Assembly (NCBI RefSeq): GCF_016432865.1
Contig: NC_067401.1
Coordinates: 196,478,001-196,542,000 of the forward strand
DNA length: 64,000 bases
DNA from: Antechinus flavipes
Lineage: Eukaryota
Direction: 5' to 3'
The notes below the pieces were generated by a model. The model was given only the letters and a program-made list of their open reading frames with translations, was not told the DNA's origin and did no database searches. Positions 1-64,000 of the stretch are shown here, piece by piece. The translations under genes and the position numbers were made by a program. Positions within the stretch are counted from its first letter, which is position 1; each line of letters starts with the position of its first letter.

Positions 1-619
1 TTCTTTTGTAGACTACTCTCCTCTCTTGGGGTCCAATTATCCTGAAGGTAACTCCCATCTCTATGTCTGTCTTTTGATCTATCTCTCATTCTCTTGGTTG
101 GTGGCACGGAGACTAAAGAAATATTCCTATCATTGTGCCACTCACCCAGGAATAGGGTTTGTAGCAGAGGTCGCCCTCTGAGAACCTGAAACTGATTCCC
201 ATCATCCAAGCAGATACTACAGAATTTAGGAGTTCCCAGGACATTTGACAAGGATTTTCTTTGAGGGAGGAGAGAAAATATAGAATTTCCTTTTAATGTT
301 GTTGGGTTTTTTTAGAGAAGATCTAGAATATTAAATTATGTCATCAATACGGGTGCTTTGGCAGTTTGGGAAGTGTGTGTGTGTAAAGTCCCCACTCCTC
401 TTCGAAACATGTGAGAAGTCTGTGCTTGTTGGGTCATTTCAGTCTCGTCGGGGTTTTTGTGACCTCATTTTCTTGGCTAAGATCTTGGCGTGCTTTGCCA
501 TTTCCTCCTCCCACTCATTTTTAGAGTTGAGGAATTGAGGCATTTAAGTGACAAGTCCAAGGACCCAAAGCTGGTGTCTGAGGCCGTGTTTATTCACTAC
601 GCCCCCCTAACGCCTTATG

Positions 620-1110
620 AAGTAATCTATCTCTTCTCAAGTAAGGTGGGGGAGAACCCCCCTCCGAAGTAGGCGGGGCTCTACACACCCCGTCCCGTAA
701 TGAGGTGACTCTGGGCGCGGTCCCACACTGGGGATCCACAGAGGTCAGACTCAAACTACGGAGTTTCCCTTGGATTCCCGCTTAAGGGAACACGTCGGGG
801 AGGGAGTGGGAGGGAGAGGGGGGTTCTTCCCTACTCTCCTACGGGTCGCCACATTAAGGTCCGTCAGGAAAAGCTCCGTTCGACTGAGACTCTTCCTAGC
901 CCCGCAGTCCCCTACGGTTTCCAGTTCTAATCGCCCTTGGGCGGCTGCGACTAGCCAATCCCGGGGCTGCTCTGGTTCGTCTGCAGCTCCCGCCCCCAGC
1001 GGATGTTTTTCCAACTACATTTCTTGTTTTCCAGCTCCTCTCCTTTACCCCGGTCTGCGATTGCGCGTGCGCCAACGGGTCCAGGGTGGGGCTGTTGGGG
1101 TTGTGGTGAC
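620..1110. promoter_or_regulatory. CpG-rich promoter-like segment, not assigned to a gene
   Basis: Locally high CpG density in an otherwise CpG-poor window. CCAAT at 955-959 and a GC box (CCCGCCCC) near 988-995. No recognisable coding exon follows. Confidence 0.4.
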
Positions 1111-2359
1111 CTTGCATCCTCCTATATAGAGCTGTTGAGTTTTTTGCTTGTGGTATGTAAGAGTCCCAGGCTGGAGAGAGGATCTGGTAGAGGTGCTTTT
1201 CTCAGAGTTTCCGATCGCCGTGGAATTCTTGCTTTGGCTGGCTGTTACTCAGCCTCAGTGGCCCTCAGTTTCCTCATCTGTAAAAGGTAAAGTGTTGCTT
1301 TTCCTGGAGGCTGAGAGAGGGACCCTTTATAAACAGCAATATCAGGATCTTGGGGAATAGCTGTGTAACATTTGCCAATGACTGAAGCGTGTAAATGGTA
1401 ACGCTGAAAGTTTAACAATCGGTTCCCCCAAACGGGTACTAGTTGACTTCAGCACATCCCTGGCTACACTCCTCACCAATGTGCAGTTTTACTATAATAA
1501 TTTCATCTACTCATTCATCGAACTTCATCCTTTTGTTTTGCAAAAGTTGGATTGAATCCCCAGATTTTCCTGTCCTCACTGCGAGGGCTTGAGTCAGTAA
1601 CTGATGGATGCACTGAGTTGACTTCCAGATATTGACAATGAAATAGAGAAAATTATGGCATAATAATTGAAAGTAGAAGGACCAAGAAAAGGAGGGCTTT
1701 TTTTGTTGTTGTTGTTATCGTTTTTGTTTTTAGAATAAGACATAAAATATTTGTACAATGCCCTTAGCACACAGTTCCTGGCACAGAGCTGACACTACAT
1801 AAATGCCTATTCCCTTCCCTTTTCCCCTCACATCCCTAAAATGCTGAGATCTCTTCCTATTTCCTATTTTGATGATGCTCTCATCCAAATGAGAACATTG
1901 TATTTGGTAGGACTCTAGATCTTGTAGATAACAAACCACTAAGTCCTGAGCTATGAAAAGAAACGTGAATGTTCTGTTTTGTTGTTGTTGTTTTCCCTGC
2001 CACCTCATCTGGTGACCAGCAGTCAGCAAACTACAGAGAAGGGCTAGACCTAGCCCTCTGTGCTCTATTTAAAATGTTTAAAAAATCATTCTTAGATAAA
2101 CAGACTGCTAAAATTTGACCCATGGGCTATAGTCTATGGAATTAGTTAATCACTGTGATCTGGTTTCCTATATAAAAGGGGAAAGTTAGTGATTGATCAT
2201 TAGTGGTAGTACCCTCTGGTACTGGAATGTTGCTATACAAATCATTAATTAACCGGCAAATGTATATTAGTGCCTACTATGTGACAATCTCCATGCCATA
2301 TGCTGGAGATGCAGAGACAAAATAGCCTTTGTCTTTAAGGAACGGACAACATATACACA

Positions 2360-3010
2360 TGCCATATATAATATACATATACATTTTGCCTATATACAAC
2401 ACACCCGTGCAGCATACATAATGTATGTGTGCATACATGCACCTTGCATGTATGCACACATACACAAAACAATAGGCACCTATATACATATGATGTGTGC
2501 TGTATTTATGTATACACATATTTTGCACATGTACATACATGGTAGGAGTGTTACTGCTGCTGCTACTATTGCTGAGTCGTTTCAGATCTGGCTGATTCCT
2601 TGTGATCCTATTTGGGGTTTTCTTGGCATAGATACTGGAGTACTTTGCCATTTCCTTCTTCAGTTAATTTTACAGATAAGGAAACTGAGGCAAATAGGGT
2701 GTAAGTGACTTGCTCAAGGTCACACAACTAGTAAGTCTGAGGCCAGATTTGAATTCAAAAAGAAGAGTCTTCCTGACTCACAAGTATACATGCAAATATA
2801 CATATACATTAGGTAGATATGTTTGTATATATGTATGTGTATATGTGTATAAATACACACACACACAGTCTGATGATCTTCAAAGTGATAGTACCTTGTC
2901 TCTATTCTGAAACAACTTTGGATACATTTTTTGTGTATATACATATTTGCTGCATGTGTGTACATATATATGCACATATACACAATATATGCACAGGTAT
3001 GTGTATATAG
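2360..3010. repeat. Degenerate (AT/AC/GT)n low-complexity tract with an embedded SINE
   Basis: Runs of tatatacacat/gtgtatatat. SINE-like sequence at about 2540-2780. The overlapping ORFs are Y/M/C/H/I/V-rich artefacts. Confidence 0.8.
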
Positions 3011-3908
3011 TAAGGACTATCTGTCTCTTATGATATAATAACTGTGAAAAAGCTAATAGGACTATGGCAATTTATTAGCTATTTGAAGTTAGGGAAAGTG
3101 AAGAATTAAGAATGATTCTAAGTTGCAAACCTAGTGACTAAAAGAATAGTAGTAACTCTGACACAGATAGAGAAGCTTGGTATGTACTTTCCCCTTCTAT
3201 GGTGATGCAAAATTGGAGCTCTTGTAAGAGTCTAGGAGTTTTATGGGAGCTCCATGGGAGTTGATAAAGTTACCAGCAGAGAGAGTGTAGAGAGAGAAGA
3301 GAAGGCCCAGGGGATAGCTTTGTCATACATCCACAAAGAGAGCATGAGCTAATCCTCAATACATAAATGATCCAAGAATATGGCAACCAGTGAGGGAATT
3401 GATATGAGAAAAAACACCCCAAATCACTAATACTAGTAAAAATGTAAATTTAAACAACTTTGAAGTTTCACTTCCTAGTCATCATATTGGCAAAGAAGAC
3501 AAAAGTAGGAAATTATCAAAATTTGAGGAGTTGTAGACAAAACAAGCACACCAATGTCCATTGGTGGAGCTAGAAATCAGTTTAATTTCTGGAAACCAAT
3601 TTGGCATTATACTAGAAAAATCAGAAAATTATATAAAACTTTTTGATCTACCTATCAGTAGGCAGATAAACAAGCATTTATTAAAACTTTTATGCCAGAG
3701 ATTATGCTAAATATTGGGGTTTCAAACAGTAAAAGAAAAATGATGCTAGATAGATAATATTTATGAAAGCACTTTTCTGAGTGGAAAAAGTGCCAGTCTC
3801 AGGCAGTCTGGAGGTAGAAAGGTAGAAAGGTTGATGCTAGGATAGTCTTGATAGTAACTCTTTAGGTCAAGCAGGGGCCATTGTCCTTAGCAAGAAGTAG
3901 AAAGCTCA

Positions 3909-4133
3909 NNNNNNNNNNNNNNNNNNNNNNNNNNNNNNNNNNNNNNNNNNNNNNNNNNNNNNNNNNNNNNNNNNNNNNNNNNNNNNNNNNNNNNNNNNNN
4001 NNNNNNNNNNNNNNNNNNNNNNNNNNNNNNNNNNNNNNNNNNNNNNNNNNNNNNNNNNNNNNNNNNNNNNNNNNNNNNNNNNNNNNNNNNNNNNNNNNNN
4101 NNNNNNNNNNNNNNNNNNNNNNNNNNNNNNNNN
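3909..4133. other. Assembly gap (225 N)
   Basis: Run of N. Confidence 1.
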
Positions 4134-4701
4134 TAAGGGATGTAGAAGACCCTTACCCAAAATGACTACTCAGAGATCATTCAGTAAAAAGCAGAAAAGT
4201 TGTTTATTGAAAACCTCGGATGGATGACACGTCCCATCACTAGAAAAGAAAGAGAAAGCTTGTGGTAGGAGGGCTAAAGAAGTAGTAAAGATACATAGCT
4301 TTTATACAAGAGATTACATCACAAGTAAGAGAGAATTGAGAATGGGGTGGGGAGTGAGGTGGGGGGAGGCATCTAATTGGTTGTTGCTATCCAGAGCGAT
4401 TGGAATGAAAGGCTTCTGTTTCCCTGAAATCTCCCGATTTCTAAGAAACAGAAAATCAGGCCTTCAGGCTTAATCAAGCAGATTCAGCTAATAGACTAAA
4501 TATCGATAAATGTCAAATACTGATAAATGTCATCAGCTAAGGTTAAGTAAATATGTTTATAGTTGGCCAAAGCTCAAGTAAATATGAGCCTGCACATATT
4601 ATACAGGTCATAGGGGAAACACAGAAATAATGAAAATAAAATAAAGAAAAAGAATTCATACATTCTTGTAAGTTCTTCACCTTATCTCTCTCTATTCCAT
4701 A
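4134..4701 (-). mobile_element. Solo LTR, copy 1, antisense to the class I gene and about 185 bp upstream of its ATG
   Basis: Aligns end to end with 40387-40944 (roughly 85-90% by eye). The minus strand has a TATA-like TATAAAAG and an AATAAA. The left terminus runs into the N gap. Confidence 0.8.
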
Positions 4702-4759
4702 TAAAAGGAAATAAGGAAGAAAAGAAGGGAGAGGAGAGGAGAGGAGAGATCAAAATGAC

Positions 4760-4810
4760 TTCAGTTTCAGTTTTGTTTTTATTTGGTTGCTTTCTCTAGC
4801 CATTGGGTGG
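4760..4810 (+). promoter_or_regulatory. Class I proximal promoter remnants: ISRE-like and Y-box-like motifs
   Basis: AGTTTCAGTTTT at 4763-4774 (ISRE consensus AGTTTCNNTTTY) and ATTGG at 4802-4806, in the order expected for class I promoters. No kappaB enhancer A is visible. Confidence 0.5.
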
Positions 4811-4886
4811 CAGGTCTACAACTTGTTAGGAACTGACTTGGTTATTTCCTGCTCACTACTCTAACATGGAGGTCTAGTTCTCTAAT

Positions 4887-7800
4887 ATGGAACCTTTGAA
4901 GCTCTCCTTTTTGTTGATGACTGTGGCGCTGCGGGAGATCAAGGCAGGTGAGTAAAGAATGTTGTTATCGTTCAGTCGTTGCAGTTGTGTCTGACTCTTC
5001 ATGACCCTATTTGGGTTTTTTGGGGGAAAAGATTCGGGAGTAGTTTGCCATTTCCTTCTCCAGCTCGTTTTACAGACGAATATGGTTAATAGTATTAAAC
5101 TGATGTTTGGTGACTGGGCAGATTGACCAGAGGCTGCTTCTTGTGGAAAAGGTTTTTTTCTCATTCCCATAACCCATAAAAATTTCCTAATCCTCAGGTT
5201 CGGTTTGTTCTAAGGGGGAGGGGGGACGGGGGGGGTGTGTGAAAGTGGGCGGAGAGTGAATTACTTAGTGGCTAAGTACCTAGCTGGTGTGTGTGTGTGT
5301 ATGTGTGTGTGTGTGTGTGCCTACATATGCTGTCTCTTAATTTGAGAATGTTTCGAACAAGTATTTGAAGTAGAGATGAAGGCTTGAGGAAGTTGGGGAC
5401 AAAGCTAGCTAGCAGAGTCGAGAAGGAGTCTGGTATGGAAAGGGGAATGGCAAGCCTACGAAGGAAAATCCCAAGAGATTGAGGGGCAGAGGTGGATGGG
5501 GGAAAGACTGGAGACAGGAGGACTGGGGGAAGGGTAGGATTAGGAGGATTGGGAAGAAGAGTACAGGAGAGGGATGAAAAAGATGGAATCATATTTGGGG
5601 GCTAAAAGAGGGGTTTACAGGAAACAGAAACTTTGGAACTCAGGGTACTTGTGAGTAGTTTTTAAAATTTAGATGCAGGGGCAGCTAGGGGGCGTAGTGG
5701 ATAGAGCACCAGTCCTGAAGTCAGGAGGATCTGAGTTCAAATCCAGTGTCAGGCACTTAACACTTCCTAGCTGTGTGAGCTTGGGCAAGTCACTTAACCT
5801 AATTGCCTCAGGGGAAAAAATCTGGACCATATAAGGGAGGAAGTAGGGTGTTCAAAAAAGGCAATGGCTTCAATCTGGTAGTGGGAGAAGTTTCAGGGGA
5901 GCCGAGAGAGATTGGATAGGGAAAGGTAGAAGAAATGAAGGAAAGAGGTGGGAGCGGTGGGGGCAGCTGCAAGGATTCTACGCTGGAATGAGTTTTTGGC
6001 CTTTGCTACTGCGGCCGGACCGGATCCCTGGGCCTGGGAGGACAATCATGGTCATTGTCTTTGTCCTTAGGAATTCACTCTCTGAGATACTTCCAAACTT
6101 CCATGTCTCAGCCCGGACTCACAAAGCCGAGGTTCATTTCCGTGGGCTATGTGGACGATGAGGCGTTCGTGCGCTTCGACAGCTACAGCGCAGGTCTGAG
6201 GGAGGAGCCTATGGTGATGTGGTTGGACAAGAGTAACCAGAATTACTGGGAGAGAAACTCACGTGTCATCCGGGAGACTGAGCTCACGTTCCAAGTGGGC
6301 CTGCAGAATCTGCAGAAGTATTACAATCAGAGCGAGGGAGGTGAGTGAGGCAGGGCGCGGGATCTCTGGTTATGGCCACCTTCAGACGGGGGAGATGGTG
6401 GGGCGGGTTGGAGATGGATCGCGAGGGGCATGCACACTCCTGAAGGCCACCTCTCAAATCAACCTCTTGGGAGTTGGGAGAGGATTGGGCCCGATTGCGT
6501 GTGTAAGCCGGACTGACAAATATTCTGGGTCTGGCCCAAAGTTCACACATATCAGCGCCTGGTCGGCTGCGAAGTGACTTACGACGGGATGTTCAAGAGG
6601 GGGTTTGAGCAATTCGCCTACAATGGGCACGACTATATATCTCTGGATCCGACAACTCTGAGTTGGACCGCGGCAGAGCCCATGGCTGTTAACTCCAAGC
6701 TCAAGTGGGAGGCGGAGCGCAGCATCGCCCAGAGACAGAAAGCGTATCTGGAGGATAAGTGCGTTTACTGGCTGCTCAAGTACCTGGAGTACGGGAAGGA
6801 GAAACTGCTCCGGGCAGGTACAGCTTGTTTGGGTTCTGGCTAAGCCTATCCTCTACCTCTTACATCCCCTAGAGATGGAGGGGGGGGGAGGTTGGAGCCT
6901 GAATTCTTCTTGAAGGCCTCTTGTAGGAGGGATGGAGATTGGGATGAATCATAGAGTGCGTGAGCCCGATGTTTGCTTGCCCCACGAGTCTGTGAGAACT
7001 TTAACTCTATTCTTTAGGTCATTCTATGGGACTTGGAATCTGTAGAATTGAAGAAGTTGGAGATGAAAGCCGTATCTATAGAAATAATAAATCACTCCAG
7101 CCTCAATTTAGATTGTTTGAGGCTTGGCTTAGGGTGCAAGGAAGAAGTTCCAGAAGAACTGCTGCCTCAGGGAGAGAAATAATTTCCCGACAAGGAAGAA
7201 TTTGGCCCCTTCATTACAATTTCAATCTAGGTTGAGGTGGACAGCCCAACTTGACTTCAGCTCTTATCCTGTATGTCTCTGTCTCATTATTTCTCTTCTC
7301 TCCCTCCCCCTAAAATTTCTGAATCAGGAATTCTACACCTTCTTGGTCCCAACTTGTATATAAACAAAGGAGGCGTGGAATCAGGCATCCCTCTCTCTGA
7401 AATGGGACCAACTACAATTTTTTATTTCCCTCACAGCTTCAGGAGCTTTGTGTTCTTCTTCAAATGTACAGTATAATTTTTGTTATCCTATAGTAGATCC
7501 TAGCCTTTGAAGAAGGGTGTCCTTGTAACCTTTCCTCTAATCTTTCTTCTGTAGCTCCTCCCTCTGTTCGAATTACCCATCATACCCATCCTGATGGTAA
7601 GGTGACCCTGCAGTGCCGGGCCCAGGACTTTTACCCCGCGGAGATCTCTCTGACCTGGCTGAGAGATGGGGAAGAACAGCACCAGGACACAGAGTTCATC
7701 GAGACCAGGCCTGCTGGAGATGGGACCTTCCAGAAGTGGGCAGCTGTGGGGGTGACCTCGGGCCAGGAAGGGAGATATACCTGCCAAGTTCTGCACAAGG

Positions 7801-9104
7801 GGCTGCCTGAGCCCCTCACCCTGAAATGGGGTAAGGACTGTGAGGAGGGGCTGGGGGGTGGCCATTCCCACCTCCCAGAAGGAGCAGAGGGAGGGGGAAC
7901 TGCAGGGGGAGTTAGGGAAGGGTCAGTGAATCTCAGGCCAGAGAGGGATCCCGGCCTTTCAGCTCCCTTTTCCATTTCAGAGCCAGAGTCCTCATCGCCC
8001 TGGATCATTGTGGGGGTCCTTGCTGTTGTCGTCCTCCTCATTTCGATCATTGCTGGTTTTATAATCTGGAGGAGGAAGAAGACTTCAAGTGTGCAGGACT
8101 GGAAGGGGGTCATTAGGCGCAGGCACTATGGAGATTCAGGTTTCCCTGACCTCTCATCTTGTCTTTCTCTCCCCAAGTTCTCTATTTCCTATCTAAGGGA
8201 CTGTTAGCTATATGCTAAGACTCTAGATAAATAGACCTGTAAAGATCCCTTGTAGTGCTATAATAATATTACTGCTAAATATAAATATATTATATTATAT
8301 ACAATTTGTTTATATATATAAATATAAAATATATGGCTGGCTGAGTGGGGAAACCTCTTCAGAATCAGATAAGAAATGAACAGGGGGATTTCTGCTAAAG
8401 AAACTGGGTGTCTCCCCATTCAGGGTTGTAAATCAGAATAGGATATTGTTGATACAGGCCTGAAGGTTGGAAAGTGTCCCATTTGTAGTGCCTTTTTTCT
8501 CTCTTCCTCTTGACTCTAGATATTGGCTTGAAGTGGGGTGGGGTGGAGGAGCAGTGTCAATTGTAATTTGTTGTGTCTACAAGACAAATCACAGAACTTC
8601 TGAAACTTTCTAGAGATTCTCCTTGACTTCCCCATGGAAATTTTTTTCTTTTCCAAGTGGAAAAGGAGGGGACTATGTTCATACCGCTGGTAAGTGAAGG
8701 CTTGACATTTGATGGTAGAAAAAGGGGCCAGTCCATAATATCTTTGGGATATGAGAAATGAGAAGTTAGAAGCTTTCTTAGTAGTCATTCCTCAGTGTCC
8801 CTTTGCCTTCATATCCCCTGGTTCTAGAATATATGTCCCTGAGTGGGTTGTTTCTCTCTTTTGTCTTCAGGCAATGACAGTGCACAGGTGTCAGATGAGT
8901 CAGATATCTTTTTCACAGCCAAAGGTAAAACTCTGGGGCTGGTGTAAAGGGGAAAAATAAAAAGAAAGATATGTGAGTGGTTGGGGTGAGGATGCTTGTT
9001 TCCTCCAATGGGTGGTGAGGCAGCCTTTTCGGGATGAGGAGAGATTTGAGGCCAGAGATGACTTTGAGTATCTCCCTTAATCTGTCTGTCTTTCTTTAGC
9101 CTGA
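4887..9104 (+). CDS. MHC class I heavy chain (alpha chain), probably a non-classical marsupial UK-like locus
   Basis: Exons: leader 4887-4947 ([20 protein letters not shown]), alpha1 6071-6340, alpha2 6542-6817, alpha3 7555-7830, TM 7981-8088, exon 6 8657-8689 (acceptor is AA, not AG), exon 7 8871-8924, exon 8 9100-9104 (stop TGA). Exon sizes 270/276/276 and phase-1 junctions are canonical. Both Cys pairs, the N86 glycan site (NQS), Y7, Y59, Y84, Y123, K146, W147, Y159, W167 and Y171 are present; T143 is S. Length is 349 aa without exon 6. The UK assignment is recollection, not a database match. Confidence 0.95.
5287..5319. repeat. (GT)n microsatellite in class I intron 1
   Basis: About 16 GT units with one AT interruption. 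Confidence 0.95.
5678..5820 (+). mobile_element. tRNA-derived marsupial SINE (WSINE1-like) in class I intron 1
   Basis: GGGGCAGCTAGG start, A-box and B-box-like motifs (GTGGATAGAGC, GAGTTCAAATCC) and an A-rich end. A related copy is at 57859-58020 (-). Confidence 0.8.
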
Positions 9105-9399
9105 GAGAATTGCCATGTGTGGACCTGAGAAAGAAAACAAGGATATTCAAGTCTCTAATTCCTGTCTTGTTCCTGTGTTCTTTGACTTCTCTTCCCAGCA
9201 TTAGCTTTTGAGATCATCACTGAACTCTACTGGTTAAACCCCAGGGAAGCATCTATAATGCCCTCATCCTATTATCTATCTATTATTATCCTGTCTCACT
9301 TTGCAGAGGCCAGAGGGCTTTGTAAATGACCCCTCCTTAACATTTGATGTTTCACTGAACTCTGATATTTTTCTTCTTGCAAAAATTGGTATAATGAAT

Positions 9400-9525
9400 A
9401 CATTCTTTCTTCAGCTTGAGAAAACTTGGTTATGGACAACTGAGAAAAAACTAAAAATATATAAACCTTTAATTCCTGTCTTATTTGAGTTGACCCCTGG
9501 CTTTTCTTCCCAGCATTGGCTCAGG
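9400..9525 (+). repeat. Diverged tandem duplicate of class I terminal exon 8 and proximal 3'UTR
   Basis: ttcttcag|CTTGAG...TAATTCCTGTCTT...TCTTCCCAGCATTGGCT mirrors ttctttag|CCTGAG...TAATTCCTGTCTT...TCTTCCCAGCATTAGCT at about 9090-9205. It keeps an AG acceptor (9413-9414) and an in-phase TGA (9417-9419). Confidence 0.7.
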
Positions 9526-9529
9526 CTGG

Positions 9530-9637
9530 CACTTGAAGTCTTATTCCTCCAGATTATAAGACCAGCAATGACCGAAGTGAGGAGAAGGACAGCAGCAAGG
9601 AACCCCACAATGATCCAGGGGGATGAGGATTCTGGTT
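9530..9637 (-). repeat. Inverted copy of class I exon 5 (transmembrane exon)
   Basis: The reverse complement aligns to 7981-8091 with 11 substitutions and one 3-nt gap (about 90%). It translates as [35 protein letters not shown]. Confidence 0.95.
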
Positions 9638-9738
9638 CTAAAAGCTTTAATTAAAAAAAAAAAAACATGAAGGAGGAGAAAGAACTGAGACAGAAAAAAT
9701 GAGGGGGGGAAAATATATAGGAATTAACTCAAACTAGT

Positions 9739-10800
9739 ATGAATTCAAGCCATTCTCCAATTGATAAGTGGTCAAAGGATATGAACAGACAATTTTCAGA
9801 TGAAGAAATTGAAACGATTTCTAGTCATATGAAAAGATCTTCTAAATCACTATTGATCAGAGAAATGCAAATTAAGACAACTCTGAGGCATACAGCTCTC
9901 ATATTGGCTAAAAGGAGGGAAAAGATGATGATGAGTGTTGAAGGGAATGTGGGAAGACTGGGACACTAATACATTGTTGGTGGAACCATGATTGGATCCA
10001 ACCATTCTGGAGAGCAATCTGGAATTATGCCCCAAAAGTTATCAAACTGTGCATATCCTTTGATCCAGCAGTGCTACTACTGGGCTTAAATCCCAAAGAG
10101 ATCTTTAAGGAGAGAAAGGGACCCATATGTGCAAAAATGTTTGTGGCAGCCCTCTTTGTAGTGGCCAGAAACTGGAAACTGAATGGATGCCCATCAATTG
10201 GAGAATGGCTGAATAAGTTGTGGTATATGATTGTTATGGAATATTATTGTACTATGAGAAATAACCAACAGGATGATTTCGGAAAGGCCTAGATTGATAT
10301 TGGACAGTTCATTAAATGAACTGATGTTAAGTGAAATGAGCAGAACCAGGAGATCATTATATACGGCAACAACAAGATTATATGATGATTAATTCTTTTT
10401 AAAAAAAATTTTAAATTATAACTTTTTATTGACAGAACCCATGCCTGGGTAATTTTTTACAACATTATCCCTTGCACTCACTTCTGTTCCGACTTTTCCC
10501 GTCCCTCCCTCCACCCCCTCCCCTAAATGGCAGGAAGTCTTATACATGTTAAATATGTCATAGTATATATGATGATTAATTCTGATGGACATGACTCTCT
10601 TGAACAATGAGATGATTCAAACCAGTTCCAATTGTTCAGTTATGAAGAGAGCCATCTACACCCAGAGAGAGAACTGTGGGAACTGAGTGTGGGTGGTCCA
10701 CAACATAGCATTTTCACTCTTTTTGTTGTTGTTTGCTTGCATTGTATTTTGCTTCTCCTTTTTTTTTTTTTTAAACTGGTTTGATTCGATTTTTCTTGTG
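9739..10800 (+). mobile_element. 5'-truncated LINE-1 (ORF2 C-terminus and 3'UTR)
   Basis: Translations IDKWSKDMNRQFS...SLLIREMQIKTTLR and CAKMFVAALFVVARNWK...CPSIGEWLNKLW match the L1 ORF2 C-terminal domain. Confidence 0.9.
10397..10565 (-). mobile_element. Short younger L1 3' fragment nested in the older L1
   Basis: T-rich start on the + strand. An 18-bp target-site duplication TATATGATGATTAATTCT is at 10379-10396 and 10566-10583. Same family as the copy starting near 12552. Confidence 0.8.
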
Positions 10801-12551
10801 TGGCACGATAATTGTATAAAACAAGGCTAATGTTGAAGAATTATCCACGTATATGTTTTGAAAAAATAAAAAGTTTTAATTAAAAAAAACTTTAAAAAAT
10901 GAGGGGGAAAATAAATTGGAAAAAACATTAGCAGCAACCCAAAAAGCCAGATATTTCTGAAGACATAATAAAAATTATTATAGAAAGTTATGCAACAAAT
11001 TTGTTGTTGTTGTTTAGTCATGTCCATGTCCCATTTTCTGTTTTCTTGGGAAAGATACTGAAATAGTTTGCCATTTCCTTCTCTAACTCATTTTTCAGAT
11101 GAGAAACCAAGGCAAGCAGAATCAAGTAATTTGTACAGGATCACATAGCTCAGAAGAGTCCAAAACCACATTCCTGACTCCAGGTCTGCCACTTTATCCA
11201 CTTTGTCACCTGACTACCTTATGGGAAAGATAGAATTAGATTTAAAAAAGGAGAATAAAAGGAAATTTGTGAGGTGGGGGAGGTAGGAGTAAGTTGGACT
11301 AAATGACTATTAAAGTGACCTCTAACTCTAATTTTGTGATTAATTCTTCTAATAAGATATTGAGTACTACTAACACCTGAAAAATGTCTTGAAATAAACT
11401 AAGAAATTTAGGGGAAACTGTTCAGCTAAGTGTCAAAGTATCTAGGTACCAGGCCTGGAGTCAGGAAGATTCATCTTCCTGAGTTCAAATCTGACCACAG
11501 ACACTAGCTGTGTGTCATGAATTGTGTTTGTCAAACACAATTTAAAAACAATGACAAATGCTTGTCTTAAGCAAGCAGATTCATATGTTTTTGTTGTTCA
11601 GTTGTGGCACCATCCACCGCCCCACTTAACCCCCTGATGTATGCTTTGGGTCCAAGACTATTTCTCCCCCTCCTTCCCTCTTCTGTTTGAATGACTGAGG
11701 AGAGAAAATGGCATGTTCACTTGTAGACATGGATGCTGATGTTTGGGACTGATAATTCAGAATATAGACTTAAAATTCTTAGGTATCCACTCCAGTTCCT
11801 ATCTGAACAGCAATCCCTTCTACATCTTAACCAAGACTCATCTAGTCTCTACTCGCTATTACAAGTTGATCTATGGATTTTTTCATCCCTGAGATGCCTT
11901 TAATTCTCTGTAGGGAAAATTTATTCCTAATTTCTAAGAAGAAGAAAGGGTCACACAGGAGCAGGAGAAATGGGAAGATGATGGGAGGGAGGGAAACTCA
12001 AGTGCTACAAACAGTGAAACTCCATTCTTTGAATAAGAACAGGAAGAAGAAAGATCTGTGAAGCTGGGGATTTCCTTTGTGTCAGTTTCAATTTTGGTCT
12101 TCTAACCCGTGTGTGTTCATTCTGCCCATTTACCAATTGCTTTTTTTGGTCTTATATTAACTATTGGATGGCAGAGCCTGTGAAGCTAATCAGAAGTTAA
12201 GCATTCATCCATTAACCCAGAGTAAATTGATTTTAGCCACCTTGTGCTTCTGCTTTTTGACTATGGGACCTGATATGCTTTCTTTTATTGGGGACTCTGG
12301 CCCTGATAAAGATCTGGGTGGGAAAGTAGAGAATGGTATTAAATGGTCACCTAGAGATTGGATAGAAATTCTAGGGGATAGATATGTAGCTGAGAAAGAC
12401 CTCTACCAATAGCTACCCCAGCACCACATCAGAGTTACTTTCCAGCAAACACCTTAATCTCAAGTAAAGTGAAACCCAGAAGGTTTGGTTGGCAAGTAGG
12501 GTAATCAGGGGACAGAGCATTGGACAAGTCACTTACGTCTGTTTGTCTCAA

Positions 12552-13020
12552 ATTTTTTTTAAAATAACTTTTTATTGATAGAACCCATGCCAGGATAATT
12601 TTTTACAGCATTATACCTTGCACTCACTTCTGTTCTGATTTTTCCCCTCCCTCCCTCCACCCCCTCCCCCAGATGGCAAGCAGTCCTTTACATGTTGAAT
12701 AGGTTACAGTATATCCTAGATATAATTTATGTGTGCAGAACCGAACAATTTTCTTGTTGCACAGGGAGAATTGGATTCAGAAGGTATAAATAATCTGGGA
12801 AGAAAAACAAAAATGCAAGCAGTTTATATTCATCTCCCAGTGTTCTTTCTTTGAGTGTAGCTGGTTCTGTCCATCCTTGATCACTTGAAACTGAATTAGC
12901 TCTGTTTATCGAAGTGATCCACTTCCATTAGAATACATCCTCAAACAGTATCGTTATTGAGGTATATAATGATCTCCTGGTTCTGCTCATTTCACTTAGC
13001 ATCAGTTCATGTAAGTCTCG
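12552..13020 (-). mobile_element. L1 3' fragment
   Basis: Same 3' end as 10397-10565, extended further into L1 3'UTR-type sequence shared with 15739-16734. Confidence 0.75.
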
Positions 13021-13847
13021 TCATTGACTCAGTTTTCTAATCTGTAAAAATGAACTGGAGAAGCAAATGACAAACCACTCCATTATCTTTGCCAAAAAAA
13101 TCCCAGATGGGGTCATGAAATGGGGTCAGACAGATCTGAAAAAACAACTGAACCAGAAAAGGTAGTGGTGAGAAGAAGCAATGAATGTGTGTGAGCCTGT
13201 ATATGGGAGACTTGGAGGCCAGTAGCCTAGCATCCTTAGCTTAAGTTTGGCAGGACAGTGGGAGTTTTGGGGTAGTTCTTTTGGTTTGGGAAGGGTGAGT
13301 AAGTTGATAGGTGGTATGAGGACAAGGAGCATTGAGGGTGCCAGGAAGGATAAAAATCTCCAACAGTACTGGGGGCCTTAAGAAGAGAGCAGATCCGCCT
13401 AGGAGCCCCAGAATCTAAGGGCAGTACTGAGAATCAGGAACAACTTTCTTAAAGAGCTTCACAAGGGAGCATGGGGAGTGGCTGGGATGAGGCCGGGGGC
13501 TAGGTGAGGACAAAGGGTAGGGGGCTGATAGTGGGGAGTGTGAGAGACCTGGGGCTCCCACCAGAGTGGGGAGGGACCGAGCTTCTAGAGGCAAGAGCAC
13601 TAGGACATGCCCTGATTGTCAGTAAAGCTCATCTCAGAGAGATATAGTCAGGAGAATTGCTATGGTCTAGGGCTATGCACCAACAGTATTGGGGTGTAGG
13701 GGCTGGAATGCCCTGCATGGGAAGGCATGGAGCCAGGAGTGGGGCAGGAAACGGGGTTCAGGGATCACACCCCAGAGGCCTGGTTTGCTCTGAGAAGTCT
13801 TGGTTTTGGCTGTAGACACAGAACTCTCGTCACTCCCCATGTCTCAG

Positions 13848-13998
13848 GTTCTCTATTCATAAGGTATTTTTCCACTTTGGCTTCCCACCCAGAGCTCAGG
13901 GAGCCACAATTTTTCTCTGTGGTAGCCCACAAGTAGAGGATCCGCAGTTACTACAACTTCAACAGTGGCAGCACAAGTCAAGATGGAATCTTGGGTAC
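13848..13998 (+). pseudogene. Degenerate MHC class I exon 2 (alpha-1) relic
   Basis: After the acceptor gtctcag it reads GSLFIRYFSTLASHPELREPQFFSV (class I consensus GSHSLRYFxTAVSRPGLGEPRFISV). A stop follows at 13934-13936, then frameshifted VEDPQLL/FNSGSTS (consensus VDDxQFVRFDSDSAS). An L1 fragment interrupts it. Confidence 0.75.
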
Positions 13999-13999
13999 T

Positions 14000-14470
14000 G
14001 TAAATGGACAAAGTGGATTGAAACTACTGGAAACAGGAAATGTGGAAGTCCAAAATGAAAGGAAAAATTTGGGAAAAATTGAGACACACAAGAAAATCTT
14101 GAAAAGAGGATTAATGGGAAAGAAGGGACAAAATTTTTATGGTAGCATTTGTTTAAAGTGAAAAAGAATTGGAAGTTAGGAGAATGCCCATGAACTGAGG
14201 AATCTCTGAACAAGTTGTGGTACTGACTGTGATTGAATTCTATTGTTTTATAAGATAATGACAAACAAGGTCGTCTCAGGAAAACCTGAAGACTTATGTG
14301 AACTGATGCAAAATGAAGTGAGCAGATCCAGAAGACTGTGAACACATTGTATGATGAATAATTTAGCTATTCTCAGGAATATAGTGATCCAAGAGAATCT
14401 GAAGATCTATAATGAAAAACACCACCTACATCCAGAGAAAGAACTGATAGAATATAGACTGATGTATACT
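14000..14470 (+). mobile_element. Old L1 3' fragment interrupting the class I relic
   Basis: Similar to the L1 ORF2 end and 3'UTR at 10180-10700 (aattggaag...gaatgccca...gaactgatg...gaagtgagcaga). Confidence 0.65.
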
Positions 14471-15738
14471 TTTCGGTAAAACTGACCATGGAGAGAGATA
14501 CTGGGGAGTAGGAGGAGCTCCATCCTCTGGGTCCTTGATAAGTCCAGAACTGCTCCTTCCCCAGTTCTTGAATGGTGGCAGTGAATACAGATTATTGGCA
14601 ACCACCCTAACTTCTTCCTGCTCATCTTCCATAAGCCCTTAATCCATGGGGAAAGTCCCCCAGTCTCCAAGCACAAGTTCTGTAGAAAATGTCATGTATA
14701 GGAGCATCATTAGACTAGGGAACTTCTCCCATCTGCTTCTTCCCCCTCCTCTCCCCCCTTAGCTGTCTGTTCCCCTGGGGAGCAGTCAGTATGATTACTG
14801 ATGACTTTCAGACAGATCCTCTCCCCCAGCTCCACTGCAAAATCTAATTCACTCAGGACACACTTATTGCAGACTCAGTTCTCCTCTGTTCATATAGAAT
14901 TACTCTCCAGAGATAGTTTCCATTACTCCAATCCTGGCCTTGCCTCTCAGTGGCAGGATTCTCGGTGGCAATTACAATCCCAAGAAGAGCAAACATGAAA
15001 CGAATTGGAAGCCTCTTCCCATAGAAACTAATGCCCACCCCATACTCATACTTCTTCTATATTCAGTGTGGTAGTGGCCAGAAAATTCACATGTCGCCTC
15101 CCAGCTCTCCAGTTCAGCCAGATCTCCTACTTTTGAACTACTTCTTCCCTCTTTGCTCCTGTCAGAAATACCCATTTTCATTGTTGTGCATATTTCTTGG
15201 GTCTGGAAAAGTGCCCATCATTTTGACATCCTCCAGTCCCCAAGAATGGTTCCTTGAATCTACTTTGGGATGAGGGGGGCCTGAAGTCCAGACCCGGCAG
15301 CCCTCTCTGCCTCCTTCTCCAATCCCTGATTCCTGCTCATTTCCAATAGGAGGGACCCAGTCCTCAGGTGGTCAGTTGGGTTTAGAGCTTGATTTGCCTC
15401 ATGGTTGGTGAAGTTTAAAAATCTGTGAATGGGAAGATAGTGGGGCCCAGAGAGATAGTCGAGAATCAAAGAAACACAGGAAAAAGAACTCAGGCTGGCT
15501 CTGGATTCCTGTCCTATGTTCAGGCTTCAGTGTGCTTCCAGTGCTTGGTTCTTTTGGCTTATGGATCAAAGGAAGCAGCTCAACTTTCTGTTTCTTTTTC
15601 CCAGAAATATCTTCATTTCTTGCTAATAGAGCAGGCTGCCCTGCTCTTTGCTTCGCTCTTTGCAATGGCTGTCCACCAGATGGGGACAAATTCCAGGCTC
15701 TTGCTTGGGATTCAGGAAATGCCAACTCCAGGACACAT

Positions 15739-16205
15739 TTTTTTTTTAATTAAAGCTTTTTATTTACAAAACACATGCATGGATAATTTTTCCAACATTG
15801 ACCCTTGCAAAGCCGTGTGTTCCAAATTTTCCCCTCTTTCCCTCCACCCCCTTCCCTAGCTGGCAGGTAGTCCAGTACATGCAATATATGTATACATATT
15901 TATACAGTTAGCTTGTTGCACAAGAAAAATCAGATCAAAAAGGAAGAAAAATAAAAATTGAGAAAACAAAATGCAAGTAAATAACAGAGAGAGAGAATGC
16001 AATGTTGTGTTCCAACTCAATTCTCACAGTTCTCTCTGGGCGTAGATGGCTCTCTTCATCACTGAGCAAATAGAACTAGTTTGAATCATTTCACTTTTGA
16101 AGAGAGCCACGTCCATCAGAATTAATTGTCGTATAGTCTTGTGGTTGCCATGTATAATGATCTCCTGGTTCTGTTTAATTCACTTGGCATCAGTTCATGG
16201 AGGTC
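15739..16205 (-). mobile_element. L1 3' fragment, insertion 1 at a reused target site
   Basis: Poly-T start on the + strand. Flanked by TCCAGGACACAT at 15727-15738 and 16206-16217. Confidence 0.8.
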
Positions 16206-16224
16206 TCCAGGACACATATTCTTT

Positions 16225-16734
16225 TTTTTTTTTTTTTTTTTTGAGCAAAATTGTGGGTGTACTTATTTATTTATTTATTTATTTTGCTTTTTATTTACAA
16301 GATATATGCATAGGTAATTTTTCAGCATTGACAATTGCCAAACCTTTTGTTCCAATTTTTCCCCTCCTTCCTCCCCCTCCCCCAGATGGCAGGTTGACCA
16401 ATACATATTAAATATGTTAAAGTCTAAGTTAAATACAATATATGTATACATGTCATACAGTTATTTTGCTGTACAAAAAGAATCGGACTTTGAAATAGTG
16501 TACAATTAACCTATGAAGGAAATAAAAAATGCAGGCAGACAAAAATAGAGGGATTGGGAATTCTATGAAGTGGTTCATACTCATTTCCCAGAGTTCTTTT
16601 GCTGGGAGTAGCTGGTTCAGTTCATTACTGCTCTATTGGAACTGATTTGGTTCATCTCATTGTTGAAGAGGGCCACGTCCATCAGAACTGATCATCATAA
16701 AATGTTGTTGTTGAAGTATATAATGATTTCCTGG
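16225..16734 (-). mobile_element. L1 3' fragment, insertion 2 at the same target site
   Basis: Poly-T start on the + strand. Flanked by CAGGACAC(A/G)TATTCTTT at 16208-16224 and 16735-16751. Confidence 0.8.
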
Positions 16735-17247
16735 CAGGACACGTATTCTTTACAAGAATAGGAAAAACAGACAAATACAGAAGGTAACTTTGGAAAAATA
16801 CCCTGTCCCATCTCTGGGTATAGCTCCTAAGCTTCTTTGAATTTCTCCACTGTCATTGAGGCAGTTCTGATAAACCAAACTCACCCTGGTCACTGAAATC
16901 ATAGGATATCAGACTTAAAATGCCCCCTCAAATATCAAGTTCAGTTTCCTTATGTTTTGGATGAAAAAGCTAAAACCTTGTGTGGTCAGTTCTTAACACT
17001 AGTTAGCCTGTTATTACCAAGACAGAGATTCCACTGCCCCTTCATTTGTTGGTTTGGTTCAGGAAGGCAGGCAAATAGGCAGCAAGAACAGAGGTAAGAG
17101 AGCACCTATGTTATTCAGATATATTAACATTATAAAGAATAGGAGAGAGGTGGAATTGAGGTGGGTAGTGTGGGAGATTGGATTGTGCAGGAGTCTTTTA
17201 TCCCTCGACCTTATTCACCTTTTCTCTGGCATTTTCTCTCCATGCAG

Positions 17248-17450
17248 TTCTCTGATAAATCCAGGATATAGTGACAGTCACTGGACAGGTGGTACAGGAG
17301 GCAGTGGGAAGCCTGAAAACCGTGAGGAGTTTAGGGTCAGAAAAGGATGAAACAAGATAAAGAGGACTGAGAAGACAAGCGGCTCCATCAAAGACAGTTC
17401 ATTGTGGACTGAAATGGACATTCTTTCCTCCTCCCTGACCTCCATTCATG
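17248..17450 (+). pseudogene. TAP2: Isolated TAP2 exon 6 relic
   Basis: A polypyrimidine acceptor (ctctccatgcag) is followed by IQDIVTVTGQVVQEAVGSLKTVRSLGSEKDETR* versus human TAP2 IQDAVARAGQVVREAVGGLQTVRSFGAEEHEVCRY. Stop at 17358-17360. A GT donor at 17451 gives 203 bp, against 198 bp for the equivalent TAP1 exon 5. Confidence 0.8.
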
Positions 17451-18675
17451 GTGAATTTGAGGTCTTGGTTGACTTGCCCCATCCCTCCAGGGATTACTTT
17501 CCTGCCAGTATCGTGGCTTAGATTTAGAGAGCCAGAATCCTAAGGGCCTACAGCAATGAAACAACCCCCAAAATATTATAGTAATTCTGAGGGAAAAAGA
17601 ATCACATGATAAAGGTAAGTCAGAAGAATAGTGGAAACATGGCTGCTGGGCTCTTAGCTGTACTGTAGTGGAGTCCCAGAGGGAATGGAATACTCACTCC
17701 AAAACTAGTGAAGTCTGGTGAGTTTTTAAGAGTCCTCTGAGTCTCACAGGACCAGGCATTGGGGGCAGGGATCAAGGAGCTTGGTGTTGATTCGTGCTCC
17801 TGGATAACTGAAGGTCAGATAATATTTATCTAATTTGGCACTATAAGAAAGAGCTTTGGACAGTTATACTGGTCTAATACTGACAGGAATTTCCACTTCT
17901 GTGTCAGCGTCCTTGGAGCTTCTTCATTTAGCTGTCTCACAGAGACTATTATATTCCTTACATTCAGATTTCCTAGGAAATAGATGGGAAGGTTGTGAAA
18001 CTCTAAATAGACAGACTACTTACAAGAAGTCAGCATCTGGTCTCACCCCCGATGCTCACTTTGGGCAAAGCCATAGGGGTTCCAGACTCATAAAAGCTAG
18101 GGAAATAGTTGGCAACTGCCCTTGGAAATGAGGGTAGCAGAGAAAGGAGGGAGATGGAAGGAAATTAGAAATCACTTAATAGAATAATAATGTCTTCATA
18201 CATGTATGCACAATCTAATTACAAATCATCAAAATACATTTCTGACAGAGGAGAAAACTTAGGACTGATGTGACCTGACTCTTTTATCAGCGAAGTGGAA
18301 GAAAGGGAACAAAATCCCAGTTTTCTCTTCTTTCTTTTGCTCTTAAAGCAAACAGAGTTGAGATCCAGGAGTGGAGAAAGAGGATTTCCTAATTTTACAA
18401 AGTGTTTGTTTGATCATGAATTTGTCCTCATGCATCTGACCCAGCCAATGAGAGCTCAAGGTGGTGAAATGTCAGTGGTTACTAGCTAGTCTGGTTAGGG
18501 AAGGTTCCTATTCTAGGAAAAAGAAACTCAGGCTTTCTCTTAAATCAGGCGAATACCCAGGATGTGGCCAAATCCTGTGATCATCCTCTGAAAAAACACA
18601 GGCTTTGGAATTTTCTTAACCCTGAGATAGAGGAAGCAAGAATAAGAGGGAAACTGTTTAGAGGGAGGCTTAATC

Positions 18676-18677
<2 letters not shown>

Positions 18678-18718
<41 letters not shown>
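18678..18718. repeat. (TG)n microsatellite
   Basis: About 20 uninterrupted TG units. Confidence 0.95.
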
Positions 18719-18725
<7 letters not shown>

Positions 18726-20859
18726 TCCTTCGAAAAGGCTCTTGGGCCCTAGCAGAAAAGGAAGCCAAAAGTAGGAGCTTTGATATGCCCAGGGCTATTG
18801 TAAACTCATGTATGTGAATTTATATGTGTGGGATTAAAATGCAGCCAGTTTATCAGGCAGGAAAATTTCAGGTAGCTTTAATGTTTTTAATATCCTCCTA
18901 TATCCTGTGTTCTCCCTTTTTCCCTTTCCCCAATCTCTATTTTTCCCCTAGTCAACTAGACAGAAACTAGCTTCTGACCATGGGTTATCTAAGCCAAAGA
19001 AACACAGCAGACTAGTGATAGGAAAATCAAGTCACAAATAGAAGTTCAATTAATTTTAGAATGAGGAAAATGAGGTTTGCAAAGGGAAGCCCCCTCCTTC
19101 TTAGGAAGGCTTAAAATATGCTGGACCAAAGACAGGTCTTATGGATATGGCATAGTTATGTTTATGACATAAATGACTTTATCATTTTTAGGTCTTGAGT
19201 TACTTGAGTGCTATACTTGAAAGTGATAAGGAACAAGGATTGTAAATATGTGGGGGATGGCCTTGGGAAAGAGAGGGAGGTAAATCCCTCAGTGAGTACA
19301 CTTTGCAAGAGTAATATCATTTTGAGCACTCTTGGCTTTCCAAGTGCTCCTTTTCTATTATGGCCCAAGAGCTTTTTCAAAGCCCTGAGAGCTCAGAGCT
19401 TCACCTGATAAGCTTGGATACAGGACTAAGATTTTTATAATTATGCAAAGGGGAGCGGGTAGACAGTGGAGAAAGGTGGGTAGTAACTCCTGAGGTACAG
19501 GCCTTATGCCTTATTCTTGAGCAAAGGATTATTGTTATATCAAACTTAGAACATAGCCTGCTTGCTGGGCCTTAGTTCTGGAAAATAGATTATCCCCAAA
19601 ATATTTTGACAAACTTCACCTCCCTGAGCCTGAACATTCTGACAAAATTGACAAAAAACGATATCAGTGATCCTGATTTCCCCCCGAGATTTCCTTTCTC
19701 CATCATTTTCGTCTCTTCTTTCCTCCTTTCAGTTTCCCTTGATTTTCTGGCCCTGAATCATCCACAGAATCACAGGTTGTTAAATTGTGTTTTATAGATG
19801 AGGAAGCTGAAGTTCAGAGAGAGTAAGTAATTTGCCCAAGGTCACACAGCAATGACCCCAGGTCTCTTGCCTACAGGTGCATGGTGGTTTTCTCAAATTT
19901 ATTTCAACCTTTTACTACCTTTTCCTATTAGAGGAGGAAGGCTTTCCAGTTGGAAGAAGGAGGATAGGAAGTGGGAAGAGAGAGCTGAGTGCTTTCCAAC
20001 TAAGGACTTTACCAAACTTTCTTTACCAGGAGGCAGCAAACACTGGAATTCTTGATCCTTCTTGTTCTATTCCAGGGTAAGAGGAGGATAAAATGATTAG
20101 TTGATGTTTGAGCTTGCTTTATTTATTTATTTTTTATTTATTCATTCATTTGTTTATTTTTAATTTATATATGAACATTGTCTCTGAGGGACAACAGCAT
20201 GTCTCAGGAGCTCATCTCTGCACATGCAAATGTAGAAAATAACATTTGTCTTCATTTTGTCTCTTTCTGCAGAAAGTTGTAGAGCTCATGACAATACTTC
20301 CACAGATAAGGCTGCTTTAGTTGACAATTGTTTGCATTTTGTGTTCTCTGCTGGCCCAAAACAATCTTCTGTTTCTACCTCTTCCCTAGTTCAAAATTTT
20401 ATCTATGAAAGGGAATCTATGAAACTGCCTTCAGAGGCAGAAGAAAAAGGAACAGTAGTGTGATCACACAATGTTTCTCCCCCTCATCCTTTTTACATAC
20501 GTTTTGTTTTTAAAGAAGCAAATTTGAATTTCATGCAATAGGAAGGATCAATTTTATCTTTTGTAATTGCCTCTCTGCTTTGTTTGGTTAAGCAACTTCC
20601 CCTTCCTCCCTTACTGGAGGCTTTAAAATGAATGTGATATCTCTTCCAATTAAAAAGAAAAGAATAGGATCTTTAGTATTCAGGTAACATGCCTGTTTTG
20701 AACTTATTTGTGGATTGTGGCATAAGATGTTGGTCTAATGCTTATTTCTCTTAGACTGTTGTCCAGTTTTCCTGGTAGTTCTTCTCAAATATGGAGTTGT
20801 ATTTTAGATAATTTATGTATTTTAAGTTAAAGACCATTGAAATATTGAGATCTTACTAT

Positions 20860-21420
20860 CAGGGAGATGACATCCTAACAGGGAAAACAATAAATATAAT
20901 CAGTGACTTATTAGCAGATTTGGGAGTTACAAGGGATAATTAACACCATGGATAACAGATTTAAAATTCAAAACATCTTGACTGGGTAAAATATGTAAGT
21001 GCAGAAATTTAATTTCAAAAGCATAAAATGAGGAGACCTATCTGAATAAGAGGCTATCTGAAAAAAAGTATCTGCAAGCCCTAATAGACTGACCTCCAGC
21101 TTCATGAGAGGCAGTTTTATGCTAGGGCAGCCAGAAAAGCCTCACTTGCAAAGTTGGGCTGAACTCAAAGGACAAAGCTTCAGGAAGGGGAGAAGAATGG
21201 TTCCTTTGTCCTCTGCCCTGGCCAGACCACATCTTGCAATTAGAAGACACTTATTTACTGGAGATGATTCAGCCAAGAGCATCCAGGATGATGAGCTCAT
21301 GCCATGTGAAGCCTGGATGAAAAAATGTCTAGAAGAAAGCACTGAAAGGAAAGGCCCTGATTGCTATCTTCAAGCATTTGAGGACTGCTGTGCTGTTCTT
21401 CCACAATACTCCATTTGTCC
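20860..21420 (+). mobile_element. Ancient CR1/L3 LINE fragment
   Basis: MVPLSSALARPHL resembles the CR1 ORF2 motif VPLYSALVRPHLEY. The sequence is degenerate. Confidence 0.6.
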
Positions 21421-24400
21421 ACTATCCAGTCAGTGCTCATCCCTTTGTTTCCTGTCAACTAAGGAGTGAACAGCTGAATCTCAGACCGCTGCTTCAACAG
21501 AGTCTTGAAGAAACAACTTTGCCATCATGTTCTTATGATCAGGCTTAGTTGCTTTACCTTCCAGAAGCAGGTTCTATGACAAATAGATGCCCAGAAAGGG
21601 AAAAGGAAGAAGCATTTGTCTGGCACCTACTATGTGCCAGGAACTATCCTAAGGACTTTCCTCATAAGTATTATCTCATAACAACTCTTCAAGGGAGGTG
21701 CCCATTTTATTGTTGAGGAAACTGAGAGAGACAGGTTAAATGATTTGCCCAGGGATTTGAACTCGGATCTTCCTGTCCCCAGGTCTAGTGCTCTATTCAC
21801 TGACACACCTAACTGCCTAGGAAGGGAAGGAAGACTCTTCAATTCAGCACTTTCTGAGATCTCACATCCAAGACTTACTCAATGAGAGGCTGTTTTCAGA
21901 TACTCTTTGGCGTTCCTTATTTCTTCCCCTCTCTGGAGTCATCCAATCCTTGAGCTACCTGTCTCCTCAGAAGGCCCCACAGTCCGAGCAAAAATTTCCC
22001 AAGAGGTCTTCAGGACTCAGTGGGTAGAATTTTGGGGAATGTACCCAGCTTGTTAATGACATGAACAAGGTGAGATGATTTCTGGATAACTATGGTACAT
22101 GTAAATTGATCTAGAAGAAAGGTGATCCCTTAGCTAACTTAGTGGCAACCTGAATCTCCAAAGGAAAGGGATTCTCCCTCATTAGATCTCTTAGGAAAGG
22201 AGGACAGGATCTTAGCAAAGTCCAATAAAGGGACCAAGATTTAACATCACTTCCCTGATGAGACTTTCAAGGAGGACACAATTCTGTTTGGTGGGCCAAG
22301 GACATGAATGAGATAATGGGATGTAGTTAATTTTGACAGCAAATCAGGTCCTGGTTCAAGTTGTAGGGACAGGTGCCGTAATTTCTAGCACTGTGATCAT
22401 CTTGTTAGAGACTATCCTGCTATATAATGAGCACAAGTCACTGGGCCAAAAGTGCCAGGCAGTGAATAAAGTGCTGGGCTTGCAATCAGAAAACCCTGTG
22501 TCTGAATTCTGCCTTGAGAACCTACCAGTTGTTTGATCTACGGCAAGTCACTTTTTCTTAGTCTCAGTTACCTCAATTATAAAATGAACATAATAATAAT
22601 AGTACTTTCTCCCAAATTTGCATGAAGATAAAATGAGACAAGTATAGTAAAGCTTTTTACAAAGCTGGGAATTGTACCTAAATGCTACAAGCTCTTGTTT
22701 CCTCAGCATTACCACCCTGATGTTTCTCTGCTTTTCATCTCTGCTTTTGATCTGGAGATGCCCTGTAATTGAGCTTGACATTCCCCAGCCTTACTACATA
22801 AATGAGATCACCAAGATTTGGGAAGCTGTTGTTCTGCAGGGATCCCATGTGAAGCCTGGAGTGTATATCTTTAGATCTATCAGGGGATCATTCTGGTGGT
22901 AGTTGTAGTGTATTTGTGTGTATATATATATTTGCATGTGAGTATATGTGTAGATGTTATTAGTCTAAAACAAATTCCCAAACCTGAACTAATTTTTAGA
23001 AAGCATTTTATTAGGATATTTGGCAAAGAAGAAAGTTGGAAATAGACGTGGCTTCTGTTTCAATAGATGTGACAAATTCCTGTTAAGGATGGCTGTAGTT
23101 TATACAATCTATGCCTGGACATTATTGTTGTAAGAATAGCCCTAATGATTTCATGATGATCTCTTTAAGAAAAGTTGTAAGTCTATAAAACCTACTCATG
23201 GATAAATACTTAGGGTAACATTTTTTGTTATCCTTAATAATATAATATCCTTAAGTGTTTTTGTAGTTTTGTGCCCCAATGCCACACATAATACTTTGTC
23301 TGCCATCAACTTGTTTTTCTCCCTGATGAAAAATTCCTCAAATAATATTTTCACCTGACTCATGATATGTTAATTGGTTAGTGGAAGAAATGTTCCAAAT
23401 CTTACTACTGTACAGACACTTCTTTATTTATTTAAATAGAAGTGGATCCCATTCTACAGATTTTACTTCATAAGAATTTGCCTACTTAAGTGAAAAAGGA
23501 AGGGAGGCAGGAAGATGACTTTCCCATCCTTGGAATGAAAAGACACATAGAGGTTCAAAGACACATAGAGGCTGAGATGGAGAAGTAAGAGTTAGAGAAG
23601 AAACACTTGGGGAGCCAGGCATAGACATGTGGACCCTATGGTGCATGGATAGAAGACAGACATGTTGGAAGGGAGCAAAGGTCTCTTCTCTCTGCACCTA
23701 AGTTCTCAAGCCAAATTCCCCAGTGGCAGCAGTAATCAGCCCCAAACTTCGTCTATGCACAAGTTCACAAGTTAAAGGATAAAATCTTTCTTTTGCATTT
23801 TTGATGAATAATTAGCTCCCTGATATTTGAAGTACCTGACCTAGAAGTAGAGCAGCTGGGGACAGCTTTTTGCCTACAGGCCTTCTATCTTGACACTGGC
23901 CCTGTTTATATTGCAGCCTTCTTTCTTTCTGGGACCTTCAGTTTTACTAAAAACAGCAAATAGGAAAAATAGTCCTATTAGGAGGAGGTTACAAAAGAGA
24001 ACTAACCTGAATAAGAGTTTTCAGTTACTAGTTCCAGCAATAGACTCAGTCTAATCAAGGGATATCACATCCCCTATTTCTACTCTAAGTCTCCTGTATG
24101 GATTAGATATAAGACAGGCTTTCTGTCTTACAAGACAAGAATTCTTACACAGAAACAAAATGCTAAACACGAAGAATCAAAGCATGCAAATAAGTAGAAT
24201 GATTGGAACAGAATCCAACCACTTGACTATAGTTACAATCGATTGGGAAGCTAATAGTCGTCTCATCAGAAAATAAAACAGCTTAATGGGACTGATACTT
24301 AGCCATTTTACACTTCAATTTGGTTTACTAATTTATTATTTTTTATTTCAATTTTATCTCTTCACTGATTTTTAGAATATCTATTTTTGTGTTTGAGATT

Positions 24401-25461
24401 TTGAAATGTGTTGTTTTTCTAGTTTACTTTAAAGTTATATGACTAATTATTTCTTCTTCTTTTTTTGTCAATGTCAATGTCAATCTATAAAGAGATATAA
24501 ACTTTACCTTCAGGGCTGCTTTAACTGCATCACACAAGGCTTTTTTGTTTGTTTGTTTGTTTTTGGCATGTTGTCCTATTATTTTCATTTTAGTTGATGA
24601 ACTTATCTACTGTTATTAAAACAAATATAGAAAATAGACCATATGGTCTACTGATGGAAAAATCCAAGAAAAAGTAATGGCCAGTCATATGTCCATGCCT
24701 AGCTAGCATAGAAAGACAGACAGAGTCCCCCATGGATACTTTACAGGGTCAAGAGCACAGCCCATGGGAAGCACTCCATCACAGAGAAAGGATGTGCCCC
24801 AGGGCAAGAGGAAATCTGAGATGAGACTCAGCACTCCCAGATCCATACTAGACTGCCTTGACAGAAATACGTATCAACTAGCAGCTTTTTTACCCCATCT
24901 CTGAGTCATAGATCTAAGGCAGACTGAGGAGATTACTAGTACCCAGCGATGTAGGCAATATGCTAAGAGGAGCAGAGGTTCAGAAACAAGAAGATGCAAT
25001 GTAGCTCAAACCTTAGACGCAGAACAGAGTTTCATTTTCAGCTTCTAGTCTACTCTGAAGTCTATAGAGGAATAATTAGGAATCTCAGAGCAAAGGAGAA
25101 TTTGCCATTCTGTAACTCAGCTTCCCTGCTAGCTGATGGTGAGTCCAACATCTGTCTATTATTGTTCAGATTCAAACACAGCTTAGGAATTTGCAGAATT
25201 CGGATTAGGGGAGGGGGAGGACAGAGACTATCAGACTTTGCCTTGGATCAGACCATTGAAACCATTGAAAGTTTGTGAATCTCCAGCTTGATCTGGTCTT
25301 GAGAACTTGGATCTATACAACACTCAACACTTCAAGAAAGCAGCAACAAGACTAGCCCAGACATTTCCTCTAGAACCCTCAGAGTTCATCAAGTCAAAAG
25401 TATAAAAGCTACCCAATGCAACAGGGACTCTCATCATACAGTCAGAAAACTCTCCCCACTA

Positions 25462-25491
25462 TGTGTGTGTGTGTGCGCGCGCGTGTGTGTG
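25462..25491. repeat. (TG)n(CG)n(TG)n alternating purine-pyrimidine tract
   Basis: tgtgtgtgtgtgtgcgcgcgcgtgtgtgtg, a sequence type able to form Z-DNA. Confidence 0.85.
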
Positions 25492-27449
25492 ACACAAAGT
25501 CTCAATAAAAAACACAACATGGACACAAATTCAACTAGAACTACTGGAATAATGAAATAAGAGTTTAAAATGTTTTTCAATGAATGCAATAGAGCAAAAA
25601 TAATTTTGTGAGCTATGGAAGAAAGCATTGGAAAGGAAATTAACAGCTTGGGACAAAATGCATAAAATCCTGGCCTAGTGACCGAAAATTCCAAGTCGAT
25701 TTATAGAACAACTGGGCCAATAAGAAGCTCCCACAATATCACATGAGTGTACTTATTTCCCATATTGATCAATTCCAATATAGGCTGTTTTTCCTCATAT
25801 TTTGACATCAATTGTTTTAATGTGCATTTCTCTTCATATGGCTATTGATAGAATTAATTTCATCTTTGAAACTTTACATATTTTGACCATATATCACTTT
25901 GAGAATACTCCAGTTTTATTTATTTGTTGTAAGATTAAGACTGATATACAGAGATATAGAAATAATTTGTAAAATAATTGCTTGTATATTTTGAGTATGA
26001 AACTCTGATCAGACATGATGATCAAATTTTCTCTCAAAAATAGTTTCTATTTCTTGATGTAGCCAAATTTCTCTTGTCCATATAAAGGCTTATAAATGTT
26101 ACACAATCAAAATTGTCTCTTTTATTTTTTAAGATTACCTCTGTTCCTTGTTTGGTTATGACTTCTTTCTAAACATAATTGTGAAAGTAACTTCCTATTT
26201 TTCTCTTTTTTTTTTGTTCCAATTGACTTTGACTGGAATCAATTGACTGGGGCTTATTGTAGTATATGGTATAAGAAGCTAATATAAATATGTTTTCTGC
26301 CAAACTATTTCCTAGTTTCCTCCAAAATTCATATTTACCTCAAAATTACAGTATTTTAGACATTATGATTATTTCACCCAAACCTGTAATTTTTATAAGA
26401 ATAAGAAGATCCTGACTATGCAGCTCCATTTACACAGATCAGCAATTGTCATGTAAAACCTTAGAAAGTTTCCTAGAGAATTGAAAGGTTAAGTGATTTA
26501 CCCAGGAATTGTAACCAGAGGTGAGATTCAAATGAAGGTTATACTGATGCCAATTTTGGCATTCCATTCACTAGTCCACACTGTCTCTTAGACTCTCACA
26601 ATTATGTCTCAGCATATAGCTACAATATAACCATGGAGATACAGGAGTATTTTGGGCAAGTTGCTACTTCTTTTTGTATCTCCATTTCACTACAGAATAG
26701 TCAATAGTCAACAAATATTTGTTAATTAAATATTTACTATGTGCTAAGTATTGAAGAGTGGGATATTAAGCTAATCTTTAGTCTCTTCTATAGCTAATGT
26801 TTGATGATTATTTCAAATATAAAGCATTTGAAGATGCACTTAAATTTGCTGTAATTGATAATTATTTTGTTTCTTTCCAAGCATTAATAAACATATCTTA
26901 TCAGAGCTATGGCAATATATGATAGAGACAGATATTACAGATACACACACACACACACACACACACACTATGGCTATATATGTTTATCCTAGCCTTCACT
27001 GACCAAGTGTGAGAGCTCTTTCCAAGACTGAAGCCCTGTTTGTCTCTCCTATTCTGTGAAAGCAGGGCCTGCAGCTGGAGTCAAGAGAGAGAAGGAAATT
27101 TTGGGTTCCTCCTGGAGAAGTGTCACCTGACTACTAACAGATTCATAGACTGTTAAACAGGAATGAATCTTAAAGATCCTATTAACCTTAGAAATCATAA
27201 AGACCAACTTCTTCAGGTAACAAATGAAGAAACTGAATCCCAGAAAAAGGAGCTTGCCCAAAATCATACAACAAAATCATGAAAGTATGGAAATTAGAAC
27301 TATGCTCTTTTGAGTCTCAGCCTGAGTTTTTTGCTTCTATACATTTTTTTGTTTCTAAATCCTCTGAGCAGCTCCCAATGATTACACCAGGCTCTGAATA
27401 CATGAAGTTTATTATAAAACCAAGAGATAGAATAATATATGAGGATGCC

Positions 27450-30400
27450 TCACTCATCATAGAATTGGGGCAGCTCCTTCCCCAGGATGATTTCCTGCTT
27501 GGTGCCAGCAGCTGTGATGGTGACCAAATAGATGACCCCTCCACTGGAGCCATCCCTTCCCATGGCCAGAGCAATAGCTGTTGAGAGATTTGAACAGGTA
27601 GAACAAAAGGCAGTTTTATCTTGGTTCAAGACCCTTTTGTCCGTCTCTCCAAACTATACTCAGAGCCCAGTATATCTATCCTTTTGGGAGGCTTGTCCCC
27701 TTATTTGCTGTTCCCCTCCAAAAGACCACTATTGTAATCCTAATTTCCCTTTTCCTCTTCCCCAAAAGATAGTTACCATTAGTAGTGAATTGTCTGCACT
27801 CCTCAGGGGACATGCCTGGTTTATAGCTGGCATCCACATAGCCATAAATGTAGGTACTCCCAGAGCCCCCTATAGCAAAAGGTTGCCGAATGAGCATCCC
27901 TTCTAAGGTTCCATATACCTGAGATAAGGTAATAAAAAAGTAAAATGATGATGATAATTTATATAGCATTTAATACGTGTCAGGCACTGTGCTAAGCACT
28001 CTACAGTTATTAATTTTTTTTGATTTTCACAAGAACCTTGGGAAATAGGTGGTAATATTATCTCCATTTAACATATAAGGAAACTAGGCAAAAAGAGGCT
28101 AAGTAACTTGCCCAGGGTCACACAGCTAGTAAATGAAGCCAGATTTGAACTCATATTTTCCTGACTAGAGTTTTCTTTTGGAGCCCAGTAGGAGAGAACC
28201 TTCATACCCTATGCTTTAAATTCCCCACTTCAAACCTCACTGAAACTACCCATTAATCTTTAGCACTGTAATTTTGGCCATCATTGACAATGTGACTTAT
28301 GACCCCCCCCCAGCTAATTACAAGGGGAGTGATCCTCTTAAGAGGGTCTCACCTGGCCTCCTTGGTATGGATCCCAGCCAGCTACCATCAGATGGGCTGA
28401 AAGTTCTTCCCGGTATTTATAAGTGATATTCTTCACAATGTTTGCAGCAGACAGAACAAGAGGCTGTTTTTCTAGTTCCATCCTAGAGAGACTGATAGTT
28501 ACTATTCCCTGAAATATTATATTCCTGTTCCTCCTCTCACAAATTAAGCATAAAACTCTGTACCTGGAATACCCCAAACTCCAATTTCACTACACTTCTA
28601 GCAAAGCTTTGATATCTGCTTTCCCCTCTCCATCCCAACACAAATTATACATTCCTTTGGCGGATACTAGAATCCTTATTATGTCTAAAGAAAGCTATAA
28701 ATTTCCCACCATATCATTTATCTACTCATCAAAGTTTCTCTACTCTGTGAATGTTAAGTAACATTGAATGAGAGTAATGGAATAAAGAGGGGGATATTTA
28801 GCTGTAGTCGTTTGGATTATATGAAGAAATGAATAAAAAAAATTCCAAGATCATTCTATGACTCATACCCATGGAGTTCCAGCTGGTATGTGGCCATGTC
28901 AGCTATAGCCTGGGCATCAGCAGCTGAACCAGATAATGCACAATAGATTTGTTGGTGCAGAGGGGCCAACTTGTTAAACACTCGGTTCACTACAGCAGTT
29001 CTAAATGGTGAAGGAAGGAGATGATTAGGGAGAGAATATTAAGGGAGGGTGAACAATAAAGACCTGATAATTATTTGCTTATCCTTTTCAGTTATACATT
29101 TCAATTATCGTGGAGTTCTCTCTGTTAAAAAGATATTTTCTACCCTAGTATCTATGTTTCATGTAACCTGCAGTCATCATCCTTTTAAATTTTCTTCCAT
29201 AGTTTGCTTCCAACTTGTTACTTCAGCCTCTACTGTGTTATTAATGTTGTCTCCCACTTTTTCAAAACTCACTCCCAAAGCTTCTTATGGCTGGACTAGG
29301 TAGCATGCCTGTTTGGGGAGAGTCCTGTAACCGCTGATTCTCCTGATACTTACCCTGCAGAAACTCGGGAATCAGAACCCACCACGACACCTCCATCAAA
29401 CTCCACTGCCATTATAGTTGTCTATAGAAACACAGACTTTTAAGTTGTAAAAATGAAAGAGACTTTTGGATCTCCCCATTCCATTCTATAAATTACAGGA
29501 AATAGATGCACCAAAGTTGTTACAAGTTTGATTAGTGGCAAAGCTAGAAGTAGAATCCAAGGGGTCTGACTTCCAATATGCTGTTCTTTCTATTTTCTCC
29601 CACTCCTTTCTAGGGTATGAAGAGGTATCTTAACCTGCTAATGGTCAGACCCTTTTCCCTACCAGGACTTTATTGCTTTTGTCTCAAATTCCCCCCAAAT
29701 GACATCCTTTTCTACCATAGGTAAAAGAATATCAGGAAGATACCAGGAATCATTTGTTACCTTTTTGAGGAGGGAAGGTTTTGGGATGTGGGATGGAGGG
29801 AAAATTGTGGGTACCTTTACAAATCTGGCAGTTTCCATGTTGAAATGATCTCCAATGTAAAAACTTGGAATGTGTGACATTTTGTATCTAGATATGGTAC
29901 TAGCTGGGGAGGGAGGTTGACCATGAATTTGTTAAATGGGAATTTTTGCTTGTCTGATCACAATAAATTTACATGATTCCCAGAATGGTGAAGTGAGGGT
30001 TGGGTATTTAGGAGCTAGGCCAGGAGGACAATTTTTTTTTTCTTTCTTCCTCCATTTAAATCCCGCCCAGTGCTCTTGATCCAACTCAATGAAGGTCATT
30101 TCCTCCAAAACCTTTTTCCACCAGATCACCTCATGCCCTCCTCAGAATTGTAGTTTCTATGTAGATGTTGAGTAGTGGCAAATAAGTGCATGTCAGACTT
30201 CTGCTTGCTGCTACTTTATTTCCTCTTCCCCATATTCTTAAGGCAATCGGTTTATGGGTTGAATCCCCAGAACAGGCTTGTGTGGTGGGATTAGCATGGT
30301 CACACCTGAATCAAGGATGAAGATTACTTGGGCACCACCAGACAGGGGTATTTCCCAAACTGCACTTATAGTTCTTTCTCTCCTCATGAGTACTTCTGGA

Positions 30401-30912
30401 AGCAGTCTATGTGATGAATTGATACCTCTTTAAAAATTATTTTCCATCACTCCATGTTTCCATTCAACCAGCTCCCATGGTCCAAGTGACTACGGGATTA
30501 CTTCCTAGAGTTTACCTTCTCTCCCCCACCCCCCACCCCCAAATCTTCCAATCTATCCTGACACGTTTCCCCAGGCAAGCGAAAGCGAAAGGGCTTGAGA
30601 CTCTCTTGTCCCCTGGACTCTGCCGCAGAGTCTGGACACTCCTCTTGAACCTCCTCTGGCAACGTTTAGAGTTATCTACACTTCATACTATTAAATTGCC
30701 TCTCCCAAAGTGAGGGTTTTCTTTTTTTCTTGAAATGAGTCTGAAAGGGTAATGAAGGGCTACTTTCACGTGTATTCTTTGGTCAGTCCCTGACGCCCGG
30801 TTTCCAAAACCGTACCCCTTCTCCAGCCCTCTTCGCGGTCCCTCAAGCCTCTTACCCCGGTATGGACTTCTCCGACTCCAGGAAGGTCCCCAAAATAAGA
30901 GTTCTCTCGCAT
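27450..30912 (-). CDS. PSMB9: Proteasome subunit beta type-9 (LMP2, beta1i)
   Basis: Six exons: 30912-30856, 29421-29354, 29000-28869, 28482-28353, 27918-27777, 27577-27450 (657 nt, 218 aa). Propeptide [19 protein letters not shown], catalytic [40 protein letters not shown] and C-terminus ELPQFYDE. All junctions are GT-AG and in phase. Confidence 0.98.
30577..30591 (+). promoter_or_regulatory. IRF element in PSMB9 intron 1
   Basis: AAGCGAAAGCGAAAG is a perfect GAAANNGAAA ISRE/IRF-E core. Confidence 0.6.
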
Positions 30913-31502
30913 CCTTCCAATACCGTACACTGCTCCTTTCTGTCTCCGGTACTACTTTCTGACTAGGGATCGCACCCAGCACCGTCCCACTTTGCTCTGC
31001 TTCCCTCCAGGGGGCGCGTCTGTTATACTGGACTTCGGTCCAGTCTTGCTCCTAACCTGTTTAAAGCTGAGCTGCTCCGTAACTGGTGACGCTAAACCTT
31101 TGCGAAGACCAATGAGAAGAAGAGGTTCTTCTGAGCGGAGAACAGCTTTCGGGGTTGAAGTTGTGGTTGGAGGAGTGAAGTAAGGGGAGGAGCAAGTCAG
31201 CTTCTTTTCCCTTTCAAGTCTCAGACCTAGGTCTGGAATCTCCCGAGTGGGACGGTCTTGGCGAGGCGGATCCAAGGAAACGCGGTAGCTTTCGATTTCT
31301 TTTCCTGGAAACCCCTTTACTTCTCGCTACTGAGCAATCGCGCCGGGGCCCGCCTCTTCTACTTCTAGCCCGCCCCTGTCGTGGCCCATCCAAGGAACCT
31401 TTTTGGGATATAGACATCAGCATTCCCTGGACCAAGACCGTGAGCCAAAGGGCGGAGAAATACAGAGGTGTCGGACTCAGGACCCCGGACAGCGCCCCGA
31501 GC
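30913..31502. promoter_or_regulatory. PSMB9/TAP1 bidirectional promoter
   Basis: 590 bp separate the two divergent ATGs. It contains IRF-E GCTTTCGATTTC (31288-31299), GAS TTCCTGGAA (31302-31310), kappaB-like GGAATCTCCC (31235-31244) and GC boxes near 31345-31380. It is CpG-rich with no obvious TATA box. Confidence 0.9.
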
Positions 31503-34500
31503 ATGGCTGACTCGAAGTCTCTCGCATCTCTCCAATGCCCCCGACCCCTCTCTGGGGGGCTGAAGGCGCTGCTGCTATTGCTGCTCACAGACTGGGCGCT
31601 GCTCCGTCCGGCACTGCCTCGGACCCTGCTCTGGCTCCTGCCCACTGGGCCTCCGCTGCTCCGAGTCTGGGGGGTGGGCTTGGGCCGTTGGGGTCTGTTG
31701 TGGCTAGGTTTGCGCTGGACCACTAACAGAGAAAGGGCCGACGCTAAAAGCTGGAGGAGTGCTCTAAGGCCCCTGGCGGCAGCGCTGGGGTTGGCTCTGC
31801 CCGGGCTCGCCTCGTTCCGGACTCTAATTGGAAGGGACGCTCCAAGTAGCGGAGGTGGGGTCGGGCCGCTGTACTGGGGGAGCCGACTCGACGCTTTTGC
31901 TCTCAGCTATGCTGTGGCACTGTCGGCGCTCGTCCTGTGGCAGAAACTTGGAAACCTTTGGACGCTGTCCGATCCCATGGGTTCGGGGTCCATCATGCAC
32001 CGGCTGCTGGGCTTTCTGGGCCCAGAACTGCGACGCTTCCCACTAGTGATGTTCTTCCTCGTGTTGTCCTGTCTAGGTGAGGAGAGAGGTTTATTCAAGG
32101 GACTGGGCATCTTTGGGAGAATTGAGGATTATGGAGTGTGAGTAAGGGAGACATGAGAGAAGTTCAGAAGCAGAACTTCATGACCAAAACCTCTGATTCC
32201 AAATCTAGTGGACTTGCCTTCAAACCACAACTGCCTAGGAGTCAGGAGACCTGGATCATAATAATAATATTGTATGACTGAGAAGTTCATTTTATCTTTC
32301 TATATTTCAATCTCAAATGCGGGGTTGGACTGCAATCTCAAAGGATCTAATATAGGAGGTCTAACATTCTATGCTTTGTGGAAATAATAAGAATATTGGG
32401 GTGTATATGTGTCATAGAGGTGATTCTTTAGGTGAGGGGCTTGTCTATTTCTGTACCAGGGAAGATGGGGATGTAGTCCATCTGGAAATCCCCAGTCTTG
32501 ATGTAATAAACCTCCAATAATTTGTTGATTAACTAACATTCTCTTCTTCTCTACCTCAATACCTCCAGGAGAGATGGCTATTCCATTCTTTACTGGTCAC
32601 CTCACAGACTGGATCCTGCAGGATGAAGCAGCTGCTATCTTCAACCACAATATAGTTTTCATGTCAATTCTGACACTAACCAGGTCTGAAAACTGGGCTA
32701 GAAAACTCAGAGAATGGGAAACTTGGGAAACAAGTTGTAAGCTAGGACTCCACTCTGGAAGGGTCAATACACCAAAAAGACTCCCTTATCTACAAGTATT
32801 GTGTCCTATTAAAGTTCTCCTTTCCCTTTCATTTCTTTCCAGTGCTTTGTTAGAGTTCTTGGGTGATGGAATTTATAATTACACTATGGGCCGAGCCCAC
32901 AGCAATCTTCAAGGACAAGTGTTCCGGGCTGTGCTGTCCCAGGAGACTGACTTTTTTCAACAAAACCAAACAGGTGAGTCCTTATACCCTCACATGAGAC
33001 ATTATTAGACTCCTTTCTATCTATTCCCTTATAACAAAAAGCAACTATCATTCATTAAGTACCAAATTTATTCAGAGAGCTGTGCTAGGTGCTAGAGGGG
33101 AGAGACAATTTAGTCAAGAACCAGTCCCTATCTTTCTGGAGTCTACTGTCTAATAGGCTGGGAACATTCATTAAAGCAATTTGAATGGGGAGATCTATGT
33201 GAGTCCAAGGAGCTTTAAAATGAGAAGACTCATTTGTCCCCAACATTTGGTTCCAAAAGTCTCTCCAAATCAATGATCACATGGTGATTCAGTGGTCCAC
33301 ACCAAGGAACAAAGAGAAAATCATGCACAAGACTTCTGTTTACAAAGGACATATGTCAAAGAATAGTCTATAAAACTGAATGAAGCCTTAAGATTGCTGG
33401 GAACAGGAGCAGTATTGTCATCTTCTATAGGAAGGCCAACATAACATAGTGGATTCAGTTCTGGATTGGAGTCAGAAAGACTTGGGGTTCAATTCAGCAT
33501 TAGATACTTACTGGCTACAGAATCCTGGACAAGGCTTTTAACTTATTTATTCATCTGTAAAAATAAATGACTGGATTTTTTGCCCTCTTAGATCCTTTCC
33601 AATTCTGTCTTTCAATCCATCTTCAATGATATCATCATCTGTATCCAAATTGGGCTAATCTTGTGGCAGCTTCAAATATAACTTCACAGCTTCTCCTTTT
33701 TGTATGGAAAATATCCATCTCTAATGCATGCTATTGGGACATGCATTCTAATACAGGAAATGATGGGGGACAAGGTATTATCTGTAACCATGCTACCAAA
33801 TTTCTGCTTTTAGATTTTTAAGTGAAAGAATTAATTTAAGGTGGAGTATGTGGGGACCATTAAAATGATACCCAATGTAGTTTTGGCTAACAAAGGGAGA
33901 TGATGGAGAATCTCATCCATGATCCCAGTTGCTATGAAGCAGGGCCCTTTGAACCTAGGTGCATATTTACCTGTGTAATCATATTTCAGAAGATGGAGGA
34001 GACCATTTTGGCTAGTTAAAAGGATAAAAGCAAAAATATAGTAAAAAGTAATTAAGATTATTTAGGTAGACAGTAATTTCCTCAATTCATATTTATTAAA
34101 GAGCTACTGTATACTAAATAGGGCAGCTAAATGGTACAATGGATGGAATGCCAAGCCTGGAATGAAGAGGACCTGAACTCAAATCCAACTTCATCTATTT
34201 ACCAACTGTATGAACCTAGAGGAGTCACTTAACCCAGTTTACCTCAGTTTCTTCATTTGTAAAATGAGCTACAAAAGGAGATAGCAAGCCTCTCTAGTAT
34301 CTTTGCTGCAAAAAATCCCAAATGAACTCACAAAGAATTGGACATGACTGATCAACAAAACAACAACGATGATATGCTAGGTACTATGCTAAGCAATGTA
34401 GATATAAAACAGGGAAAGAATAGTTCCTGACTTGAGAGTTTATAATTTAGTGAAGGAAGATACAAAAGAAAGCTGAAAAGCTGGGGGGGGGGCAGAAGAT

Positions 34501-37500
34501 TGGTATTCAGCTCAGGGCCATAATGGGGAAATCCAGAAGAATGCAATGCAGCTGATGGAAAGGAAGACATGGATGGTCTGAGCACCTTTCTTACATAGAG
34601 ATTCTAGGAGAAGCTATCCACTTTCCAATCAGATGGAGAAAGGTGCTGATGCAAGGTCAATTTCAGGGCTGAAATGCTTTTGCAGGACAATGAGGTTCAC
34701 CATGATGGAGATGTCCAGAGAAGTGCATCTGGTGGGAACAGTAGTGGTCATAGAAATGAAGGTATTCCTATAGCTTTCTTCCTCTAGATCACTTGGCCAA
34801 TAGGAGGAAGAGGACTTTGGTTCATTGGGTCATTTTCTGAAGTGAAAATAAAAAGTTTTCTGGAGAAGGATCTTAGAACTTCCCCCCTAAAGATTCTATA
34901 TATGAATGCTAGTTCAGATTCTTCCTGTCTCTGGTTCTCTGTCTCTTTCTCTCAGTTTCTCTGAGTCTCTCCTCAGTCTCTCTCTCTCTGTCTCTCTGAA
35001 GCCTTCATTATTAATCTATGTGCATGTGCACTTATATATATATATTTTTTGGAGAGTAAGGATGCTGCTTGAAGTTACAAAATTTTAAGAAGCAAGTATA
35101 TCTATCTGCATAATATAAGAAAGGTCACAAAGCAGATACTGAAATGAATCATGTCAATCATAGTTTAAGAGGCCCTACAGCATCTCAGGAACAGAACACT
35201 AACATGGCTAGCTACAATATACAATATTAAATGATAAGTTATGGGGAAGGAAAAGGCTACTTATAATGTGATGGAAAAGAGGAAATCAGGATGGATTCTT
35301 GGGAGGAGGAACACTAAAGTTAAGCTTGAAAGAGTGTAGAGAAATTCACAGGCAAAGGTGGGGAAAGTGAACTTTTCAGGCATAAGGAACAAAGGCATGG
35401 CAGCATGAGAGTTTATGAGGACAGAGAGCACAGATTGTACAAAAGAGAGTATTGTGACAGAAATGAAAGGAGAAGGTCGTTAAGGAGGGTGCTGAATGAC
35501 GGGAGGAATATGAATATTATTTAGTAGACAGTAGGGAACTTCTGAAAATTTGTGCAGAGAAGTTTACATGATGAAATCTATGCCCAAGGATGCTTCTTTT
35601 GGCAGCAGTATGAAGGACAGACTGGAGGGAGGAGAGAGTCAGGGCAAAAAGCTTCTTACAATAGTCCAATGGATGGAAATTAGTGGGGAGTTTCATTCCA
35701 GGATGGTAGCAGGGGGAATGGAACAGGCCACCCCCAGAGTCCTATCTTTCCTTACGCCTTTTATACAACCACATATAGAAGTGATCATATTTTCTTTGGC
35801 CTTTACAGCCAAAGATCAGAAAGGACACACTATTAAAAACACACTCTATGCACTCTCTTATTCTCAAAACCAGAGAGATTTGCCTCCTCATACTCTTATC
35901 TCTACATAGTCCCAATAATTTGCCAAGTTTAGAATTTGAACTCTTGGCCTTCTGGTTCCACAGCTGCACAGATGACACCATTAGATTCCCAAGAACTTTG
36001 CAACTGTAATCTCTGTCCAGCACCCAAATTCACGCACTTCTCTCTATTCATTTTGATACCCCATAAGCCCTTTAGGGGCACTTCAAGAGTGCCTGAGCTA
36101 ATTAGCCCCTACCCTTATTCCAAAATGTTCACAGACATTTTCCTATGGGCCTCAGACTCTCTTCACATTTTCATTTCCCTCTCAACTATTCCAGACTCTC
36201 AACTCTTGCCATTCCCTGAACTTTCCCTCCTCCTCCTTAGGTGCTATCACATCTCGGGTGTCAGAGGACACAGCCACGCTGAGTGAGTCCCTGAGTGAGA
36301 AGCTAAGCTTGCTCTTGTGGTATTTATTTCGAGGACTTTGCCTGTTGGGATTTATGATGTGGGGGTCCCTGACCCTCACTCTGGTCACGTTGATTGCTTT
36401 GCCTGTGCTTTTCTTCCTGCCCAAGGAGCTGGGTAAGTGGCATCAGGTAAGTTCAGGAAATTATTTTTTCTAGCATCTCTCCTCAACTTTGGATCTACTT
36501 TCCTAAGTCCCAGTCAGTTCTTTACTCTTAGCTATGATGAGCTTAGTTTCTTTGACTCTCCTTTGCCCCCATGCTGAACAAGACTAGAGAGTATATAATC
36601 TTTACCTGTGGATCTAATGGTTCTCCTATCTGAACTTTGGACTTTCTCTACTGTAGTCTCTAGAGTATTCACTAGCCATTTTTTTCATTATATCCTCTCA
36701 TTATGCCAGTTCTTTACAATTCTTTCTAGGGTAGTTTTTTTGTGCCTCTATTCTTTTCTCTTCTGTGTACATCCAAATTCTGGTGTCCTTATGTTACTAT
36801 TGTTTCTATGGGGGATGACATAATCCTTCCTTCTGGTTTCACTCTTTCCCCTTGTCTTTGTATTTCTTAACTCTGATGCATTGTCCCTAAGAATTTACAT
36901 CAGAGAAAAACAAGAACAACAGTAATAGCAATAATAATAATGCTAATAGTAATAATATTAGTGCACTAAAACACTGGGCATTTGTTATCTTATTTGATTC
37001 TCACAACATCCCTGAGAAGTAGAGGCTATGATTGCTTCCAATTTATAGAAAAAGAAACTGATGCTGGGAGTGGTTAAATAATTGGCCCCAGGGCCACACA
37101 ATTAATGTCCGAGGGACGATTTAAACTTTCCTTAGCTCCAAATTCAAATCTTTATCATACCAACTAGCACGTCATGTAAAATGGTTTTTAGAGCACGTTA
37201 CAGTTTATAAAGCTCTTTCCTCATACCTATCCATGAGGGATAAGCTAGTGCAAGTGTTATTTCCATTTTTCAGATAAGGAAAATGAAGAACAGAAATCAC
37301 TCATTTGTCAGATCAGTAGCCAGGCAGTAACAGAGCTTAGACTAGGCTTCAGGCTCCCTAGCTCCCCAAGTAGTACACCTGTTGCTGCCTTCCTACAAAG
37401 TCTCCCTTCTCCAGGAAGGCCCTGGGTAAATGTTCAGTGACCCCTTGAAATTGTTCTCTTCTGTGGCCTGATAACATAGGGGGTGATCTGATCTACCAGA

Positions 37501-40500
37501 CTGCCTTCCCTGTTGATGGTATGAAAAAACCATCCATTTCAGTACAATCATATGAAGATGTATTAAGAAAATCCTCTTTGCCCAACATTCTGTGGCTACC
37601 CTCTTTCCTCACAGTCCCTGGCAATCCAAGTGCAGACATCCCTGGCAGAGTCAAGCCAGGTGGCTGTGGAGGCCCTCTCTGCCATGCCCACTGTGAGAAG
37701 CTTTGCCAATGAGGAAGGAGAAGCACGGAGATTTGCCCAGGAGCTCCAGAAGACACAAAAACTTAACCAGAAGGAGGCCATGGCCTATACTTTCAACATG
37801 TGGACCACCAATGTGAGTACCTGGGGATAGAGTACCCATTTCTCAGCCTACAGTGTATAGATCCCAGTCCTCATCCAGGGATTCTAGGTTCAAATTTTCC
37901 ATTTTAAGATGCTAAGGTAAAACTCCCATTCTTACTTGAGATTCTACATAGTATCTAGATAGAGAGTTAAAGGGGCCCAAATATTATCTCCTTTATGGAG
38001 AGATTACTTATCTCTTTAATCTGAGGTCCTTCTTTTCCTACGCTCCTTGGGGTGCTATGAAGTCCCCATATTTCTCTTTCTTGACACCAGTATGCATGAA
38101 GAGGAGGGACTTGGGATAAGGGAACATATTTTTGTTCAATGAACATGGATAGCATCAGAGTTCAGAGAAGATCCTTAGTTGCTTTCCTACACTTCACATC
38201 TGTTCTTGGGGCTTTTGCTTTTACATGGAATCAAAGAAATCTGGCCTTAGGCAAACAGGGCATTTAAACCTAATGGCATAACTCTGTGGCTAACTTGAGG
38301 CTTAAATGCTATTATTTCTATGAATATGACTTAGACATGCTTATAAGTTTTCTAATTTCTGAACTTGCACTCTCTGATCTATCCACAGCTCTTAGGACTC
38401 TTGCTCAAGGTGGGAATTCTGTACATAGGGGGAAAGATGGTAATCCATGGGGATGTGAGCAGAGGAGACCTTGTCACCTTTGTTCTTTACCAGATCCAGT
38501 TCACCACTGCTGTTGAGGTGAGACCCATTGACAATTGCTTCTTATTCCTCCTCTCCTATCACCTTTTTGCATCCTCTTTCCAGTTCTCCTGTCAGATATA
38601 GCAGATAACACATTGTATCCCCTCACCCTCTTCATGGTGTATCCTCCTTCTTTCAGGTACTGCTCTCCACATTTCCTACTGTACAGAAGGCTGTGGGATC
38701 TTCAGAGAAGATCTTTGAGTACTTAGAGCGGGTACCCCAGTGCCCATCCAGTGGTTCCCTGGCACCTCTTAGCCTGCATGGCATTGTAGAGTTCCAAGAT
38801 GTCTTCTTTGCTTACCCCAGCCAACCAGATGTCTATGTCCTACAGGTATCACCTTTTCCCTCCCTCACTCCACTTCTTCCAACTTTCAGCTTCTCAGATG
38901 CTTTCTGGGATATTGGGCTTCCTCAATTCATCTCTTCCTGAACTAACTAAGATGTTTTTGCTTCAGTTAACAATTTAACTCTCCCAAATCTTCGCAGGCA
39001 GGGAAGAGAAAGGATCAGAGAGAACCCACCTACAGGCTGATTCTAAACTCACAAACCAGTCTGGCTGTCTCAAGGAAGCTAATTAAAAACCTTCCTCAGA
39101 GGTGTCCCCACTTTCCCCCTACTTTGGCAGTGGGGGCTGAGATCCTGTTTTTCATCCCATCTCTTCTCTATTCTCCCTTCTCTTTCCTCCTTCCTTTTAT
39201 GGAACAATTACCCACCAGCCCTGACTCCCGCTGTGAGGATGTCCCTGCATAGATGGGGGTGGTGATGGTGGGAGTCTGTGATGGTGGGAGTCTGTGCTCC
39301 TGCCCAACCAGGGGGAGGCTCTCTCTCTCTCTCCTGCTGCCTTCCCCTTCTTGTTCCTTTAGGGAGTGACGTTTACTCTGCACCCTGGAAAGGTGACAGC
39401 ACTAGTGGGGCCTAACGGAGCTGGGAAGAGCTCAGTGGCTGCATTACTGCAGAATCTGTACCAGCCTTCCCGGGGCCAGGTGCTGCTGGATGGGGAGCCA
39501 CTGTTCCAGTATCAGCACCGGTACCTGCATTCACAGGTGAGGATGCAACACCTGGTCAGAAAATCCTTGGGAGAATAGGTCAGGGAGGGAAGGAAGAGGA
39601 GAAAGAAGGGCGGGCGGAGCTCCTGGTCCTAGTGCTCCAGCATCTTTGCTGGTGGAAGTGAGAGAGATGAGGCTTCTATTATGAGAAATGGAAATGCCCA
39701 AGCCCTCACCTGCTCTCCCTCTTCTCCTGCCTTCCCCTTCCCTGACTCCCGGCTCGTTCCAGGTGGCTGCAGTATCACAAGAGCCACAGATGTTTGGGCG
39801 GAGTCTGTATGAGAATATAGCTTATGGGCTGAATCGGAAACCGGAGCTAGAGGAGGTCATGGAAGCTGCCAGGGAGGCTGGAGCTCACAGTTTCATCTCT
39901 CAGTTGCCCCAGGGCTACCACACAGGTACTGGGAATAATCACTCATTGAATAGCAATGCATTTCATCTGTAACTCAGCTCTGCAACAGAAACAGGCAAAA
40001 AATGAATGAACCAGTGAAAAATCATTTAATGAATACTGGAGTAAGATAACAAGGAGAAGAGAATAATGATTCTTTTAGTGCCCTCTATATGCCAGGAATT
40101 TACAAATGTTCTTTTATTTGATCTTCACAATAATCTTGGAAAACAGGTATTATTATTATCTTCACATTGGCTCTTGAAGAAACTGAAGGTCACAGGGTCA
40201 CATGGCTAAGTGTCTGAGGCCTTATTTGAACTCAGATTCTTTTGACTCCATACCCAGCCTCTACCCACTCTGCTCCCCAAATGCCTCAAAAATGTAAATG
40301 TTCATATTTAATCTCAGCTGTGTGACACTGGACAAGTCACGCCTCTATTTGCCTCGGTTTCTTCATCTGTAAAGTAGGGATAATAATGTGAGGAATGTAG
40401 AAGGCCCTTACTCAAAATGATTACTCAGAGATCACTCAGTAGAAGGCAGAAAAGTTGTTTATTAAAAACCTCTGGAGCATGAGCCATCCCAACGCAAGAT

Positions 40501-42488
40501 AAAAAAGAGAAAGCTCATGGTAGGAGGGCTAGAGAAGTAGTGAAGACACATAGCTTTTATACAAGAAATTATATCACAAGTAAGAGAGCATTGAGAAGGG
40601 GAAGGGGAGGCATCTAATTGGTTGTTGCTATCCAGAGAGATTAGAATGGAAGGTTTCTGTTTCCCTGAAATCTCCTGATTTCTAGGAAACAGAAAATCCG
40701 GCCTTCAGGCTTAATCAAGCAGACAGTGGTCCAGCTAATAGACTAAATATCGATAAATGTCAAATACCAATAAATGTCATCAGCTCAGGTTACATAAATA
40801 TATTTATAGCTGGCCAAGGCTCAAAATATGAGCCTGTGTTATATTATGCAGGTCATAGAGGAAACACAGAAATAATGAAAATAAAATATAGAAAAAGAAT
40901 TCATACATTCCTGTAAGTTCTTCACCTTATCTCTCTATTCCACACAATAACAACCTTCAGGTTGCTTAGAGACCAAATGAAATAGTAATGATAAAGGGCT
41001 TAGCATAGTGCCTGGCACCTAGAAAGTGCCATATAAATGTTGGCTATTATTATTTAAGTGCTAACAATGTGACAAGTGCTGTTGTAAATTCTAGGCACAC
41101 AAATACCCATAAAAGTTCCTGCCCTCAAGTAGCTTACATTTTTGTAAGGCAGAGAATATNNNNNNNNNNNNNNNNNNNNNNNNNNNNNNNNNNNNNNNNN
41201 NNNNNNNNNNNNNNNNNNNNNNNNNNNNNNNNNNNNNNNNNNNNNNNNNNNNNNNNNNNNNNNNNNNNNNNNNNNNNNNNNNNNNNNNNNNNNNNNNNNN
41301 NNNNNNNNNNNNNNNNNNNNNNNNNAATCTGTAGAATCACATCCATAGAGTAGTCTGATGACCCTTTTCAAAAGCATTGGGATTATCGATAGGGTGACTG
41401 TGTCCCAAGCAAGAGGTGGAGATCGCAGGCAAGTGCACACCTGCAGAGGCAGGGCCCAGGGCAAGATGTCCTCATGGATGACTGGAAGGGATATGGAACA
41501 TGGTTTGGGGCTGACTAGACATAGGGCTAGGTGAGTTTGCTCCCACTCCTTCAGACTCCTGTTTTTCAGGGCAGGACTTCCAAGGATGGGGGGAGTAAGA
41601 CCTTTGATCTCCATGAACTCTCCCAGAAAACCATCTCACTCCTGTGTGAGGGACTGGTCTCAGCTCCCTCCGTCCCTTTTAGTCCATGGAAATAGCATGT
41701 TTTTGGTGGCTGTGATGGTTCTGCTCTCCATGCATCTGTTCTCTCTCCAGAGACTGGGGAGTCTGGGAGCCAGCTGTCAGGGGGTCAGCGGCAGGCTGTG
41801 GCCCTGGCTCGGGCTCTGATCCGGAACCCCCGGGTCCTGATCTTAGATGATGCCACCAGTGCCCTGGACACAGACAACCAGTTATGGGTGAGACAGCAAC
41901 TTCTCCTACTCCCTCAGTCCCAAATCCTTAAAGCCGAAGGCAATCCCAGCTCCTTCCTGCTGTGCCCAGAGAGTTTTCTGTTTAAGAAAGCTTATAATGT
42001 GCAAATCTTCCAGATAAAATCCTTCTATTTAACTTCTTTTCCTTTTTTCCTTCATCATCATCATCACTATTAGCACGACCAAAAAACCTTGATTAAACAC
42101 AGAACTGTGCCCAGGGATGTGCTGGGGTTTTTTCTCTCCTTACAGCCAGTTCTATGGGATGGAAGGGCAGTCAGGAGTCACTGCGGATGAGACAGTTAAT
42201 CAGTGGCCTAATGCTATGATTTGTGCATGAGCTTTCTGAACTACTAACAGCACCTGTGCCTTCTTCCCACAGGTGGAGCATCTCCTGTACGAGGCCCCCA
42301 GGAAGCTCCCTCAGGCCGTGCTCCTCATCACCCAGCGCCTCAGCTCTGTGCAAAGGGCTGACCAGATTCTCTTCCTGGAAGAGGGGGTCATTCAGGAGAG
42401 CGGCACCCATAGACAGCTCATGGAGCAACGGGGCCGATATTGGACCATGGTGGAGGGCACAGGCGGGAGCTTAGCTCCTCAGGAATGA
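31503..42488 (+). CDS. TAP1: Antigen peptide transporter 1 (ABCB2)
   Basis: Eleven exons: 31503-32076, 32569-32683, 32843-32973, 36241-36446, 37615-37812, 38389-38517, 38657-38845, 39363-39536, 39763-39925, 41751-41887, 42273-42488 (2232 nt, 743 aa). Walker A GPNGAGKS, signature LSGGQ, TAP1-type degenerate Walker B (ILDDAT) and switch (ITQ). All junctions are GT-AG and in phase. Confidence 0.98.
40387..40944 (-). mobile_element. Solo LTR, copy 2, in TAP1 intron 9
   Basis: TG...CA termini with a short inverted repeat (TGTGAGGAA / TTCCACA) and a 6-bp TSD with one mismatch (TAATAA / CAATAA). Inserted in a SINE. Homologous to 4134-4701. Confidence 0.85.
41160..41325. other. Assembly gap (166 N) in TAP1 intron 9
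   Basis: Run of N. Confidence 1.
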
Positions 42489-43449
42489 GGGACATACTTG
42501 AATGGCCATTGTGAGAAAGCTACAGCTCTTCTCTCACCTATGAAAGTGTTGTCCCTGAGGAAGAATGTCAGCCTCTTTGTGACCCATGATGGGATCTAGC
42601 AGTTCCACAGAATTTTTCTATCTCAAATTTATATTCCTCCTAATCATTTTCCCACACTCATTATGAATTCCTTTAATTTAGGGCTTTCTCTTTTAGATTT
42701 TGAATACTAGTGGAGGGAAAAGCAAAGAAGCCTTTAATGAGAACATCTTAGAATTCCTTCATTTTTTTCAGCAAACATTTATTAAGCATCAACTATATGT
42801 CAACACTGTTTTAGGCACTGGAGATATGAAGATAGAACAAAACAGGTCTTGTCTCAAAGGATATTTTGTTTTATTGCAGCCTAATTCTAGACTTTGTAGA
42901 GCACAGCTAATCACAGTCATTATAGCTCATATATTAGAGCTTTTCAAGGTCTGTAAGTTGAAGGGACATTGAAAGTGAGGGTGAAAGTTATCAGAGAGAT
43001 TGACTGGGGTATTTCCATATACAAAGTGGTGATGGGCACTGGAAGATCCATTTTTTATTCAGCTGACATAGAAGTATTGTGGAAATATTTGGTGTTGAGC
43101 ATAAACTTAGTATTTTGCAAAATTTTGTGTTTCTTTAGTCTTTCAAGTTGCAATAGCTCAGTGTTTCTGCAGTTCCTCTTCTAGATGCCATGACAGCTAA
43201 TCTTGGAATTCCCCAACCCCAGCTTTCCTTGTCTCTGATCTCCTAAAAGGGTGTGCTCAGAGGTATTTGGAGTTAGAAGATTCAGGGGTTCAACTTTTCA
43301 TTTGTCAGTTATGTAACGTTGGGTCAGTCACTTTGACCCATTGAGCCCCTTTCTTCTCTTCCCTTTTCAATCTATACTTATTGCTGTCTTTCTTGCTATC
43401 TAGAAATAAACCCAGATGTCCCCCATCCCTTCACATCCTGTCATCCTCT

Positions 43450-44700
43450 AAATCTATACTCCTATTTCTCTCCTCCATTTAATGTCCAAACTCATATCCA
43501 AATTCTTCTGTGTTCACTAGCTTCATTTCTTCCCCTATCACTCCCTTTTCAGTTTCATGTCATTTGGCTTCTTTCCTTCTCTCTCCATTGTTCATTTGAA
43601 ATTGTTCTCTCCAAGGTTAAAGAAAATATTTGAATGACTAATATCAGTGAATTTTTCTCAGTTCTCTTCACCTGCCCCAAATTTTTATATTGTTGTCAGT
43701 TTCTTCCTAGATATATATTCTCATCTCTATGTTCATGATAGTACTCTTTCTTAGTTCTCCTATCGATCTGACCACTCTTTCTAACTTTCCTTTGCTCAAT
43801 CTCATCTTGCTCCCCAAGCATGAGTATTCTCTCGATCTCTTCTGATCTATTTTTTTCTTTTTTTAGAATCGGGCATTTCATCAGCTCCCATGGGGTTCAG
43901 TTGCTTCTTTTCAGAAGACCTCTTCATTTCTATGGCTTGTCATCATTTTTCTTATGAGGCGAAATTCCCATTTTAAGTGTCTGCCCATCTCCAATTCCAT
44001 GATCCTTAGGTATCTCAAACTCACCATGTCCAGAAAGTGAACTAATTGTCTTCCTTTCTTAACCTATCCCTCTCCCAAACTTTCCTATTACATCTGAGGG
44101 CTTCAGCACCCTTGTAGTCATGTAGAGTTTTCACCAATTTCATAGTCATCCATGAAACTTCAATCTCCTCTATTCCAACAATTGTCAAAGCCTATTGTTT
44201 CTCTCTCCACATCTCTTTTCACATCTTTTCAAGCCATTACTCTACTTTTCATTTTTCTTCCCTTTTTCTTGGACTCCTGGGGTAACCATCTAAATAATCT
44301 ATCTTTTTCCACTGTTTTGTTTCTACAATCTATATTTCTCACAACTACTAAAATAATCTTAAGGCATACATTTGACTATTACTTTCTTACACTGAACCCT
44401 GATCTTAAAAAAAAGTATTAAGTGGCTCCTTATTGACTATAGAATAAAATACAACACTCTCCATTTGACACTCAAAGTTCTTCTCAAATGGGTGCTAGCT
44501 TGTTTTTCAAGATATTTCATTTCACTATCCTCCATATATTCCATATTCCAGGAAAACTTGCTTATTTGCTGTTTTTGAACATCCAAGTTCAAAAGTTCAG
44601 TATCAAATTGAATTGAACCTGTCCAGGACTTTGTACAGAGTGTCATTTCACTCTTGGAAATCTTTCCTTCTTCATGTTTCACTTTTTTTCTTGTTTAAGT
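43450..44700 (+). mobile_element. Ancient L2 LINE fragment
   Basis: Pyrimidine-rich degenerate sequence with L2-like landmarks (attgttctctccaaggtt; aggtatctcaaactcaccatgtcca; aagtggctccttattgactatagaataaaatacaa). Confidence 0.55.
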
Positions 44701-47126
44701 TTCAGCTTGAGTTTTACTTTCTGTGAAAAGATATTCTTAATTCCCATTTGTCCTTCCCTAAATTTGCAAATTATGTGATTTTTATATGTTCATATATTGA
44801 GATCCTAAGGAGACTGTAAGGATCTGGAGGAAAGAGACTGTATTCAGTTTTATATTTGTATCCTCCCTCCAAAAATTGCCATGTCATTTTTGGGGGCTTA
44901 TTTCTCAAGCTGCTTAGAGACTTTGTGTTGGTTACCTCCTCATTTGAAAGGGGCAAGAATGTGGTTATATGGGAGAGAAGAGAGGTCTCATCTTCTAAGC
45001 TTTAACTGATCTCTGCCATTTTCTCTTTCACTCATCTGCATAATAGAAAAAACATAATATTTGAAAACTGGGGAATATTGAAACTGAGGACTGTTTGATA
45101 CTTACTAGACAAATAATCACTACACACTTTATAGTCTATTCTTTAGAAATTAAAATTGAGAATAATATAGCATACCCACCATAAGCAAGGCTGAAATCTT
45201 TGATAGAGGGACTCAAATGTCCTCGCCCAGGAATACAAATCCAGAGAAAAAACTTTAGCCGAAATGGTTAGATATGGTGAACCCAAAACTTTGGTTAGTA
45301 TAGCATCAAGGGAGAAAGAATAAAAGCTGAGGTACAAAAGAATAGGCTTCTTAGCATTATGCTAAAACAAGAAATCAATACTCCATCTGGAGTTCTTAAT
45401 TTGAGATCCACTAACATGTATTTGAAAAATATTTTTGTATCTCAATATATTCGGCTTCCTTGGGAAAGTCTCAGTATTTTATTTCATGCTTTAAAAATAT
45501 TATTCTGTGTAGAGTTCCACATGATTTAATGGATTGACAAGGGGCTGGATGACACAAAAAAGGTTAAAGAAGAAAGTCAGAAAAACCAGTGAAGAGATAT
45601 CCTGCTAGTCTCAGGGAACAGTTTCTGAGTTTTCCCAAGAGGACTAGAAAAGACCTCTACTCTTTAAATCAAAAGAAAATGGCCACTTTTTTTTCCCTTT
45701 GAGGAAGAGAGAGCTAAAGATTTCTGTTGAATGAATAACTGGAGGTGATAAGTAGCATCCATCTGAGCAATATTAGGGTGAGACTGAGATACCACAAGTA
45801 TCCCCCTCGGGTAGACCTCATGGGAGCAGCTCAGTAACATGACCAACTCTCTAGTCACACATGTTCTTTGCATGTGCTCCCAACCCTCCACATTCTCTAT
45901 ATTTGTCCACTCTAAACTGTGCTGTATAAATTTGTAGCATCCCAGATTTATGCCAGAAATGTTTTGTTGCTGTGTTTCTTAATGTGTCACATCATGAAAT
46001 GTATTTAATTTTCAATGATTATTTCTTTGGGTTGACTATTAAAGTTAAACACTTCTATGGGGCCCATGAACTATGCTATTGAGAAACAGGCCCTCAGAGT
46101 TCCTTGAAACTAGAGAATATATATATTTTTTTGATCTCATGTTTCTTGTACAGCATGATAATTGTGGAAATATGTATAGAAGAATTGCACATGTTTAACA
46201 TATATTGGATTACTTGCTATGTATGGGGAAGGGGATGGGGAAGGAAGGGAGAATTTGAAACAAGGTTTTGTAAGGGTGAATGCTGAAAATTATCTATGCA
46301 TACATATATTTTGAAAATAAAAAGCTCAAAAAAGAGAAAGAAACTAGAAAATAATTTTCTCTGGGCAAAACCAAAGCTGGGATTTGGAGAGGGTAGTGTA
46401 AATGCTACAGGCCCTACACACAAAGCCTAATTTCTGCAGGTAGGACTGGATCGTCTGGTAAAGGACTCTGCTTTGGGATTTAGAGGAGGTTGGTTCAAGT
46501 TTCCTTTTCTGTAAAAAGAGGATCTTAAACATTACTGGATGATCACTAAGGCTCCTGCCTACATAAAAATTTGATGATCTTGGGTGTAAAATGGCAAGTT
46601 TGGGGGAATCGGGATGGGACACTGAGTAAATTTCTGGATTTGCAAGCAGCAAACCTGGAATAAATTTGTCACTTACTATCCCGCGTGAGCCTGAATGTGT
46701 CATTTCACCTCTCTGGGCCTCATTTTCCTCATCTGTAAAATGAAGAAGTTGGAGTAATTGGCCAACCTGTAACATTCCTAGCTCCACAGTCCTATGAGAG
46801 AATCAACTAAGAAAATATAGGTAAAACTCCTTGCCAACTTTAAAGTCCTAAATGCAGAATGCATACGATCTGCAAATCAGTGCCCGTACTCCAGGAAACT
46901 GTACAATTAATGCAACATTATAATCAGCTCCCAGGCTGCTGCTTTACTGCCCCTTTCCCAGCCCCTTAGTCACGCAGCCTAATAATCTTTTATACCGCAG
47001 CGCGCCCCTTCACCCCCTCAGACAAATTAGATGTCCCCTCCCTTCCCCTCCTCTCCCTCTCTGCTCTATCACAGGGTGAGTGGTACCAGGACGGGGAGGG
47101 CCAGCTGCCACTAAGACTCGATGAAC

Positions 47127-47152
47127 GGGGACTTCCTATCTAGGAAATGAAA
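47127..47152 (+). promoter_or_regulatory. kappaB-like plus Ets-IRF composite motif upstream of PSMB8
   Basis: GGGGACTTCC (47127-47136) and GGAAATGAAA (47143-47152, EICE consensus GGAAnnGAAA). Confidence 0.45.
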
Positions 47153-48063
47153 GGCGAAGGCGGGGTGGGGGGTGGGGAGAACATTTCGTGGACCAAATTT
47201 CATTGCATCCTCCACTGAAGCTCTCAAGCCTCCTCTCCTTTCCGTCTCTCCCTCCTCCCTCCTCCTTCCTCCTCCTACACACTCATACTCTGAACCGTAT
47301 TTCCAAACCAACGCTCCTTCTTTGCTTTCCAAGGTTTCTCCATAGTACCTTGCATAGCTTCCCAAACAGTCCAATCAGGAAGAGTTGGGTGTTCGAAGGT
47401 ATTTAGTTGTTAGGCAGATTAGATGCTCTCAGGTTAGAGTCCGGGGCTGAGTTTAGAAAGCTGCAGCCTGAGAAGCTGTAGCAGGAGTTAACCTGGGGCT
47501 GTGTAGGGGCGGGAGAGGAGAGAAGTCTGTCCTTGGGGCAGCAAATTAAGAAAAGAGATGGGCGGGAAGGCGTTCCCTGCTCCTACTAGGTTGCTCCATC
47601 TCCCCAAGTAGAACTGGACACCTCCAAAGTAGCGGGGTTGTCGGGGGGAGAGATGGGAGGCGAAGCATCTCAGCCCAGCACGGCCGCGCTCTGGATTCCT
47701 ATCAATCCGTGCAGAGGCCGATTCCCTCAATCCTCTTCCCCATCTCTTCAATTCCCTAGAGCGGGACCATTAATGGGGCCCAAACCCTTCTCCCAGAGTT
47801 TCTCTGTTTGTAACCCGTCATTTTCCCTCGATAGAAAGCTGCTGTCTCTGAACTCCCTGCCCTTTCTTTCTGCCGTCAGTAGGACAACGCATCATTTCTC
47901 TCCACACTTTCTCTTATGAGACCTCAACGAGGAATACTACACTTTGATAGTATCCAAGTTAATCACCTAAGGCCTGAGAGTAGTGTTTGTGGAGGGAATG
48001 GGGGGTAGGGTAGGTGGATGGGAAAGAAAGGCTAGCTCTGACGCCCGCCCTACTCTGTACCAG

Positions 48064-48081
48064 GCTTTCGCTTTCACTTCC
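48064..48081 (-). promoter_or_regulatory. PSMB8 proximal ISRE/EICE
   Basis: The minus strand reads GGAAGTGAAAGCGAAAGC, an overlapping Ets-IRF and IRF-IRF element 50 bp upstream of the ATG. Confidence 0.8.
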
Positions 48082-48130
48082 CGTGGGCTAAGAGACCGAG
48101 TCTTTGAGTGGAGTGGGAAGGGAGAAGATC

Positions 48131-51021
<2,891 letters not shown>

Positions 51022-51929
51022 CTCTGGAAAATGCAGGATTGACCCTGCTGGGAAGATTCGGGGAATAGAGTCATCTGAAGCCCAGAAACTGGAGAACAGA
51101 ATTCCCCAGGAGAAGAAAAGACAGCAGTCTGAGCCATACACAAAACAAAATTCCAATGATTTTCTAACTTAGCAATATTTTCTGTGCTCAGTCTTGGAAA
51201 ATAAAGAAATGCTTATAAAAAGACTCTGTTATGGATGTGTGGAAATACGGTTAGTAGGAGGGTAGTAGGGATTGCCACAGAATGATGGCAGAATTAGGAG
51301 AGACATAAGGATTCTTCTTAAGTATATACTCTGCAGCTTTGATCCTGAACATCAGTGTTTTCAATTATATACTCTTATTCTTTCTCAGGATCTTCTATCT
51401 TCCTTCTTATCTCCAGGACTACAGAATGCTGCACTTTCTCTATTCAAAAGTAACATTGAGTATTATATCTTTTAGTTAAGAACCACATCTTTTTAGTCTT
51501 CTTCAGAGTCTAATAGTTTTCTAGGAAGAGAAGTTTAGGGAGGGAAAAAGTGCTCTAAGGTGCACAATATAGGGGCACCAGTGCTTTGGGATTTAGAGTT
51601 CAGAAAGTGAAGCTACAACATAATTTTGGAGGTTTTTCTTGGGTTCCATGAAAGTCAGACATCTGAGATCTAAAAAGTCTAGCCCAATAATAAAAACTGG
51701 TTGGAATTGCTAAAGAGTATGGCTATGGAGTCCAAATATCCAGCATTCACATGCCACTGACTAGTTAGTTGAGTGAGGACACTTCCTTCACCTCAGAGCC
51801 TTCTTATCTCTAAAAGGGGAGCTTGGACTAGGTGGTCCTTAAGGCCTGATTCATTTTAAAGCTTACTACCAACCTTGCTTAGTATGTTCATTGCTGTCCA
51901 ATTCTACTTGTTTTTGAAATGATGCACTT

Positions 51930-52615
51930 CTTTTTTTTTTAAGCTTTTTATTTTCAAAATATATGCATGGATAACTTTTCAACACTGACCTTGCATAGCC
52001 TTGTGTTTCAGATTTCCCCTCCTTCTCTTCCTCCCCACTAGATGACAAACAATACAATATATGCTATACATGTTAAAATATATGTTAAATCCAATATGTG
52101 TAAACATATGTATACAATTCTCTTGCTGCACAAGAAAAATCAGATCAAAAAGAAAAGAAAATGTGTAAGGAAGTGTAAGGAATAGCAACAAAAAGAGTGA
52201 GAATGTTATGTTGTGATCCACATTCAGTTCCCACAGTTCTCTCTCTGCATGTAGAAGGCTCTCTTCATCACAAGATTATTGGAACTTGCATCAATCATCT
52301 CATTGTTGGAAAGAGTCACATTCATCAGAATAGTGTAATATTGATGTTGCTGTGTACACTGATCTCCTGGTTCAGTTTATTTCACTTAGCATCAGTTCAT
52401 GTACGTCTCTCCAGGCCTCTCTGAAATCATTCTGCTGATAATATTCCAAAACACTCATATACCATAATTTATTCAGCTGATGGGCATCCACTCAGTTTCC
52501 AGTGTCTTGACATTACAAAAAGGACTGCCACAAACATTTTTGCACATGTGGGTCCCTTTCCTTCATTTAAGATCTCTTTGGAATATAAGCCCATAGAAGC
52601 ACTGTTGGGTCAAAG
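51930..52615 (-). mobile_element. L1 3' fragment
   Basis: Poly-T start and the same 3'UTR family as 15739-16205. Confidence 0.8.
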
Positions 52616-52619
52616 GGTA

Positions 52620-53390
52620 TACAGAATCTATTTAAATCCATCAGTAAGCATCATATGTAATGGTGATAAATTGGAACCATTCCCAGTAAAATTAGGAGTG
52701 AAACAAGGTTACCCACTATCACTATCACTATTCAATATTGTATAAGAAATGCTAGCTTCAGCAAAAAGAGATGAAAAGTAAAGTAGGTAATGAGATGCAC
52801 TCTGCAGATGATATGATGATATACTTAGAGAACCCCAGAGATTCCACTAAAAAGTTGTTAGAAATAATAGCTTTAGCAAAGTTGCAGGATACAAAATAAA
52901 TCCACATAAATCCTCAGCATTTTTATACATTACTAACAAAATCCAACAGCAAAAGATACAAAGAGAAATTCCATTTAAAATAACTGTTGAGAGTATTAAA
53001 CATTTGGGAATCTATCTACCAAGGGAAAATCAGGAACCATATGAGAGAACTACAAAACACTTTCCACACAAATAAAGTCAGATCTAAACAATTGGAAAAA
53101 TATTAAATGCTCTTGGATATATCTAGAGAATATAATAAAGATGACAATACTACCTAAACTAGTCTATTTATTTAGTGCTATACCAATCAGACTCCCAAGA
53201 AACTACTTTAATGACCTAGGAAAAAATAACAACAAAATTCATCAGAAAGAACTAAAGGTCAAGAATTTCAAGGGAACTAATGGGAAAAAAATGAAATGTA
53301 GGTAGCCTAGCTGTACCTGATCTAAAACTATATTATAAAGCAGCGGTCACCAAAACCATTTGGTATTGGCTAGGAAATAGAGTAGTTGAC
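52620..53390 (+). mobile_element. L1 ORF2 reverse-transcriptase fragment
   Basis: [28 protein letters not shown], then a frameshifted ADDM-like motif, SKVAGYKIN and TIWYW. Confidence 0.9.
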
Positions 53391-55758
53391 ATAAGAGAGA
53401 GAGATATTGTCTCATCTGGAGCCAGAGTCCCTGACCAACACCGCATGCCCACAGCCATTTACCCCTCACTGAGGTGGATGGAGAATAAGTCTCAGTTACC
53501 AGGATGTTCTCCTAGTAGAGAACAATACAGACTTATCTTCTTGATTTGGGAAAAGTCTAATGTTCATAGGAATTGGGGGAAAAAAGAGGGGGATGAAAGT
53601 CCTTCTCAAGGGGTTGTGGGATCTGAATTTCAAGACTTTCCTCCCAGCGCTGGCAGCTACTACAGAAATGTCCCCACTGCCTCATCTCATACTTTTCTGG
53701 AGTTTAACAAATTTCCAGTGAAGGAGATGGAAGGTAGCCCTACAAAGGACAAAGGCAATTGGGGGGCAAAGTAGGAAGGACAGTGGATTTGCAGTCAGAG
53801 GCCCTGGCTTTGAATCCCAGCTGACTTCAGTATTACTGAATACTTTGTTACTCTGGGAAAACCATTTCATCTCAGCTGCCTCCTATGTAAATGAAGGGGT
53901 TAGACTGGGGCTCTCTAAATCTTAAGATCCTGTGACAAGGAACAGTGTTGCATGGAAGGGGACTTTCCCAGGAGACACAGAAACTGCACGATGAGAAGTG
54001 GTCAACAGCAGCAAGAGAACACACACACAATTATGGGACTGGGAGAGCGGATGATGCTGGAGGCTGGCCAGGCCTCTGCCTGCCTCTAAGCCCTCTCAGA
54101 ACAGGCAGACCTTTCCAAAAGGTAGAAGCCGCTGGGGTCTTTGGGCACAGCAGAAGGCTCTACCAGGGATGGAGGACATGGGCTTAGGATGCCCAGCTTT
54201 GTAGCCAGGCTTGTGCCTGGCATGGGACAGGGTATCAGCTGCCATAACAGTATCATGGCCATAAAAGGCAAAGGAAATCAACAGTACCTTTGAGACCTAA
54301 AGCTATGAATTGTCAACTGTCTTGACCTGAGTGCACATATTCACAGCCTTGCTAGGACTGGGCAACCTAGAAAAGAGAAAGACAGTGGGAGTCTTGAAAC
54401 ACTGGGCTATAGGATCTCCTTCCCCCCTGCCAGGCCTTCCTACTCTTTCCAAACAAGGATTTGACAAATTATATCATCAATATTGGCCAGAGCTTTTCCT
54501 TCTGGCCTCTCCCCTCATTCCCCCACTCTTGACCAAAGACCCTAAGCTCAGGTTCCCAGGGGCCAGCCCAAGACACCATGTCAAGGCTGTTAAACATCAT
54601 GCTGTCCTGGATCTGCGTCATGCAGCAGCCTGCAGCCTGCACTTAGAGAAAAAGGAAAGTGTTGGGAAGAAGAGAACTAGAGAGGTTTTCTGTCTCAGGG
54701 TAAGGAGTTTCTCTTTCTACATTTAGGGCTTCAGAGGGGAGCAGAGGATGACAATCATCACTGAACAAAGGCTGTTGTGTGAGCAGGGACTGTGTTTATA
54801 TTTCCCACATCACAGGGCCCTATCCATAGTCGATATTCAGTAAATGTCGATGGAATGAATTAATGAATGACAAATGAACCCAGAGTATGCTGTGAACATG
54901 ACAATACAGGTTAATGGGAAAGTTTTTGGGAGTTACCAACACATTTTAAGACAACCTGGGAAAAAAGTGTAAGAATGGACTGACCATTAGGTCATGCTGG
55001 ACTTGATGTCATCTTGGGGAGTTGGGTCAACTCCAGAGCCCAGGGAATTACAGACAGGAATGAACCTCATCCTAGAGCAGAACACTGGGATTCAAAGACA
55101 CAGGATGCTACTTGTCCTAGAAAGTCTATCTCAGTTGTTCTCAGGTCCACATCCAAGGCAACCCTGACTGGAATTTGGAAAAGCACCGACAGGCACATAA
55201 GCAGCTTATAGCCACCTGAGTATGTAATTCTTTTTTCTCATGTATTCAGAAGAACAGTAAACTAAGAGCAAAATGTTTTTTTGAAATTGGAAAATGAAGC
55301 AGTCAGAGTTCTTGCAGGCTAGCTGCCAGCACCACTTATTTGGTCAATGGATGGAGAACTTGGGAGACCTTAGATGAGTTGGTTAAGAGATCAGACCCAG
55401 GTATTTCCGCTAGAGAGCTAAACAGCAAACAGATGTTTGCATCAAAGGATACTGAGAATTACCCACCTGTATTTGACCTACTGCCCCAAGAACTGGACCA
55501 TTCTGTCGAGATGACTAAGGGAGGAAAACAGAACTAAATACAAGTAGTCAGGTATACCAGTGCCCATGCTCACCAAACATCCCTAGCCCAAGGATATCTA
55601 ATATGGAAACTAGTATGAATCACAGGAAGGGAAAAAATGGAGAAGGTAGTTATGCTAGAGTGTCAAGACCAGTGGAAATGGAGACAGAGAATATGGATTT
55701 TCAAATTTATATTTAGCTTTTATACAAAGATGAACTATATGTTTACACAGGATAAGTT

Positions 55759-57560
55759 TGAAGAGGGGACCCCAAAACTCTGAAAATCCTTAAAGGAGAA
55801 AATCTCCTTCAACTCTGTCTCAGTGAGGGACTCCACCCTGAAGGACAGTTTCATCTTTGTTATCTGTGTGGGGTGGGCTCAGTCCTGAAACCCATTGAAT
55901 TCAATTCAAATTCTAGCCCTGGCTGAATCCCAGGGAGGAGCTAACTTGGGACTCCACCCACGTGCCCCCTTTAACTAAATCTCTTATTATAAAAAGAGTC
56001 AAACTAAAATCCTTTCTTTGCAGAGGTTCCAAACATGCCATGCTATGCTATGCTATGCTTGGCACTCCAAGGGCCTTTGTCCACTGGAATACTTTTCCCA
56101 GTGCTATCCTCTCTTTACCCTCACCTATTTCCCTAACCAGACTTTAACCTTACTTCCAATCCCCATAATAAACCTCTTTTATCAATCTAGGTTTTGGGGC
56201 CTGTAAATTCCTTTACAGGGAGCCTCTGTGCTGCCAGAAGGAAGTTCCCCAAAACTCCCTACTCTTGCGCCGAATCCTGAGGGGTTGTAGGGGAGCCAAA
56301 CCCCTTCATTTGATTCCCTGAACCCCAAACCTGCCACTAGACATTATCATTTAACTCCCTGATCACCAGAAACCCTAATTTCATCTGGGTTCCCTAAATC
56401 TAAACCTCATCATTTGATTCCCTGACCAAAATCCTCGAAACTTAGACATAATTTAGCGAACAAACAGAACCCTAACTTTTTCAGGGCACCCAAAACCAAT
56501 TTGCGTTTTGAGCCTTTGGTGCAGTATTCTTCCAGGAAGAATACCTGCATTCCTTCTTTTGTCTCACCCTATCTCTAAAGGTAGTAGGCACACAGACTGG
56601 GTGTGGGCTGTGGGCCTTATTCCCAGGGTGTGGGGGGATATTTGCATTTTCTGACAAAAAGGCCTCTTTTTGTCATACTTTATTTTTACAGATAGTGGGA
56701 CTAAGATGAGCAGAGATGCTTGGCTTGAGGAAACTCCCTCCCTCCAAATCCTTCCAGAAACAAAGGACCTTCTTTTGCATCTCAAGGCATTCCTAAATCT
56801 TTTTTCTCTCACCAGAAAGCCCTGCTCTCAGGCAGGAACTCTGAGACACAAGAGGAAGTGTCTCTTTAACAGTCCCTCCCACAGACCATGGCCCTTCTGG
56901 GGACCCCACCCCTCTCAGGGGTCCCAGGCTAGCACTCTCTGATTGGTTCTGGGGAGATAATGGGAGAAACTTAAGAGAATCTGTGTTTGAGTCCTTCTCC
57001 CACTCCACTGTTAAATACAATGGAGTCTCTAATGGCCAGGCCCTAGCCACGAGGAGAAAGGTCATTGAAATGGGGTGAGCTTGAAGACATCTCTTTACCC
57101 ACAGCTACTACTCCCTGGACAGGGGTAAGCGGTCTCTCCTTCAGATCTTGCTCTCCCAGCAAGATTTGGGGGCTTAGACGAGCACCCCCCTAAAGTTCCA
57201 GCATGGAATCGCCAGAGGAGCCCTCGATATTCAGGATGCACTGCTCTGGGTAAGATGGCATCTCTTTCTCCCCCACCCTCGCTCTGGCCTTTCCTCCCCC
57301 TTCCCCACGAAGTGGGGATCACAAAACTCAAGTCAAATTAAATTAAGAGAGTAAAGATAGCTTCTTTCTTTCTTTTCTCTTCTCATTCCCTGACTGCAGC
57401 AGGAAATGAGGAATTAGGGGGAGAGACTGAAACTATTTGAAAACTCCTTAACCACTTTAGAAGATCCTTGCTCCTGAGAAAGTGGTTGAATTATTGTTAA
57501 CATTTTAACTGTATCCCTGTGTTTAAATAATTTTACTGTTGCCTTTGCAGGATAGATTTT
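55759..57560 (+). mobile_element. ERV 5' LTR (55759-56412) with PBS and truncated internal leader/gag-like region
   Basis: TG at 55759, TATAAAAAG at 55988, AATAAA at 56167 and CA at 56411-56412. Then TGATTCCCTGACC (56415-56427) matches the tRNA-Glu(CTC) PBS TGGTTCCCTGACC at 12/13. No 3' LTR is seen. Confidence 0.6.
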
Positions 57561-57854
57561 CTTAGATCACTGATTGAATAAAGTTGCTAAGTCTTTCACA
57601 GATGATTTGTCTTGTTAGTATTGTTGTTAGTATACACAATGTACTCCTGGTTCTGATCTATTCATTTTGCATGGTTTATTTCTCCATTTTTTCTGAAACT
57701 GTCTTGCTCATCATTTCTTATAGCACAATTGTACCACTATCATATCATGACAATCATATGCCACCATTTATTCAGTCATTTCCCCAATTGATGGGCTTCC
57801 CCTTGATTTTCAAATAGAGGTTTTCTAAATATTTTTGTACAGATACAACATACT

Positions 57855-57885
<31 letters not shown>

Positions 57886-59760
57886 GCTGAGTTGGGGTTA
57901 AGTGACTTGCCCAGGGTCACACAGGTAGGAAGTGTTAAGTGTCTGAGGTCACATCTGAACTCGGGTCCTCTTGACTTCAGGGCTGGTGCTCTATACACAC
58001 TGGGCCATCTAACTGACCCCATACTTCCTTTTCTTTGATCTCTTCGGAATATACATCTAGTAGTGATATTGCTGGATCAAAAGTTACAGTTTTACAGCTC
58101 TTTGCTCATAGTTTCAAAGTGGACTCCAAAACGTCTAGAGTAGTTTATAACTCCACCAACAATACAAGAGTTCCCCATTTGTCCACATTCCCCTCTAGCA
58201 TTTTTCATTTTCTTTTACACTCATTCTCCAATTTCCCTCCATTCCATTTTTCCTCCTAATTCTCTTCTCACTCCTTTCATCCTCACTCCCTCAATGTCTT
58301 TCCAATCCCAGCCTTTACTTAGATTCTTCCCTTACTAATTTATTATCTGGTAAGATAAATTTATATATTTAACTGATTATGTATACTATTGCCTCTTTGA
58401 TCCAATATTGAAAAAAGTAAGGTTGAAGTGATTCCAATCACCCACTCTCCTGTCATCCCCTCATTTTAATAGGTCATTGGCTCTTCTTCATGTGAAATAA
58501 TTTATATGTTTTACCACTCTCTTCTTCATTCACTCAGTGCTCTTCTTTTTTGTATCCCTTAATTATTTTTATGTCATTTCCTCAAATTCACCTTTTACTC
58601 ATATCCTTTGTCTATGTATATTTCTTCTAGCTTTACTATTAGTGGTATAATTTTTAAGAATCACAAGTATCATCTTCCCATGTAGAGATGTAAATACTTC
58701 AAGATTCATTGAATCCCTTATATTTTCTTCTTCCCTTTTCCTTTTTTTCAGTTTCTCTTGTGTCTTGATATTGGAAATCATATTTCTTGTTCAATTCTGG
58801 TCTTCCACTTTGAAAACTTGAAATCCTTCTATTTCATTCAATGGTCATTTTTTCCCTTTGAGTAGTATGCTTAATTTCACCAGGTAGGTGGTTTTTGATT
58901 ATAGTCCTTCTTCCTTTGCCTTCTGATATATCACGTTTGGTGAATCTCAATCCTTTAATGTTTACCTGGTAAGTCCATTGTAATCCTGATTGTGAATTCC
59001 TGTCATTTGAATTGTTTCTTTTTGGACATTGACACTAATTTTTTTTTAGACTTGGTAGTTTTGTAATTTGGCTGTAATGCTCCTTGGAGTTTTTATGTTG
59101 GGATTTTTTCTCTGAGGTAACCTGGTGGATTCCTTCAAAACCTGTTTTGCCCTCTGATTCCAGGATATCAGGAAAGTTTTCCTTGATAATTTCTTGATAG
59201 ATGGTATCTGAACCCTCCTTTTGATTATGCTTTATAATTCTGACACTATCTCTCTTTGATCTTTTTGCTAGGTAAGGTTTTTTTTTTTTTTTTTTGCCAA
59301 TGTGGTATTTTACATTTTCTTCTTTTTTTCATAGTTTTGAATCTGTTTGATTAATTCATATTGTCTCAGAGAGTCATTAGCTACCACTTGCCCAATTCTA
59401 TATTATAAAGAGTTGTTTCCCCTAGTTAGCTTTTGCACTTCCTTTTCCATTTGCTTAATTGTAATTTTTTAGGAACCTGTTTTCTTTGTTGGCTAATTCT
59501 TTTTCATTTGGCTAAATCTACTTTTTAAGCTGTTGTGTTTTTTTCCTCCAAGCTTTTGAATATTTTTCATATTTCTTTCACATATCTTTCATTTTTTCCC
59601 CAATTTTTCTTCTATTTCTTTTACTTGATGTTAAAATCCATTTTGAGGTCTTCCAAGAGAACCTTTTGAGCCTGAGAATTCATATTCCCCTTTGAGGCTT
59701 CACTTCTGAGTTGTGTGTTCTTCTCTTCCCTTAAAGCTAATAGCTTTTTATAGTCAGGGA
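57560..59760 (-). mobile_element. Old L1 fragment (ORF1/inter-ORF region) with a nested SINE at 57859-58020
   Basis: T-rich + strand with degenerate L1 ORF1-like translations on the minus strand. The SINE is flanked by a CATACTTCCTTTT duplication. Confidence 0.65.
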
Positions 59761-60000
59761 TTTTTAAAAATCATTTTTAAAAAGTTGAAATCTGCTTCTA
59801 AGGCACAGGGGAAATTGTCTCAAGCTTCTTTGCTGGAGGACTGGGGTCTTGTAACTGACTTTCCACACTGAAGATCATTAGTTTCCACTATTGAACCACC
59901 TGAGAATGTCAAGGACTTTGAGTCTCTATAACTCTAATATTGAAAAATTAGATCTCAGTGGCTCAACTCTATTGACCTTTCACCCTCTTATTTTTTCTAG

Positions 60001-61721
60001 ATTCTAGTGTAGATGTGTGGGGACATGATGAGCAATGAGCAGCAGAGAAAATTTTCAGACACCTGGACCGTGAGCCACAGTTACCTCCTCCTGGGACCCT
60101 GGCCCCTCCTTCTCTTCAGGGCCTTGTGGAATTCCAAGATGTTTCCTTTGCTTATCCCACCCACCCAACCAAGCCTGTCCTCCAGGTGTGTGAAATTGGG
60201 AGGAAACCCAGAATCCAGTTTTGTAGCCCTCAGCTTGCTTCTGTGTGACAGGCGTGGTGGGGCTGAACCTGGTTTTTAATCTTGATTTTCCTGAGTTACC
60301 AGGTGGTGATTGCCTCATGATGAGGAAGGAAATCTTCCTCCATTATTCTAACTGATTATTGTCTCCTTTCCCCTTCTCCTTCAGGGAGTGACATTTACTT
60401 TACACTCTGGGAAGGTGACAGCCTTAGTAGGGCCCAATGGAGCTGGGAAGAGCGCAGTGGCTGCATTGCTACAGAACCTGTATCAGTCCACAGGCTGCTG
60501 GGGGGAACCCTTGTTCCAGTACCAGTGCTAGCATCTGCATTCACAGGGAGCAGGGATAAGGAGGAAAGGGAGATGAAGCTGAGGAAGGAAACACTGGGAG
60601 AAGTAGGTGGGCAGGACTGGGGAAGAGAAAAAGAGATTTCTTCTCATGAAGACCTGTGGGAAGGGCTTCTTGGGTCCCTGCCCTGGGTTGCCTCACCTGG
60701 TGCTCCCTTCCCACACAGGTGTCGGTGGTAGGTCAGGAGCCTGTGCTGTTCTCAGGGTCTGTGAGAGACAACATCACCTGTGGGCTGGACAGCTGTGGGG
60801 ATGATGCGGTGAGGGCCGCTGCCCGCGCAGCCCGTGCTGATGGATTCATCGCCAGTGTGGAACATGGACTGGACACAGGAACCTTCACCGATCTACATGA
60901 CCGGGACAATGAGTTTGTAAATGAAAGGGAATGTGACCAATCTGTGATGAGGTCATCAGGTACCCCTGGGTACACTAACTCTAAAGCTGGTATTCCCCAT
61001 GTTTCCTTCTTCCCTCCACCTTATTTCTATGAAAGTATTTGCGTGTGCTCCCCAGGCTTTTTGCCCAGGAGACCCTGTGATATGTCACCTCTCCCTGGAT
61101 GGCACCATTGTGCACACATCCCCAGGACTCTCTCAGTCTGATCTGAGGGGAAATGGCAGAGGAAAGACTGGGGACAAAAGAGTCTTTCCCTTGCACAGAA
61201 TAGTCACAGGACCCTGTCTCTGAGGAAGGCTATATTCTCTGCCTCTACAGCTGTGGGGGAAAGGGAAGCCGGGTGTCTGCAGGACAGAAGCAATGTCTGG
61301 CCATTGCTCTGATCCTTGTGAGGAATCCCCGTGTCCTCATCCTGGCCACCAGTGCCCAGGACATGGACTGTGAGCAGGAGGAAAGGGCGAGGGGCTGGGC
61401 AGAAGGCACATGGGGATCCCCTACCCACTGAGGGGCTACATTTCCTTTATTATCTTAGGTGCAGTAAGCAGGGCTGGGGCAGGCTGCAGGTTTGTGAGTT
61501 TGTTTCTCTAATGGCCACTTTTCTCACCCTCAGCTTCAGGAGAAGATGCTGCAGGAGGTCGGACAGTGCTGGTGATTGCACATCGGCTGCAGACGGTGCA
61601 GGCTGCTGACCACATCCTGGTGCTGGAGCAAGGGGAGGCGCTGGAGCAGGGGACCCACACTGGGCTCATGGCTCAGAGAGGTCTCTGTCATCGCCTGGGG
61701 CAACGACACCTTGAAGCCTGA
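60001..61721 (+). pseudogene. TAP2: TAP2 pseudogene, exons 8-12 only (end of TM region and NBD)
   Basis: Exon 8, 60001-60185: [26 protein letters not shown], with TAG at 60010 and a 4-bp deletion. Exon 9, 60385-60546: Walker A, deletions and an in-frame TAG. Exon 10, 60719-60878: VGQEPVLFSGSVRDNI. Exon 11, 61251-61380: SAGQKQ, a 1-bp deletion, and the Walker B DE codons deleted. Exon 12, 61534-61721: [12 protein letters not shown] with a frameshift. These motifs are TAP2-type, not TAP1-type. Confidence 0.93.
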
Positions 61722-62819
61722 GTCCCTGGAGAAAGTGTGTGTATGTGTCTCTGTGTGTGTTTTTTAATAGGAAGTTGGATTTAGGTTTGGGTCAAGGTCT
61801 CAGATCCAAGGCAATCCTTGCTCTGTGTACCACTAGACTGGCATCCTATATAGTAGCCATTATATCTTGGGAGATGATGGGGCCTTGGACAAGAGGTACC
61901 CCCAGGACTATCCCTTTGAAGAGACTTTGTTGCTTTCCTATTTCTGTTTTGAATCATTGCATACCTGTGTGTGAATGTGCCAATCAATACATTTATTTTT
62001 TTTAAAGATAAGCATAAAGATGAGAGAGAGAAGTAACTCGATGTTATTTTTGTTGGGCTCTGCATACTTCTGAATAGAAGATCAGAAATGGTCTTGCTAG
62101 AGCTCAGCTGTTTTTATTCCAGGTTATTGGGGCCAACTCAAGATGGGACCCTACAAGCTTAGTGCTTTCAAAATGGGCTGATCCAGGGCAAAAAATTAAT
62201 TGTTGAACTAGAACAGAACTAGAGAACATTATGAAATGCAAAACGCATAATTTTAAATTACATTAAATTAAAAAGTTTTTGCGCAGAAAATCAATGTAGC
62301 AAAATTAGAAGGAAAGCAGAAAGCTGGGAGAACATTTTACAATCAAGGTTTCTGGTTGTTGTGGAAGTTCTAATTGAGAGCTCAAAGTATAAGAGCCCTT
62401 TGATCTCAGAAGGGATGAATGAGGCGGGAGATTCATAGAGTGTGAAAAGAGCTCCAGTTTATTATGCTGTACAGCCTTGCTGATATACATTTTTGCAAGT
62501 GTGAATGAACAGTAAGCAACCCCCAATCACCATTCAGAAAAGCAGCTCTTGGGTTTTGCTTATGCATGGGTTAGCCAATGGGAGGAGAGCCAACCTAGCC
62601 ACTCAGCAACTTGCTCAAGGCAAGAGGCCCTGTCGAGCATCCCTGTTTATGAGCAACTACTTCTGACCCTCAGACTGTCCCCTTTCCCAGTCCCACATCA
62701 CTGCTCCTTGCTTCAAGGGGGTTTCTGTAATCTACAAGAAAACTTATTGTGCACCAAAGATAAAGGTGACATCTGTACTGATAAAGGCCTCTTTCTAAAA
62801 TATATAGAGAATTATATAA

Positions 62820-63480
62820 TAAGAATTCAAATTTATAAGAAATAAATCATTCCCTAATTGATAAAATGGTCAAGGGATATGAACAGAGAAATTAAAGCCA
62901 TCTATATCATATAAAAAAGTGCCCTAAATCACTATTGATTAGAGAAATGCAAATTAAGACAACCCTGAAGTTCCCCATAACAGCTCTCAGATTGGATAAC
63001 AGGAGAAGATAATGATAAATGTTGGAGGGAATATGAGAAAACCAGGACACTAATACATTTTTGGCAGAGTTGGGAAACAATCCAGTCATTCTGGAGAGCA
63101 ATTTGGAACTACACCCACTAGAAAAAATTAAAGTGACTCCATTGTTCCACTGTCCACCTACACAATGGGCAAAGTTGACAGAAAAGGAAAAGGAGAAATG
63201 TTGGAAGATCTGCAAAGTAGGCACAAGAATGCACCGCTGATGTAGCTGGCTGTAGCAGCCACTCTAGAGCATCATTTGGAAGTATGATTTAGAAAAAAAA
63301 AATCATTAGACCAGCTACACCCCTCCTTGATTTATACTTTAAAGAATTCAAAGTGGAAAAGATTTTTCTGTACAAAACCTCTTTTTAAATAGTACCAAGA
63401 ACTTGAAATAGAAGAGAAGCCCATCAATTGGGGAATAGTTGAAAAATTAGGATGATAATGTAATGGAATAGTCTATTATA
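62820..63480 (+). mobile_element. Degenerate L1 ORF2 C-terminal fragment
   Basis: Homologous to 9750-10250 (aattgataaaatggtcaagggatatgaacag; atcactattgattagagaaatgcaaattaagacaac). Confidence 0.75.
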
Positions 63481-63714
63481 AAATTACGATGTATTAACAT
63501 ATACACATATGGCTATAATTGCAACATAATTACAGTGTCTCAAAATGCGTTCCTGACAGATAAGAAAGCTTAGGAGAGGAGCCGATTCACAGTCGCCCAG
63601 GTAAGGGCAGAAAGGGAAGCAGACCCAGGGCTCCTGAATCTCCCAGATCCTGACTTTAGGCTTCACTCGCTGTCCCTCTCGGGCAGTTATCGCTCCTTGG
63701 TCCTTTTTAAGCAG

Positions 63715-63953
63715 CCGGAGAAAGGGGGCGGAGCTGAGGATCAGAAGCGGAGAAAGGGGGCGGAGCTGAGGATCAGAAGCGGAGAAAGGGGGCGGAGCTG
63801 AGGATCAGAAGCGGAGAAAGGAGGCGGAGCTGAGGATCAGAAGCAGAGAAAGGGGGCGGAGCTGAGGATCAGAAGCGGAGAAAGGGGGCGGAGCTGAGGA
63901 GCAGAAGCGGAGAAAGGGGGCGGAGCTGACAACCCGAAGGGGAGAAAGGGGCG
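63715..63953. repeat. 32-bp GC-rich minisatellite, about 7.5 copies
   Basis: Unit GCGGAGAAAGGGGGCGGAGCTGAGGATCAGAA starting at 63715, 63747, 63779, 63811, 63843, 63875 and 63907, with a partial unit at 63939. The inner units differ by at most 1 base. Confidence 0.97.
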
Positions 63954-64000
63954 TTTCTGATTTAACTGAACTTTTGTTTGATTTCGAGTTTGTCTCCCGC

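What the first reader, a model, noticed from the sequence alone, without database searches (positions are those of the whole stretch)
7981..9655. Class I gene carries an antisense copy of its own transmembrane exon in its probable 3'UTR
Seen: 9530-9637 is an inverted copy of exon 5 (7981-8091), about 90% identical. Between the stop codon (9104) and 9650 there is no AATAAA or ATTAAA, only minor variants (AATACA, ACTAAA, TATAAA). The first canonical signal is ATTAAA at 9650-9655, just downstream of the inverted copy. Inference: the transcript could fold back into a duplex of about 100 bp that covers the TM exon and its donor. Established: long intramolecular duplexes can cause exon skipping, attract ADAR editing or nuclear retention, or feed Dicer. 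Skipping the 108-nt exon 5 is in frame and would give a secreted class I molecule, so this could be a built-in membrane/soluble switch or an auto-silencing element. I do not recall this being described for an MHC gene.
Basis: partly seen in the sequence, partly recalled or inferred. Interest (0 to 1): 0.75.

Follow-up and report, generated by a model that had tools for sequence, protein, structure and literature searches.

The report
L1-linked inverted exon copy behind UK gene
Just behind a marsupial non-classical MHC class I gene (UK, yellow-footed antechinus) lies a real, old, backwards copy of the gene's own membrane-anchor exon; it is joined directly to the tail of a LINE-1 jumping element, so it looks like a by-product of a LINE-1 insertion, not an evolved switch, though it could pair with the real exon in RNA.

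Summary
7975-8091 and 9530-9643 are inverted copies (87% over 117 nt, E 4e-35), and no AATAAA or ATTAAA lies between the stop codon and 9650.

The gene is the Antechinus flavipes orthologue of the devil class Ib gene Saha-UK. It sits between a class I relic and PSMB9/TAP1/PSMB8.

- The inverted copy is one part of a 260-nt composite: a direct copy of the exon 8 region (9404-9521), 8 nt, the inverted exon 5, then 9640-9664.
- 9640-9664 is the 3' terminus of a LINE-1 plus A13. The same 19-mer ends two genuine L1s in the window.
- The "canonical ATTAAA" is therefore an L1 end fused to its poly(A) tail. Its downstream context is poor (U 0.07).

The differences between the arms look neutral, and the copy keeps ancestral states shared with devil UK.

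If both arms are transcribed together, a 106-bp duplex (-195 kcal/mol) dominates the predicted fold. It covers the exon 5 acceptor and the canonical donor.

Best reading: a relic of an L1-associated templated insertion. A splicing or editing role is possible but unsupported.

The parts
4887..4947 (+). UK gene exon 1 (leader, [20 protein letters not shown])
   Evidence: identical to the start of P0003
6071..6340 (+). exon 2 (alpha1)
   Evidence: translation equals P0003 residues 22-110
6542..6817 (+). exon 3 (alpha2)
   Evidence: 100% to P0003 residues 112-202
7555..7830 (+). exon 4 (alpha3).
7981..8139 (+). exon 5 as used in the NCBI model (TM plus extended tail). The canonical exon 5 is 7981-8088 (108 nt) with donor CAA|GTGTGC
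7975..8091 (+). arm 1 of the inverted repeat: the acceptor AG, all of canonical exon 5 and the canonical donor
8657..8689 (+). exon 6 relic ([10 protein letters not shown]). The ancestral acceptor AG is now AA (8655-8656); the next AG shifts the frame by 1. The NCBI model skips this exon
8871..8924 (+). exon 7
9100..9403 (+). exon 8 (Ala, then stop TGA at 9102-9104) and the undisturbed part of the 3'UTR
9393..9402 (+). weak poly(A) hexamers AATGAA/AATACA just before the insertion point, with a U/GU-rich downstream context
9404..9521 (+). direct copy of 9089-9206 (exon 8 acceptor, Ala-stop, first 100 nt of the 3'UTR): 72.6% identity with gaps, 17% substitutions
   Evidence: (score 108 against shuffles 33 +/- 6)
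9522..9529 (.). 8-nt junction between the direct and the inverted piece
9530..9643 (-). inverted copy of exon 5 (arm 2). Open frame on the minus strand: [35 protein letters not shown]
9640..9664 (+). LINE-1 3' terminus (AAAAGCTTTAATT) plus an A13 tail. It overlaps the inverted copy by 3-4 A (microhomology)
   Evidence: the same 19-mer ends the L1s at 10869-10887 (+) and 15742-15760 (-); 0 expected by chance
9650..9655 (+). ATTAAA, the first canonical poly(A) hexamer, made of L1 terminal AATT plus tail As. Downstream U is 0.07
9665..11010 (+). nested LINE-1 fragments (ORF2 C-terminus at 9739-10289; 3' end at 10869-10899)

Best explanation
The inverted exon 5 copy is a real and old piece of DNA. 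It belongs to a roughly 260-nt composite insertion (9404-9664) in or just behind the 3'UTR of the Antechinus flavipes UK gene. UK is a non-classical MHC class I gene, the orthologue of devil Saha-UK.

The composite reads, in order:
- a direct copy of the exon 8 region;
- 8 nt;
- the inverted copy of exon 5;
- a 3-4-nt A microhomology;
- the last 13 nt of a LINE-1;
- a 13-A tail.

The most likely origin (inferred) is an abortive LINE-1 target-primed reverse transcription or break repair at an A/T-rich site next to the gene's poly(A) signal. Only the L1 tail was copied. The gap was then filled with two short patches templated on the local UK gene or its nascent pre-mRNA, one direct and one inverted (twin priming or template switching).

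Since then the patches have drifted neutrally for roughly 10^7 years or more. The rate behind that figure is general knowledge, not calibrated here.

The complementarity to exon 5 is therefore an accident of origin. It can form a very stable 106-bp duplex only in those transcripts that read past the weak upstream poly(A) hexamers. There it would hide the exon 5 acceptor and canonical donor. That is a side effect that may exist, not a designed membrane/soluble switch.
For: Shown:
- Inverted repeat.
- Direct repeat 9089-9206 against 9404-9521: score 108 against shuffles 33 +/- 6.
- L1 terminus: 9640-9658 is identical to the 19-mer that ends two L1 3' ends in the window, with 0 matches in 100 shuffles. 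Those ends follow an L1 ORF2 C-terminus (PDB 8sxt, E 1e-12 to 1e-13).
- Adjacency: with about 2 other L1 ends in 64 kb, one lying within a few nt of the repeat border by chance has odds of about 2e-4 (my arithmetic).
- Neutral pattern: 8 transitions (5 G:U, 3 A:C in the sense RNA), 4 transversions, 3 synonymous to 8 non-synonymous.
- Age: the copy has 35 codons like devil Saha-UK (Antechinus has an extra Arg) and shares A16 and V23 with devil. The living exon therefore changed after the copy was made.
- One event is possible: the substitution divergence of the two patches does not differ significantly (10.5% and 17.1%, Fisher p 0.18).
- No other class I fragments lie in 9665-16000 that would suggest a larger inverted gene duplication.

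Literature:
- L1 chimeras with antisense mRNA pieces are ascribed to twin priming (PMC13174262).
Against: - No convincing target-site duplication flanks 9404-9664. The best candidate is ATGAA, 5 nt.
- The order of the patches (direct, then inverted, then L1 tail) is not what simple twin priming plus one template switch predicts.
- The L1 tail and A13 show no decay over 32 nt, while the exon copy is 10% diverged. This fits a younger L1 tail that merely landed beside, or truncated, an older inverted copy.
- The neutral pattern rests on only 12 differences.
- Absence of function is not shown. The NCBI model uses a donor (8139|8140) that lies just outside the duplex, which is what occlusion of the canonical donor would predict. 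However, Sminthopsis UK models read through that donor too.
- No RNA or orthologue data were available.
Confidence: 0.6

Rival explanations
1. Functional long-range RNA duplex. The copy is transcribed with the gene and pairs with exon 5. It then regulates exon 5 skipping (giving soluble UK) or donor choice, or it marks the RNA for ADAR editing, nuclear retention or dicing.
For: - The duplex is 106 bp at -194.7 kcal/mol and dominates the minimum-energy fold of 7900-9700. It covers the acceptor AG and the canonical donor.
- No strong poly(A) hexamer lies before 9650.
- The NCBI model uses a donor outside the duplex.
- Skipping is in frame.
- Exon skipping linked to RNA duplexes between inverted repeats is documented (PMC13019944, PMC8052449, abstracts only).
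Against: - There is no transcript evidence at all.
- ATTAAA at 9650 is an accidental L1 end with a poor downstream element. Weaker hexamers with a good context lie before the copy.
- G:U-preserving changes show no excess (5 to 3), and the substitution pattern is neutral.
- An origin as an L1 by-product explains the copy's presence without any function.
- Sminthopsis also reads through the canonical donor. The broken exon 6 acceptor is another candidate reason for the rewired tail.
Confidence: 0.12
2. Remnant of a larger, older inverted or rearranged class I gene duplicate, for example a partner of the decayed class I relic at 12.2-14.1 kb. Only the exon 8-like and exon 5-like pieces survive. 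The L1 tail landed next to it later, or deleted the rest.
For: - The region is a class I duplication zone: a leader-like exon and a decayed exon 2 lie downstream.
- The L1 tail looks younger than the exon copy (0 of 32 against 12 of 114 differences).
- The copy's C-terminal half (LLLT.VI.GLIIWR.KTS) resembles the TM of another A. flavipes class I protein, P0165.
Against: - No further class I homology lies on either strand in 9665-16000 at permissive settings.
- Two patches of about 115 nt sit 8 nt apart in opposite orientations, which is not a gene-like arrangement.
- The exact abutment with an L1 terminus through an A microhomology would have to be coincidence (about 2e-4).
Confidence: 0.2
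3. Assembly artefact: a local mis-join or a collapsed or duplicated read.
For: The window contains two N gaps (3909-4133 and 41160-41325), so the assembly is not gapless.
Against: - The copy differs from exon 5 at 12 positions plus a 3-nt indel, and it carries ancestral states.
- It lies far from the gaps.
- Eight public runs from three organism labels hold 56-86% of the sampled words of 6060-9660, although those words could not be localised.
Confidence: 0.02
4. Exon of an antisense (minus-strand) transcript. On the minus strand the copy keeps an open frame, a T13-rich polypyrimidine tract with TTTTAG, and a GT donor.
For: Sequence read; minus-strand ORF 9411-9608.
Against: - No minus-strand class I exons lie nearby.
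- The ORFs across the module have no relatives in the protein collection.
- The polypyrimidine tract is simply the L1 poly(A) tail read backwards.
Confidence: 0.03

Closest known systems
LINE-1 chimeric and complex insertions (template switching, twin priming, templated patches at L1 integration sites)
   Same: - A 5'-truncated L1 3' end with a poly(A) tail is joined through microhomology to short copies of cellular sequence.
- Antisense-oriented mRNA pieces next to L1 are known and ascribed to twin priming (PMC13174262).
- Duplications, inversions and templated insertions at L1 sites are documented (PMC11702581).
   Different: - The L1 part is only 13 nt.
- Both patches come from the very gene that was hit (0.2 and 1.4 kb upstream), and they include splice-site bases, so the template was DNA or unspliced RNA.
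- No clear target-site duplication.
- The patch order does not fit the simple models.
Inverted-repeat Alu pairs and other long-range RNA duplexes that cause exon skipping, circular RNAs, ADAR editing or nuclear retention
   Same: Two roughly 100-nt complementary arms lie within one transcription unit, 1.4 kb apart. The predicted duplex is very stable and spans splice sites.
   Different: - One arm is a coding exon of the gene itself, not a second transposon copy.
- Whether both arms are ever on one RNA is unknown.
- No conservation, editing or skipping data.
Soluble MHC class I made by skipping the TM exon (HLA-A/-B exon 5 skipping, PMC2188102)
   Same: Exon 5 encodes the membrane anchor and its length is a multiple of 3, so skipping would give a secreted heavy chain.
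   Different: In HLA the skipping depends on splice-site and allele features, not on an inverted exon copy. No skipped UK isoform was seen here.
Marsupial UK class Ib genes (Saha-UK, Maeu-UK, Modo-UK)
   Same: - 90% identity to Saha-UK over residues 1-205.
- Same neighbours (PSMB9, TAP1, PSMB8) as in the devil BAC (PMC3414760).
   Different: The Antechinus gene has a broken exon 6 acceptor and an extended exon 5 in the NCBI model. The open papers read here do not mention an inverted exon copy, but they were only searched for a few terms.

Membership tests
Marsupial UK (non-classical MHC class I) orthologue | Closest relative is Saha-UK, not the classical or other class Ib genes | tested here: met
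   P0151 (AIS75088.1, which PMC8953681 calls Saha-UK) is 90% identical over residues 1-205. The next dasyurid paralogues are at or below 60%.
Marsupial UK (non-classical MHC class I) orthologue | Position in the antigen-processing cluster next to PSMB9, TAP1 and PSMB8 | tested here: met
   PSMB9-like ORF on the minus strand at 27.7 kb; TAP1-like ORFs at 31.4-42 kb; PSMB8-like ORFs at about 50 kb (recognised by eye, Pfam gave nothing). The order matches devil BAC FQ482140.
LINE-1 chimeric / TPRT-associated insertion | 3' part is an L1 3' end followed by a poly(A) tail | tested here: met
   9640-9664 is AAAAGCTTTAATT plus A13, identical to the ends of two L1s in the window. L1 identity of those elements.
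LINE-1 chimeric / TPRT-associated insertion | Target-site duplication and a TT/AAAA endonuclease site flanking the whole insertion | tested here: inconclusive
   Only a 5-nt ATGAA is shared by the two flanks (9394-9398 and 9666-9670). Later L1s nested into the tail blur the 3' flank.
LINE-1 chimeric / TPRT-associated insertion | 5' part is a copy of a cellular RNA, in sense (template switch) or antisense (twin priming) | tested here: inconclusive
   Both orientations are present. The patches include intron bases (AG of the acceptor, GTG of the donor, 11 nt of intron 7), so the template was pre-mRNA or DNA.
Functional long-range RNA duplex / 3'UTR inverted-repeat element | Both arms present on the same RNA | not testable with these tools
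The poly(A) context is ambiguous.
Functional long-range RNA duplex / 3'UTR inverted-repeat element | Thermodynamically stable duplex | tested here: met
   -194.7 kcal/mol, 106 pairs; 102 of 117 positions paired in the minimum-energy fold of 7900-9700.
Functional long-range RNA duplex / 3'UTR inverted-repeat element | Evolutionary maintenance of pairing (compensatory or G:U-biased changes, conservation in orthologues) | tested here: not met
   Within this one genome, 5 G:U against 3 A:C transitions plus 4 transversions: no bias.
Soluble class I by TM-exon skipping | In-frame TM exon and an observed exon 4-to-6/7 junction | tested here: inconclusive
   The frame condition is met (108 or 159 nt). 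No junction data were available. The only isoform I could read (P0003) keeps the TM exon.

The most novel reading that the evidence does not exclude
An accidental L1-templated inverted copy of the TM exon has been co-opted. In read-through transcripts it pairs with exon 5 of the conserved marsupial class Ib gene UK and masks its acceptor and canonical donor. This shifts splicing to the downstream donor or to exon 5 skipping (a secreted UK), or it makes the TM-coding exon an ADAR target. That would be a self-complementary exon/3'UTR switch in an MHC gene.
Probability: 0.1. Interest if true: 0.7.

Novelty: new member of a known kind. Interest (0 to 1): 0.35.

Why it matters
UK is one of the few class I genes kept as a clear orthologue across marsupials for about 80 million years, and its function is unknown (PMC2719672, PMC3414760).

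A natural 106-bp self-complementarity between its membrane-anchor exon and its 3' flank is a ready-made experiment on two questions. The first is whether long-range RNA pairing can change anchor-exon use or trigger editing in an MHC gene. The second is mechanistic: the locus is a clean example of an L1 event that copied two patches of the target gene itself, one of them inverted, and so created a potential hairpin in one step.

If, as seems more likely, the copy is inert, the practical lesson is for annotation. The only canonical poly(A) hexamer of this gene is an L1 tail. The true 3' end, and the rewired cytoplasmic tail, need cDNA evidence.

Tried and rejected
No depth, junction, 3'-end or editing data exist. 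Those places were not sent to any search tool afterwards. I worked beside them: queries stopped at 7715 or started at 7755, P0003 was searched only over residues 1-205, and P0003 was not sent whole to the listing of cluster members, so its sister isoforms were not read.
I could not fetch orthologous loci from devil, Sminthopsis or other marsupials.
- The 117-aa plus-strand ORF across all three junctions (9301-9651) was searched in the protein collection as a proxy for the module in other assemblies: no hits. This blank means little.
- A metagenome scan for the conserved 5' part of exon 5 found 0 loci.
- The search of earlier findings by sequence found nothing.
- Pfam on long ORFs and on the L1 ORFs was uninformative. 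The PDB sequence search identified L1 ORF2 instead.
- I first read the A13 run as a lysine-codon stretch of an L1 ORF2 fragment, and the 9694/10894 repeat as part of it. I dropped this when 9640-9658 matched true L1 3' termini exactly.
- I at first took the two patches to be of different age (87% against 72.6%). Counting substitutions only, they do not differ significantly.
- The spliced mRNA was not joined or folded.
Full report
**1. The observation**

The inverted repeat exists. The repeat finder reports arms 7975-8079 and 9539-9643, 105 nt and 88% complementary. blastn of the window against itself gives 7975-8091 against 9643-9530, 87.2% over 117 columns, E 4.5e-35, with no third copy in 64 kb. 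The alignment has 12 mismatches and one 3-nt gap.

Homology ends about 6 nt beyond the exon 5 acceptor (TTTCAG against TTTTAG) and 3-10 nt beyond the canonical donor (CAA|GTG).

The poly(A) statement is also right. Between the stop codon (9102-9104) and 9650 there are only variant hexamers, and ATTAAA at 9650 is the first canonical one. A copy with 12 substitutions and an indel is not an assembly duplicate.

**2. What the gene is**

Exon 3 translated by reference is 100% identical to P0003, an NCBI protein of Antechinus flavipes (366 aa, "class I histocompatibility antigen ... isoform X2") on a 486-Mb chromosome record.

The closest relative is P0151, which is AIS75088.1. It is 90% identical over residues 1-205. 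PMC8953681 names that accession Saha-UK. The next dasyurid paralogues are at or below 60%.

The neighbours fit the devil BAC map, PSMB8-TAP1-PSMB9-UK-TAP2 (PMC3414760). Downstream of the gene the window has:
- a decayed class I relic at 12.2-14.1 kb;
- a PSMB9-like ORF on the minus strand at 27.7 kb;
- TAP1-like ORFs at 31.4-42 kb;
- PSMB8-like ORFs near 50 kb (recognised by eye).

So this is the antechinus UK gene, a class Ib gene conserved across marsupials and of unknown function (PMC2719672).

Exons were checked one by one against P0003.

The NCBI model keeps the TM exon but extends it to a donor at 8139|8140. It skips exon 6, whose ancestral acceptor AG is now AA. Sminthopsis UK models also read through the canonical exon 5 donor ([11 protein letters not shown]). 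The devil cDNA uses the classical exons.

**3. What surrounds the inverted copy**

First, 9404-9521 is a direct copy of 9089-9206. That source segment holds the last 11 nt of intron 7, the Ala-stop of exon 8 and the first 100 nt of the 3'UTR. The local alignment scores 108 against 33 +/- 6 for shuffles. Only 8 nt separate this patch from the inverted exon 5.

Second, the 19-mer at 9640-9658 (AAAAGCTTTAATTAAAAAA) occurs three times in the window and 0 times in 100 shuffles. The other two occurrences are the ends of genuine LINE-1 3'UTRs that run into poly(A), at 10869-10887 (+) and 15742-15760 (-). The first of these follows an ORF2 C-terminus that matches human ORF2p residues 1065-1239 (E 1e-12 to 1e-13). 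So 9640-9664 is the last 13 nt of an L1 plus an A13 tail. It abuts the inverted exon copy through 3-4 shared As.

Third, it follows that the "canonical ATTAAA" is L1 terminal AATT plus tail As.

The whole 9404-9664 stretch is thus a composite: direct patch, junction, inverted patch, L1 tail, poly(A). It was inserted at 9403/9404, right after the weak hexamers AATGAA/AATACA.

With about two other L1 ends in 64 kb, an L1 end within a few bases of the repeat border by chance has odds of about 2e-4 (my arithmetic).

**4. Age and selection**

The copy still reads [35 protein letters not shown] on the minus strand. It has the UK-type PWIIVG start, and it has 35 codons like devil Saha-UK. The living antechinus exon has an extra Arg. 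The copy also agrees with devil at positions where the living exon differs (A16, V23). The living exon therefore changed after the copy was made, or the copy came from a slightly different template.

The differences are 8 transitions and 4 transversions. Of the transitions, 5 keep a G:U pair and 3 give A:C in the sense RNA. At codon level there are 3 synonymous and 8 non-synonymous changes. That is a neutral pattern, with no sign that pairing was protected, though the numbers are small.

Substitution divergence is 10.5% for the exon 5 pair and 17.1% for the exon 8 pair, which is not significantly different (Fisher p 0.18). One event is therefore possible. With a generic mammalian neutral rate (general knowledge, not calibrated here) this means tens of millions of years. 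The composite may then be shared with other dasyurids, a prediction I could not test.

One tension remains. The L1 tail and A13 show no decay over 32 nt, which would fit a younger L1 tail.

**5.

In silico the duplex is strong:
- cofold -194.7 kcal/mol;
- 106 intermolecular pairs;
- longest unbroken helix 27 bp;
- in the minimum-energy fold of 7900-9700, 102 of 117 arm positions pair with the copy.

The duplex covers the acceptor AG (7979-7980) and the canonical donor (8089-8090), but not the donor used by the NCBI model (8140).

Whether both arms are ever on one RNA is open. The stretch from 6 to 45 nt after ATTAAA 9650 has U 0.07 and A 0.60. The weak hexamers at 9393/9397 and 9450-9460 have U 0.28-0.47 and 5-6 GT/TG dinucleotides. 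Those weak sites would end the mRNA before 9530.

Read-through transcripts, or use of the duplicated exon 8 acceptor at 9414|9415 (which keeps the Ala-stop reading), would include the copy.

Exon skipping linked to inverted-repeat duplexes is well documented in primates (PMC13019944, PMC8052449, abstracts only). The mechanism is therefore plausible in kind.

**6. What I could not do**

- Proxy searches came back blank: the ORF across the junctions, a metagenome pattern and earlier notes by sequence.
- The look-up of sequencing runs showed that eight runs from three organism labels hold 56-86% of the sampled words of 6060-9660. This cannot be localised to the copy.

**7. Verdict**

The best explanation (0.6) is a relic of an L1-associated, locally templated insertion. 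L1 integration sites are known to carry inversions, duplications and templated insertions (PMC11702581). Antisense mRNA pieces joined to L1 are ascribed to twin priming (PMC13174262).

The exact order of steps is inferred, and it does not fit the simplest models. No clear target-site duplication was found.

A regulatory or editing role (about 0.1) is neither supported nor excluded.

As a kind of thing it is a new member of known classes: L1 chimeric or complex insertions, and intragenic inverted repeats. The unusual twist is that one arm is the gene's own TM-coding exon.

Noticed in passing
window 9404-9419: The duplicated exon 8 acceptor (TTCTTTCTTCAG|CT TGA) keeps the same Ala-stop reading as the real exon 8. 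It could serve as an alternative terminal exon whose 3'UTR would contain the inverted exon 5 copy 110 nt downstream.
   Followed up: partly
window 8081-8924: The exon 6 coding sequence is intact ([10 protein letters not shown]), but its acceptor AG is AA. The NCBI model P0003 skips it and uses a downstream exon 5 donor (8139|8140), giving the tail [17 protein letters not shown]. Sminthopsis UK models (P0269, P0270) read through the same donor, while the devil cDNA does not.
   Followed up: partly
window 12254-14040: A decayed class I relic lies on the plus strand. It has a leader-like ATG (MGPDMLSF..., resembling the alternative leaders of koala and wallaby UK-like models P0158 and P0272) and an exon 2 remnant with an in-frame stop.
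   Followed up: partly
window 9665-11010: Nested LINE-1 fragments lie here. The ORF2 C-terminus is at 9739-10289 and the 3' end at 10869-10899. The element is bracketed by a 30-nt direct repeat (9694-9723 and 10894-10921, 87%), and an older ORF2-like piece runs to about 11010.
   Followed up: partly
window 60656-61141: An ABC-transporter nucleotide-binding-domain-like ORF (VSVVGQEPVLFSGSVRDNITCGL) lies beyond PSMB8. It may be a TAP2-like exon in a position that differs from the devil BAC order.
   Followed up: no
window 4970-5079, 11025-11102, 13041-13153: Three copies of one SINE-like repeat (76-79% identity) lie in intron 1 and downstream of the gene.
   Followed up: no
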